Translations under genes and position numbers: made by a program
Assembly: GCA_047495785.1 (NCBI GenBank)
Contig: JBLDXI010000017.1
Location: 2,976,001 to 3,040,000, forward strand
DNA from: Lepidodermella squamata
Lineage: Eukaryota; Animalia; Gastrotricha
Reading direction: 5' to 3'
DNA: 64,000 nt
Part shown: positions 1 through 64,000 of the stretch, piece by piece
Layout of the letters: each line of letters starts with the position of its first letter
Position numbering within the stretch: the first letter of the stretch is position 1
The notes under the pieces: generated by a model
The model's input: only the letters and a program-made list of their open reading frames with translations
Told to the model about the DNA's origin: nothing
Database searches by the model: none

Positions 1-262
1 CTGGTTGATAGCTAATAGAACTAAATTTTACAGTGAATGGCGATGTCTTTGTTATCCTGGAAAAAATCTATCGCATTGGCGTGCGATTGGTTAAACGTAA
101 AAAATAAAAAATCGAACCTTGAATGTGATCATGAGGTTGCTTATTGTTATTGTTTCAAGTGCGAACTATTTTTTTGTCAATTTCGAAACACGTGCGGTTT
201 TCAAGTCGATCAATCAAATTGACAGCAACTGAGAATCAGTTGCGCTTTGGCTTTACAAAAAA

Positions 263-2536
263 ATGCCCACAGATTTTGCATGGGTGTTGCCAACTTTGCT
301 AATTGCATCATTTTATGGTAATTTTTTCGCATTTTTACTCGTCCAACTTAAGAGACCAGGCAATATTTTCAGCTGACGCGGTTCTTTGTTATTGCAATCC
401 TGAATCTACGACCGTGGTTCGAGCCGGCCGCAATGAGTCATTTTTCATCTCAGGGCGGATCGGTATTAAATCGAACATAACCACACGGTGCTGGGTCGTT
501 TTCTCGAATTCTCCCTTAAAGTATGACAATGAATTTTTCAGATTTCATTTTTGATTTCTTTTCAGATTGATTTTCACAGCGCTAGATACGCCCTGTGCAG
601 ATGATGGAAACCAAGCTGTTCACGGCGTTACCATTTATGATGGCCGAACCACCGCTTCGCCGGTTGTAGTATCAATGTGCAACTCCACCTTAACTCCTCG
701 TTACTTCTTCACGAAAGGCGATGCTTTCATTATTTTTACTAGCTCGCCGGGCAAAATCCACAGCGGTTTTAGGCTTCGGGCGAAAATGATACCCGTCGAC
801 CAGTATCCGACGAACTCTATCAGCTACAACGACGTCAATCCTTGTAACGAAACCTTCATTGTCGCCCAGCCAAAAGGCATTATCCAAAATTACCGGAAAT
901 CTGTCGACGGCAAATACAGATCTGATGAAAACTGTGCTTGGCAACTCGAAGGCCGAATAATGTATGAGCTAATTAACCAGTATTTTTCTAAATTAACACC
1001 TTTGAAAATAATATATAAGCTAGGCTAACAATTTTGTCTTTGGACATCGAACGAGGTGGAAAGTTGTGCGCAAACGATTCACTCATAATTGAAGAAATCG
1101 CGGAGAATGGATCGCTTGATCCTGTCGCTGTTCTCTGCGAACAGTCATCGCCCGTGCGAACTAAATATTACGCCTTAAATGGCGTTTTCCGCATTCATTT
1201 CAAAACTAACAGCCAAGTTGAACGAAAAGGCTTTTCTATCGCCTTTGATGTTAAACGTGAGTAGATTTTTTAAATTTATAGATCCATTTGCTATTTTAGC
1301 TATTTCAGCCTTCAACGCGATGCCTCGAATCATTGGAAAAATGGTGCCATGCGGCGGCGTCTACAACCTGACAGCGAAAACCAAGGAGCCAACGTCTTTG
1401 TTTTCCCAAGTTGAAGGGAAGATCGCCAGTTTGAAGCAACCGCGAATTCGGAGGAGCAGATATACCATTCCCGATCGCTGTTTGTGGGAAATCCGCTCCG
1501 ATTCACCCAATTTTTAGTAGGCATGACTTCAGGCTCAAATTCTATGTCATTTAAACTCAACTATTTAGCCTCCGACTCGCCATTATCCATCTTGCGGATG
1601 AAATGGATAAACTTACAATTTACAACGGCAACTACTCTACGTCAAGCAGCCGAGTCGTGCAATTGGCTGGGCCTTTGGCAACGGGTGATAATTCTTCATT
1701 TGCTAGACAGTGGTTCCAAGCGAGTGGTCCAGTACACGTCTTGCTGGAGACCGACCCCGAAAACGACGACACCGGATTTCTTTTGGAATACAGCCTATCA
1801 CGTAATTTTAATAAACCGAGAAGATTGTCCAAGTTCCTAAACCTAATTGCTTAGCCGATTTCTCTGGAATCAACTCGATCAACGGTGAGAGTGAACATCC
1901 ATGCCGAACCACAATCACAATCGATGTTGACGATGTGAAAGAGGGCTGCATCCGAAGTGGGCTGAGTAAAGCTTGGACCTATCGTCCGATGGAAAGGTGC
2001 AACTGGCTTCTAATTTCAAGTTATCCACTCAGGTAAAGTGATAGAAAATTACTCTTCGATTTGATTTTGTTCTCTCTCGAAGATTGACTATTGATCGCTT
2101 TCAATTGGAACCCGCAAGTGCTGATGGGAAGTGTCGCTATGATTCCTTACTACTGAACACACGTTTATCGAACGGTAACCCTAAGCTCATTGGCGAATAT
2201 TGCGGGGCATTGCCGAACCTACCATTAACCGAAGTCGTCCCAGCCGCTCAGGGGGAGACATTGGTCCTGAATGTGCTATTCAGAAGTGATTCCACCTTCC
2301 AATACTCGGGATTCAATATATGTTATGAACGTAATAATTTCGGCTTTTATTTATAGTGATTATGAATTTTCGATTTTTTTCTAGAGATTCTGCCTACAGC
2401 AGCAAACCAAAACCAGTATTATTACTACTCATCGGCATCGTCCGAAAAATACAACCACGCTGTGATCTATTTTTTGATGATTTGGGTTGTGCCGATATTA
2501 CGGCTGTTTCTATGCCTGCCTGATTATTCCAGCTGA
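263..2536 (+). CDS. Multi-exon CUB-domain protein (about 4 CUB domains) with signal peptide and C-terminal hydrophobic anchor (GPI or TM)
   Basis: ATG263 gives MPTDFAWVLPTLLIASFY (signal-like). Short GT-AG introns join CUB motifs: CW..F, IYDG...CNS, HSGFRL; ENCAWQL, C.NDSL.I, FKTNSQVERKGF; CGGVY, RCLWEI, TGFLLEY; CNWLL, CRYDSL, YCG, FRSDSTFQYSGF. Last exon ends AVIYFLMIWVVPILRLFLCLPDYSS*. Confidence 0.85.
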
Positions 2537-2611
2537 AAAACGTTGAGTAAAAGTATCGCTTGAAGTTTTATTCGCCTTTTGAAAGCTTTAAATAATATGT
2601 ATGATAAGATT

Positions 2612-3028
2612 TCAAATGAAGATAGCCATAATAATGCGAAGCAAGCTTAGAATAGCTCCACGATCGACACGGTCGACAACGTCCTCTGGGCAGATGTTGA
2701 TGATTTTTGCTTGCAGGATAGACTCGATGACTTCGAAACATTCGGTAACAGTTGCCAACTTTTCGTCCCGGTCGTCGCTTATTAATGCCGAATCGTGGGC
2801 TTGAAGTTGGGCTTGAATTGCCTCGACAGGCGACGAAGCCAAGTAAAGGGAGAGTAAACCTTTCAAAACACGCCCATCGTGAACGTCCTCGTACAAATCG
2901 GTGACGGAGAAGCTGCAACCATTGGCTCGAAATACGTTGTTAAGCCAGCGGGTAACCACTTTTCGTTCAGAATCCAGTTGCTGCTCCTCGACTCGGTGAG
3001 CCTCGCTAGCAGAAAACGTGCTGTACAT
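2612..3028 (-). CDS. Small single calponin-homology (CH) domain protein, intronless
   Basis: RKVVTRWLNNVF...VTDLYEDVHDGRVLKGLL...INICPEDVVD...AILSLLRII matches the actinin/filamin/parvin-type CH pattern. First ATG is at 3028. Confidence 0.75.
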   Translation of the reverse strand: MYSTFSASEAHRVEEQQLDSERKVVTRWLNNVFRANGCSFSVTDLYEDVHDGRVLKGLLSLYLASSPVEAIQAQLQAHDSALISDDRDEKLATVTECFEVIESILQAKIINICPEDVVDRVDRGAILSLLRIIMAIFI

Positions 3029-3333
3029 TATTGTTGATTTTGATCTCAAGTGTATTCGTTATTTTAATGGGGTTTTTTATTACCGAGCGAAGATTATGCA
3101 ATTCCTACGCGAATTCTCCGACTATTGCTCGGCTGGACCACGCCACTATGAAGATAAGTTAATTTTAGTTTTCCTATCACGCCGTGGTTGTAAAGATAAC
3201 GGGCTAAATTAGGCGTTGCTGATATCGGGTTGAGTTGATGACAAATAGTTTATAATGATGAGTATAACGCCGGTGCGGTGCCGCAGCTGCGAAGTAAAAA
3301 TTGACGCCGTTTTCTCACTTCGTCCCGCTCAAC

Positions 3334-5609
3334 ATGAAATTATTGGTATCGCTCTTAGCGATGGCATGGCTTTTTTCACGGGTCGAGTCTGTAGCTATAA
3401 GCCATAAGCACACATCAGACAGAGAGAAAGACCCGTCACAGTCGAACAGAAATCGAGACAATAGATTCGATCGGAAGACGTTTGGCCGTAAGGATAATGA
3501 AAGTATAACAGAGAGCGATTTTTCGAGTGAATATCAAAAATATGATCCACCAGGTCTGTTGTATTTATTTTTGAATAATTATTTCTATATCAACATGTTC
3601 AAGGTCACGTGATTGAAGAGCGACTATTCAGAAAACTATTTGATAGACGACCGAAATATGCTAACCGAGTTCGGCCATCTTTGAACCGATCAGCCGTCAT
3701 TGTTCAAGTTGAACTTGTCTTGCTCAAACTCATGGAACTGGTAAGATCTTGGGTAAATTTTATATCTGACACCTCTCGATATTTTTCAGATAGAAATCGA
3801 GCAGGAGATTGTTATATCTGGCTTCTTGGTTATTGTAAGGCCTAAGTCTCGCGAAATCATCTTTTGAATTATAATATCATCTACAGAATTGGACCGATCC
3901 TCGTTACACTTGGAACCCAGCGAAATATGGCCAAATCGATCAAATTGTCACTGATCCCGATCACGTTTGGATTCCTGATATCAGTATCATCAACAGGTGT
4001 GTTTACGTTATTTGTGAAAACACCCTGCTCAACATTATCGGCTCGAACAGTAATGATATGTACCTGCTAACTCGAGACACGAGATTTCCAATCACGCTTT
4101 TCCATACCGGCCAAATGCTGTTCATTCCAACGGGCCGAATAACTGCAAGGTTAGAGCTTCGTTACCATTCTAATCTAATCTTGGATTGTTTCAAATAGGT
4201 GTGAAGTGGACGCGTCGTTTTTTCCTTTCGATCAACAGGTAGGTAGTCAATTTCTTTAATAAGAAAACTGCTTTCACGTTTTTACTCGATTTAAGCTTTG
4301 CAAATTCAGGTAAGCTATTTGCTTGAAGCTGAGCGTTTTAAGAATTGGCGCTGAAAAATTCCACTAGAGTGGAATCTTGGGTTTATTCCTATGAAATGCT
4401 GCGAATCAAGGCTGTTAATTTGACGGTCAACCGCGGTCACTTTGTCGAGAACCCACAATGGCGTGTCGCAGATACTTTCATCCGATCTGAAGTGGTCCAA
4501 GTAAGGATTAAAACTCCTGACTATAGCCTCTATTTAACAAACTACTCTTACAAGTACGAGACCTATTATTTTTCGGCCGCTGAATATTACCTGTTGATCG
4601 AGCGCAAGTCCGATTTCTACGTCATGTATTGCGTGTAAGCGACGTCATCAAATTCCTAATATCAGATATAAATTCAATGTCCTTTTAGATTTCCGTGTGC
4701 TGTTATTTCTCTTCTGGCAATATTCTCGCACACAATTCCTTTTAATGAACCGGACAGAATCACCCTTGGCTCGACAATAATGGGTTCAATATCAATATTT
4801 CATCTATCCGCCGTAACCTTGATGCCGAAATCAGCCTACAACACCCCTTTGCTGGCGGTTTACATTGACGCCGTTATGATTTTGGTCGCCATTAGCTTGA
4901 TAGAAGGCTTGATAGCTCTGACGTTGATCGAAGGTGCTAAATGTTCAGTGCCTTCGCCGTTGGCCTGGTACTTCGTAGTCGAGCTGTTCGGAGATTTCTT
5001 AATGCTTGGGTCTCACGGCCGATATTGGCGACGGCGATATTTACAAGTCGTTCAAACCGTCAATATCTACAGGACCAAGTTCGATAAATATGAGACTCGA
5101 GGTAAATTGAACCCGGACGTTGACCCTGCCTCAGTTCGGAAAAGGAAAAGCGCCCACGACCGTCAGTTGTTGTACCAAAATTGTTCCGGTCCTAATTCCA
5201 AGGCTATCGAGCTCCTGGTAAAGAAATGGAACGACTACATGTACAGCCGGACTGCGGCCCATCTAGGTTTATCGCGCCAAGTTCGCTATAGGACTAAGTC
5301 CTTAGCTGCCGGCCATCGCCAGACTGCAGCTAATTTAAAAAATATCAATATCGAGTTACAAGATTTGGCGCGATCTATCGACAAGCATAATCTTAAGAAG
5401 GAATGCATCGGCGTCTGGGTTGTTTTCGTCACGGCCATCGATCGGGTATAAAATCTGCTTTTGAAAATAGCTTTTTAAACTTTATGTATTTTTAGATCTC
5501 ATTCATCACAATGCTATCTCTCTTCGTTGCTTTACCTGTGTATTTGTTCTGGTACTATCCCCAACCTATCGATGTCAGGCATCTCAAACAAGACAAAATC
5601 TCGTTATGA
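3334..5609 (+). CDS. Cys-loop ligand-gated ion channel subunit, nAChR-like, non-alpha (multi-exon)
   Basis: Signal peptide MKLLVSLLAMAWLF; EERLFRKLF...RVRP; WTDPRYTWNP; VWIPDISIIN; Cys-loop CEVDASFFPFDQQLC; VESWVY; no vicinal CC in loop C; M1-M3, a long M3-M4 loop, then W...IDR-ISF M4. Confidence 0.92.
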
Positions 5610-5617
5610 TTTTTTAT

Positions 5618-6319
5618 TCACAAATTTTCGCTTTTACATTTATTCGGTGGATAAACCGTTGCAGTGTCACCCGTAAATGTCTTCTTTAAGTGGAGAATAG
5701 CCCAGATTGCTCCGATGTAGAAAAATAAAGTGATAACGACTAGAACAACTCCTAGAGCGAGATAGCTCAATCCCCCTGATTCAGTGCTTGCCAGGGTGAA
5801 AGCAAGTGCCGGATTCATTGTCATGAGAGGCATCATTGTGGCGTAAATGACAGTGACAGCGATCGCGCCACACCTGGCCAGGTTTTTCGGCAGGCCTAAA
5901 ACGAATATCGCCCATACAAAGTCGCTGAAACAGATGCATATTATGGTGTAAATTTGCCAATTTGAATCTGGTATGACGAGCAGAAGTAAAGAGATAGCGA
6001 CTGTTAACGAGCAACCGGCACTCAGGCCGTGGCAATGGCTCTTCCAGCTGCCTTTCTCAATCATGAGCCGGTGATCCTTGAGCGGCACCTTTGGTCGACG
6101 ATGCATTGCCATTTCACGTTGAAGAACCATTTGCTGCTGTGCAGCGGCTTCAACTAGGCCTTTACGAGCGATTGAATGATGTGGCCCATCAGGCCCGCCA
6201 AGCTTGACATGATGATGGCCTTTATTTGTTGGCGAGGCGGGCGGAATCGGTTTTATTGTAATAAACTCGATTTCCTCAACCGTTCGGTCAGGCATAGAAA
6301 AAGACTTCTTCATGGTCAT
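5618..6319 (-). CDS. Uncharacterised intronless membrane protein (~4 TM, cytoplasmic N-terminus)
   Basis: 233-aa ORF with ATG start, a hydrophilic N-terminal 95 aa and four hydrophobic segments. No family recognised. Confidence 0.7.
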   Translation of the reverse strand: MTMKKSFSMPDRTVEEIEFITIKPIPPASPTNKGHHHVKLGGPDGPHHSIARKGLVEAAAQQQMVLQREMAMHRRPKVPLKDHRLMIEKGSWKSHCHGLSAGCSLTVAISLLLLVIPDSNWQIYTIICICFSDFVWAIFVLGLPKNLARCGAIAVTVIYATMMPLMTMNPALAFTLASTESGGLSYLALGVVLVVITLFFYIGAIWAILHLKKTFTGDTATVYPPNKCKSENL

Positions 6320-6579
6320 CTATAACTGGTTAAAAATGACTCTTATGCCGTAAATTACGATATGCCTCAACATAATATTGTCTCTCATTCGACGATGAGC
6401 AGCTAATTTTTTCCTGTCAGGCAATAATAGACGACGCAATGGTATTTAGGTAACAAAAATTGATCGCATTGCCTAGTTTCATCAGGTCTCGCATACCTAC
6501 ATCAAAATTTTATTCAAGAATATTATTTCTATCAGAATTTCACAAAATGAAAGGAAAAAAATTTAGAACGTTCTCGTTA

Positions 6580-7254
6580 TCATTTCTTGAAGCAAAGCGT
6601 GACGCCGTCGGCAATGGTCAGAAACGAGACGTGAACACGAGTGTCCTTCGCAATTTTGTCATTGAGAGCTCGGATAGCAGATGTCTCAGCATCGGTGATG
6701 TTAGGATTGACAACAAAACCGCTCCACAGCGTGTTATCAACTGCAATGAGACCGCCTTTACGAACGAGCTGCAACGCCATTTCGTAGTAGATTTCGTAGT
6801 TTGGCTTATCGGCGTCGATGAAAGCGAAATCAAACGAATTTTCGCCCTCTTTTCGCAGCAAGTCATGCAGCGTTTTGACCGCATCGCCAATTCGGAAATC
6901 GATTTTATGAGCCACGCCAGCTTCTTTCCACAGCTCGAAAGTGTCAGTTGCCTTGAGAAATTCATCGGTAACGTCCAGGGCGACAACCTTGCCATCGTCA
7001 GGTAGCGCCAATGCGACAGATAAGGAGCTGAAACCAGTGAAAACTCCGATATCGAGCGTTTTTTTCGCGTTCATGAGGCGCAAAAGGTTCTGGAATAGCT
7101 GCATTTCTTCTGGCGCGCCCAACATCATGCTTCGATGGTGCAGCAGAGTTCGCTCGATCAGCTTCATCTGGACAGGATGGAGTCGAACCGATCGCTCGTA
7201 GGCATAACGCACAAGTTCATCCTTTGATTTGTGGCCCTTCATATCATTATCCAT
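6580..7254 (-). CDS. Cation-dependent O-methyltransferase, COMTD1/CCoAOMT-like, copy 1
   Basis: LDIGVFTGFS SAM motif I, FDFAFIDADK, AVDNTLWSG, DGVTLC; intronless. Confidence 0.95.
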   Translation of the reverse strand: MDNDMKGHKSKDELVRYAYERSVRLHPVQMKLIERTLLHHRSMMLGAPEEMQLFQNLLRLMNAKKTLDIGVFTGFSSLSVALALPDDGKVVALDVTDEFLKATDTFELWKEAGVAHKIDFRIGDAVKTLHDLLRKEGENSFDFAFIDADKPNYEIYYEMALQLVRKGGLIAVDNTLWSGFVVNPNITDAETSAIRALNDKIAKDTRVHVSFLTIADGVTLCFKK

Positions 7255-7822
7255 GGTTGAATGTTTTAAATCGCTCTAATACAAACACAAGTCAAAAATC
7301 GAATAATAAAATTTTAAATCGTGTGTTGAATGATTTTGCAATTTGCAATGAAGAAACCACGTGCCGGGAGATCGCGTGTCTTTTTCATTGCGATGAATCA
7401 CACAGTTGAGATTTGAAAATATGTATCGTGTTTTGCCGATATCTGGAGAAGCCGTCAGAAACTAGGTGACGTTAATAAAATAATTTATTAAATTAGGTAA
7501 CTCGTGTGGTCTGAACTAAGCGTCCGAGAATTAGAAAATGGCCTGGCGCAATGTAGGTCAATTTTTTTTCCTATAGCGTGTCCTTTCGTCTAGCAACCTT
7601 TCGCCGTAATCACACACAAATAAACAGGGTTAATTTTTTTGACCTGGGTGGACACTTTCTATGCACGTCGTTTGTGTCAACACTCGGGCATACAATATAG
7701 GCCGTATGCATACTCATTGCGATAAGGACAATTTTATTCTTTATATTATATTAAAAATGTTTACCGCACATATGGTTAAAATTGATAACAATTATGAATA
7801 AATATCCGATAAATATTTTTTA

Positions 7823-8500
7823 CTAGAGCTTGAAGCACAGGCTCACGCCGTCGGCTATGGTTAGGAATGACACCGAAACGCGGTCGTCCTTCGCGATTTT
7901 GTCGTTCAGAGCCCTGATTGCACAAGTACTCGGGGTATTATCAGCCGGGTTGACAACAGCCCCCGCCCAAAGCGTGTTGTCAACCGCTATAATGCCCCCT
8001 TTGCGGACAAGTTTCAGTGCCAGCTCGTAATATTTATCGTAGTTGCTTTTATCCGCGTCAATAAATGCGAAATCGAAGGAATTTTCGCCATCGGCTGCCA
8101 GAATTTTCTCCAACGATTCAACAGCGTTTCCTAGCCGAAATTCGATCTTGTGAGCAACTCCAGCCTCCTCCCAAAATTCGAAACTTCCAGCGCTCAGCAA
8201 ATACTTGTCGGTGACATCCAAGGCGATGACTTTCCCATCATCGGGTAAGGCCAGGGCGACTGACAGTGCGCTGTAACCAGTGTAGACACCAATATCTAGG
8301 GTGCGCTTTGCGTTGAGCAATCGCATCAAATTCTGAAATAGCTGCATTTCTTCCGGGGCACCTAGCATCACGCTATCTTCAATGTGCTCGGTCTTCTCAA
8401 TCAGCTTCGCCTGAACCGGGTGAAGTTTAACAGAGCGCTCGTAGGCATAGCGTATGATCTTATCATCCGATTTGTGACCTTTAAATTGATCCTGAGCCAT
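7823..8500 (-). CDS. COMTD1-like O-methyltransferase, copy 2
   Basis: LDIGVYTGYS, DFAFIDADK, VDNTLW; intronless. Confidence 0.95.
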   Translation of the reverse strand: MAQDQFKGHKSDDKIIRYAYERSVKLHPVQAKLIEKTEHIEDSVMLGAPEEMQLFQNLMRLLNAKRTLDIGVYTGYSALSVALALPDDGKVIALDVTDKYLLSAGSFEFWEEAGVAHKIEFRLGNAVESLEKILAADGENSFDFAFIDADKSNYDKYYELALKLVRKGGIIAVDNTLWAGAVVNPADNTPSTCAIRALNDKIAKDDRVSVSFLTIADGVSLCFKL

Positions 8501-9375
8501 TAGCTTTTTGTAAAAACTAAAGATTAGATAGACTGTTATATAAGCGACCTAATAAAAATATATAGGGTTTGGAGTTTCCTTCTCGAACCGAATATGAATC
8601 ACTATGTATAAGTTGGCATCATAAAAATAATCGGGGGAGAACTATTGAAGCTGTTATTAGAAAAATTTGCATAATTTTAAATTGACAGATTCACGCTGGC
8701 CGCGTTTTGAAAAGCATTGCGTGTATGCCACAAAAATTTGACGTGTAGTTTACAACTGCGGCCGTGGCTGAGTTTAGGGCGAATAGCATGATAACCAGTA
8801 TACAGGGTAATATAAACTAAAGCAGCTAACAAATATATATGTATGTATAAAAAGCGGGTTTTTTTCTAGTCATGCCGTTATACATGAATGCCCTGACTAT
8901 GTGAGCACTACCTACCCGTTATTGTCTAGTATCCTAAACTTGTTTTTAGTGTAAGATTCAGTCACACCATAGACATAATTTAGGATAACACCAGTTAAAA
9001 TGTCTTTGAAAATTTCGAAAAAATAATCAGCGTGTTCCTCGTGATTTCCTCTGTCTGGATCCAACAACAAAACCCTTGGGAAAATCGAAACCGTCAAGGA
9101 ACCAGCTAAAAAACAATCTAATTTTTTGTTTACTTTGCCACCAATAAGCGCTGATGAATCAGCTGACCATCAGCTGATCTGGCGCCCATGGCGTAGCTTT
9201 TTCTCGTGAGTTAGCAGTCTATCCTAAATTATGTCAATGAGTCACACAGAGCTTCTACTAGAAAACCAATTTTCATTGAGGCCAATTTATTTCCTTTTAT
9301 TTATTTGACATCTAAAATGTATCATCATTTGCAAACAAAAATAAAAGAAAAGAGTTCACGAGAGGTTTATTCCAA

Positions 9376-10128
9376 CTACTTCTTGAAACAAAGAGTAACG
9401 CCGTCTGCAATAGTTAGGAAAGAAGGAGAAACCCTAGTGTCTTTCGCAATTTTTTCATTCACAGCTCGAATGGCCTTGGTGTCTTCAGACTGATCGCTTG
9501 CATCGGCCACGCAGCCGCGCCACAACGTATTATCCACAGCAATTATTCCACCCTTTCGAACAAGCTGGAACGCGAGGTCGTAGTATCTACAGTAATTTGT
9601 TTTGTCCGCGTCAATGAACGCAAAATCGAATGACCCAGCTTCGCTCTTTTCCGACAATATTCTTTCTAGCGACTCAACAGCGTTTCCTTTCCTAAAATTG
9701 ATTTTGTGCGCAACACCAGCTTCCTTCCAAAGGTTGAAAGAGTCCGTTGCCGTCAGAAATTCATCGGTTACATCCAGGGCAATAACTTTACCATCGTCAG
9801 GTAACGCCAACGCCACTGATAGAGAGCTGAAGCCAGTGAAAACTCCGATATCGAGCGTTTTCTTCGCTTTCATGAGGCGTAAAATGTTCTGGAACAGCTG
9901 CATTTCCTCAGGAGCCCCCATCATGTTGTTTGATTTTCCCTTCATAGTCCGCTCGATGAGCTTCAATTGAACTGGATGCAAGCGAACGGAATGATCATAG
10001 GCATACTTGACGATTGTGTTGTTAGTCGAGTGTCCCTTTCCTACATCGAGATTTCTAGTCACACTGCTAAAATGACGGTAGAGCGACGGCAAACCGCTAA
10101 AAACAAGCCGCTTTGTTGGCAAATGCAT
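9376..10128 (-). CDS. COMTD1-like O-methyltransferase, copy 3, with N-terminal presequence-like extension
   Basis: Same motifs as the other copies, plus an extra N-terminus MHLPTKRLVFSGLPSLYRHFSSVTRNL. Confidence 0.93.
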   Translation of the reverse strand: MHLPTKRLVFSGLPSLYRHFSSVTRNLDVGKGHSTNNTIVKYAYDHSVRLHPVQLKLIERTMKGKSNNMMGAPEEMQLFQNILRLMKAKKTLDIGVFTGFSSLSVALALPDDGKVIALDVTDEFLTATDSFNLWKEAGVAHKINFRKGNAVESLERILSEKSEAGSFDFAFIDADKTNYCRYYDLAFQLVRKGGIIAVDNTLWRGCVADASDQSEDTKAIRAVNEKIAKDTRVSPSFLTIADGVTLCFKK

Positions 10129-10241
10129 TCGTAAATTCTAGAACACAGTAATTGCAATAATCAATTTATTTTTACCAGGGAAAATTGAACAATTTATGCG
10201 CCCATCAAATCATTTGTTGAAATGAAATTAGGACCATTTTT

Positions 10242-10928
10242 TCATTTCTTGAAGCACAGTGTAACCCCGTCAGCAACGGTAAGAAATGAAACTGACACGC
10301 GATCGTCTTTCGCGATTTTTTCATTGATAGCTCTGATCGCAACAGTTTCAGGCGATTGGTCATTCGGGTCGATGACTAGACCGCTCCAAATCGTGTTGTC
10401 GACTGCAATTATTCCACCTGGACGAACCAGCTTGAAGGCAAGGTCGTAGTAGTTGCTGTAGTTGCCTTTGTCCGCATCGATGAATGCGAAATCGAACGAA
10501 TTTTCGCCCTCGGTTTCCAGCAGTTTTCCCAGCGTTTCTACAGCACTGCCCTTGCGAAAATCGATCTTATGCGAGACACCTGCTTCTTTCCAGAGGTCGA
10601 AAGTTCCAGCCGCAAGCAAGTACTCATCGCTGATATCCATTGCAACGACTTTTCCATCATCGGGGAGGGCGAGAGCCACAGACAGGGCACTGTAACCAGT
10701 GTAGACACCGATATCAAGGGTTCGTTTAGCCTTCATCAGCTTGAGGATGTTCGCGAACAGCTGCATCTCCTCAGGAGCGCCTAGCATTTGACTTCCCTTG
10801 CATTTCAACGTTCGCTCAATCAATTTTTCTTGAATAGGATGCAGACGAACAGAGTGCTGATAGGCGTAGTTTACCAGAGCATTTTTGGTCCGGTATCCTT
10901 TGCCTTCGTCTTTGAAACTCGAATCCAT
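10242..10928 (-). CDS. COMTD1-like O-methyltransferase, copy 4
   Basis: Same motifs; first true ATG (MDSSFK) at 10928. Confidence 0.93.
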   Translation of the reverse strand: MDSSFKDEGKGYRTKNALVNYAYQHSVRLHPIQEKLIERTLKCKGSQMLGAPEEMQLFANILKLMKAKRTLDIGVYTGYSALSVALALPDDGKVVAMDISDEYLLAAGTFDLWKEAGVSHKIDFRKGSAVETLGKLLETEGENSFDFAFIDADKGNYSNYYDLAFKLVRPGGIIAVDNTIWSGLVIDPNDQSPETVAIRAINEKIAKDDRVSVSFLTVADGVTLCFKK

Positions 10929-11193
10929 TTTGCTGTGGTTAGGTCTTAAAAGAGTAAGCAACTATGGGCGGTAGTAGCTATAGTTCTACCGGGAAGAAGT
11001 GACCGCAAAAGAAATGAGATAAGAGGATATCTACAACAAGTAGGTCAGATAAGCATATCACATTACTGATAAATATTACAATCATAACCTAATAAGAAAA
11101 AATGATAGACAAAGGGGAAGATGAATGAAGAAATTTCTTAATTAATTGAAGATGAAGTTCTTTATATTGCCATTCATTAATAATTTTCTTTCA

Positions 11194-14151
11194 TCAATCG
11201 TAGGAAATCTCGCTTCGAAGTTCAAAAATAGTGGCCTCGCCGGAGCTGTTAACATTGGAATTCTTCTTACACTGCAATTTTAATATCAAGCTTTCTCACC
11301 TTAGGTCCGAAAACTACGGCGATGACAATCAAGCTGATGGCTAGAGAAATTCCGGCGATTCCCAGCAGCGCTTTGGCTCCGTCATCCCGATAGAACAAGG
11401 CAACCATACCACCGAAGGCTATCAGAACCAATGTGACGCTGTAGGCGGTTGCTGATATTAAATGCAGGTCATTCACATACTCCACTGACTTCTGAGTAGA
11501 CGAAGAATCATTCCAGAAAATTATGGAATTATGACGAAAAAACAATGTTATACCTTGTGCATAAAAAATGCCAATGACAGTGCTCGAAGCAATAGAATGC
11601 CGACAAGAGCGAACAGAATGGCGAGGAAGATAGCTGATTTCCAAGTCGGTGGAACAACGCAGTAGAGCTTATAATGTTGGTAGGCGTTGTTCTCGAAATA
11701 TTCCAAAGTTGTATTCACAGAAGCAACTTGCAGCGGTTCGGTTGAGTACCAAATGATGTTGATAGCCATAGAAACTGCCGACCAACCGATCATAAATAGA
11801 AGCGAAATTCTCCGATATTTGTTCACCAACATCCAATCATTCACGTTTGATGACTTCCTATACATTGGTGGAACAGTGAGAGCGTTCGTGGTCCGCGCCT
11901 TTGTCTCGTGATAACCTGCTTTCGAAGCTGAGTTAACAAGACCTAACCCTTTCGAGTACAACACGAGAGCAGCATTCATTTTGGAAACGCATCCGCAAAG
12001 TATGATCGTGATGCCCGAATTCGCGAAAAATAATGCCGTCATACAACGGATGTTCATGTCGTAAGAGGCCTGAGAAGGTAATATATAAGAACAAAGTATG
12101 AGAGCAAAGTTTCCCATCAGGATTCCAGTATTAATTTCCGCAAAAGAGTTCCCGTATATCGAGCTATTTCTTGCCGATTGACGAAGGTGAACTATTGTAA
12201 CCGCGAGATTAACGACCATCATGAGGCTCGTAAAAGCTGTAAGAACAAAACCAGCGATGTTAGGTTGGCCTGAGACCTAATAAGATCAAACTCACCTATT
12301 AGAATTCCGCTTGAGCTGGGTTCGATTAATGAGTCTTTAATCATTATAGTTCTGAATGAATCAAACGGCGGTCGGCCTGTTTTGGTTCTCCATTTGGCCT
12401 CTCCAGGTCCTTCAACAAACCTCTTCGAACTGCTGTCATCTCCGTGAATTGTAGCTATAGCCCTGGGCCAAAGAGACGAATTCTCAACCCGCTGCATCTG
12501 ATAAAGCGCCAAGCTTCTCGACTGGTTCAAAATCCCAGTTTCTGGTGAAAATTTGAAGTCGCTGTATGTTAGGCCATTGTATTTCACTTGTGATATCTGC
12601 CTCTTGATTATTTCCTCAATCAATGAGGCATTCCGCTTGAATTTCGCCCCATTTGTTACCCAGTCTAGCAAAGTCTCATTTCCTAAACATAAAATTGGTT
12701 TAAACATTATTAGCAAAATAAGAAAAAATCACTTTCAGCAATCAAATGTTGCTGGGTTGCGTTGAGAACTAATCCTGTAAAAACCAGCTCTGTGTAGCAA
12801 TATGTCCTCCAATCCCACCATAAAGAGCTCAGCTCAGGCCTGTCGATTGTGGTTTTCAGCGCTTCCTCGTATCTTTCGGCCGTCATTCCCAATGAATCAA
12901 CAGACAGATTGGGATGGTCGTTGATTAAGGTGGAGAAGGAAAAAAATATAGTGCTTTCCAAAGCCTACGCGAGTCCACAATTTAAGATTATTTTCACTAA
13001 AATGCTCATATACTTCTTACCTCTGAGATCATCTGCTCTGTGCACCATTTTTGATAGTGATCTTTGCTGTTGGCGAGGAAAAACGCTGATCCAAGCATAA
13101 AAATAACGTAATTCGGTCCGAATAATCCGTATCGATGGAACCAGCAAGCAAACAGTGGGCCGTAATAAGTATTCGCGATGATTATTCTCGGATCCACATG
13201 AATCACTTCACGAATGACAGATTCCACATCGACTGAGAGAAAATCCATGCCTGGAAATATTACCAACTTGGCAGCCGCCTGAATACTGATATTATACGCA
13301 TTGGCCTCGCGGCTTATTATGTCTTCAACCTATTGAGAAATTAAAAACACATAAGATTATCATCTCTCAACATACCCGAGCCCAGTAATTCGATGTCTCC
13401 GATATTACAGCTATTTTTCTCCAGCCCATTCGATAAATAAACTCAAGAAGCGACGGATATGTGACTTCAAAGAAATTAGTTTGCAAGAGGAAAATATTGC
13501 TGTACAGGTTTCTGTTGTAAAATAGCTCAGGGCTTGCACTTCCAGCAGCAATCTAAACAGCTCTGGATTCATCGAAATGTCAATATAAAGAAAGAAAGTT
13601 CATCACCGCTGTCATGTGGAACCCTTTCAATACTGGTGCGGTGTATAATTGCGGGGGGCATATCGGTCCAAACATAAGCGGAACTCTACTGACTGCATCT
13701 TCGCCGGCAATCCAAGCTCGAATTATTCGCTCGACGCCAGGAACTCGATAGCACTGAGGAAAAGATGTAGAAAGGATTCGGACCTAATGATAACCGCTCA
13801 TTTTACCACATCGTCCACGAGTTCAACTTCCAGATCATATTTCGGCAAAACTTTAGCTTCTCTGAGAATATCCAAACCTAATATTATGCCTTCAGTGCAG
13901 ATCGGACCCATAGCCAAGAATGGACCATCTATTATGCGAGAAAATAGGCAATGATCAAACTCGATCGGTTCAAATATTATGTTACCGTAATTAATGGCAC
14001 CTAGAATTCTAAGCACTGGCTTTGACTGATTCCCGTGGACTGAAGTTATTCTTGACGGCATAGGGGATTTCCAGTTCAACTTAATAGCTTCACTACAACA
14101 GGATTGCTCGAACACTGCATAGCAAGTGAGAATCAGGAAAAAGAATTGCAT
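11194..14151 (-). CDS. Divergent GABA-B-like class C GPCR, copy 1 (Venus flytrap + 7TM, multi-exon)
   Basis: Signal MQFFFLILTCYAVF; VFT motifs LPKYDLEVELVD, GPIC, SASPEL, MGWRKIAVI, PRIII, GLFGPNYVIF, CTEQM; no Cys-rich domain; 7TM with IN.GIL.G, C...F..SG, GCVSK, VFGPK. The 3' end is 11194 if a 28-nt intron is spliced, otherwise 11267. Confidence 0.85.
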
Positions 14152-14235
14152 TCGAAAGAGCGTCATAGAAACTTTCACAAGACACTCATAAATTTTTATT
14201 ATCGAAGCCTTCATATCTAATGGGCAATCGGCGCT

Positions 14236-17200
14236 AAATCACGTTCGAGTGACTCGAACATTCTAGCAAGTACTTATATTCATATCAAATTTCGACGCAA
14301 AACATCAGTGGCTATGGACTAGATAAAATGAAAAATTTAGTTCAGCTCGATGGACTACGATGGACTACGATCTAGCAAACAGTCAGCTCTTGGGTCAAAG
14401 ATAATATCCGCGCCGAAACTATAAGAATAAAATGAGCTTAATATAGCGAATACTGCTATAATTATTGTCATACTCATACCTTTGGAACAAATATGATTCC
14501 CAGAGTCATGGCTACCACTGTCATTGAGGTGACATTAATCCCTATTTCGATGATAGTGCCATCGTGGCGAAAGAATCCAACGAGTAGGGCATTCGCTGCT
14601 ACTACGACAATTGTTATGCAATACGCCGCCGTTGAAACCAGCTGCAGATCGTTTACTTGTTCAACTGTTTTCTACATGGAAAAAACTCGAAATTGCATTA
14701 ATCTTTTATGGCTGTAGTACTCACATCTCGCATGAAAAATGCAGTCAACAACGCCCGAAGAAACATAAGAACATAAGCCGCCCCAATGAGCCCTATGATG
14801 ATAAGCGATTCCGCGGTCTGAGCAACCGCGCAAACCTGGGTGTAGCGCTGATATTGAACACTGACGTCGCTTTCCGAAGAATCGAGCGAAACATTCACAA
14901 GCCGAACTTGCAAAGGCTGAACAGCGTGCCAGGCTACGGTGCAAGTCAACATCATCGTGGGAGCCGTACAGCTATAAACGATCAGCTTCTTTTTGTACGC
15001 TTCGATTCTCTGAACTTCTGCTGTATTGATGGGCCTCTTAACCGGGTGACCAGCAGCATTTGTAACCATCCTTGTGTGATCATATGTCCCATCGGTTGTG
15101 GTGAAACGACTGTGAAGTATTCTTATATGGATCCATATCGCCCCATTCATTTTGATCAGAAGTGCAGCGACGACGTTGACTAATCCGAAGTTGAGGAACG
15201 CATATGTGAACATGCATCGCAGTTCAGTGACGTCTGAATATTCCCCCGGCATAATGAAGACACTCAGGACTAGCAACAAATTACCCCACAACACTTGCAA
15301 ATTTTGATATGGCAGAGAGTCCATCACCTGAGGATTTTTCTGATAAATGCGTCGGCAATGCAATACCATGATGCCCAGCGTCGATAGAAGTAAAATCGCT
15401 GCAAATGCTAATAGAACATAATATTATTTTATTTCTAATTGCCAAGTTCTTCCTATATCCTATATTCTATAACGTACCTAATAATACTCCACGAGTCGTA
15501 GGATCCAGCACATCGGTTCGAACAATGAAAGTTCGCAAAGAATCAAAAGGTGGCCGGCCGAATTTCGTTCTCCAAACTAAATTTCCGGGACCCTCAACGC
15601 ATTTCCAACTACTGCCAAGAATTGAGGGCTGTTCAACGCAAGATGCAACCGGAACCATTTCGATCGAAGATTGCGATTCGATGCGTCGCACCTGATAGAA
15701 TTCAGGCAACCTATCTTGTAGGCTGGTTTCGGTCTGCCGGTCGAAGGTTAAATTCGGTCCTAACATGCTAGAATACCGTAATTCGAAAACATTGTTCCTG
15801 ATTATTCGTTCAATAACATGGCCAAATTGACGAAATTTTTGTGAGCTTGTTATCCAGTCTATCAAACTTTCGTTTCCTGAAAAAAATGCGAATTATAAAA
15901 ATGGATGAAACGGAATTGACTGATATACTGGCTCGGTTAAGGTAGGATTCAGTCGAGTTCAGAATCAGCCCGGCAGTTATTATTTGATCGTAGCAATGGG
16001 TCCTCCAATCCCACCACAATGCGTTCTGCTCAGGATTGTGGATAGCCGATCTGAGCTTGCCATCGAACATATTTGCCGTCATGCCCAACGAATCTACTGC
16101 CTTCTTCGGGTCGATGTTATTTGTTGAAGAAAATGAGAATATTATGGTGCTTTCTAGTATCTGTAAAAATGGGATCAATAATGATAGAGTGGCGAAACGA
16201 ATCTCACGTCAAGTAGCATTGCTTCGGTACACCAGCTTTGTTCGTGGCTCTTCTCGTTCGGGTAGAAGGTTCCGACACCAAAGACTAAAAATACGTAACT
16301 CGGTCCGAAAATATTGTATCGGTGAAACCAGCAAGCCGCGAGTGACGTTTGATAAGTATTTAATATGAAAATTCTCGCGTTGAAAACTTGAATCTGCTTA
16401 ACCACAGATTCAACGTCCATCTCGGCAACCGGCATTCCAGCATAAACTAATATTTTTGAGACCCCAACGATTGAAATATTTCGGGCTATCATATCGCGGG
16501 ATAAAGAATCTTCAATCTTGGGTATAAAAGCAAGACATTTCTCAAAAATTGATCATTACCTAACAATTAGCTACACTTGCCTCTTGCCAGTATGAGTTTG
16601 TTTCCGAAAAAATTGCGACCTTCCTCCATCCCATCGAATAGATAAATTCCACGAGAGCTGCGTAAACCCTAGTGCTCGGCGGGCTCAATATGAAAAGATT
16701 GCGGTAAATATTTCGCCTCCAATAAACATCGGGGTTGGTGGTAATAGCTGAAATCTGATTAAGAGTTTATAAGTGAGAATAGTTAAGGATCCTTTATCGC
16801 GACCTACCCCAACCATATTATAATACTGAATCATCTGCCCGGTATACAAGTGAAGCGGACAAATAGGGCCAGCCATCAGCGGAACACGATCAGCAGCTTC
16901 TTCATTTCTAATAAGGCTTCGAACAACTATCTCCACACCTGGGTATCGGTAGCACTAAAATTAGTAAATTTGAGAGTTTTAATATAGGTTTCTTTATCGC
17001 TTAAAAACCGTATCGTTGAGTGGCTCGACAACGACAAGGTATCCGGGTAACACATTAGCCTCCGCTAGGACGTCAAGTGCGATTCGCATGGCTTCGGTGC
17101 ACAACGGTCCCATTGAGTAGACGGGCCCGGCTGAATTTGAATTGTAAGGAAAATCGTCAAAATTACCCAATTTGCAAAGATTTTACCGTAGTTTATGGAA

Positions 17201-17695
17201 GCAAGAATGCTGAGTCTCGGTTTGCTTTGATTTGAGCTTTGTTTAGATGAAATAAAGTGGGGCATGGGTGAGTTCCAGGTGAGCTTCGGAGGTTGCGCAT
17301 AAACAGTTGGTGCCGAAGTCACCAGCAAGATCCACGCCAATCGAATCATTGCAGTTACTTATCTGCCAGCGAATTTAGTTATAACCTATTTTCTCCAGCT
17401 AGCTTTTCTTCCTCAAAACACTATATATAATACTAATCAACCAATGATTCAGATCGCACCTACGATTTATTACGCTCAACTTCGCTTCTCTTACTGTTGG
17501 AAAACTTCTCGAGTTACCATAATGTCATTATAACGTGGCAAAATGATCCTCCTGCGAACTCACGGGGTGAGGGGAACACGTTTTTGACCTTCATCACATC
17601 GCATCTGTGTTTAATTAGGCTGCCTGACGTTCGGTTGACAAAATTTGCATGAAAGTTCCATCGAATATTGAAATGACAAGTGATGTCGTTGTATC
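14236..17695. repeat. ~3.5 kb duplicated unit A (gene plus flanks), paralogous to 20367-23879
   Basis: Shared non-coding ends: AAATCACG(T/C)TCGA... at 14236 and 20367; GACAAGTGATGTCGTTGTATC ending at 17695 and 23879. Confidence 0.9.
14395..17349 (-). CDS. Divergent GABA-B-like class C GPCR, copy 2
   Basis: Same exon layout as copy 1. The exons I checked splice in frame, including one GC-AG intron (16517-16580). Ends IFVPK|FRRGYYL*. Confidence 0.85.
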
Positions 17696-18238
17696 AGTTG
17701 GATAAGCAACTTCAAAGAAATTAGTTGGCAAATGTTGTTGTTAAGATTTCTGTTGTAAAATAGCTCAGGACTGCCAGAAGCGATATACGCACATTGACCT
17801 CGACCAAAAATTGCGAGAGCATAGCAGAGAGAGCCAATAAGAACAAGAAATTAATTTGAATTAACTTATGGCTTTTACAATCCAGGCTTTTAATGGACGC
17901 TAAATCAAGTTCCAACGACTGAATTATTTTATAGCCAAGCCCACTCCAAACAGTCCTATGACCAAGAGAGTTTACTTTGAAATCAAACAGCTGCTTTATT
18001 TCCGAAATTCGTCGATGGCGAGGCTGCCCGACGTTCAATACTGCCTAGGTGGACAAAGTAGGGGCCCGCAAGGCCCGTGATGAAGCTAAACTCACTCGCC
18101 TTGAAGAAAAGCCTGCATTGCCCGACGCCAAGCCTCCTCAAGCTATGGCGCCGACCAAGCTTTCGTCTTGGCCAACCCAGACCGGCACCATGCTCGATGA
18201 ACAACGATGGGAAATCGCGTTCATCCTTGTTCATTAAA

Positions 18239-18994
18239 ATAAAGTATGCGTAATATTTTTTTTGCATCGCATTTTTTCAATAACTTTTCAACCATGAGGA
18301 ATGTTTTAAAGTGGTTTTCACCAGTCGATAGATCTAGTCTGCGGTAAACTTTCCTCAAATTTTCATTTGAATTGGGTGCGAGAGAAAAACTTGGTGACGA
18401 AAATTCTGTCCGCGATTTTTATTGAATATTCTCATTTTTGAAAAATGGCATTTTACAGGATGTGAGGTTGGAAGACATCATCATGTTGAAAGGCTTTATC
18501 GGAATTTTTTTTAGCAGGGAATTAGGTCAATAACGCGCCGTCAACAAGGAAATTCGACTCAGCGGCCACAAAGAAGGTCTTATCCACCAAACGCGATCCG
18601 AAATGAATTTTCGGAATTGTTTGAATGATTTGTGCCAATTTTATGAAGCCTTCAGTTTTGGATAGTTGTACAATGTTTTTTCAGAAATCTGTGACGTAGA
18701 TCCATTACGGACCATCCTCTCAAAAAAACTTGAAGCCTCTGGCAAGAGAGACAATCAATTCAGACCAAATAAGATGCAAAAATAGCATTTTTCAAAAATG
18801 AGAATATTCAATAAAAATCGCGGACAGAATTTTCGTCACCAATTTTTTCTCTCGCACCCAATTCAAATGAAAATTTGAGGAAAGTTTACCGCAGACTAGA
18901 TCTATCGACTGGTGAAAACCACTTTAAAACATTCCTCATGGTTGAAAAGTTATTGAAAAAATGCGATGCAAAAAAAATATTACGCATACTTTAT
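18239..18994. mobile_element. Non-autonomous DNA transposon (MITE/foldback) with ~209-bp terminal inverted repeats, TA-flanked
   Basis: 18239-18447 is an almost perfect reverse complement of 18786-18994. TA at 18240-41 and 18992-93. The ~340-bp core has no ORF. Confidence 0.9.
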
Positions 18995-19221
18995 GAGGTG
19001 TCCATGTTTAGCGATCGGATCGACAAGCTCGAAAGCGCGCTTACTTAGCTCACTCTGCTGGTTCGTTCGATTCTGCTGACTCAGCGCCAGACATCAGCAG
19101 CTGCTTCCTCAAGCAATCAACCTGGACAATGTGAACTGTGAATGGGCTAGTTTCTGCGGTGGTAATGATAAAAGAGGAAATGTATGCATTTTGGTACTCC
19201 TTAGATCTCTTTTAGCCACTG

Positions 19222-19381
19222 CCCGTAGCAACAATTGCAACTTGTTTCATTAATTGTGCAAATTTTTTGAAGAAAACAAGAAACAACTACATGCAAAAGG
19301 TTCGGCGAAAAATTTTGTTTCCTGCGTTTTCTTCAAAAAATTTGCATAATTAATGAAACAAGTTGCAATTGTTGCTACGGG
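19222..19381. mobile_element. Small MITE-like inverted repeat (~55-60 bp arms)
   Basis: CCCGTAGCAACAATTGCAACTTGTTTCATTAATT... is mirrored by ...AATTAATGAAACAAGTTGCAATTGTTGCTACGGG. Confidence 0.8.
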
Positions 19382-19883
19382 TGTTGCTTTTAGTATTATT
19401 ATTATCAAAACCTCCTTAACCTCGATCTTTCATCTCGGATACGCGTTCTTTTGATATGATCGTGCTTGGGGCCGTGAAAAAGTTCTGTTCGGCAACGCCC
19501 ATGGCGGGTCGGCGATCCTAGTTCACGAGAGGGCAGTCGCCATGCCGGAGCGCATGGCCTATGACCCATATATGGTCATAAGCGCGGTGAATGGCTGCGC
19601 CTTGGCATAATCCCTAACTGACATTTTGGTGTTTTCCGTGTTCTTACACGTTACTGACCTCCTGCGTCTAGCCTTGACCTATCGCTGGTTTGAAGAGTTC
19701 CAAGAAGCGGCCTCAATGAGCCAATTGATAGTATTTGCCAATCGACTAGGGATGGGCTAGGGAACTGGGAGCTTGAGGATTGTCAGCATTTGACCTTGTG
19801 TCGTCACTCAAAGACACCAGAAGCCGAAATCTGCTCAAAAAGAGTTGGTGGATATTCAAGTTTGAGAAAAGTGTTTCGAAGGT

Positions 19884-19951
19884 AACCGGATATAAACCGG
19901 ATAAACCGATAAACCGGATATACCGGATAAACCGAAGTTATGAACCGGATA
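19884..19951. repeat. Degenerate minisatellite (AAACCGGAT)n
   Basis: About 7 imperfect copies of A(A)ACCGGAT(AT). Confidence 0.85.
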
Positions 19952-20366
19952 TTGAATATAATATCGTCGTACGCACGCCAAATAGTCGTATGTCCAAGAG
20001 GAAATATTTTGAGATTAATCAATACCGCTTTATTATTTTCGAAATTCTCACCAAAATATGTCACTGATGCAAAACTAGGGTTAGTCAATCACGACAGATC
20101 GAATGGCACCGGCCATTCGGACTGATGTTGCATCGTTATCACGCAATCAGTTGCAGATAGGAACACAGCCTGCGCCGTGTGCGCCGTCCCGTCTCCCATC
20201 CGCCACCTGTCAACCCGGAGGTCCGCAATCAGTTCATGTCGCCCGATGGGGCCCGCCTGTTCCAATTCATGCGAAAAGTCGAGTTTTCGAAACTGTAAAA
20301 ATCTAATTTTGGATTTTGGATGGACATAGGACTATTTGGAGTACGAACAACGAATACATCCAAATC

Positions 20367-23300
20367 AAATCACGCTCGACTGACGCAATCATTCTAGCAA
20401 ATATCAAAGACAAAGCAAAGATCGACGCACAACATTAGTGCCAATGGACTAGAAGAACATGAAAAGTTAGTTCAACCCGGTGAGCTGTGGTGTTATTCAT
20501 TGCAAGCTGTCGGCACTTGTTCCGTGACTCAAAGATAACATCCGCGCCGAAACTAAAAATAAATGGAGCTTAATAGCGAATACTACTTGAAAAATGTCAT
20601 TCTTGTACCTTTGGAGCAAATATGATTCCCAGCGTCATTGCTACGACTGTCATTGAGGTGACGCTAACTCCTATTTCGATAATAGTGCCATCGTGGCGAA
20701 AGAATCCAATGAGTACGGCACTCGCTGCAACTGCGATGATAGTTATGCAATACGCCGCTGTTGAAACCAGCTGCAGATCATTAACTTGTTCAACTGTTTT
20801 CTGGGAGGGAAAACCCCGAAGTTATATGAATCTTTTATGGTTATATTACTCACTTTTCGCAAGAAAAACGCCGTCAACAAAGCCCGAAGAAACATAAGGA
20901 CATACGCTGCCCCAATGAGGCCTATGATGATAAGCGATTCCGTGGTCTGAGCAACCGCGCAAACCTGGGTGTAGCGCTGATATTGAACACTGACGTCGCT
21001 TTCCGAAGAATCAAGTGAAACATTCAGGGGTCGAACTTGCAAAGGCTGAACAGCGTTCCATGTTACGGTGGAAATCAACATCAGCGTGGGAGCCGTACAG
21101 CTATAAACCATCAGCTTCTTTTTGTACGCTTTGATTTTCTGAGCTTCTTTAGCATTGATAGACTTCGTTCTGTACGCCTTAATTCTCTGAGCTTCTTCTG
21201 CATAGACGGAGTTCTTCTTAACCAGGTGACCAGCAGCATTTGCAACTACCCGTTTATGATCGAAATTCCCATCGGCGGCAGCGAACAAGCTGCCCTGAAG
21301 TATTCCTATGTGGATCCAAATCGCTCCATTCATTTTGATCAAAAGGGCAGCGACGACGTTGACTAATCCGAAGTTGAGGAAAGCATATGGGAGCATACAT
21401 CGTAGCTCCGAGACGTCTGAATATTTTCCCGGCATTACGAAGATGCCCAGCACAAGCAACAAATTACCCAACAGCACTTGCAAATTTTGATATGGCAGAG
21501 AGTTCATCACCTCCAGGTTTCTCTGATAAATGCGAAAGAGATGCAATACTAAAGTTCCCAACGTCGCAATCATCAAAATTGCTGCAAATGCTATCAGAAA
21601 ATGTATTTGTAATTTCAAGTTCTTCCAATTCAACAACTTACCCAGTAGAACTCCACGAGTAGTTGGATCCAGCACGTCAATTCGAACAATGAAAGTTCGC
21701 AAAGAATCAAAAGGTGGCCGGCCGAATTTCGTTCTCCACACTAAATTTCCAGGTCCATCAACGCACTTCCAACTACTGCCAAGAATTGAGGGCTGTTCAA
21801 CGCAAGATGCCACCGGAACCATTTCAATCGAAGACGACAATTTAACGCGTCGCACCTGATAGAATTCAGGCAACCTATCTTGTAGGCTGATTTCAGTCTG
21901 CCGGTCGAAGGTTATATTCGCTCCTAACATGCTAGAATACCGTAATTCGAAAACTTTGTCCCTGATTATTCGTTCGATGACATGGCCAAATTGACGAAAT
22001 TTTTGTGAGCTTGTTACCCAGTCTATCAAGCTCTCGTTTCCTAGAAGCACAAATTTTATATAATTTATTCAACGGAATATTAGACTGATATACTGGCTCG
22101 GTTAAGGTAGGATTCAGTGGAGTTCAGAATCAGCCCAGCAGTTATTATTTGGTCGTAGCAATGGGTCCTCCAATCCCACCACAATGCGTTCTGCTCAGGG
22201 TTAAGGATAGCCGATCTGAGTTTGTCATCGAACACATTTGCAGTCATGCCCAACGAATCTACAGCCTCCTTCGGGTCGATGTTATTTGTTGAAGAAAATG
22301 AGAATATTATGGTGCTTTCTAGTATCTGTAAAAATGGGATCAATGATAGGGTAGTATAGTGATAGGGTGGATTCTCAAGATTCTCACGTCAAGCAGCATT
22401 GCTTCGGTACACCAGCTCTTTTCATGGCTCTTATCGTTTGGGTAAAAGAGCCCGGCACCAAAGATTAAAAATACATAACTCGGTCCGAAAATATTGTATC
22501 GGTGAAACCAGCAAGCCACGAGTGAAGTTTGGTAAGTATTCAATATGAAAATTCTCGCGTTGAAAACTTGAATCTGCTTAACCACAGATTCAACATCTCT
22601 TTCGGCGATCGGCATTCCGGAGTAAACTACTAGCTTGGAAATTCCGACAATTGAAATATTTTTGGCACTCATATCACGTGATAACGTGTCTTCAATCTGC
22701 AGCATTCAAGGGAAATGCATAAAAATAGAATATGGGCTCAATAAATCTTGCCTCTTGCCAATATGTGTTTGATTCCGAGAAAATCGCGACCTTCCTCCAT
22801 CCCATCGTATAGATAAATTCCACGAGAGCTGCGTAAACCCTTGTGCTCGGCGGGCTCAATACAAAAATATTACGGTAAAGATTTCGCTTCGAATAGACAT
22901 CAGCGTAGCTGGTAATGGCTGCAATCTATTGAAACGGGGTATTGGTAATAGTGAGCAATGGTTAATGGTAGATCGTTTTGGTGACCTACCCCAACCATAT
23001 TGTAATACTGAATCATCTGCCCGGTATACTGGTGAAGAGGACAAAAGGGCCCAGCCATCAGCGGAACGCGATTAGCAGCTTCTTCATTTCTATTAAGGCT
23101 TCGAACAACCAATGCCACACCAGGTGATCGGAAGCACTAAGATAAATTGAAGCATGCGCATACATATATGGTTCTTTTTCGGGTTTTTTATTACCGTATC
23201 GTTAAGCGGCTCAACAACCAATTGGTACTCGGGTAAAACATTAGCCTCCTTAAGAACGTCGAGCGCGATTTGCATTGCTTCGGTGCATATCGGTCCCAGT

Positions 23301-23879
23301 GAATTCAGGGGGCCGGCTGGATTTCATTAAAACGCTCATTAAAACAGTCAATTAAACGGGATATGTTCAACGGGTTTACCGTAGTTTATCGAAGCAAGAA
23401 TGCTGAGCCTCGGTTTGCTTTGATTTGAGCTTTGTTTCCATGAAATATAACGTGGCATGGGGGAGTTTAAGTTGAGCTTTGAAGGTTGCCCATAAACAGC
23501 AGCCAACATCACAAGCAACGTTAAAGCCAATCGAATCATAGCAATTATCAGCCAGCGAATTTAGTTATGGCCTATATTGTCCAGCTAGCTTTTTGTCCAA
23601 AATATAGGTAATACTAATCAACCGATGATTCAGATCGCACCTGCGAATTATCACGCTCAAAACTTCGTTTCACTTGCTGTTCGGACATTCTTCAATAATA
23701 ATAACATAATAATGAGGGAAAATGATCCTCCCTCGAATTTACGTGGTGAAAGGGAACACGTTTTCGCTCTTCATCACATTGCTTCCATGGCTAATTATTA
23801 TACTGCCCGACGTTCGTTTGGCAAATGTTGCATGCAAGTGCCTTCGAATTTTTAAAACGACAAGTGATGTCGTTGTATC
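20367..23879. repeat. ~3.5 kb duplicated unit B
   Basis: Colinear with 14236-17695 across exons and both flanks. Confidence 0.9.
20529..23539 (-). CDS. Divergent GABA-B-like class C GPCR, copy 3
   Basis: Close paralog of copy 2; GC-AG intron 22697-22751; ends IFAPK|FRRGCYL*. Confidence 0.85.
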
Positions 23880-26307
23880 TCAATCTGCTGTACTACCTCA
23901 CTGTAATACTTCAACTCTTCCCGGGTATTAGGAGTATTATTGACTGAGCAAATACCTGAAAAGAAAGGAAAAGAAGCTAAAGAAGGTTACTAATTGTACA
24001 TGATTTTATTGTTTCCTCGTTTGCCCGCAAGCGTGATATGTCAGCAGCGTTACATATGATGACGAGTACGGAAATACGCGGGTGCGACGACGTTTGGATA
24101 CCTGAGATGATGATAGTCATGATGCCGCGCGAGCAGACAACGGATTCAGCATGGTAGCTGAATAATAACTCATTAATTGCGATCATTATTTGCTAGTTAT
24201 CACCAAATATTTACCTGCTTGCTGGCATTACCTGTATGTTATTATGGCTATTAGGTGGCCGTTTCGCTGGCCCACCAAGTTGCCTGGAAACCTTACCTAT
24301 ATACTACAACTACCATGTTGTATTTATTACCTACAGCGCGGCGCGGGCTCAATGCGCGGAACAAGTGTTCAGCTTTGTGTCAATGCTGATCGCACAATGG
24401 TAGTGCTGCCAGCGGACGAGATTAGCCAAAATAAAACATCCACTCGACAAAGCCAGGCTGCTGTAACGTAAGTATATAAACTGGCTCCTGTTTCGCATCG
24501 CATCGCCGATTGGATATAACCGCGGCGGCGGCTTCGAAGGCGACTGCTTGACGACTTGCTGCTCCTTGCGCTGTGTCAATACTTATTGCAGGCTTAATTC
24601 CTATACACTACGATGTATTAAATTAATTACCCGCTCTCGTCGTACTAGTGCTGTAGCCAGCGCGTTTTGGCGCCGCCGCTAGACTGTGATGCAAATAATA
24701 ATAACTAATTATTATTATTAATCCCGCCGTTTTTCTATTTGCATGTTTTATTATTTGTGTAACGAGCGCGTCGTCGATTGTGTGAAAATGAATACTCATC
24801 GGGCAAATACACCTTTAACTCATCATCCAGCAGCGGGCGAATTAATATTACCATCATTCCTTTTGCAATGCTCGGCGGCTTCTGTGTAGCTGCTTTAAAG
24901 TCATCTCGCGCTGACAAAGGCGCGTCCTGTTTGCCGATGCGCTTAAAGGCGCTGCGTGCTTCACGGCGGGTCGCGCGCGTTTTCTTGCGCCCGAGCCCGC
25001 CGCGCCGCTGCGCCAGAGTAACGAACGGCAATTTTTGTATCCTCAACCGAAACACAACACCACCGTTCTTGGGTGAAAGTAAACCCGTACAATGCACGTA
25101 GTCAAGGGTAAAAAACGCGATCCCATTTTTTGCGCGTATATATGCACGCTCATCATCTCGTTATTCGCAACCTGTGCGCTATAAGTATGCGCGAAGTTTA
25201 ACGCGCGCATTTGGCGCGAATCGAATATCCTTTTAGGGCATCAATGAAAATAAACAAAAATAGAACAATAAATTGGTAATGATAACAACAAATTGATAAT
25301 CGCCGGCGGAAATGACGCAGCCCGGGTATAATCGCAGCTTATCGTTTATTATTTATTGACTAGGCGAATCATCGATATATCGAACATCGTATCAGTTTAT
25401 TCGCACAACGATAATATTATGTGAGAGAATTAAATGTCGGTGTTTAATAACATATATCGCGAGTGGAAACCTTGCTCGGAAACCTCCTAATAGCTATATC
25501 ATCGCCGCCTGTGAGCGCGTTTATTGGCAACAGGTTCACGGGCCCAGCGGCGCAACGAATACACTCGGCAGCTGATGATGCTGATGGCTTAATATAACTC
25601 TCTGAAAACTACACTACTCATCCTGATGCAGTCATCATTCGGCAACGCGGGCGTGTAAATTTGTTAGATCGGTTTACGGTAAATATTATTGCACAAATTA
25701 TTTGTTATTAATCTTCGATGTTCATCACGACGCGCGTTGCCGTGCGCAATTTTATACACTTTTTGCCCGATGGGTGGTTGGCCTCTTGCGCGAGCGCAAA
25801 TAGCGAAGCGCAACTCTGCTGCTGAACATGATGCACTGGCGCAAAATTTACCCGCGTGTTATCTTAATCGTCGGCATGTCTCAGGTGAATTGCGCGTGCG
25901 TTGCTATTGCGATTGATATTTATACGCCCCGGATGATGAGTCGGCTTCCCCAAGGGAACTTAACGCCAAAATCGCGCAAGCGTAACAACCATTGCTATTA
26001 TTGTTATCACTTTCGGCGATCGCCATGTGTTCACCTTGTTAACACCTTGTAGTAATTATTACCCTAATTCCGAATTGTATCTCACACTTGCGTGTGTAGA
26101 GCAACAAATCAACCGTATCGTTAGCGCGCAGTAATTCAAAGAAGATACCAAAGAGTCAAAAGTTCAATTTTATTAATAACGATATTGATACTTGAATTAT
26201 ATAAAAACAATAATTAATATAAGCATTATTCCAGTTTAAACAAGAGAAACAATTATTGGTGTTATAAATACAATATTCCAGTTAAATTTTGATTTAAATC
26301 GAAAGCA

Positions 26308-28185
26308 TCACGCTCCGCTACCGTTATGGCCCTGCTGATGGGCCAATAGAGCGTGACTAAAGCGGTCGAGAAGAGATTGCTGGTAAATTGCCCCGGCCCA
26401 TGGGTGCAACATGGCCGGGTTAGGCGATGCTTGGTGCTGGAGAACTGGTGTCGAGCCTGGATGTTGGCCTGAAGTCAGCAAATTTTGATAAGCCGCCGCG
26501 AGAATATTGCTCAGTTGAGCAGGTCCAGCGGCCTGCATAGCCGCAAGTTGCTGCTGTTGCTGCAGCTTGGCAGCGACCAGCGACGAAAGCTCGGCTGAAT
26601 TCGCTGCTGCGACATTAGCTTGAAGCCGTTGTTGCTGCTGTTGCATGAATGCTGCTTCATTGCTACCGGCCGGTGACATCTGCTGGTTGGCCTGAAGACG
26701 GGCTAATAGATTACTTGCCGCGTCCTTCAGTAGGGCTGAGGCCATGTTGTTAGATGAGGACTGGTTGGCGTGATCGCCATGATGCTGCTCATCAATGTTG
26801 TTCGAAACAGTGAGGGCGAGAGGTTCACGATTTCCAACGCCATTGCTGTTTTCGCCAACATTTATCATTGGCTATACGAAGAAATCATAGTCAGTAAAGT
26901 ATTCCATGAGAGATTCAACTGAAATATTTACCGAAATTTGAGAGCCGTTGTTATTTGGCCGATTGTTTTGATTTCGGAATGTGAGCTTGTGTTTGGTACC
27001 GGGCTTGCTGTTCATCGTGGCCGCGTTGATCGAAGCCCCAATCGGTGTTTTGTTGGCCGCCGCCGCTGCCATGATTCCTAACAGGCCACCATCGCTTTGA
27101 TCGGACATTGCCGACATGGTTGCCGCGTGATCGCGAAGTAGTAACAAGTGCTCAATTGTTCGAACAACATCGTGGTTACAACCGTTCAGCGCTATTTCTA
27201 GAACTTGACGCTTCTGCGCCGGGAACAGCTTCTCCAATATTTCAAGATTGGTCAAACGCTTCGACTCCCTGTGAAGTTCGAAACCAATTAGGAAAATTAG
27301 TTGGAAATAAAGTGGTTAAAATTACTTCATGATTTCGTTGCCTTGTTCCATTGAAGACGATTTGTTAATCCTTTGCTTTTTCGCAGAGTGGCTGTGGGAT
27401 GATTTTCGGTCGACCTGATCCTCACCCTTCGACCCGCCGCTTTCGTTCAACCCCTCGCCGCTGTCTTCAGCATCTTCGGAAACGCCTCCTTAAAAACAGA
27501 AAGTTATATACGAAATATTCGGAAATTCAGGCTGCTTACTTGACGGGCGTGGTTCATCCTCGTCGTCGGTGGCTAAGTCGTGATTGGAATCGCCGCCATC
27601 GATGCTTTCGTTGGCGCCTTCATCGTCATCGTCAACATCGCTCAAGTCGCCCTCGTGCTTGCTCTTTTTGCCGCTGTGCTTACTCATCGATGACGCGCCT
27701 CGTTTTCCACTGCTGCCGCTCGTATTCGCCGGCTGATCGCTGCCGTCGGTGATCGTCGGCGCCGTAACGGTACCAGGGCCCCATAGCGGTCCAGCGGTGA
27801 TGACCGGCAGCTGCGGGTTCGTCGACAGGCACGCCCGAATCGATACAGCAATCGCATCTTCAGTAGCTTGTTGCCGTTTTAGCGCCACCTGAGCAGCCAT
27901 CACCCGTTGCCGTTCAGCAATCAGGTTGCACTTGGCGCAAACGCAGTCCTTGAACTTGCAGTGGCGCTTGTGACCCTTCAACCAGCTAACCATGCCGTGG
28001 TTGCGGCAACGGGCGCACTTCGGCTTTCGGGCGCCCTTCTCCGTCAACGGGTACAAAATCGTCGAAGTCGTGCCGGCCGATGTCGCGCCCAGCCCGGCCG
28101 AACCAGGCGGCAGGCCCATCGCAGTCATATCATCGTCGCCGTCGTAGGACGAAGCGCAATCGCTGTCGTTGCTGCTTAGATTCAT
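26308..28185 (-). CDS. dmrt93B: Doublesex/mab-3-related transcription factor with DM and DMA domains (Dmrt93B-type), 4 exons
   Basis: [58 protein letters not shown]; DMA domain [35 protein letters not shown]. Introns 27489-27539, 27269-27325, 26872-26931. Confidence 0.9.
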
Positions 28186-29730
28186 AATTAAACAGGTCGT
28201 TAAAAATGGCTATTAATTTGAAACGATAACAATATAAGCAATAATCGAGACGCTGATACTTTTACGAATAATAGGTAGCTATAACGAGATGAGCATCCGA
28301 CTCGCTCGCCTATTGGCTGTCTGGTTAATGCGATTACGTACTAAGATAAACAGGATGAGCCGTGCATCGCGCTCTGATTGGCCAGAGCTAAGCGCGCACA
28401 TTAAAATAACATAACATGTGCGTAGAAATAAAGACGCATTAATGTGTTAACGTATTTGGAGGGAAAGTTCGACATATGTGTTGCTACTTGTTTCGATTTA
28501 TGGCGTGTCGAAGAGCAGATATCCAGGGCTTTGCTCTTGATATTGTAATTATTTGAGGATGAATTAACCAGCTCAGGCAGACCCGCTGAGCCGGGCGGGT
28601 GTTCGACAAAACCGGGCAGCTCATTATTTTTCGACATGACGGCGGGTGGCGCGCGCTTGCGCTTTACGCCGCGCCACTTTTGCCGACGATGACTTTATTC
28701 ACTTTATTCATTTTCGAGTGGCAACGTAGCAGCTGCGGGCCGCGAGAACAGGTTATTTGTAACCGGTTGTTTGTTGACATGCTCGGCAAGTGTTTACCGA
28801 TGCATTTGCCGATTTCCCCCGAACGAGCGCAGAGTCGTGTCGCGACAAGCCCTCAACGCACCTATTACCGGGTTCGATTAAATACGATTTGGCCGTAATG
28901 TCATTTGATTATTATTCGTCGAGTGGCTAATCGCCGCCGTGCCACTGAAGGCACAACTGTTGACAGAGAGAGAGCTGGCACATCGGCAATAAGTCGCGGC
29001 TGGCGCCGATTTGTCGCGCAATCGAGCACCGCCGCCCGCCACATCTTCAAACGGAACCGCAGCTAAATTATACTGTTGTAATATCGTTAAATAATTGCTA
29101 TTACATTTCAAGTGGCCACACTGCTACAACGCTGGTACCCCGATTTGTTCCGGCGTCCGGTAGCTCAGGTAAAATAACATTGATGGGAAATACGAAACGC
29201 GATGAGAGGCGGCGGCGGCTTCTCATCATCCAAATATGAGGGGCCAGGTTTCAATTCAGTTAGTCACTTCCCAGGTACTTAATGCTCAATAGTTTCGATT
29301 AGTCCAAAAATGATAAATGGATTACCATCATTATCATCGAAACATTACCTGACGATGATAATATTTACTCAATTGAATTAACATAACCAAAATGATAATA
29401 ACGTCATCCAATTTTATTCTCTCGAAATATGTTCTTCAATTTTATAATTTCCATTGCCACAAAGCGGGTAACGATCAATTGTAAATATTGACAAAATTAC
29501 AGGAAACGCTTAATTTTACTGCATCGAATTGCAATTGAAAAACATGAGTTGATCCGCCTTAACCATGTATGCATTTTAGTTTGGACGATTTGAAAAGCTT
29601 AAAATTGAAAAAAATTCGATTTTTTTTCATTACTCCAGCATGAGCCCAGTAATCAAATCTATTTTATTACTCATGATTTGACCTGAAAATAAAAGACAAT
29701 TCTACTGATTAATAATTAATAATATTTCCG

Positions 29731-29770
29731 AACACTGTTGCAACAACTTGTGGCCCTGAAAAGGGCCGGT
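29731..29770 (-). promoter_or_regulatory. Histone 3' stem-loop and downstream element of H4
   Basis: Minus strand reads ACC GGCCCT TTTC AGGGCC ACAA GTTGTTGCAACAGTGTT. Confidence 0.95.
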
Positions 29771-29824
29771 TAGTTGGCTGATTGCTCGTACCGATGTTAG
29801 GGTACCTGAACTATGCTCCGGGTT

Positions 29825-30181
<357 letters not shown>

Positions 30182-30370
30182 CTAACAAATTTTCGAATGA
30201 CCTCGCCGGGGTATTTATTGCGCACTTTCCCGCCATATTGGCGCCATATTGACGCACACAATTGCTTTGCCACGCGCTCTCAACATGACACCTATAGAGC
30301 TTAAATACTGAGGCGAAATCACAATTTGATTGTCGGTTCAATTTACTAAATTTCACTTTTCCTCTCGTGA

Positions 30371-30796
<426 letters not shown>

Positions 30797-30860
30797 GCAG
30801 TCATCAGTCGTCTTGCGCTATGAATAAAATCGCCTAAAACGTCATCATTTAGGCGTACCG

Positions 30861-30900
30861 ACCGGCCCTTTTCAGGGCCACAAGTTGTTGCAACAGTGTT
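30861..30900 (+). promoter_or_regulatory. Histone 3' stem-loop and downstream element of H3
   Basis: ACC GGCCCT TTTC AGGGCC ACAA GTTGTTGCAACAGTGTT. Confidence 0.95.
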
Positions 30901-30941
30901 TAATATCAAATGAAATAATAAAATCCATTTTTATTCGAAAT

Positions 30942-33076
30942 TTATCTGCATTGAAAAATCCATCGGGATGTTGACAGGCCTCCCGTCCATCGCCCATCCA
31001 TGTCTGGCACAATCCGCCTCGACCGTGCTGTCGTAGATTTTGGCGTTGGATTTAGCGCGTCGTCATAATCCCGACTAGCCTGCGCCGGGTCTACGCCAGG
31101 CGGCAGCCACGACCAGAAAGTTCCATTCGCATGGAAGAAATAATTCTTCCCACCACTAGTCAACGCTGCTGTTAACTGCGGCGGTTTAACGGGTAGTTTC
31201 CGCAACACCGGATGTTCGTCCAGTTGACGAGCTGTACTATTGACTCGCTGGCCAGGCGACCATGTCCAGTACTGAGTAGCCGTCACAAAATATATGAGAT
31301 TGTCGCTAGCTAGCTGGAAAACTAGCGGATTCGTGACATCGATGCCCCGGAAAACGTCGACGGACCTTTTCGGATTGCCGCGCATCGGAAGAATTACCAA
31401 TTCGTCCACTGCATACGACACGCCATTGCTCTCATCCAGATCATCATCGTCCACAAAATCGGCGCCGATATAAACATAATATACCCACACAAGATTTCTC
31501 TAAACAGCGAATAAATTGTTGAAATTCATCTCAGAATTATTGTTTTACCTGGAAAATATACAATTGAACTTTGTTCGGATCACTCTCTATCGGTACGGTG
31601 AGCAGCGATGACACGCTTGAGTTGGCGAACAGCTGAAACCCGGGGAAGGTTGAAGCAAGCGATCGTGGCTTGAAACTGCCATCCATATTCAACCGATAGA
31701 GGAAATTTTCGACCACGAAAAACGCAGTATTTGTTGTGTCGAAAAAGCTCGTGATCGCTTGGATGGGGCGCTTTGAAATGAACCCGCAACTACGTCGGTC
31801 TGTGTCAGGTAGCGCGGTAGTTGTTGTTGTCGTCGTCGGCAGTGTTGTAGCCGCCCGAACCCGGCGCGTAGTTGTCGCAGATGCGTCAGGTAAGATTATG
31901 ACGCGCTTCGCCTCGGCAGCCAAAATTTCTTCGTACAGCGCCTTGATACCGCGCTTGTCATCCTCCCCAAGAATGGCCGGCCGTGAAAGCGAAAATGCCG
32001 GAAAATATGGGTACATCACGGCCCTATAAACACATAATTCAATATAATTGATTAAAAAAAGAACCTGCCCAACTTACTCATTGCTAGCAGAATGTTCCAG
32101 ACCAAGACTGTGTCCAAATTCGTGAAGAGCGACATGAATAAAAGACGCTGCCCCTCGATCAGGCCGATCACGCCAATTTTCCTCAGCATCAAAATGAATT
32201 TCCCCTCGAAGATTCGAGTTTGGGAAAAATGTATGGCCTAGAACTCCACCGGGGCCATCAAAAGGCTGCAAATATTCATATACTATAATTTTCTAAATTA
32301 ACTGCAGTATTTTACAAACCTGACCATCACCATGATCTCGCTTCTTCCACCGAATGTTCAACATCGCATCTTCATCGTCGCGCGCTGGGATGATGCGAAT
32401 TCCCGATGCATTCGCCCATTGGTCGAATAGGCTTTTGACAAGTTCAGGCAATCTGGCGCGCAATGTTTCAGGCACGAATTCTTGATCAATACGGTAGGTT
32501 ATAGTTGTTGAAGGCCAGCCCATCGTTAGCACGTAATTCGCCGAAGCCAACTGTCTATTATTTGCTTGTTTTGAAGTGTTGTTGGACGAAAGCGAGGTCA
32601 AAACATCAGCAATGACAGCGTCAGAGTTTCCACATCGTGACTTGCGAAGAAATTCCAGCGTACCTGCATCTAATTCACCCGTAGGCGGAAGGTTTGCCAT
32701 TTGCTGGAAAGTAGCGACAGCGTTTCTTATATCGTTTGCGTCCGGTATCCTCTCGAACACGTTCAGTTTACTAGGAATCGCTATGTAACCAGTCTCTGAC
32801 AGTCGTTCCTTCATATTACAAAGATAAGAATTGATGATTATGAATGGTGAAATTTTGACTTACAACAGGATCCACATCTTTAGGAGGAACGGAGGTTGCC
32901 TCATCGCCAGACTGGTAATCCCCACTTTGGACCAATGACCTCGAGCCAGGTCTTGTGGTTGTTCGCCATAGATTTGTTGTTGAACCGCTTACGAAAATAT
33001 TAGCAGACGAAAATAAGAGCAACAATGCTGTTATTTTGTAAAAGACTCCCATCTTTTTCAATAAGAGCTTTTCCAT
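30942..33076 (-). CDS. Matrix metalloproteinase (M10A) 1: prodomain, catalytic domain, Thr-rich hinge, divergent hemopexin domain
   Basis: [15 protein letters not shown] switch, [42 protein letters not shown]. Start at 33076 or 33052. Confidence 0.92.
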
Positions 33077-33391
33077 ACGTATCTGCTCAAAAAACAAAGT
33101 TTTCATTCAGAGTTTCGTGTCAAGGTGGCAGGTACGTTCGTGGTATTAGCCCGCTAATCATCCTCACACGTCATTTCATAACAGGAATAATCATCATACA
33201 ACAAAATTAGCAACTTTGTCCATTTATTAGCGTAAAAATGGCCTCCCAATCTATTTCAAACTCAGATCAGTGAAAAATACTGCGCTCAGGATTCACAACA
33301 AAGCAGCCTTAGCAATACATCAAAAGTCTTTATTAAGAAATTACTCTTTAATGGTGCCTGATCACATATTTTATCATAAATTCATATGAAG

Positions 33392-35419
33392 CTATGGAGA
33401 TTTTTCATCCTCACATCCGTACCACCAATCGGCGATTGACACTGGGCCAGACCAATTGCCCGCCGCTGAATTATCGCCGGCACTTGTCGTCAGTGGCGCT
33501 CGAGAGGTAGTCGCCGACATGCCAGCCAAGCTATTCACGCCATTTCTCGATGGTCTAACGCTAGCACTTGGCGTCCAAACCCAATAGTTGCCATCATTAA
33601 CGAAGAAATAAGTTCGTCCCTCATATTGCATTGCCGCGAGAAGGTTAGGAATCCGAACTGGTAGAGATCTAAACACAGGATGCTCGCTCAACAACTTCAG
33701 CGTGCTATTGCCAAGTTGAAAGGCATTGTGGGACCAAAATTTGTTGGCGTCATTGCGCGGGAAAAAGTACGTATTTTCATCCCCGGGAAGTTGAAAGACG
33801 ACCGGGCCGCCAGCGTTGACGCACTGATCTTGCGAACATACCCCGCGAAAGCCATCACTAATCTTCTTCGGGTAGCTTGGCAAAAGCGCAAATTCGAAAT
33901 CATCCAGCGTGGAATTCGATTTTCGAGCCTCGTAACGCCAGTAAATATCATTTTGAAAGACGAACACCTGCGGGCCGATCAATTTCGATTGCGTAGCCAT
34001 TGTGAACATGGAGATAGTTGTCCCAGTTGGGCCATTTGGGAAAACCTCTGAAATTTGCTTCGGGTAACCATCAGATACACCGCCATTATCGTTGAGCTTA
34101 TAAATTCGCCCATCGATCAAGGCAAAGGTTGAGTGGGGATTGAAAAGGTTCGTAGCCGCTCGGATTACTTTGCGTCTCTCAAAGGGGCACAATGCCCAGC
34201 TGGTAGGTGTAGTCAATCTCGTTGTAGTATTCAAAGAGTTGACTGGCGACGTCGTAGTAGGAGTAGGTGTTGTAGTCGTAGATCCAGGTCGCGTTCGAGT
34301 TGTTCGGATGACATCTGCTTCAGTGGTTTTTGTCGTAGTATTAGTCGTAGTATTAGCCCTGGTTATAAAGTTCGGCCGACCATAAAGTTCCTGAACGCCT
34401 TGGATGTCATCCTGGGTTAAAACGGCTTCTCTTGTCGCAGTCATTGTCGTGAAAAATGGGTACATCACAGCTCCTAAAATTCATTTATCAAAGCGCTATG
34501 GGACCTTATAGGAAGTATACCAGCGTCTGTTGAGTGATCAAGGCCAATTCCGTGCCCGAATTCATGCAGCGCGACATGAGGTAAGGATATCTCTAAAAAC
34601 GTTGAACGTTAAAAATTCGATTTATAGTGAAATCGGCATCTCACTTCCGTACTCTCCAGCCAATCCCCAAGTGTTATCGTCATTGAAATGGGTGTCCCCT
34701 GGCAAGCCATATCCATCAGCTATCCTTTCAGGCGGGAAAAATGTATGCGCCAAAACTCCGCCTAGGCCGCTGAATGGCTATATCAAACAATGAATTCAGT
34801 GGAACTATGTATTGAAGTTACTAACTTGGTCATCACCGTGATAACCCGACGCCCATTTCAGTTCGATCAAAGGTCGAGATTCAACCGGGGTGAAGACGAG
34901 CTTCGACGCCGCTGCCCACTGGCCGAAAAGTTCGCGGAATATTGCGTCAGCTTTATCTTTCGGAATATCCGATGAGTATCGTGTGACCTTGTACGTCAAA
35001 TTATTGACCGGCCAACGGGTTGGAAACAGCACGTAATTCGCTGAGTTTCGTGCCGAACTGGAAGCGGTAGAATTTCGAATATTAATATCGGATGACGCGC
35101 ATCGTGATCGTTTCATCGCTTGAACAGTTTCAGAATCTAATGTTCCAGACGATGGCAGTTTGACCAGGCTTTGAAATCTGGCAAATGCTGACTTGATTGC
35201 TACATCGCTATCTGAAATCGGTTGTCGTCTGCTGTCGAGCCACTTACGCGATAAATAGCCGTACTGGACTAGATAGTTCTGAAAAAATGGAATTTTTTAG
35301 GACGGAAATTTCGAGGAGCTTCATATATTAACCAATGCGAAATCGAGATCTTCATTTGGCTCAGCCGTGCCAAAACTTGAGATGGCAAGCAGTACAGAGA
35401 TGAGCAGTAGATAATCCAT
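33392..35419 (-). CDS. Matrix metalloproteinase (M10A) 2
   Basis: MDYLLLISVLLAISS signal, YL.QYGYL, SRCASSD, HFNDDNTW, HEFGHGIGLDHS, AVMYP, Thr-rich hinge, GYPK hemopexin motifs. Confidence 0.92.
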
Positions 35420-35778
35420 TGAACCTGGCAAAATAATAATTATCCTGTTTTACAGAACTTGAGAAACGATTTTTTTTTGCCAACTCTACGAGCTCGTTTT
35501 GTTATAACGTGTTGCGTAGGCTTGCGAGTTGGCTGGCAGGTGTACTTCATTGTCATAAGCCGATGAATAATTCAACATGGTTCTTATTTAAATCGAAAAC
35601 GTTCACATTTTATTCAAAAAATAATTTGCTTAAAAATTTTCGGAGAAACTCAATACGCATATAAGTATGCGAAACAACAAATAGAGGATAATTTCAAGGT
35701 ACATCTCAAACGATAAAAATAGAGGAATATTTCAGGCAAATTAACATCACAAAAAGTTCTATGACATCGACGTTGGAG

Positions 35779-38121
35779 CTAGCTGCAGTTGAACCACCAT
35801 TCTGTAATTGATAACGCGACGCTCCACCGACCAGGGTCTGTTGAAGTATTGCTGGCATCGCCGCTATTTCGACTGCGAAGATCTCGGCTAACCGAGTCAA
35901 CGGATGCTTCCGGGCTGTTGCTGCGCGAAGGCGACCACACCCAATAACTGCCGTTAGACGCGAAAAAGTAGTTGCGGCCGTTGTAGAGCATTGCCGCTTG
36001 GAGCAGCGGCGGCCGGGCCGGTAGCTTGCGAAGAACCGGGTGCTCTGACAGCGGCGCCTGGGTGCTGTTGCCGGACTGTAGTGGCGAAAACGTCCAGTAA
36101 CGGTCGCCGGAAACAAAGTAAATGAGCTCATCGCTGACCAGTTGAAATATGACAGCACCGGGAGCGTTAATGCCCTTGAAGCCTGAGAGTATCTACAAAT
36201 TTAATTGAAATGAAAATTCATTCATCGCGAAATTTCTAAATTTTCTAACCCTTTTAGGATAGCCGTTGTTGAGGATAAACTGTAGCCGGAAAGTTCCATC
36301 TCTGAGATTGCGGCTTGCAGATCTAGCAGCAACATTCTGCCGCAAAAATTCGCAATTAAATTAATTTTCGAGCTTTTCTAAATTGTTAAAATTACCTGTT
36401 GACCAAGTAAAAACTGTTGGACTAGCAGTTGGAGTAATGAAGGGCCTTGCAGAAGCTTTAAATCAGCTTCATCGAGACTAGCAGCTGATTTTCGAATTTC
36501 GTATCGCCAATAGTCGTCTCCCTAGAAAAAAAACATTGCAAATTCAATAAATTTTGCAACCCCGCAAAATTACCGAGAACAGGTAGATGTATCGGCGATC
36601 GAACGAAGTTCCACTGTGAACGTACGTAACTAGAGCTGAGATCTGTGTAAGCGGGGCGTTGGGGAAGACACTCGAAACACCTTTAGGGTAGCCGGGATAA
36701 ATGCCGCCTTCATCGTTTATACGAAAAACATCCTGGCCTATGATTGCAAAAGTAGAATCAGGCTGGTCAGCACCTTGCGTTATAGCGTTAATGCCAGCTC
36801 CGGGCTTGAATGCGCAGGACATTGGCGTTGCTGGCCGTGGCCACGCTGTCGACGTTGGCGGCAACACCGAGGCTTCTTCGGTTGTAGTAGTTTTGGGCGG
36901 CAGAACCTCAACTCGCCTGTCATTTATCTCGGGAGGCGGCAAGGCGGGCTCGTTGGGCAAAACAGGCGGCTGTTGGCCGGGTAAAGGTTCGCCGTAAAGC
37001 GCTTGAATACCGTCAATGTCATCTTGAGTCAACTTCGCAGCTCTGCTCATTGCAGACTGGGTGAAAAATGGGTACATGACCGCATTCCGATCAGTTGTAT
37101 GATCAAGCCCGATTGCATGGCCAGTTTCATGCAGTGAGACATGAGCGAGAGAAATTCCTAGAATTATGTTAAGGAGGAATATTATAACCATGAATCACTC
37201 ACTTCCTGGCGAAGGCCGAACGTTCCAGCTGTCATCATCGTCAAAGTGCACATCACCTGGCAATCCATAACCTAGCGATATTCGTCTGGGTGGGAAAAAA
37301 GAGTGAGCGAGAATTCCTCCAGGGCCATCAAATGACTAAGAAAAATCATAATTGATGCCTATAATGGTAAATATACTAATAATTATTACCTCTCCATCAC
37401 CGTGATCAGTTGTCGCCCATTTAATTTCCATTAGTGGCTGTTTGGTAACTTTGAGGAACTGCAGCCGGCTAACCGCGGCCCATTTGCTCAGTGTCTCATT
37501 GATCGCGGCGTCAATGGCATCCCGATCGATATCAGCTGTATACTTAGTAATCGTGTAAGTCAAATTCGTTGTAGACCATTTCGTGCCGAACAGCACGTAG
37601 TTCGCCATAGGATACAGCGAACTGGCAGCGCGTTGCACCGCTTCGGCAATCGCCGTAGCATTTCGAGAATTGGCATCGGTGACGCCGCATCGAGGCCAGT
37701 TCATAGCCTCCAGGGTTTCGTTGTCCAACGTGCCCGATTGGTTTATGTTCGCCATACGTTGGAACGACAAAATAGCCGCCTTCACAGGGTCAACGCTATT
37801 GCGCGTACTTCCCGCAGATCGCGCAACAGCCGCTTGAGAATATTTACTTCCGGTTCGATTTAACCATTTTGCCGATAGATAACCGAAACGAATCAAGTAA
37901 TTCTAATAAAAAATGCTTTCGTTATATTATTATAGGCGGTACGGAATGTTTGGACAACAAACCATGCCGGCGTTAGTGTCCACAATTTTGCTCGATGAAT
38001 TACTGCTGTTTTGCGCATCTTGACTGTTCGTCTCATTGCTGGTAGTTGCCAAAGTTGTCGTTATTATCGTTGCGATAACAGTCGTGGTGAAAACGATGAA
38101 CAGGCGCCAGCGCAATGTCAT
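35779..38121 (-). CDS. Matrix metalloproteinase (M10A) 3
   Basis: [11 protein letters not shown] signal, [40 protein letters not shown], Pro-rich hinge; ends WFNCS*. Confidence 0.92.
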
Positions 38122-39208
38122 AGCTCGCGCAATCAATTTAACGGGCTGTAAAAATCTGGCTCGTTATTTTCGCTCTATACACACTGCTATCTGGCCGCGG
38201 CGCCTATTCGTATATAGCTTGTATAACACCTATGAGAGGTGGCTAAAAACGTGACATCAAGATCGTGTGATGTACAGAGCCGAGTCGAAATGACAACAAA
38301 TTAAGGTGTATAGCAGTTTCCGCTATGCTCCTTATCTATTATATATCTACGATCAAAAAAGACGCGAAAAACAACAGGTCACGTTTTCTGGAATAACGAC
38401 CCAGCAAAACACGTAATTTAGTTGGCATTGTGAAAGGCTGCTGCTGCAGCTGCCCAAGGAAGGCAGGAGGTAACTAACGATGCGATTGCAGGATGTGTTT
38501 GCGAGATGGGTATAATGACGGTGGTTGAGTGGGCGCCAACGTGCCGAGTAATTGATGGCTAATATACAGCACTTGGTACTGCGAGCTCCCCAGCCAAAAA
38601 AACACTGTGTGCTCAACGCAAATAAATTTGCGATTGCGCAAGTTGATGAGTCGAGGTAAATGTCACCAAACGTAATAACAATAATAATATGAATTGATGC
38701 CGTCAGGCGGCGGCACAATCACTATCATATGTTCTCCGCTACGCTCTGCATTCGGCACGACTCCGTGACGAAAGAAGTATAGTGGACTGAAAAATAACAA
38801 ATAATCGCGCACACACTTGGTTACAAAACCAACCGGTTGTTCTCGGTACACCTTTTGTCCAGAAGTCCGATTTCACGGTGGGCATTACAGTCAAAATATT
38901 TGTTAAATAACATTCCGCGGTAGTGAAATATAGGTAAACCGCGTTATTGAGCTCATTTCCGCACATTATATCAAAAACGCAATTTCAAGTGCGGGAAAAA
39001 ACGCCACGTTTGTTAGCGTAAATAGCTTAAATTACTCATTTTGTTTTATATACCGAAAAAACACGTAGCCCCCCACGTGGATGCAAGAGTGACATTCGGC
39101 TGAGTTTCATTTTTTAATAATGTACCAGAAAATGCACTGATACCGGTGCTTTCACTATTTATTCGAAAATCGAGGCAACAAAAATCAATGGGTAAATCGT
39201 AGAAAGAT

Positions 39209-39653
39209 TTAATAAAATGAATCAGGGCACTGGCGCCCAACACAGTTACAGGCATCCGTTTGGCAGCAGAATGAGCGAGCCCGCATGGCGTCGTTTGGAC
39301 GTGGCTGCCTATTGTTGCCATCGACCGACCCACCAGGGCAATCGTTGACTTGGGCACAATTTTGCATTACCCGTCCGTCTTGAATCGATAGCTAAAGATG
39401 AAGATTCAGCATTTAGAAATTTTGATGAAATCATAGCTATAATACACTTACCTTACAAAACGGAAAAGATGGGCAATCTTTGAGGCGCTGAAACTCACAG
39501 CCTTGCATGACGCTGTTGCAGCGATAACACATGATCGCATCTTAAAAAATTAAACCGTTCGAGCCGAGGATATTAAAATGAATTAAGCAAACCCAATGGA
39601 TGCGGGATCAAAGCCATCAGGACCAAACAGCAACAAAATAAATTCCAGTACAT
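39209..39653 (-). CDS. Secreted Ly6/uPAR (three-finger fold) protein, 3 exons; not in the ORF track
   Basis: Exons ~39653-39593, 39540-39452 and 39391-39209 splice to MYWNLFCCCLVLMALIPHPLDA-IMCYRCNSVMQGCEFQRLKDCPSFPFCK-LSIQDGRVMQNCAQVNDCPGGSVDGNNRQPRPNDAMRARSFCCQTDACNCVGRQCPDSFY*. Carries CYxC and CCxxDxCN, and a phase-1 intron after the signal exon. Confidence 0.88.
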
Positions 39654-39985
39654 TTTCTTGGAATGAACAAATAGCAGAAAATGATAAATCTGACTACTCA
39701 GATGAAAGTAAGCAGAAAACACCATGTGGCTGCAACATATTTATCAAAGGCGCGAACCATGTGACAATAGGCAATTTTTACGAAAACATGTCATTTTATT
39801 AAGAAACGTCAAGTACAGAAAAGCAACACAATATGAAGTTTTGTCTTTGGATACAGCTCGGCCTAAATAAGCCATGCAAGATTGATAACCATTCCAACGG
39901 GCAGCAATCGGTGGATGAGAAAATCTGAAAGAATACCAAAATGTATTGCGATTGGCAATAAATAATGAATGAAAAAGAATAGAAT

Positions 39986-40054
39986 TGATTTCAGAAACGG
40001 CGGAAGATGAAATCATTTCTATCATATACTCGGTAAGGGTTATCATCATAGATA
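39986..40054 (-). ncRNA. C/D snoRNA, SNORD87-like (28S AAACGGCGGGA)
   Basis: C ATGATGA (40049-43), D' ATGA, C' ATGATT, D guide TTCCGCCGTTT-CTGA (39994-91). Confidence 0.83.
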
Positions 40055-40213
40055 ACAGTTCAGGTCGCCGTTTAAACCATCCTCAAAATTACCTTAAACG
40101 ACGAATCATGTCCAAGTGATTTCGAAGATTCGCAGCGAACAACCCTTTAAAAAGGAAAATAAAATGAATTATGAACTGAAAATAAAATAATGCAATTTTT
40201 TGAGATAGTGAGC

Positions 40214-40284
40214 TTAAATCAGAATAGCCATTCTTATCAATTTCTAAAATCATTTGTCCCTAGCTATGTAAATCATCATATGAA
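40214..40284 (-). ncRNA. Double-guide C/D snoRNA (28S UGUCCCUA, SNORD53-like; 18S UGGCCGUUCUU, SNORD32-like)
   Basis: C ATGATGA (40279-73), D' guide TAGCTAGGGACA, D guide AAGAATGGCTA (two G-U pairs), D CTGA (40222-19). Confidence 0.78.
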
Positions 40285-40443
40285 CAGAGAGTAAATAAAA
40301 TACGCAAAACAAACGAACCTGGTGCGTTATTGAGATTGACTGCTAGGTGAATGATCGAAATCGAGACAGCCATAGAACTGAAAAAGAGAAGACGTATTAA
40401 CAGGGCTCAGAGGATTTCTAGCAGGTTTGAGTAGTGATTTGGA

Positions 40444-40509
40444 ATAAATCAGTTTAGCCAGTATAATCAAAAATTTTCATATGTCCCTGGCAGAGTTTCA
40501 TCATAATAA
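40444..40509 (-). ncRNA. C/D snoRNA, diverged paralog of 40214-40284
   Basis: C ATGATGA (40504-498), AGGGACA-t-ATGA, TTGAT, TGGCTA-aa-CTGA (40452-49). Confidence 0.75.
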
Positions 40510-40655
40510 GTTTACAAGGGGGATGCAATCGAAAGCTCACCTCTTCAAGAAGGCATTAACGAAGCCAGCATATCGTCGTTCAGCCAGTTCTGTAACATAA
40601 GGGAAAGTGTCAAAAAAGCCAAAACTAGCAATATGAGAGATTATCATTCTCTACT

Positions 40656-40733
40656 TAATGTCAGATAAATGCCTCGTACTTGAAATCACAACAATCATAT
40701 TTTGTAGCCAAACGTGTTTCTCATCATCCTTAA
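40656..40733 (-). ncRNA. C/D snoRNA, SNORD15 D-guide / snR13-like, copy b
   Basis: C ATGATGA (40727-21), D CTGA (40664-61); guide ACGAGGCATTT; paralog of 41381-41456. Confidence 0.87.
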
Positions 40734-40845
40734 TATATCAGCAAATAAGTAACAAACCAACCTTGAGCTGACGTAGGAAGGCTGGGCAGTCGCGATTATC
40801 GTTTCGAAATTGGAGTTGATCTGCAAGTGAAAATAACACTTGTAA

Positions 40846-40985
40846 TAATGTGACCTCCGAAGTCCCACCAAATCAGAAAATTGAACATTTCAACTTCGGT
40901 CCCTTTCAGATGCCGAATTTCTTTTGCATTTGAATGAGACACACGCGCCCGTTTCGGGCATCGCATGACACTTTGAATGCATTGT
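40846..40985 (-). ncRNA. Structured intronic RNA, H/ACA-like candidate
   Basis: Hairpin TGCATT...GCCC-GAAAC-GGGC...AATGCA, then AAAGAA (ANANNA), then hairpin GACCGAAGT...ACTTCGGAGGTC followed directly by ACA-TTA. Confidence 0.55.
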
Positions 40986-41162
40986 GGAAAATTATTCATG
41001 AAGAAAGACTAACCATTCAAACCAGCCACAGAATAAATCGCCAGCTCAAAGTTTTATTGCGGAAGGGTTGTTGACAATCGAGCGCCAGCGCCAATCCAGC
41101 ACCTGAAAAACCAATGAACTATTAACAAGAGATAAAAAAATACCACTCCAAGTGAAATAGAC

Positions 41163-41228
41163 TGTGTCAGTTTTAAAGGGTTAAAATCACAGTTTTCATT
41201 AGAGGTGTCAAGGTGATCATCATAAAAA
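41163..41228 (-). ncRNA. C/D snoRNA against 28S AGAGGUGUCA (snR48/SNORD60 region)
   Basis: C ATGATGA (41223-17), D' guide TGACACCTCT-a-ATGA, C' GTGATT, D CTGA (41170-67). Confidence 0.8.
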
Positions 41229-41380
41229 CTTCAAACTTTGAAAGCATCAGTTTTTTACTCACCAGGATTGAACACATGGATAATTCGTTGCTGACCGATC
41301 GATGGACGGGGATCTGCAGAGAAAAGAAAATGTTTAACCGATTGATTGATACAGTGTGACTGATTAAATTGCAACTTCGA

Positions 41381-41456
41381 ATTATTCAGGCGAATGCCTC
41401 GTACTTGAAATCATTCTTCTCATATTTGTAGCCAACGGTGTTGTCATCATCAATTA
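41381..41456 (-). ncRNA. C/D snoRNA, SNORD15 D-guide / snR13-like, copy a
   Basis: C ATGATGA (41450-44), D CTGA (41389-86). Guide ACGAGGCATT complements 28S AAUGCCUCGU. Confidence 0.85.
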
Positions 41457-41627
41457 TGATATCAAGGATAATAAGTGGGGAAACATACCGATTTATCGAA
41501 ACCCCATGCGATGAACGTTCAATTGCCATTGCGCAAGGCGTTGCATAGATAGTAGCGTGATCTGTGATTTAATAAAATCAAGAATTAGCGAATCATATAA
41601 GCAGAAAAATGGTTCTACCTATACAGT

Positions 41628-41697
41628 GATTTTCAGAAAATTTGATAGTTGGTATCATTAAATTCAAAGAATTCGCCATTATGATCATCATAATATC
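41628..41697 (-). ncRNA. C/D snoRNA, target not identified
   Basis: C ATGATGA (41691-85), D' TTGA, C' ATGATA, D CTGA (41636-33), terminal stem TGAT/ATCA; 71 nt from the 3' splice site. Confidence 0.75.
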
Positions 41698-41858
41698 ATA
41701 GTAACTCAAACATTACGGAAACTCACCTCGAATGGGTAGCTGCAGCAGGAGCTGCCGAATGTCGCTTCAGGTGAATCATAACTCACGACCTGAAGAACAA
41801 AAAATGAATAGTAATGCAAGCCATAACAATCAAGAAGATTAGCTATGATGAATGTTGA

Positions 41859-41925
41859 ACGTTCAGTAAAAAGTAAATAGAATCATAGAACTCTCATACT
41901 CGTCATCTAATATGCATCATTAGAA
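41859..41925 (-). ncRNA. C/D snoRNA, snR75 / U15 D'-guide-like
   Basis: C ATGATGC (41920-14), D' ATGA, D CTGA (41866-63). Guide ATTAGATGACGAG complements conserved 28S CUCGUCAUCUAAU. Confidence 0.85.
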
Positions 41926-42692
41926 CCTTATAAGCGAAATATGCGGAGAAATAGCGCTTACCTTGAATTAATACTGGATTTATCAACCGTCAAATCAAGG
42001 TCATCCTTGTAGATGAAACCAGAAGGAGAATTGCCTAATCAAGAGAGCTTGACAAGAACTGGTACTCATCTGGGGCTAACGCGGCGGTATTTGAAGGGAT
42101 TAAGTCCACGCCGTCGGGTTAGAGCATTATGCCGGCGTGGTTAGCAACACGTGTTTAACGGTGAAGATCATAGCAATATTATTAAAATTAATTGAATTCA
42201 TATATTATATAAATTTATTAAATACAACGATCAAATTTTACTAATTAGAAATGAATTTATTGCTGCATGTTTTGATGTGATTCCGCGCCAAAATCTGAGC
42301 CACAGCTTTGCTTGAAGCTTCACTGATGACTCGTTGGAGAAGTTTGGAAGCCTGGGAGTAAAGAAATGAGAGACATCGAGGCAGCTTGAATAAGCGGCAT
42401 TATCGATGATTTTAAGTGTTCGATCTGTATTTTCTACGGAAATGATAAGGCTTGGTGTAAGCATGAACTCTTCATTATCACAATGACTTATCCTTATCAG
42501 CAGAAACCTCATCATGAGGACTCGCTGAGGCGCGCCATATCGGTCATTGCGGCTGCAATTTTCACCTGACCGCATTATCCAATGCATGTGTCCCAATACA
42601 TTTCCTATTTAGAGCAGGTCCAGCAGTAGGTGATAAGCATTTCCCGGGGATCAAACCCCATCATTTTCGCTCTTGCAAAACAAAAACAAGCC

Positions 42693-44608
42693 ATGCTGTA
42701 TTCAAAAACGAAGGAATCGGCATCGATAGGACAGTCCGAGGAGACGGTTCAGCAAAGCTTGAAGAGACTATATTTGGAGCATCTAGTTAAGCTGGAAAAC
42801 GCGTACGAATTTCACCAATTCTATTCGCCTCGATTAGAGGAAGGCTATTTTGAGGCGAAACCTATGATTCTTCTTCTCGGGCAATACTCAACTGGAAAAT
42901 CGACTTTCATCCGATATCTATTGGGTGAAAAATACCCAGAAATGCGAATAGGAGAGGAACCAACGACAGAAAACTTTGTTGCTGTGATGCATGGTGATCA
43001 CGCTCGAACGATACCTGGGAATGCTCTGGCGAATGACGCTAAAACGCCCTTCACACCTTTACGGAAATTCGGCAATAGCTTCTTGAGCAGGTTTAACGCT
43101 GCGGTAATGCCCAACAAGCTCCTCCAAAAAGTGACTTTCATTGACACACCAGGTTTGCGTTCAGCGAATGTAAGAATTATCGACATTTACGTTATTTAAG
43201 GTACTTTTTACAGGCATTCTTTCGGGAGAAAAACAGCGAATTGACAGAGGCTACAATTTCACCGAAGTCTTAGAATGGTTTGCGGAGCATGTCGACATGA
43301 TTGTGCTTATGTTTGATGCTCATAAGCTAGACATAAGCGACGAGTTCAAGGCCGTCATTGAAGTGGCAAGGCGCTATAAGGAGAAAATTCGGATCGTATT
43401 GAACAAGGCCGACAAATTCCATCCACGGAAATTGCTACGGGTATTCGGTGCGCTTATGTGGTCGCTCGGTAAAGTAATAGCTACCCCTGAAGTCCCGCGT
43501 GTAAGCATTTTATTGTGAAAGAAGGAGCATTTAATTGCAGTGCATTATATTAGGTATATGTAGGCTCATTCTGGGACGAACAACGAGAACCAAACGAAAA
43601 TACTCGGCTTTTTGAGCAAGAGGAGGCTGATTTGCTGCAGGAGCTTCATGCCTTGCCAACTCACGCACCTCTTAGAAAAGTGAATGATTTCCTGAGACGA
43701 GCTGCTCTAGCGAAAGTGCATGCATTAATAATATCCGAATTGGAAAGCGAGATGCCTAGATTCTTCGGGAAGGACGAAGCCAAGAAAAAGCTCATAGCCA
43801 ACATTGCTGATGTCTACAAAAGAGTTCGAACCAAGTATCAAGTGCCTGATGGTGATTTTCCGGATATGCAACGAGTTCAGACTGTGCTGACCGAGAAAGA
43901 TTTTTCAAAATTGCCCCCTTATAAGGTATGGAGCGGTTGAACTAATAGCACATCAAATTGCGGTTAATTTTTATCAGGAGAAACTTATTAATGGTGTCGA
44001 TTCAGCTGTTAAAAAATATGTCCCTTTACTGTTAAATCGAGTTACCGATGAAATTGGCGCGGCTCATGCCGGGATTGCGTCGGAAGCCAAGTCTAAAAGT
44101 TTGTTCCCGGAAGAAATCAAATGGGCTTGAATTAAGCTGACTTTTTAGATGAAATATCGTCTTCGGTTTTTGCTGTTGGGGCTTTCGAAGGCTTCGATGC
44201 TGGACGTGACTCGTCCGAATGGATAATTGGCAAGCACCGGCAGAGGTACGACGCGATCTTCAAGGTTATTTTTGGTTTACATATCTTGCAAATATCTTAA
44301 AGTTTCATTTCTAGACTTTGAATCCGGATGAGGATGGCAAAATATCAATCGCAGTGGCATCTACTCAAATGAAGCAGTCCCGTTTATCAAATTTCATACT
44401 CAAGAAAATTTGGTATATGTCTGACCTAGATCGAGACGGAAAACTTGATGCTGATGAATGGGCGCTAGTCAGTTACATCCTTGAGCTAAAAATTGCCGGG
44501 TATGAGTTGCCGGCGGATCTACCTCAGCATTTGATACCTCCTTCAAAACGTAACCTTATAGCAGTCGTAACTCCTAAGCTGGAATACGCTGATGCTACGC
44601 CGAAATGA
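42693..44608 (+). CDS. EHD: EH domain-containing protein (EHD/Past1/RME-1 family), multi-exon
   Basis: KPMILLLGQYSTGKSTFIRYLL, IGEEPTT, IDTPGILSGEKQR, FDAHKLDISDEF, VLNKAD, C-terminal EH domain (KKIWYMSDLDRDGKLDADEW, LPQHLIPPSKR). Confidence 0.96.
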
Positions 44609-44911
44609 ACTTGGAAATGCACCTTGACGCTTTACTCAATTTTGAAACTTCAAACATTTTCTCGTTTTCATCTTTTTTTATTGACATTTTCCAACTCGTA
44701 AACATCATCTCTATCACAAGCATAACAAACGATTATTGTTCGCCGGGTAATATTGAAAGATACGCCATGATTTTGAACATTAGTGCATCAATAAAATTAT
44801 TTATAAAAATTGTTGAAATAATGGTTTTAAATGGTAAATAGTGATATATTTATTTCTAAAATAGCAAATTTAAGCTACTGGGTTAAGTTATACTGGCAGG
44901 ATTTATGAACT

Positions 44912-47012
44912 TCAGCGGATGTGTCTTGCCAAGTTTTGCTCTAGCCAATCGAGGACAGACGTAACCCGCGCATAAACACCGGGATACTTGTCGCTGTAAT
45001 TAAGAAATGGTCACAGGACTTCAATAGAGCAAGCATAAAACCGACCTGGCGCATGATTTTCCGAAGGAAGTGACTCCAACCAACGTATGATGGCCATTCT
45101 CCAACACTGTAAGCGGACCTCCACTATCACCTATAATTCCCAAGGCACAGTTTTAGTTCATCTCTGCAAAATTATGGGTGTTTTGATTACCTTGGCACGT
45201 ATCCTGTTTTGGCGCGCTGGCACATACCATTTCGCGAGTAATTTCCACCCCAGGGTCCAACCAGCTTTTCGACTTGTAGGCATCGATACACACACTCTGC
45301 GGTTGAACTTTGACCGAAGTCACTTTGAGGATGCTAGGAGTTTTACTGCTATCGACTCCAGTCCTACCCCACCCTGACGCATTAGCAATTTGCCCTTCAT
45401 AGGTGACGCTCCTTCTCATTGGCAGACAAACTGGTCGAATCGCTTGCGAGTAAGGAATGTCCCTGGCTGTAATCAACAGCGCGAAATCGTTTCGATTCTT
45501 CGCATCATCGTACGCTTCATGAACGACGATTTTCGAAATTTCTATCTGCTCCTCTCCTTCATCGACTTCGACGGTGCTGTGATCCCCAGCGTAAACACGA
45601 TAGAAAGAGACGCTCCTGTAATGAAATCTCTTTAAAAATTCCGTGAAATTTTGAAAATTCAAACTTTGTTCCAATGCAATGAGCGGCTGTTAGGATAGCT
45701 CTCTCTGAAAAAAACGAATAAGTAATTTAAACCTTATATTCACACGACAAAATTTACTGTTTATGATAGTGCCGCCGCATAGATAGCCGCGGATTAGTAG
45801 CCGAACCTGCCATGGCACTTGATTTTTCATGGCGAAATCACCGCCGATGATACGTTGACGGGGTTCCATATACTTGTTGATTCCGCAAGAAGGCTCCGAA
45901 AGATTGAACATTTCCTTTTGAGGCGTCGAGGGTGTACTCAACGCGGGAGCAGTGGGTTTAATGACTATAGGTCCAGGCTTAGATGTTGTCGCCGTTGGAA
46001 TGGCATTTAATTGGATTAAAATCCATGGAACTGCCGGGGCAACTCTTGTGAAAACTGCTGGCAATTTGACCTTGTTCCCGCAGCCATGGCCAACCGTACT
46101 AGCGATGCCGACCAGAAAATGCCGGCCATTCTTGTACTCGGTCAAAGGGCTACCAGGGTCGGCATTGCACGTCTCTCCGGTTCCGTTACCGAGGCAAATG
46201 GTGTCTGCGGCGGAAATGTGAACATTTCTTGGCTGGTACAATTTCCGGCACTCGTCCGGTGGTTTGACGAAATTAGGAGAAAATTCTTTCTGAAGGATAA
46301 CCTTTCGAACAGCACTACTGAGAGCCCAGCCAAACATGGACAACTGCGATGTCCTGTATTCGTTTGTTTCGCCGGCTGCTGGCAAGCAAATCGGTCTAAC
46401 AGCAACTCTGTCTAAAGGTATTGAGACTGAAAACAAACATTTTATTCGACGCTAGATTGATAGCCAAAGAAACTTACGAGATGTGAACATGATGGCAAGG
46501 TCGTTCTTCTTAGTTGAATTATCAAACTGAGGATGGACCACAAATCGATCGATCATTATCGACGTTTCTCCCTGGTCCATCTGCCCGAATGTGTGGTCAC
46601 CGACGACTACTACGTATTTCCGAATGTCTTCTAGACAACTTGCTGGCGCGAGAATAGCTCGCTCGCTTAGGATTGCCCCATCGCAGAACCAACGGTATGT
46701 TGTAGCATCGATGATTCTCGCCAACCAGGGTGCGTCATTAGGCCGCGCTGGCCCCGCATACTGCGGTTTGTGAGCCAGCGCCGCGTCTTTATCAGCGTAC
46801 TTGTTCATCCCACACAGAACATCACTTGGACGGAAAGCTTGGGCTTGTGTTGCAGCGACTATCGGTGCCCTAGTCGTAGTTGTCTTCCCGTAATTGTTCA
46901 ACCATCCCAGAAACGATGGTAGATCGAAATCGTCGTCGTCATTAGCCGCAAAAGCCAGGCCTTGGAAAACTACCAAGGCGTAATAGATAACGATAAAGCG
47001 AGGACTTTTCAT
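44912..47012 (-). CDS. Secreted tandem S1A protein: N-terminal inactive protease-homolog domain plus C-terminal active trypsin-like domain
   Basis: Domain 1: LAPASCL, NDLA, CNADPGSPL. Domain 2: R-IIGG, TAAHC, NDFALL, DTCQGDSGGPL, PGVYARV. Confidence 0.9.
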
Positions 47013-47281
47013 GACCCTCAAAAAGCGGAAATTTAGAATTGGAAAAAGCTGATGATGTATGACGCTAGCGTTATATAGACAATGGTCCACGCAGGTTCAT
47101 GAAACAAAAAAGCGGATGATTTATATGGAAAGGCATTTGCACGCACGAGTGACATGCAAATTCACTCGTATCATAGGTTCTAACTATTGAAAAAAATCCA
47201 TGAAACAGTGTTGTTGTTGTTTTATTCCGACGCCAATTATTTTACCAGTACCACGCAATGGAAAAGTTAGAACAAAAGTCA

Positions 47282-48553
47282 TCACTCTGCGTAATGCAGC
47301 GCTCCCAGGGAATGTTCTTGAATCCAACGAAGAGCAGTAGTCACTCGAGCGTAAACACCAGGAATCTTGTCTCTGAGTAATGAAAAAATGTCAATGAAGA
47401 GAAAAATTCGAAAATCGTAATATACTTGTTGTTGCATTCGAGTCCGAAAGAAGTTATCCCGATAAGAGTGTGCCGATTTCGGTGTAGCGCCGTCATGCTG
47501 CCTCCTGAATCGCCTGGGCATGTGTCGACATAACCGTCCCCACTGTCGAAGCCTGCACACAGCATTTGCGGCGTGATAGTCTTGATTCCTCGATAGCGAT
47601 TTCTGCAAACATCATGGTTCATGACCCGAACATTTCCAATCTGCAAAACGCGCGAAAAGCCGCTTTCCCTTGAATCAAATTGGCCCCATCCACTGATGAG
47701 CACTCCAAGGCCAGCTAGTTCGCCTTGGAAACTGTCAGCAGTAGGCATGCAAATCGGTCTGATTCTAACATCTTCTTCGTCTCTGCTGAGCGGAATTTCG
47801 CTGGCTGTAATCAGAAGCGCGAAGTCGTTCGACCAGGTATTGTTGTGATCGTAGTGCGGATGGCTGATAACCTTCGTTACTCCTATAGTTCTTTCGCCCT
47901 CATCAACGGTTCCCAAATTGTGGTCCGCTAAATATATTTTGTATTTTGCTGGATCTCTGCAGGAAAAAGATGTTGCAGCCTTGAGATAGTTGAGATGAGA
48001 AGAAGAAGTTACCTACCTCATATCAGCACAATGAGCCGCCGTAAGGATTGTTCGCGAGTTCAAAATGGTCCCGCCACATTGCTGGTCGCCGTTGATCAGT
48101 AGACGCACCTGCCAAGGAGCTTCGTTCAACTTGGCGGTTCGGCCGTTTGAAATTCGCATGCTGACAGCTCGCAATCCAGTTTCAGCTTCACGTTTTCGAA
48201 CGTTGTTCACCCTACCGTGGTACTTGTTAATTCCGCACATCGATTGCACAGCTTTCTTATTTTTGGCTTCGATCCATTCTGGTTTGACGGTACTTACAGT
48301 GAAGACTGGCGATGGCGTTGACTGCGATGATGACCTTCGAGTGATGCGATCTATCACGCCCTTCGCTTTTTTCCATTGATTTTTCATCCATTTGAAAACA
48401 CCTCCAACTTTTTCGCCAACATCAAACTCTCCAGCAACTACAACCAATGAAAAAATAATTATTGAGATCATCATCTTGAATTCTACCTGGTGTAACAGCG
48501 AGTGAATGAATGATAAGAATCAGGAATAATAAACTGAAGAACCTTAAATTCAT
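47282..48553 (-). CDS. Secreted trypsin-like serine protease (S1A)
   Basis: Signal [47 protein letters not shown]. Confidence 0.92.
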
Positions 48554-49419
48554 TTTATCAGTTAGTTGACTTAATTCGAATGTGGCAATTTTAAACAAAA
48601 AATCTGTTCCCACGGATTTGATTAACATATAGTTAAAAAGTGTTGCGCTCTTCCCAAAAGCACTCATCAATTAAACGCTAACGTGCATTTATTGTTTAGA
48701 AACACCGGTTTCGTGATTAAAAAACTTTTCAACCGCTTTCGACAAATGCCATACATAGCACTTCATACGGAAAATTGATATACTGCGATGCCTCGGGCCA
48801 ATTTATCTCACTTCGTATCAATCAATCGATGGCTCATCAGTCTGCAAAAAAAAACGAAGGAAAATCGCGGACAGATACCCTGTCGGTTCCTTCCGGTGTA
48901 ATATTTGTAAAGCAGTACCACTAATTTATCATAGTGTCCATCATGACAGCGTCCCTGTTAGACGTGGTAACGGAGATGAGACTAGTATAGTTTTATACCG
49001 AGCTAACCTTTACGGCGCCTTAGCTACATGATACAAGTGCGCATGTTTATACCTAAAAAGAAATCCCAAGCTCGCAACCCGCAAGTTTTAACCATATATG
49101 TATATTTTGTTTACGATTTTACAAAACCACGACATTTCACCTATTTTACTACCTTGTGCGGCGTGCGACGGCATGCTAAATAGCTGTGAATTCAGGTCTC
49201 ACCTAATGTCGACGTAGTAGAACGTCGCATTTTTAATACTGAGGCTCGATGCGTGAAGTTATAAATTGCAGGTTTGGATATACCAAGGAAAGTGTGAGGA
49301 GTTGATTTTTATTCTTAAGGAATATTACGTCCGATATTGGCGCAGTATATGGGACCTAGTTTTCTAAAAAGCGCCGTGGCCAGTGAATTTGCATTTTTAT
49401 TGCTGACCTAGTAACTCGC

Positions 49420-49807
49420 GGGAATATCTTTCACCGGAACCAAATTTACAGTGAGCGGAACCAAATTTGCTGTATCGGAACCAAATATGCTGTAGCGGAA
49501 CCAAATTTGCTTTTTCCGGAACCAAACTCGAAATATGCCAAGAGTCATTTTTTGAATATTTCTATGAATTTTAGGCTAAGCATGAATTCTGAATTGAACA
49601 CTGCGTCTTATAGAGAATGTTGCGCTGAATTCACTGGTGAATTTTCTAGAATTATTGGGGCCCTTTTTGACATTCAATAAATATCCGAAAAACGATTTCA
49701 GGCCACTAGAAAATTCTAAAATTTGGTTCCGCTACAGCATATTTGGTTCCGATACAGCAAATTTGGTTCCGCTCACTGTAAATTTGGTTCCGGTAACAGG
49801 AAGACCC
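49420..49807. mobile_element. Non-autonomous DNA transposon with 9-bp TSD (Mutator/foldback-like) and modular inverted arms
   Basis: TSD GTAACTCGC at 49411-19 and 49808-16; GGG...CCC ends; 76-bp inverted arms 49433-49508 and 49719-49794 built from CGGAACCAAAT(T/A)T repeats. Confidence 0.9.
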
Positions 49808-52479
49808 GTAACTCGCTTGTTCAATAGTTAGATTATAGTTAGATCGGTTCTTTCCTGATGGCTCTGATATAGCTTACTCTCGCCGCTTTCGCTCTTCTCT
49901 GCTTTTGTTTCTCCTCTTTAACTAATCTTAAAAAAATTCATGAAAGTATTTACCTGCGACAAGCTGCGAGTTTTTTCTTAAAGCATTGTTGAATTTTCGT
50001 GGCAATTCGACACAATCGTAACCTCGACGAGAGGCACAGAAGGTAAACGTCAAAGCTATTTCAGTATCATTTATCATTTCTTTGAAATTATTTCTAGCTT
50101 AGCAATTATTTCACGGATATGCCAGCGGGCATCCGCGCAGTATTGTGGGCGCGTCGCTCTATCGAAATTGAATAACACTTCCAACTAGAATAGGGAAAAA
50201 AATGGAACAAGCCTGATAACTGGATTTTGTCAAAAGGCCGCGAGCAAACTTTACGCACCTCGATTTTGACGGCAGCTCTTCCTTATTTCCAAAAAACGGT
50301 GACGATTATTTTTCATGTACACCGCTCTCGCCAATTGAATCGAACGCCATTCATCTTTACTTTTTGACACTCGCCGCATTTTACATGCGCACGTTTGCTC
50401 TTGAAGTTGTGTTGTTTATGCGACCATCTTCGCGCCCCACATATCTTTTCAAATCAAAATGTGTTGGTCCAAAGAAAAACAAGTTTCCACTGTTCACGCC
50501 TTACTTAAGTATTCGACATATCCAATTACTTCATTTTCAATTGACCCCAAAGCTTTCCTATGAATAAGCTTGTCACTCCATTCACTCTTCATCCGTGGTA
50601 CAATAATGCAGCACAAGCTCTAGGCGGCATGAGTGTACGCTGATACAGCCATTGATCAATTGTAATTCTAGTCCTTGCAGGATGCCTTTCCACCACGATT
50701 ATGTAAACCTAGATACTGCCCATATAGTTTAAATCCTACACATTATATAAACGAAGGACACCGAATACAGAACCGATGATATCTAATTGCAAAGCACGTG
50801 CAGGCGCTCATTTGCCGCTATTTGGTTAAAAATTATTATCATCGCGCGTAGAAAAAATAATATGTTCCAGCAGCGCGGTTCTATTTACATAAGCAATTCT
50901 GGGTGTTTAATAACCCGAAATATCATTGCGAAATAATATATCCCTGCTTATATTTTTCAGCTCATGCAAAATATGCGACTAATGGCCCACTCGTGCGCAA
51001 ATGAATGATTTAAAATAGATCCGAAATTATCAATATTTCACGCCTTGATTTATTTATACATGCTGCTGGTACACATTTGTTCCGCTCGATTTGATGATTT
51101 CCGGCTATATTTTTATTTATCATTATTATCATTATGACAAAGATGTTGTATTACACGGCGAAATTGTCAGCTGTCTCCGTTTATTTCCATCGTAAATAAC
51201 AGTCATTTTATTATTCCCGGTCGTTAATAACCAGCGCATCGGTGCTGCTGAAATTAATTCCCCGTAAAACGTAGGAGTCATAAAAGAGGATAATTATAAT
51301 CCTGCAGCCGTTGTTTCCTCGAACCTATGGCGACTTCGTAACGCTTCATCACCTGGCGCACTTGACTTATAATCCAACGACCCCGATATTTCTCCTACTA
51401 GCATCATGCTTTTCTTTTCGAATATAAGAACGGGCGAAAAAATAGGTTCATTTGCAAAACTTTATCGACAGTCGGTAATTCCAGTTCGCACTAGTCGTAA
51501 AGGTATAGTTTTTGCTAATGAACCGCGACTTGAATTCGCCCAACACTGTTCCGTTTCGTTTGCTGCGAAAAAACTTGAACGAATGGATTTTTGGTTTTTT
51601 GCGGCGAGCGAGCATCAAATCCGAAATGAATGTTAACACAGCTGCTTATTTTCTGCCACTTACTGATTGGAACGATACTGCAGCTCAATAAATATTATAC
51701 TCGCCAAGAGTTGATATTATTATTTATATACTTCACGCATTGACGGTCGCCCCACCATGGTTGTCCGGAAAAGTGCGCCTTGACAAGCCAATTAACAAGC
51801 ATAGCTATTACAACTGGAGCCGTGTCATATATATATACCTGTTTTATTACTCGCCTATTCTGAATTGCATCCTCTCCAATATAATATAAATAGCGGCGAA
51901 AAAGCTGAACCGATCCTATGCGTGCGCTCGAGCCGCTTGCATATGAGCAGTTCGCGTGATCAAACTAGGCCGGTATCATATACATAATTTTCGAGGGGTG
52001 ACCCTTGCTCTTGTGACAAAGCATTGATACTAGCTCAATGATATTATAATCCGCTGTGCTGAAAACATTGTGATAGCTCTCGAGTATTCCGCTTTTTTAG
52101 TCAAGTTATTTGTTCCTGTTACACATCATCTTAATTGTAACAAAGGAAAGCTTTTATTACACAGTAGTGTATTATTTATAGGTTCTTCTCACATTCAGCG
52201 GGGGAAAAGTATTAAAAATGAGCTTAGCGGTAATATGATTCTTCTTATATTATGATATAGAATATTGTGCTAATAGGGCACAGCCATTGGGAATACCCCA
52301 GCAGTATATTAGGGTGCGAAAGTTTCACGCTCGATAAAGCGTCTTATAATCGAAATCGAATAAGCCCTACCACTTCCAAGATCAATTTTTTTTATAGGTT
52401 ATTATCATGTTTAAGCAAATGGCAGAAAACATTCGAATAATGTTGATCGTGGCTTAATAGGATCCACATCTAGATTAAA

Positions 52480-55229
52480 ATGGCCAGCGAAACGGTGAGA
52501 AGTTTGAACGATACCCTGTACGAGTTTTACACGCGCTGTACGTTGAAATTCGGCATCGATTGCGCGGATGGCTCGTTTGCTGACGCGTGCGCGTCGAGAG
52601 ATGAGCTATGGGCCGCGTGTTCATCGCCTCCGTTCTCCAACGAATCTTACCTCACCGAGCGCATGTACAGCCTCGACGCCCGGCTTGCCGCCGAAGCTGC
52701 GCTAACAACAACGCCCTTCAGTGGCAGCGGGGAGTTTGACGTGTCGACCACTGCCTCTTCCTTCGCGTCTGCCGGCGACCCGTGTCGAGCGGCGCCGAAC
52801 CAGTGCGTCAATAAGCATCTCTTCGATCTGGTCAACTACGACAATTTGCGGCTGTTTTACGTCTACGCACCCATCGCAGCAGTTATGTGCTTTATCGCTA
52901 TTATAACGAATATCATCGGACTGACGGGGCTGATTCGCACCCGGCCTAAATATCCTCGCCATTTTCTGCTTATTTCTATGTCGGTGTCCGACACCTTGCT
53001 CAGCATATTAACACTACTTAAAAAGTTTGGCGATGTTGTCTCGTCTTCGGCTGAAATTCAACAATTCTTCACCAAGTATTTGAATGTGTAAGTTAATCGC
53101 CAATTTTTTTCATCCTTCAAAATTGTCTCTAATTAAAATCGATTCTCTCAGAGAAATAATCGATCGCAAACACGGACATTGCATCCTAAAAATATGAAAA
53201 CCTAAAATAATTTTATCCGGAACCATGTGACTTGAATTGACGAATGATTTAATTTCAGGGTTTGGCAAACGACATTTCTCGCATCGGCGATAATGCTGCT
53301 GGCACTAGCTGTTGAAGCTTTCATTGCCCTAACGGCTACTTTTGTCTACGAAAGTTTCGCCCGCAGACGATATGTCGTTCACCTATTCATTTCGCTAGTC
53401 TGGACACTGTCATTTTTGTTTCCCCTCGTGTAAGTTTCTTGATGGAAATCAGTAATCGCTTCTATTTTTGGTAAAAATAGACTGCTGCTCACTAAACGAA
53501 GTTATGATATGACCTTCCAATACGCGGTATCTGCATTGCTTATGCTCATCATCGGAGTAACGATTTCGTGCTATCTATATGGTAATTTTTTAATTTATTT
53601 ATTGACAATCTTCTGATGCTTTTAATCGAAATTTAGCCTTTGTCCTTGCTGAACGAGCTCGGCGGGACATTCATCATCAAAGGCGAGCTAGCGCGATGAT
53701 CGACCGCAACAGCGATAGCAGCCGCAGTAAGAGCAGCCGGCGCAAGAGTCTATTAACAGTAAGCCGTTTAGAAACTCATGTCCAAGTCACGCCGAAGGAG
53801 GTACTCTACCGCCCTCTGTAAAACACACACTGGGTGCTGCTTCGGTTGGCAAAAAGCCGAACCTTATATTCATTCCCACTAACTCCTCCTCATTGATGAG
53901 AAAATATCTCAGACGTTCTCGTTATATTTTTTGATACGATAGCGTACTTCAAACTCACTCCTCGCGCGGACGCGAAAAGTTCGAATTTATATTGCATTTT
54001 GAGTCTAATTATCTCGCAAAATTCCTCAAATTATCCTTAAAAAATCATTTCCTGCTTGCTGAATATGCATCAGCCGACTGGGGGCGCATCCGTACTAACA
54101 TTTATATAAGGATTTTCGCCGTTTTTCTTTGAACAAACTTGAATCAATTTTTCGTCGTGAATTTTCAAGAAATTCTCAGCTAGCAAAGCTACAGTTCGGC
54201 TCCTTCGCAAACGTAGCCAGGTGGAATTCCGTTACGAGAAACCCCCTATATGTATACCGCATGCGTCTCACGCCTATAAGTAATTTGAGTGTCACCTATA
54301 GTCGTTGAAATCGCCATTGAAATCTTGAAATCGAATCCAAAAAAATCACATTATCCTGTGATATGGCAAATTTTGAATGAAAAATCAAAGACGAAAATCC
54401 GAAAATTTGGCGCAAATTAATGATGATCAACCAATTTTTCAGGTATGTCTTCTGATGACGTCTTCCATTGTAAGCTGGTTGCCGCTGAATATTTACATGC
54501 TGCTCGGAGCCCGAGTCGAAGATGACTTCCCATTTTACAATCGGCTTGTGCATGCGTTCCTAGTAAGATGAAAAATATCTTTGAATTGGATTTTTAATAA
54601 TGTTGACTCTTCAGATAATGTTCCACCTTAATGCTGTAATAAACCCGTTAACCTATGCGCTGCGAATGAATGCTGTTCGAGCGACGTTGCGAAGGTTCCT
54701 ACGGTTGAAGCCGTCGTCTTCATCAATGTTTAACACCATAACGACGTCGCAACCGTCCAGCAACGGCCATGGTCCAACCGGTGTGCTGCGCAATGCCGGC
54801 AATCGTGCCTCGAAACAGCATTCGACCAGCGTGACGTGTACGACACCGCTTACTGCCTCGGCGTCTGACCCGACTAATGGCGATTTATTAGCGATAAAAA
54901 TGAATGGCATTGAGCGAAAAGTGGTGAAGATTCGATCGCCTGACGAGATGGACAGTGGGCTTTCATTTAACCAGACCAACGCCAGTCATAACGCCACAGC
55001 GCTCGATAGCATCACCCAGCTATCGCCGACAACTTCACCTCGGCGATTCATGGACGAAAGTCCTACGACGCCTTGCCTATCCGTTGAAGAAACTCCGCTT
55101 GCAGAGAAATCTGAGGCGGGCAATGGAGAAGCGCAGACGGAGATCAAGTTGATATCTCTGGTCTCCGATGCGGAGAGCGCGAACGAAACAACGCCATTAA
55201 CGCCCAAGACCACAAACCACGCCTCGTGA
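52480..55229 (+). CDS. Atypical rhodopsin-class (class A) GPCR, multi-exon
   Basis: TM1 ITNIIGL, TM2 MSVSDTL, TM3 LALAVEAFIAL, TM4 W...FP, TM6 VSWLPL, TM7 NAVINPLTYALR; Cys-rich N-terminus; Ser/Thr-rich tail. Confidence 0.88.
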
Positions 55230-55752
55230 TCGGAACGGGATGAAAAATTTGTGTTTATATATTTTTGTTGATCAAAACGTTCATTCGTCGAATAATCAAG
55301 TTTTACTTATACAACGTATTCAAAAGTTGGACATAACCTTGTCAACCCATCCTGATTTTATTGGAATACTTCTGGGAACCACAGCATCATCTTCCAAATA
55401 CGTCTTCTCTTGCCACACAGCTTTTTTCGATATCGACGGGTTATAATTAAAATAATGGCCGAAACACATTTTCCTAGCAATAACGCGCTCGTTTCTGCTT
55501 TTGATGGTGATGATGATGATGATATTGCGGCTGAAACTACGAGAAACTTTCCGGCGAGTACAAACGCAGTCAGCAACGGTGACGGCCAATGTTATTGTTA
55601 TGTCGTTTTAATGATATAGATGAGAAGCCAAATTACGAAGCTGTCATCTGTTTTTTTTTATTCGTCAATTTTCCAAATAAAGATTTGAACCAATTTTTAT
55701 TTCTCCTATTGTGTGGAATGTAACCATAAAAACATGTGAGATTTTCTAAATT

Positions 55753-58700
55753 CTATTGCGATGTAGCCGATGACATGGTAATTGTCGCTGAGTTGAAATT
55801 GTTCAGCCGTTTCCCGGAGGCGTACGCTGCCAGTTGAGTGGCATCTAGCAACGAAATGCCGAGCTGGTCTTCCTTGGTGAAGGGTTGCGCCATGAGGCGG
55901 AAAAATTTACGCACCAAATGCACGGCCTCATCGGTGGACAGATCGGAAACTGCGTCGGTGAGGCTGCTCTGGATCCAGGTGGGCAGTCGCGAGCGTTTGT
56001 CAGCACGGGCGTAGCGCTTATCGGCCAACACCATGACACCGTAGTCGGACTTACCTCGCAAAGCTCGGCCAATGCATTGCGCGGCTTGGCGGACAGCGTC
56101 AAATGTTAGAAAATCAGCCTCTCGAATGCAACACTCCTGGCGTAGAAAATCAAGCCGAGCCCGTAGCAACCGCGATTGGGTGTAGACGTAGGGTACCCCC
56201 AACATGACGACGCATCGCCCGTAGTGGAAGTCGAAGTCGACACCCTCGGACACCTTACCGCGAGCGACAGATAGCAGTAAGGCGCCGCGGCCATTCTCGC
56301 AGGCCATTTGGAAGTTGCGAAGGGCGAGGCCGGTTTCAACGGCATCGGGCGTCTCGATGAAAACCAGTTTGTGTTTCAACAGCTGGTCATATACGCCCTG
56401 TTCGTACCATACGCCTATTACGGATTCGAGATAGTGGTACGATGTGAAGAAAGCGACCATGCCATCAGGCACAACAGCTGCTAATTCAACAAGTAGACAG
56501 CCGTAATTTCTCACAACAGCGAGATCTTCTCGGACCTGTGAAATTCAGGCAAAAGTTAAATTAACCAGAGGAGCATATTTTTATACAGCGTGTCCTAGAA
56601 TTAGCGCAATCATTTTTGAATTTGGCAACTTTTTGTGGGAAATTCAACTAATTTTTTATTAAACCTACCGAGAGAATATTCCATCTCGCGCGATTTATCC
56701 GAAGAAATAACAAATATTTACCGAAGAAAACCCGGAAAACCCCGATGGTAATTTGTTCGGTAATTTACGGTATTTTACCCGGTTGTACGAAATTTCTCGG
56801 GACTTCAGTAATCCCGTTAACAAGTGACATCCTTGATTACTATTCTCGCGATTTTTTTCAATTTTTCTAAACATTTCTGGTCATGAGATGTGACTTCGTC
56901 TCTCATTTTAGAGTTTCGGAACCCTTTCCGTGTATTTTCTTTGCTGGCGTTACTTATGGGACACGCTATACATACAATGATGTGGTATATTTTTGCATAC
57001 ATTTTCACATTGAATTTCGCTTTTTTTCACGAATTTGTGGAGTTTTAGGGTTAGGGTTGGGATTAGGGTAGTTTTGTATAATCTTATGTACAAATAGGTC
57101 AAATATACCACATAATTAGGTGGCATCCATAAATTAGATAAATAAATTATGAGGCTACTTACATCGAATTTCGAGGTGATTGCGACTTGATCTGACCCGC
57201 GGCTGACGACTAGAGGCAGCAAGCACTGCCGAGCTAGAGACATCGAAAGACTAGTTAGGACAACGGGGCGAAATCCGAGCATCTTCGGGTACATGTCAAT
57301 CGGGGAAAGGGTGCCACTAGTGACTATCACAGTCTGAAAGCGCTCAAAAACCGGTTTGACAGCGATTGAAGCATCGAGGCACGCCAGATGGATGACCGGG
57401 TTCGGCAGGGTCGGCGTGTAATCGTCAAAAGGCTCGACAATAATGATGAAACCTTTCGTATACGTGCTGACTAGAGTTGCGAAAGCGGCTACTTTCATGA
57501 GACCATACAGCTGATGTACTTCAGTGTTCATTTCCAGAGTTTCAACTAGCGAAGCCAATCGATCATGCGCGAAACGCAGAGGCTTGCGTTCGATGCACAC
57601 TTTCGATTGAACGTCTTTCAAAAACATAGCCGGAGATTCGAGGGTTACATGCTGGATGCGGAGCCGGGTTTTCAAATATTCGGCGAATCGCTTCATGAAA
57701 TGGATGAAATGCTCAGCTTTACGAATCGACCCTGGAATAGCTTCCTCGGCGATATCTTCCGGCAAAACCGGGTTCGATACTACTGGCTCTTCGCCGGTAA
57801 TCGATAGCTGGCTGTTTGAAGGTCGGCCTTTTCGCAGACCTTCAACTAGCCGGCGATATTCGTTCTGAAGTCGGTCTTTATCATATTCTTTCATTTCCGA
57901 GATCTGCTGGCGCATTTTGTCCAAGTTCTCGCAGCACGATTCGACAGCGCTTTTCTTGATTGAAATGCTCATCGAGTCGATGCAAACGTTGTCGATGTTG
58001 TGCGCCTCGTCGAACACAACAACGCTCTTTCGGGGCAGATCGCGCGATACGATTTCGGCGATCTTCGGATCGATCAAATAATGGTAGGAATACACAACAA
58101 CATCGGCGGCATACAGCAGCTGCCGGGCCATGTAATACGGGCAGACGCCAGTTTTCTTGCCCATTTCTCGGATATCATCAAGACTGTAGATCGTGCTCGG
58201 GACAGGCGGCGCTTTTCGACCTAACTGAACAAATCTGAAAATTTTGAAAAAAATCTAAATCGACTTTTGAAATAGATGTAAGCGACGGACTTTTCATAAA
58301 ATCCGCAAATCGGAACTGATTTATCGGTCTCGTGGCGAGCCATAACCGCCCCAGCAGTGAGGGAGTGACACCGGCTGTCAACCATTCGACCGTCTTTCAG
58401 TGGAGCCACCTTAAAATACGAAAAATTTCCGAAAAATTCGCGGCGCGAATCAGGGTTCAAACCTCAGGATTAATGCATAGATTTTTACGCGAGCTCAACA
58501 CTAGCCCCATCACTTTGGAGGCTTTCGGGTGCTTGTTCTTTTCGAGGTAAGCGACGAGATTTTTCAGCTCGGCGATAACTTTCTCAATTTCAGGAATAGT
58601 ACGCGAGCAATAAACGAGCTTGGCAACATCGTTTGGGTACTGCAACCGGTAGGACACGATCAGGGACAGCAAGGTAGCGGTTTTGCCGGTACCTGATGGG

Positions 58701-58825
58701 CATTCGACCACTGCATGGCCTTTCGCATCAATTGACTTCTTCAGCTCCACCATGTAATTGTACTGCTCAGGGTAGATGTACTCATAAGGAAAATACACGG
58801 TCAAATCGTCGATTCTGAATATCAT
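55753..58825 (-). CDS. ERCC2: TFIIH helicase XPD (Rad3), 4 exons
   Basis: [24 protein letters not shown], Fe-S cysteines (NLCI, RCHS, ICGF, VCPYY), [41 protein letters not shown]. Confidence 0.98.
56586..56968. mobile_element. Tc1/mariner-type MITE in the last XPD intron
   Basis: TA-CAGCGTGTCC...GGACACGCTA-TA imperfect TIRs with TA flanks; accounts for much of the unusually long intron. Confidence 0.7.
57045..57068 (+). repeat. Short degenerate (TTAGGG)n tract
   Basis: TTAGGG TTAGGG TTGGGA TTAGGG. Confidence 0.6.
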
Positions 58826-59041
58826 TTCTTATTACTGTTATTTCATCAAATAGAAAATACTACGAAAAAAATAGAAAAATGCGAAGTTATACAATTATTT
58901 CAAAGCAGAGTTCACGTCAACTAGCGTCGAGTGCTTTAGAACCACCGAAGATAGAGAAGAGATAATAGCATTTTACACAAAAAATGATATGTCACGGACT
59001 GAGTTGCCAAGAATAATGAAGGAAAAATCACGGGCTTCTTC

Positions 59042-59955
59042 TCAGGTTGAGGTCGTTTTGTTGGCTGCGGTGTTTACAGCGATCAGAGCATCGGCGACGG
59101 ATCGCATGAAGTTGACAAGGCGTTCGCACGACTCGAGGTTGGTGTTTTCGTTGGCCAGTGAACGAGCCGCCCACTCCAGACGGCTGCATAGCGCTTCTTC
59201 AGCGACACGGAAACTCGAAACAGCGCCGAGCTGCATGGCCTGTTGGACGGGCGATGTCGAAGGCATTGCTGCTTGCTCATTTTCATCTGAAAATTTCCAA
59301 AGATAAATGAAAAGATAGGCCTAAGTTTCAGTGGGAAGGCCAAAACCGAAATACAGACTGAGCAGAATCGAGTGGGATTTACGTCACTTGGAAAGGTGGC
59401 AGATGGCATGGTACAGAACATATTTACTTTCCAATACTATTTCTCAGCGCTTAGTTACCCAAATATAAAATTACTGAATTTAACCGTCTTAACCACGCTG
59501 AATCGCACGAACAGAATACAAAAATGGATTCAAGTATTTGCCGATTTAAACATCTATTTACTGACTGAAATGTACGAAGCACTACTTACTTTCAGATTTG
59601 AAGTGCCACATGGCTTTCAAAAATCTGGGAGAAATTCGATTCAAAAAGCTGCGATTTACTTACCCGGCAATTTTCCAACAATTTCGCCATAGATCTCGCT
59701 ACATGCTACGCAATACTTTTGACCGCTGTCTTTGTTCAGCATCAGAACTGTCTAAACACAACAAGATTGCGCGTTATAAGCAGGCTGAGTTACACTAATA
59801 AGTCTTACATCACAATGGTCGCAGACTTCATTTAGCATTCGATAGCCTTTCAGAAGATACTCGCCCAGCAACCGGCTGACTTTATTTTGCAATTCGCGTC
59901 TCGCTTTCGGGACATCATCTTCCGACTTGACGCCATTTGTACCACCGTCCATCAT
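59042..59955 (-). CDS. ZNRD2: ZNRD2/SSSCA1-like zinc-ribbon protein, 3 exons
   Basis: NKVSRLLGEYLLKGYRMLNEVCDHC-TVLM...YCVACSE; C-terminal helical domain RLEWAARSL...SCERLVNFM. Confidence 0.88.
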
Positions 59956-60284
59956 TCGCAAGTATAAAAAACTAAATCAAGCGCGATTCAAAAATATCGA
60001 TGATTTCATTTTTTAGCAAGCAAATCAGCAACATTCGATAAATAGTTTAGTCCAAAATTGGTTCATCGTTTCGTATCAAGTTCGTGATCAAAAATAGATT
60101 GCCTCTGTAAATGAGTGTGAAACAATACCTTTTACCATCAAATAATGCAAAAATTTGGCCAGTCAGCATTCGATGCATAATAACAATACCGTGATCAGCA
60201 AAAAATATCAGATAAATTTTAAATTCGAAAAATAAATATTGGAAGATGTAATAAGGTGCGTGGGAAGTCTTTGGCACTAGCTTT

Positions 60285-61228
60285 TTAGGAAGCTTTCTCG
60301 AATGAAATGTGGATGGATCTTTCTGGTGAAAGACGGTCGGAAACAAATTGCAACGCTTGACTGAACGCCCCAAGCCAGTCGCAAGCCAGCTCGCCGCCCT
60401 CGGGGCCGTAAAGCCGCGACGGTGTCATTGAGATCCGCTGGCCATCAGTGCCTTTTTGACTAACATCGGCTGGATTAGAATAGCTGAACAGCACAGCAGT
60501 CATAATTTGGTACTGGTTAACTGGAATTTCAGGTAATTAGTCCGTGAAATTAGTAGATTTCTCGAATATTACCACCACGGATGCGAAAATTTGTTGTAAA
60601 ATTCGCGGAATAAATATCACTCAGCTTTATCTTGGTTTCCATTTTTCGCCCAAGACCAGTCACATCTTTTTGCTCAATAACCAAAAATCTGAATAAATCA
60701 ACGTCAATCAAATGTTTATAAGCTATTAGTAAGGTTAATAACCGATTGCAATCGGAAAAGAAGGCGAATAACTGGCGTGATCCAACTTGAGTTGGCGTGT
60801 TTGCCGTAGGTAGCAGTCCTTCGAAGTTAGCACCAGCCGAAAGAAGCCGCAACTTCTCGGCGAAAAACGATACTTCGGTTTTCGATACCTCAGCACATGT
60901 TTGGCATTGCCGGACAGGGTCGACGAAATTCATCCGCCGTAAACCAACAGATGACTTCGTACAATTCGCGCAGAATATTTGCCCGCAGCGTCGGCAATGG
61001 TGCTTTAAAATATTGAAAATATTCCTTTCAATTCTGAAACCTGTGAACACGACTCACTCTACGGCGATTGATGCTAAAATTTTTGTTACATCGTTGGCAT
61101 AAATTCGCTGCATTATCCGGGGCCCAAACAGGTTCGTCAAGATAGAGAAGGCTTACTCCGTCATTGTCAGTGGGCGGATCCGGTATGAATTTGTACCCAC
61201 TGTGGGTTTTGCCTAGTTGGTAAGACAT
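60285..61228 (-). CDS. ZFYVE21: FYVE-finger protein ZFYVE21-like, multi-exon
   Basis: EPVWAPD..C..C..F...RR-HHCRRCG..FC..C, RMNFVDPVRQC..C, LRLLSAGA. Confidence 0.88.
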
Positions 61229-61850
61229 CTGTCGCCTAGATAAATTGAAAAGTTGATCAGATTCGGAAAACTTGATTATTATTTTTGTAATAGCACGTCC
61301 AGCGATGTTCAATGTTAGAAGTAAAAAAACAAAGATATAGTGTATATATATATATGGTCCGATTTTGAATCACACATTACGTGCATGTTTGTGATAAAAA
61401 TCCTCAGATTTTTCAAAATCAACAACTTGACACAAAGAGCAGATGCACAAGAGAACGAAGCGTTGGCTCGATTAAATAGTTGACATTTTGAGGCACTTTC
61501 AGTATTTACATATATTTTTTAAGGCTATCTTTTGATATAATAGTACCGTTATTTTGTGATAGATTACGTTCATTTTGGTTTTCTAGGAAGGTCAGATCAG
61601 CAGTTGATGCACAACCTTCACCGCTAGATAGCTGAATAGTAATTTGACTCTAGCATTAAATCAGCTACATTAACGGTCACATTTTTCAGCAACAAAAACA
61701 CTGTTCAGAAGTGATATCACAACAACCGTCGCAAAAATAGTAAAGAGCTATGTGCATAAACGTTGGTCGAAAAGAGTTTTGGTCCCGTGTTGATATAAAT
61801 ATAAGAAAAGGCGGAGAAAGTATGTAAGGCAGGATAAATCAATTTCATTA

Positions 61851-63305
61851 TTAAACGTTGCTTTTGAAGCCGGAGTGTTTAGGCGATGGTGTGTTAAACG
61901 TTTTAGGCAGATTAACCACAGGATTAACTGTGTAGATGTACATGGCCACCGATACGATAATGATAGCCAAGGCTGTGGTCAGATTTATTGGAATTCCAAA
62001 CAATATCCAGCTCATCAAGGCGGTGAACATGAGCTCAAAAGAGTTGGCAAACACCTTGACGATCGAATTGAGATATTTGAGAAACATGCTAGTGATGATA
62101 CCTGTTGATGAATAAGGTAGGTAATCGATTTAAATCAAAATTTTCATCAACGCTTGACTCACCGGCAGCACAATTATTAACCATTATGCAAATGACCATT
62201 GGCTTGAAAACGGAAAGGAACGCGTCGGACCAGGATGCGTTTATTGAGGAGCCCGAATTGCCGCCGCCAGAGTACATCAGCACTAAAATGTTGCACACGC
62301 ACGAGTCGAGATACATGAATATATTTTGAACCATTATATGCGCGTTCTTGCCAGTTTCCTATCGATTTCACAGTTAAACAAAAGGTCAATCACAGGTAAT
62401 GTCTCACTCACCTTAAGCAAATATTCATTGTAGACGCCGGCGATGCAGGAACACAAAACTTGGGTAAGCATTAACAAGAAATGAACGTTGAAAAACGAAT
62501 GCCACAGAAAATCGGCAGCGCTGCTGGAAGATTCGGCAGAGGCACCATTCGTACTATTTGAACCCTTGTTATCATGAGCGGATGCGAAATTCATTTGTTT
62601 GATGATACAGCCCATTGTGAGAACTATAAGCGAAAGCCATTGCATAGGCGTAAGCTTTTTGCGGAAGAACACTTGGAAGGTGGCCCCGGTGAGCAGGACT
62701 CGCATTTGTAGCAAAATGAAATACGTGGTCGGGTCATACCAGGCCAAATTTAGAAATGACAAATTGTTGTATAATGCGTAGAGACCAGCTGGGACGAAGT
62801 ACCAGATACCCACTAAATAAAATTGTAAGATGCTGTGCAATAAGAAAAGCGAAATTCAACTCACATCGGTAATGTGTCTTAATTTCAGATAATAGTCCAG
62901 CCAAACTGCGTCTGAAGTAGAGAGAAAAATTATGTCGATCACTTAAAAATGTAGCTTATTACTCTTGGAAAAGGTAGATTGAAACTGACACCACAAGCTT
63001 GCTCAACTCGGTTAGTAAAACGACCGCGACAATGCTGTAGTCGTAAGTGCTATTCCCGTTCTTAGTAGCAGTGACAAGAATGCCTAGGTGAGAACGGTAA
63101 ATTTGAAAGTCAAATATTTTGTTAGCAACAAACCTTGATTTACGAACAAAGAGACGTAAGTGACGAATATCACGAACGTCGAAAATGTGGGAAACATTTC
63201 GCCGCAGAGGAAGCCATTTTTCTTTCGGGGACTAGTCATGACTTCTTCCGTCAAATCTGTAGATAGCAACAGTTCTTCGTCGGATTTCTTCATGTCGGCG
63301 GTCAT
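61851..63305 (-). CDS. senju: Nucleotide-sugar transporter, SLC35A family (senju-like), multi-exon
   Basis: FPT..TFVIFVTYVSLFVNQGILVTA, VVLLTELSKL, YFVPAGLYALYNNL, DPTTYFILLQ, AGVYNEYLLK, VQNIFMYLDS, FLKYLNSIVKVFA. Confidence 0.9.
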
Positions 63306-63788
63306 ATTCAAGTGAGCTAACTAGTGGCAGCTGGACATACAATGTATCTAAGCAGGGCACTATTAAATGAAAAATATAGTTTGATTAGCTTTCATCATAA
63401 AAATTGTTTGCTCCGTAAAAAATCAGTAGTATGACATGGCTTTAGAATTATTCCATTAGGTGTATAGCATGACTTGCAAGCAAAAAGTTGATAGTTAAGC
63501 ATAGACTAGGAAGGAAAGCGTAGGAACGGCACAAAATATAAGTATCAGGGAAATAAGTAACGATATCACAAAAAAATAGACTCTGTTCACTGTCAACAAA
63601 TATCCAGCTGATATTACTGATGCCGCCAGCATGAATCGCCAGCAATCGAGGCACAACAATTTTTGAAGTTGCGTATAACAGAATGCTTGAGTATGCATAT
63701 ATTCCAGCTACATAGCAGAAAGTCACTTTTTCATCCACATACTAAGCGTCAACTTGAAATTATTAGGTGATGATTAAAATATTTATTT

Positions 63789-64000
63789 CTATAAAACATC
63801 TGAGGTTCTAGTTTCAGGTTGTTCACCAGGGCCAGACGGTTCAGAGGGGTAGAACACCTTTTCCACTTTGGATGTAGTTGACAAAGAAGCGAGGTTTCTT
63901 GTGTTGCCACTGCTTGATGATTTTCTCAGAATACTGGGTTTCGAAGGACTCTGATTTTCAGGATTGAGCTTAGTTCGTTCATTCGACATCGAAATAAAGA
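63789..64000 (-). CDS. Low-complexity ORF at the window edge, probably the 3' end of the next gene
   Basis: Ser/Pro-rich 66-aa ORF; no family recognised. Confidence 0.3.
   Translation of the reverse strand, partial: FISMSNERTKLNPENQSPSKPSILRKSSSSGNTRNLASLSTTSKVEKVFYPSEPSGPGEQPETRTSDVL

Follow-up and report, generated by a model that had tools for sequence, protein, structure and literature searches.

A minus-strand Ly6/uPAR gene of the gastrotrich Lepidodermella squamata that probably encodes a secreted three-finger protein with an extra cysteine pair

Secreted LU proteins are well known, with SLURP-1, SLURP-2 and the snake toxins as the classic cases, and SLURPs act on nAChRs. Other Ly6 proteins, such as CD59, GPIHBP1, Lynx1 and PSCA or the insect proteins Quiver, Boudin and Bero, are GPI-anchored; in a GPI signal, a small omega residue is followed by a spacer and then by a hydrophobic tail 10–20 residues long. 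To our knowledge, the LU proteins of Gastrotricha have not been described. A 2026 survey of invertebrates found both secreted and anchored LU forms across animal phyla (PMC13719153), and its main text makes no mention of Gastrotricha (PMC13719153). Given that distribution, the premise of the original prediction for the present locus, namely that secreted LU proteins are unusual among invertebrates, is a weak one.

The gene described here lies within a 64,000-nt stretch of the Lepidodermella squamata genome, referred to as the window. Like SLURP-1 and SLURP-2, its predicted product combines a putative signal peptide with a single LU domain of the 10-Cys type and has no GPI signal, and, again like the SLURPs, it is an offshoot of a family with anchored members (such as Lynx1 in the case of the SLURPs). 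No sequence relationship extends past the fold, however, and the anchor would have been lost independently, in a different phylum; in addition, the extra C-x4-C pair that follows CN in the gastrotrich protein does not occur in SLURPs. The GPI-anchored Ly6 proteins listed above share with it the C-x2-C start and the CC-x4-CN end of the domain, whereas the gastrotrich protein lacks the hydrophobic C-terminal signal, carries a sixth cysteine pair and falls below Pfam thresholds. Snake three-finger toxins are secreted and anchor-less, as the gastrotrich protein probably is, and they are found among the structural matches of a model of its paralog L014. Most of these toxins nevertheless lack the finger-I disulfide that the gastrotrich protein has, and neither a venom context nor a sequence relationship connects the two. 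Nothing suggests that the gastrotrich protein is toxic, and nothing in the analysis ties the gene to nAChRs, which had been named among the receptors on which secreted forms often act.

Gene structure and fold

Direct reading of the minus strand bears out the three small exons that had been described, both in their coordinates and in what they encode, and the introns match those of paralogous genes (Table 1). At the junction of exons 1 and 2, ttttaag|AT completes an Asp codon, and exon 2 ends in AAG|GTAAGT. The phase 1 intron sits two nucleotides ahead of the codon for Ala in A-I-x-C-Y/F-x-C, as it does in the paralogs, while the phase 0 intron, one codon past Cys5, is kept in six of them. The leader exons of the paralogs comprise 17–25 codons and also end in phase 1, and their first introns span 49–86 nt. 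The donor of intron 1 is weak; as GTT-type donors (gttggc, gttagt) are used in paralogs, GTTTGC is not out of character. Because each of the 12 cysteines, and each intron in position as well as in phase, has its counterpart in paralogs across the genome, the gene model stands beyond chance, and on the sequence evidence the three-exon structure is well supported. An in-frame ATG at 39725 was considered as the start and is less likely, since it lies 5' of the two acceptor-like sites and its use would leave the leader buried.

Table 1. Coordinates of the Ly6 gene and of neighbouring features (positions in the window)
Feature	Position	Strand	Description
Poly(A) signal AATAAA of upstream same-strand gene	39800-39795	minus	about 141 nt before the ATG at 39653
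Candidate spliced-leader acceptor TAG	39696-39694	minus	behind a pyrimidine tract, direct reading
Second candidate acceptor AAG	39659-39657	minus	behind a pyrimidine tract, direct reading
Exon 1	39653-39593	minus	ATG (39653-39651), 20-codon hydrophobic leader MYWNLFCCCLVLMALIPHPL and one G; phase 1
Intron 1	39592-39541	minus	52 nt, phase 1; donor GTTTGC from 39592, acceptor ttttaag
Exon 2	39540-39452	minus	(D)AIMCYRCNSVMQGCEFQRLKDCPSFPFCK; Cys 1-5 of the LU domain, i.e., finger I and start of finger II
Intron 2	39451-39392	minus	60 nt, phase 0; donor GTAAGT, acceptor tctttag
Exon 3	39391-39209	minus	LSIQDGRVMQNC...FCCQTDACNCVGRQCPDSFY (full exon reading LSIQDGRVMQNCAQVNDCPGGSVDGNNRQPRPNDAMRARSFCCQTDACNCVGRQCPDSFY); Cys 6-12, PDSFY, stop TAA (39211-39209)
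Motif C-N-C-V-G-R-Q-C	39250-39227	minus	last canonical Cys and extra C-x4-C pair
Alternative-frame open stretch	39221-39159	minus	encodes FILLNLSTIYPLIFVASIFE*; 20 hydrophobic residues, stop overlapping AATAAA
Poly(A) signal AATAAA of the Ly6 gene	39163-39158	minus	46 nt 3' of the stop

The encoded precursor consists of a hydrophobic leader followed by an LU domain. Of the 12 cysteines in this domain, 10 are canonical and two form a C-x4-C pair directly after CN. The canonical framework is complete, from the N-terminal CYRC (C-x2-C) to CCQTDACN (CC-x4-CN). Within the leader, a 12-residue hydrophobic core reaches a best 9-residue hydropathy of 3.2 and is not preceded by a basic n-region; the (L/P)-D-A junction before the first cysteine is kept in the paralogs. 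The third loop, located between Cys7 and Cys8, had been singled out as a long polar insert. It is indeed present, but at 23 residues it is not exceptional, being close to the median of the subfamily (range 10 to ~56). Here, N-N-R-Q aligns with a paired-basic K-K-R/K-R site of the genes on contig C13, a site that the present gene lacks.

Submitted to Pfam one at a time, the exons matched no family and returned only noise (CPCFC, E 0.014, over 8 residues), and the paralogs aligned with positions 2–72 of the 72 positions of Toxin_TOLIP at 18.2 bits, below the cut-off of 21.2. A profile of the subfamily, which includes both LU-coding exons of the present gene, found its best match in CD59, along the full length (E 0.014); the PDB matches, 19 in total, are without exception three-finger proteins (CD59, TGF-beta receptor 1, BMPR2). 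Together with the signal-peptide-like leader, this match agrees with the signal peptide and 10-Cys LU domain that had been predicted. The proposed check with AlphaFold and Foldseek was run on paralog L014, which is ~40% identical to the present protein with all cysteines conserved, so that the model is one of L014. The AlphaFold2 model, built from a 22-row family alignment, has a mean pLDDT of 83 and adopts a three-finger fold. The top Foldseek matches were all LU proteins or three-finger toxins (uPAR, SLURP-2, Lynx1, CD59, snake toxins), with E values near 0.01 and a probability of ~1; SLURP-1 was likewise among the fold matches of the model. VIA-align comparison of residues 1–82 gave best matches with Z between 8.1 and 8.5, among them GPIHBP1 (Z 8.5, rmsd 3.1, 76 residues aligned), uPAR domain 3 (8.4) and Lynx1 (8.2). 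For exon 3, ESM Atlas leads pointed to SLURP1, PATE, cytotoxin and TGF-beta receptor II, all with scores <0.9 and taken as hints only. Judged from its sequence, the encoded protein is a member of the LU/three-finger family.

The gastrotrich C-N-C-x-G-x-Q-C subfamily

To place the gene among its relatives, the genome (151 contigs, 121.2 Mb) was searched. A six-frame search with exon 3 recovered only distant paralogs, 35–49% identical and with the tail motif in common; the closest is 38–49% identical over ~50 residues, and on contig C17 the Ly6 gene stands alone. A degenerate DNA pattern for C-N-C-[VI]-G-x-Q-C was found at 12 genomic sites and at none in the reversed control, and a profile search and further loci yielded the motif variants CNCAGNQC and CNCFGKQC. 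The subfamily thus delineated numbers at least 15 genes, with clusters on contigs C13 and C24 and further members on C28 and others. Its common traits are a D-A-I-x-C leader junction and the Q-x-C-A and D-C-P motifs in finger III, and the extra cysteine pair stands directly past CN in every member. The present gene shares this C-x4-C pair and both intron positions with the subfamily. The end-to-end alignment of both its LU-coding exons with the single-exon paralogs L012–L014 on contig C24, in which one exon encodes the whole LU domain, places 12 of 12 cysteines in register.

The extra cysteine pair that had been noted in the protein is accordingly real, but it is not peculiar to this gene, as the motif recurs in at least 15 genes of the genome. 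The C-x4-C spacing makes it plausible that a sixth disulfide closes locally and ties a small knot at the domain's base. The wider point of the locus is the subfamily itself, which is gastrotrich-specific and in which a sixth cysteine pair is conserved immediately ahead of the anchor site. This pair is the sole mildly new aspect of the finding, and it belongs to the subfamily rather than to the Ly6 gene alone.

Ten subfamily genes encode hydrophobic GPI-type tails of 26–44 residues past the motif, and in the seven genes with the exact motif the best 12-residue tail hydropathy lies between 1.8 and 3.2. In the anchored members, small residues followed by the hydrophobic tail begin within a few residues of the extra pair. 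The present gene differs from the subfamily in lacking the anchor tail that most members have, and its identity to any of them is 41–49% at most. A tree of the last exons is poorly resolved and does not place the gene, but the two tail-less genes stand apart in it; as they are not grouped, repeated loss of the tail is probable, albeit with weak support from the tree.

Several members deviate from the common plan. The second tail-less gene, L010 (G000:C13:1220030-1220053, minus), ends in CNCVGYQCS*, one residue past the motif; a hydrophobic stretch, LHLPAFLVIARLLIM, follows ~75 nt downstream in the same frame, past three stops and behind an acceptor-like site, and the 3' end of L010 may have been mis-read or may be alternatively spliced. 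L013 and L014 (G000:C24:2820811-2820834, minus, and 2821853-2821876, plus) form a head-to-head pair from which intron 2 has been lost. In both, the place of a GPI signal is taken by a tail of 58–63 residues that is rich in Gly, Met, Tyr and Gln, of low complexity and without a hydrophobic end. At L006 (G000:C1:3183688-3183711), CNCIGDQC occurs in a different, larger gene whose exon ends five codons further on at a good CAG|GTAATT donor, which means that small Ly6 proteins are not the only carriers of the motif.

The C-terminus and the probable loss of the anchor

Past the last cysteine, the protein continues for only five residues, PDSFY, none of which lies in a hydrophobic stretch. There is hence no GPI signal at the encoded C-terminus, as had been stated. 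Direct reading revealed no GT donor between the last Cys codon (39229–39227) and the stop (39211–39209), and use of the sole nearby GT would remove the last cysteine. With no GT before the stop, splicing to a downstream tail exon that keeps the sixth cysteine pair is unlikely. A downstream exon supplying a GPI tail, the finding that would have overturned the idea of a soluble product, was therefore rejected: no donor exists, the paralogs encode their tails in the same exon as the motif, the gene's own poly(A) signal follows shortly after the stop (Table 1), and the next gene lies ~1.1 kb further. That neighbour is a matrix-metalloproteinase-like gene on the minus strand (37500–38125), with a signal peptide that starts near 38120 and, around position 37700, a PRCGVTD cysteine switch.

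The encoded Ly6 protein thus lacks a lipid-anchor tail, unlike most of its relatives in the genome, and is hence probably secreted. We lean, at slightly better than an even chance, towards a genuine gene of a gastrotrich-specific Ly6/uPAR subfamily whose product is a soluble three-finger protein that arose by an independent, SLURP-like loss of the anchor. The leader would probably be cleaved after the conserved D-A just before I-x-C-Y-x-C, which would leave a mature protein of ~88–90 residues with five canonical disulfides and a putative sixth as a small C-terminal knot. As encoded in the assembly, the product would be exported in soluble form. With its variable fingers it could bind the ectodomain of a surface protein and so serve as a diffusible ligand or modulator; the likeliest contact surface would be the third finger, which is basic and polar.

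If the protein is secreted, it represents one more independent case in which a membrane-tethered Ly6 protein became a diffusible factor. The same step gave rise to the mammalian SLURPs and, by domain loss, to the snake three-finger toxins. Among proteins of so common a type, a missing anchor is ordinary variation that leaves the understanding of three-finger proteins unchanged, and the sequence implies neither a function nor a target.

Transcription context and alternative readings

The Ly6 gene follows another gene on the same strand, a putative snoRNA host. The distance from the poly(A) signal of that gene to the ATG had been given as ~130 nt and measures ~141 nt. Such proximity on one strand is consistent with the three exons being the 3' part of the upstream transcript, dependent on the host promoter and transcribed either through read-through or because they form the second cistron in a spliced-leader operon. 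Two acceptor-like sites without a paired donor just 5' of the ATG point in the same direction; either of them, if used, drops the upstream ATG at 39725 and leaves 39653 as the first ATG. The upstream gene, on the other hand, has an AATAAA of its own, and we regard transcription from the host promoter as possible but rather doubtful. As it concerns transcription only and yields the same protein, this arrangement is compatible with a secreted Ly6 protein. Rfam, applied with gathering thresholds to the whole window (1–64000), including the putative snoRNA host stretch at 39780–42090, detected no family; if the snoRNAs in that stretch are real, they fall outside the curated families. We consider it highly improbable that all of these elements combine into one picture. 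In it, the gene would have lost its anchor within a gastrotrich-only subfamily and would make a soluble modulator of ‘prototoxin-like’ kind whose sixth disulfide forms a C-terminal knot. The coding region would be a downstream cistron in a spliced-leader operon that begins with a non-coding snoRNA host gene, and the protein would act at a distance to tune one of the animal's greatly expanded Cys-loop channels.

A different history is raised by the hydrophobic open stretch in an alternative frame at the 3' end of the gene (Table 1), which may be the relic of a GPI-signal tail lost by frameshift, although a feature of this kind is expected by chance at a rate of about 3–26%. Its 12-residue hydropathy of 2.04 falls within the range of the paralog tails, its stop overlaps the AATAAA, and across the window such a feature accompanies just 3% of the stop codons. 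The 3' flank is 47% T, however, and shuffles of this T-rich flank reproduce the feature in 26% of cases; it is also present in 3 of 39 frames of the paralog 3' flanks. Since the rate depends on the null model, the evidence for a relic is weak, with a likelihood ratio of perhaps 4–10.

On this basis, the gene could until recently have been an ordinary GPI-anchored member, with a single-base frameshift in the last five codons cutting off the anchor. It would then be a pseudogene of recent origin, a null allele or a polymorphism carried by the single animal that was sequenced; an error in the assembly is the least likely of these options. The anchoring of ten paralogs and the lack of any transcript-derived protein among 1.84 billion representatives accord with such a loss. 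Against it, the putative tail would extend ~22 residues past the last cysteine, shorter than any paralog tail (26–44), and the remainder of the gene is intact, with its 12 cysteines and splice sites. The L. squamata assembly was produced with PacBio HiFi reads from one animal after multiple displacement amplification (MDA) and has a Merqury QV of ~58 (PMC11660948). At that quality (PMC11660948), and with a T run of just 4 bases, an error in the assembly is unlikely. Overall, we judge a recent frameshift to be unlikely. Were the relic real, the shift would be a real mutation, and the soluble product either a recent innovation or an accident or null allele.

Relatives were also sought outside the genome. 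HMMER with exon 3 over 1.84 billion representatives returned neither a self-match nor a true relative, word-index protein searches were blank for exon 3 as well as for paralog L014, and JGI metagenome contigs contained no exact match to the 29-nt motif region that would represent an independent copy of the 3' end. In these public protein collections the gene is thus represented by neither an annotated nor a transcript-derived protein, which fits, as far as the collections go, its description as unannotated. Because L014 is also missing from the word index, the absence of the Ly6 gene there says little about its expression. That the frame is intact but belongs to a silent or dying gene, a divergent singleton copy that is not expressed and makes no protein, agrees with the lack of a close paralog (best 38–49% over ~50 residues), the empty protein searches and the weak first donor, but is improbable, as the 12 cysteines, Q-x-C-A, D-C-P, CC-x4-CN, the phases of both introns, a start context preceded by AG and a pyrimidine tract, and the poly(A) signal have all been kept despite a divergence deep enough to destroy them without selection, and L014 is equally missing from the word index.

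The HMMER search did return 11 matches of 963–3337 residues with 3–10 matched stretches each, which were rejected as non-homologous, their scores being summed over repeats similar to V-N-D-x-P...D of the third loop. Three of these proteins were scanned and are adhesin-like and multi-domain, with cadherin, Big_9 or Ig-like repeats. The third-loop codons at 39330–39360 (V-N-D-C-P-G-G-S-V-D-G-N-N) mimic the V-N-D-x-P repeat of bacterial cadherin-like/Big_9 adhesins and produce phmmer false positives with E values down to 1e-16.

Follow-up and report, generated by a model that had tools for sequence, protein, structure and literature searches.

Spliced non-coding host genes that carry one box C/D snoRNA per intron are well known from mammals, where GAS5 and UHG/SNHG1 contain short open reading frames and GAS5 holds 10 snoRNAs (PMC6856654). 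Drosophila has seven Uhg genes, with 16 snoRNAs in Uhg1 (PMC11014333, PMC4430873), and a UHG-like architecture is documented in Neurospora (PMC2780460). The non-coding hosts of Drosophila and vertebrates are Myc/E-box targets and the Uhg and SNHG promoters carry an E-box (PMC4430873), and for C/D snoRNAs processed from introns the position relative to the splice site matters (PMC2780460). We describe here a minus-strand locus in a 64-kb stretch of DNA (the window) that we regard, with a probability of about 0.85, as a gene of the UHG/GAS5/Drosophila-Uhg class that hosts snoRNAs in its introns. This reading is supported by the box architecture of the small RNAs, the regular distances between them and the splice sites, the guide complementarity to rRNA at the D+5 position, and a ninth unit of the H/ACA class with a bipartite 18S guide.

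On the minus strand, the DNA between 39.8 and 42.1 kb divides into ten predicted exons, all of them short, and nine introns of the GT-AG type (Table 1); the spliced exons would total ~790 nt. A preliminary description of this DNA had given internal exons of ~50–90 nt and introns of 160–195 nt, about three times the local norm; we find internal exons of 49–89 nt and introns of 160–193 nt, and the threefold excess follows from comparison with two introns (~61 and ~56 nt) of an EHD gene next to the locus. This neighbor is identified as an EHD gene by a protein database match. In a genome of ~60-nt introns, lengthening to a uniform ~170 nt would make room for a snoRNA while keeping constant its spacing to the 3' splice site. 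The poly(A) signal reported earlier is present in exon 10. Intron 8 has an alternative acceptor, TTTTCAG at 40176, but the spacing to the D box would no longer be uniform if it were used. At the 5' end of the gene there is a canonical E-box, a sequence present in seven copies in the 64-kb window, which gives a chance of ~0.02 of finding one within ±100 nt.

Table 1. Positions within the window of the host gene, its exons and introns, the small RNAs and the 5' elements
Feature	Position	Strand	Length (nt)	Remarks
Host gene	39780..42180	minus		gene model; 5' end between ~42100 and 42180, 3' end ~20 nt past AATAAA
TATA-like TATATAA	42205..42211	minus		upstream of exon 1; consensus match only
E-box CACGTG	42148..42153			canonical; at host-gene 5' end
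Exon 1	41962..42100	minus		gene model, minimum extent; first AUG opens a 22-codon ORF with its stop inside exon 1
Intron 1	41790..41961	minus	172	GTAAGC...TTCAG
snoRNA 1	41863..41920	minus	58 (C to D)	box C/D; in intron 1
Exon 2	41727..41789	minus	63
Intron 2	41562..41726	minus	165
snoRNA 2	41633..41691	minus	59	box C/D; D' is UUGA
Exon 3	41489..41561	minus	73
Intron 3	41314..41488	minus	175
snoRNA 3	41386..41450	minus	65	box C/D; paralogue of snoRNA 6
Exon 4	41263..41313	minus	51
Intron 4	41103..41262	minus	160
snoRNA 4	41167..41223	minus	57	box C/D; Rfam 25.9 bits, below gathering
Exon 5	41014..41102	minus	89
Intron 5	40821..41013	minus	193	without C/D boxes
H/ACA snoRNA candidate	40846..40983	minus	~138	in intron 5
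Exon 6	40762..40820	minus	59
Intron 6	40590..40761	minus	172	72% identity with intron 3
snoRNA 6	40661..40727	minus	67	box C/D
Exon 7	40541..40589	minus	49
Intron 7	40378..40540	minus	163
snoRNA 7	40449..40504	minus	56	box C/D
Exon 8	40319..40377	minus	59
Intron 8	40145..40318	minus	174	acceptor AAAG
snoRNA 8	40219..40279	minus	61	box C/D; Rfam 25.5 bits, below gathering
Exon 9	40093..40144	minus	52
Intron 9	39925..40092	minus	168
snoRNA 9	39991..40049	minus	59	box C/D
Exon 10	39780..39924	minus		carries AATAAA at 39800-39795

Each of introns 1–4 and 6–9 contains one complete unit in the order C, guide, D', C', guide, D, and all of the boxes that had been proposed for eight introns could be located. 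The C box is AUGAUGA in seven of the eight units and AUGAUGC in intron 1, the D box is CUGA throughout, D' is AUGA in seven units and UUGA in one, and C' is NUGAUN, positioned 5–9 nt downstream of D'. The units are 56–67 nt box to box with guide spacers of 16–22 nt and 11–18 nt, and the terminal stems are short, with 1–5 contiguous bp in the 9-nt flanks. In all eight, 34–43 nt separate the 5' splice site from the C box, and 64–74 nt separate the D box from the 3' splice site. The strict motif RTGATGA-N40-62-CTGA is found seven times in the 2.3 kb, compared with ~0.8 per strand expected from shuffling of the whole window. Six other C/D-like motif matches in the window were rejected because their guides have no conserved rRNA match; two of these six are copies of each other.

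No part of the window has an Rfam match at gathering thresholds. The Rfam search suggested in the preliminary description returned weaker matches to snR75, SNORD74, Me28S-G3255 and an H/ACA family, none of them at the gathering score. All 13 of the minus-strand sub-gathering matches in the region are to box C/D families, with snR75, Me28S-G3255, Me28S-Cm2645 and SNORD74 the best. We take the low scores to reflect divergence from the described families, a match at gathering not being a feature that defines the class.

Guide targets were sought in eukaryotic rDNA from metagenomes, which is foreign and not the species' own, with 18S and 28S placed by way of short conserved landmarks. A raw listing of longest matches over all 615 kb of rDNA loci was swamped by spacer noise, and when the strongest duplex within 55 kb of varied rDNA was set against shuffled guides, the D' guide of snoRNA 1 was the only significant one. 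Because this best-duplex test is too permissive, we adopted one that scores complementarity kept in at least eight of ten complete eukaryotic rDNA units against shuffled guides. With these ten units the z-scores are 6.9 for the snoRNA 1 D' guide, 4.0 for the snoRNA 8 D guide, 3.3 for the snoRNA 4 D' guide, 2.6 for the snoRNA 6 D guide and 2.0 for the snoRNA 9 D guide. The D+5 nucleotide falls at a conserved site of the foreign rDNA for snoRNAs 1, 3, 4, 6, 8 (with both guides) and 9, which bears out, for foreign eukaryotic rDNA, the earlier proposal that conserved rRNA is matched by guides in six or more of the C/D units. The conserved methylation sites matched, in yeast numbering (site list in PMC5199042), are Gm2288, Am2281 (twice), Cm2337 and Gm2791/2793 in 25S and Gm1271 in 18S, and, counted from the target of snoRNA 1, D+5 nucleotides at −7 and +49 reproduce the yeast spacing of Am2281, Gm2288 and Cm2337 exactly. 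A target under the same rule is probable for snoRNA 7, and the targets of snoRNA 2 are tentative. For seven guides (1D, 2D, 2D', 3D', 4D, 7D and 9D') the rDNA comparison gave at most tentative targets, and among the fetched rDNA loci none fits the lineage-specific guides closely enough to come from a relative.

In snoRNA 1, the D' guide pairs over 13 nt with 28S CUCGUCAUCUAAU, which corresponds to Gm2288 of yeast 25S (snR75); its Rfam score against snR75 is 27.6 bits (E 0.0045), below the gathering value of 40. The paralogous snoRNAs 3 and 6 both place D+5 at the yeast Am2281 site (snR13; human U15 A3764), with D guides pairing over 10 nt with 28S AAUGCCUCGU and 11 nt with 28S AAAUGCCUCGU respectively. 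The upstream spacer of snoRNA 3 contains GUUGGCUAC, a near-complement of the adjoining 28S GUAGCCAAA, and the snoRNA 6 spacer UUUGGCUAC complements the same adjoining segment, an extra base-pairing of the snR13 type; snR13 itself combines a short guide with an additional, overlapping base-pairing element (PMC3116282). For snoRNA 6 the rDNA complementarity is found in 119 and 104 of 120 loci. The D' guide of snoRNA 4 pairs over 11–12 nt with 28S UAGAGGUGUCAG (the Drosophila Me28S-G3255 family; yeast Gm2791/2793, snR48), and its D guide possibly addresses a site in the 28S 5' domain. snoRNA 8 uses both of its guides, D' pairing with 28S UGUCCCUA, the yeast Cm2337/human C3820 site (SNORD74, Me28S-Cm2645), and D with 18S AUGGCCGUUCUUA, the yeast Gm1271 (snR40) site, where the G of CAUGG is targeted.

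The D guide of snoRNA 9 forms 12 bp with 28S AAACGGCGGGAG, which precedes the Gm2288 site by 42 nt, and its target is the equivalent of yeast G2246, which is not a methylated site in yeast; 28S GAAUUCGGUAAG is a possible partner of the D' guide. In snoRNA 7, the entire 17-nt spacer between C and D' aligns to a semi-variable 28S sequence, NNGYCCCNGGNAGAGUU, which lies ~650 nt to the 5' side of Gm2288, with at least 13 of the 17 positions paired in 35 of 53 loci and 16 at best. We considered whether snoRNA 7 is SNORD74-like (Rfam, 21 bits) and rejected this, because the resemblance rests on a shared GGGACAU, and no more than 7 nt fit the Cm2337 site whereas the full 17-nt spacer fits the other 28S site. 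Tentatively, the D guide of snoRNA 2 fits a stretch of 18S that precedes the Gm1271 site by ~21 nt (in two of ten rDNA units) and its D' guide fits 28S AGAAUUCGCCA over 11 nt (in eight loci).

A ninth small RNA had also been claimed, and intron 5 does hold a candidate, of the H/ACA type. Its 5' hairpin begins at 40981 and is followed by an H box (AAAGAA, ~40924), a 3' hairpin from 40914, and an ACA at 40851–40849, after which UUA leaves 3 nt to the 3' end. The two-hairpin fold has an energy of −41.1 kcal/mol, equal to the minimum, with an unremarkable z-score of −1.7. The 3' pocket (AAAGGG and GGGAC) forms a perfect 6+5 pairing with the universally conserved 18S sequence GUCCC-UG-CCCUUU at 15 nt from the ACA, and this bipartite match occurs in seven of ten rDNA units with a score of 11, compared with a shuffle maximum of 10. 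The rDNA search found no target for the 5' pocket. Similarity to Rfam SNORA54 is full-length but weak, at 15.3 bits.

A close parallel is with the Drosophila melanogaster Uhg genes (Uhg1–Uhg8), multi-exon lncRNA hosts with one snoRNA per intron, introns lengthened for the snoRNA in a short-intron genome, and an E-box in the promoter, features that the present locus probably shares; guides for the Me28S-G3255 and Me28S-Cm2645 sites are common to both. However, the exons have no detectable homology in sequence, the snoRNA set is different, and the present locus has an H/ACA unit among its C/D units and lies tight against a downstream gene. The predicted gene has the organization set out above for the mammalian hosts, and the SNORD74 of GAS5 has a guide for 28S C3820 in common with snoRNA 8, but the aligned Rfam consensus of SNORD74 lacks the 18S Gm1271-type guide that snoRNA 8 carries. 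Introns and snoRNAs are larger in mammals, and the 5'TOP start and sensitivity to NMD documented there are a guess for the present gene. Clusters I–V of Neurospora crassa also comprise non-coding hosts with short ORFs (159–267 bp) and intronic C/D snoRNAs, whose spacing to the 3' splice site resembles that in Drosophila, although they are fungal, contain C/D snoRNAs only and have documented alternative splicing, and we imply no descent. In yeast, snR75, snR13, snR64, snR40 and snR48 have the same targets by context and spacing (Gm2288, Am2281, Cm2337, 18S Gm1271 and Gm2791/2793), and snR13 has the short guide and extra overlapping element seen in snoRNAs 3 and 6. These yeast RNAs are much longer than those described here and mostly have their own transcription units or belong to non-intronic clusters, and the guides are combined differently here, those for Cm2337 and Gm1271 being in one RNA.

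Alternatively, the snoRNA introns could belong to a long, multi-exon 5' UTR of the immediately downstream same-strand gene for a Ly6-like secreted protein, or both could be cistrons of one trans-spliced operon; the host would then not stand alone as a non-coding gene. The Ly6-like gene has an unpaired acceptor (TTGCAG) 55–60 nt past the AATAAA, and an ATG 4 nt further on opens a signal-peptide-like exon at ~39735–39650. However, an AATAAA at this distance ahead of the acceptor is expected for a separate 3' end, exon 10 lacks a good donor from which a normal-sized intron could start, and a translated mRNA would not usually carry a 5' UTR of ten exons and numerous upstream AUGs; we consider this arrangement unlikely. 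In a particular version, spliced-leader addition would resolve an operon that has the non-coding host as its upstream cistron and the Ly6-like gene as its downstream cistron. This is suggested only by the interval of ~60 nt from the AATAAA to the unpaired acceptor that shortly precedes the following ATG, and it seems to us similarly doubtful. If it were true, a Ly6-like protein gene would ride on a growth-regulated snoRNA promoter, and we know of no description so far of a non-coding snoRNA host within an animal operon.

It could also be that the host is, or recently was, protein-coding, with its snoRNAs intronic as in ribosomal-protein hosts. A 116-codon frame across exons 6–10, with an AUG in exon 8, would give a small protein and stays open over four splice junctions, yet this length is reached by 8% of shuffles (P ~0.08), which is within chance. 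The codon-usage score of the frame is 0.04, above the out-of-frame values of −0.32 and −0.39 but 2.5 sd under real exons (0.20 ± 0.06), and stop-free frames are biased upward in any event. Moreover, the frame meets no stop on its way through the AATAAA, five or more upstream ORFs lie ahead of it, and Pfam has no match to its last-exon part. In the 5' part of the spliced RNA there is no long ATG-initiated ORF, the longest with a stop having 46 codons, in agreement with the original remark that no continuous ORF is present there. A coding host strikes us as improbable, and the spliced exons are probably non-coding. A quite different proposal accepts the units as real snoRNA genes, transcribed independently or as an unspliced polycistron cut by endonuclease, and makes the GT...AG pairs coincidental. 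Polycistronic, non-intronic snoRNA clusters do occur in plants, trypanosomatids and yeast (PMC2780460), but here nine of nine units are flanked by GT...AG with pyrimidine-rich acceptors, the distance from D box to acceptor stays between 64 and 74 nt in all eight C/D units, the segments between units are richer in GC (0.45 versus 0.33), and no promoter-like element lies between them. We give this proposal very little credence.

For the preferred UHG/GAS5-type host, RNA polymerase II would produce a minus-strand pre-RNA of ~2.3 kb, splicing would release the nine introns, and exonucleases would trim each of these to the core protected by its snoRNP. The products would be eight box C/D snoRNAs (~60–75 nt) and one H/ACA snoRNA (~138 nt), the former guiding fibrillarin to 2'-O-methylate the 28S or 18S nucleotide paired at the fifth position upstream of D or D', and the latter directing pseudouridylation of one 18S uridine. 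The spliced exons, with their many short upstream ORFs, would be a by-product that is probably non-coding and unstable. The splice signals, the order of the boxes, their regular positions and the pairing of guides with targets are shown by the sequence, from which we infer transcription, splicing-coupled processing, actual modification of the rRNA and non-coding status. The sequence tests all fit the UHG/GAS5 architecture that had been suggested for this DNA.

The novelty implied at that stage was overstated, the same architecture being documented in mammals, Drosophila and Neurospora. With such a layout already familiar in flies, mammals and fungi, we view the locus as real but ordinary, and it leaves the general understanding of snoRNA biology unchanged. 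It does predict specific rRNA modification sites, the majority of them universally conserved, while the 28S G2246 equivalent, the 28S C in GYCCCNGGNAGAGUU and the 18S U in GUCCCUGCCC may be lineage-specific. It also provides nine snoRNA annotations that the curated thresholds of Rfam miss, in a genome without a close sequenced relative. The intronless O-methyltransferase in the window, for which the contig collection holds no exact entry, has a best identity of 71%, to an ENA protein, and is ~50% identical to proteins of fish, annelids and crustaceans.

Read on the minus strand, the interval at ~42.1–39.8 kb is a predicted host gene of ten exons and nine introns. Its internal exons measure 49–89 nt, in agreement with the ~50–90 nt of the preliminary description, and the poly(A) signal claimed there is present as AATAAA in the last exon. 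All nine introns are GT...AG, with the acceptor following a pyrimidine-rich or TTTCAG-like tract, and GC content is 0.45 in the host exons versus 0.33 in the introns. The introns had been put at about three times the local norm, and this holds, since they span 160–193 nt and two introns of the EHD gene, which starts ~500 nt away on the opposite strand, are ~61 and 56 nt.

Predicted features of the host gene and its 5' flank (window coordinates)
Feature	Position	Strand	Length (nt)	Remark
TATA-like element	42211-42205	minus		upstream of host
E-box CACGTG	42153-42148			canonical; host 5' end, between host and divergent EHD gene
Exon join, intron 1	41962-41789	minus	172	
Exon join, intron 2	41727-41561	minus	165	
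Exon join, intron 3	41489-41313	minus	175	
Exon join, intron 4	41263-41102	minus	160	
Exon join, intron 5	41014-40820	minus	193	
H/ACA candidate core	40983-40846	minus	138	in intron 5
Exon join, intron 6	40762-40589	minus	172	
Exon join, intron 7	40541-40377	minus	163	
Exon join, intron 8	40319-40144 (or 40175)	minus	174	
Exon join, intron 9	40093-39924	minus	168	
AATAAA	39800-39795	minus		last exon of host

Eight introns had been said to carry a C...D unit with internal D' and C' boxes, and introns 1–4 and 6–9 do contain one complete box C/D unit apiece (snoRNAs 1–4 and 6–9, numbered by intron). The C box is AUGAUGA (AUGAUGC in intron 1), the D' box is AUGA in seven of the eight units and UUGA in the other, a C' box fitting NUGAUN lies 5–9 nt past D', and the D box is CUGA; the C-to-D' and C'-to-D spacers are 16–22 and 11–18 nt, and the units measure 56–67 nt from C to D. 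Terminal stems are weak (1–5 bp). In all eight, the 5' splice site is 34–43 nt from the C box and the end of the D box is 64–74 nt from the 3' splice site, a distance on which processing of intronic C/D RNAs is established to depend (cited in PMC2780460), and this uniform D-box spacing favours AAAG (40145) over TTTTCAG (40176) as the intron 8 acceptor. The motif RTGATGA-N40-62-CTGA occurs seven times in the 2.3 kb of the host, compared with ~0.8 per strand expected from shuffling of the whole window; no rRNA-matching guide was found for the six other matches elsewhere in the window. Two of these six, near-identical 57-nt stretches on the plus strand (14795 and 20924), were rejected as snoRNAs, having no rRNA-complementary guide, and probably belong to the coding regions of duplicated genes.

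Against Rfam, nothing in the whole window matched at gathering thresholds. In E-value mode, below gathering, all 13 minus-strand matches in the host region were to box C/D families. On the plus strand this mode gave three matches, one to snoR16 (25.8 bits), likewise a box C/D family, and two weak ones to families other than snoRNAs. Among these sub-threshold matches, snoRNA 1 aligns with snR75 (27.6 bits, E 0.0045), snoRNA 4 with Me28S-G3255 and SNORD100, snoRNA 7 with SNORD74, and snoRNA 8 with Me28S-Cm2645, and snoRNAs 2 and 9 have weak matches to box C/D families. Across the guide cores, the alignments agree fully or almost fully with the family consensus, as with UUAGAUGACGAGU for snR75.

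No rRNA was found in the window, and the guides were therefore compared with eukaryotic metagenomic rDNA: 120 loci retrieved with an 18-nt probe tiled from two guides, from which ten near-complete 18S+28S units of other organisms were cut. Guides are named for their RNA and the box downstream (1D' lies upstream of the D' box of snoRNA 1), and the modified nucleotide is taken to pair with the fifth position upstream of that box (D+5). Scored for D+5 complementarity in at least eight of the ten foreign units against 100 shuffles per guide, 1D', 8D, 4D' and 6D gave z-scores of 6.9, 4.0, 3.3 and 2.6, and 9D, 3D and 8D' gave 2.0, 1.4 and 1.2. The duplexes place sites in metagenomic rDNA for snoRNAs 1, 3, 4, 6, 8 and 9, matching the earlier count of at least six units with a guide to conserved rRNA. 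In 28S, the predicted modified nucleotide is the G of CCUCG for snoRNA 1 and the third A of CCAAAUGCC for snoRNAs 3 and 6, and 8D' points to the first C of UGUCCCUA; in every rDNA unit the latter two targets lie at -7 and +49 from the first, the identical spacing of yeast Am2281, Gm2288 and Cm2337 in an experimentally mapped list (PMC5199042). 8D pairs with 18S AUGGCCGUUCUUA, placing D+5 at the second G of CAUGG; by our own reading of the sequence context for the yeast numbering, its predicted target is the Gm1271 position, adjoining Um1269 (PMC5199042). 4D' pairs with UAGAGGUGUCAG, the Me28S-G3255/snR48 (Gm2791/2793) site, and 9D forms a 12-bp duplex at AAACGGCGGGAG, where its target, unmethylated in yeast, precedes the Gm2288 site by 42 nt. 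For snoRNA 2 the candidate sites in 18S and 28S are tentative. Over its full 17 nt, the first spacer of snoRNA 7 aligns with a single homologous, semi-variable site in 28S, with at least 13 of 17 positions paired in 35 of 53 loci (16 of 17 at best), which argues that its resemblance to SNORD74 is probably superficial or paralogous. From the guides, Lepidodermella 28S is expected to read AUGUCCCUGGCAGAGUU where snoRNA 7 pairs and UGUCCCUAGCUA where 8D' pairs. In one metagenomic locus (L076, LSU ~2225-2325) two conserved motifs of 28S, AAACGGCGGGAG and AAAUGCCUCG, have 65 nt more between them than in the remaining nine units; this surplus begins with gtaag directly after AACUAUG, and the rDNA may therefore carry an insertion or intron here.

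Introns 3 and 6 are paralogous: they share 72% identity, with background at ~62%. Besides a guide of 10–11 bp, each of their snoRNAs has an element further upstream, (G/U)UUGGCUAC, whose complement in rRNA lies directly 5' of the guide target and overlaps it. In this they resemble snR13, which like other short-guide snoRNAs is known for such 'extra base-pairing' (PMC3116282). snoRNAs 7 (intron at 40378-40540) and 8 (intron at 40145-40318) have in common a core AGGGACA(U/A)AUGA and, ahead of the D box, UGGCUA; apart from these their introns are 63% alike, no more than background. These two may be old paralogues whose guides have diverged to different 28S sites.

No C or D boxes were found in intron 5, and the ninth small RNA claimed for the locus is there an H/ACA-type candidate. 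Its 138-nt core is predicted to fold into 5' and 3' hairpins joined by a hinge with AAAGAA, ending in an ACA followed by three nucleotides; the fold of -41.1 kcal/mol, equal to the minimum for a slightly longer stretch, is statistically unremarkable on its own (z -1.7). A better indication is the internal loop of the 3' hairpin (AAAGGG and GGGAC), which makes a 6+5 pairing with 18S GUCCC-UG-CCCUUU in seven of ten rDNA units, 15 nt from the ACA, and the pocket scores 11 against a shuffled-pocket maximum of 10. SNORA54, an Rfam H/ACA model of identical architecture, aligns weakly over the full length (15.3 bits); no target for the 5' pocket was found in the metagenomic rDNA. The predicted uridine we take to be yeast U1621, counting from Cm1639, and U1621 is not a known yeast pseudouridine.

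The host RNA, ~790 nt when spliced as predicted, is probably non-coding. Consistent with the view that it has no continuous 5' ORF, the ORF begun at its first AUG ends after 22 codons, still within exon 1, and ORFs running from AUG to stop reach at most 46 codons. One 116-codon stop-free frame runs from exon 6 through the AATAAA, a length equalled in 8% of shuffles, and its codon-usage score is 0.04 versus 0.20 ± 0.06 in 29 stretches of real exon from the window. No Pfam match was found for the last-exon part of this frame.

The UHG/GAS5 architecture proposed for the locus is supported by a predicted layout of one snoRNA per intron, as in mammalian GAS5, with ten C/D snoRNAs (PMC6856654), the seven Uhg lncRNAs of Drosophila (PMC11014333), Uhg1 among them with 16 snoRNAs (PMC4430873), and the UHG-like clusters of Neurospora (PMC2780460). 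Myc binds E-boxes at Uhg and SNHG promoters (PMC4430873); CACGTG occurs seven times in the 64-kb window. Past the other end of the host, on the minus strand within 39640-39745, an unpaired acceptor TTGCAG is followed by CCAC-ATG and the signal-peptide-like, hydrophobic, cysteine-rich first exon of a Ly6-like gene. This acceptor and ATG come ~60 nt after the AATAAA, a spacing reminiscent of the gap between cistrons in an operon. An operon or shared transcript is an arrangement that we consider improbable. For the snoRNA host gene itself, the architecture is already known and what sets this locus apart is modest: the snoRNAs are very small, their D' boxes are almost uniformly AUGA, guides for Cm2337 and 18S Gm1271 occur within one RNA, a few targets are possibly lineage-specific, and the host is packed tightly against the gene that follows. 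The individual RNAs are predicted functional counterparts of snR75, snR13, snR64/SNORD74, snR40 and snR48.

Elsewhere in the window, 6580-10961 on the minus strand holds intronless O-methyltransferase genes (PF01596). The exact protein of the one searched was not found in the contig collection; its best match, an unnamed ENA protein, is 71% identical and thus no close relative, and many of the matches listed carry bacterial-type names (YrrM, caffeoyl-CoA O-methyltransferase).
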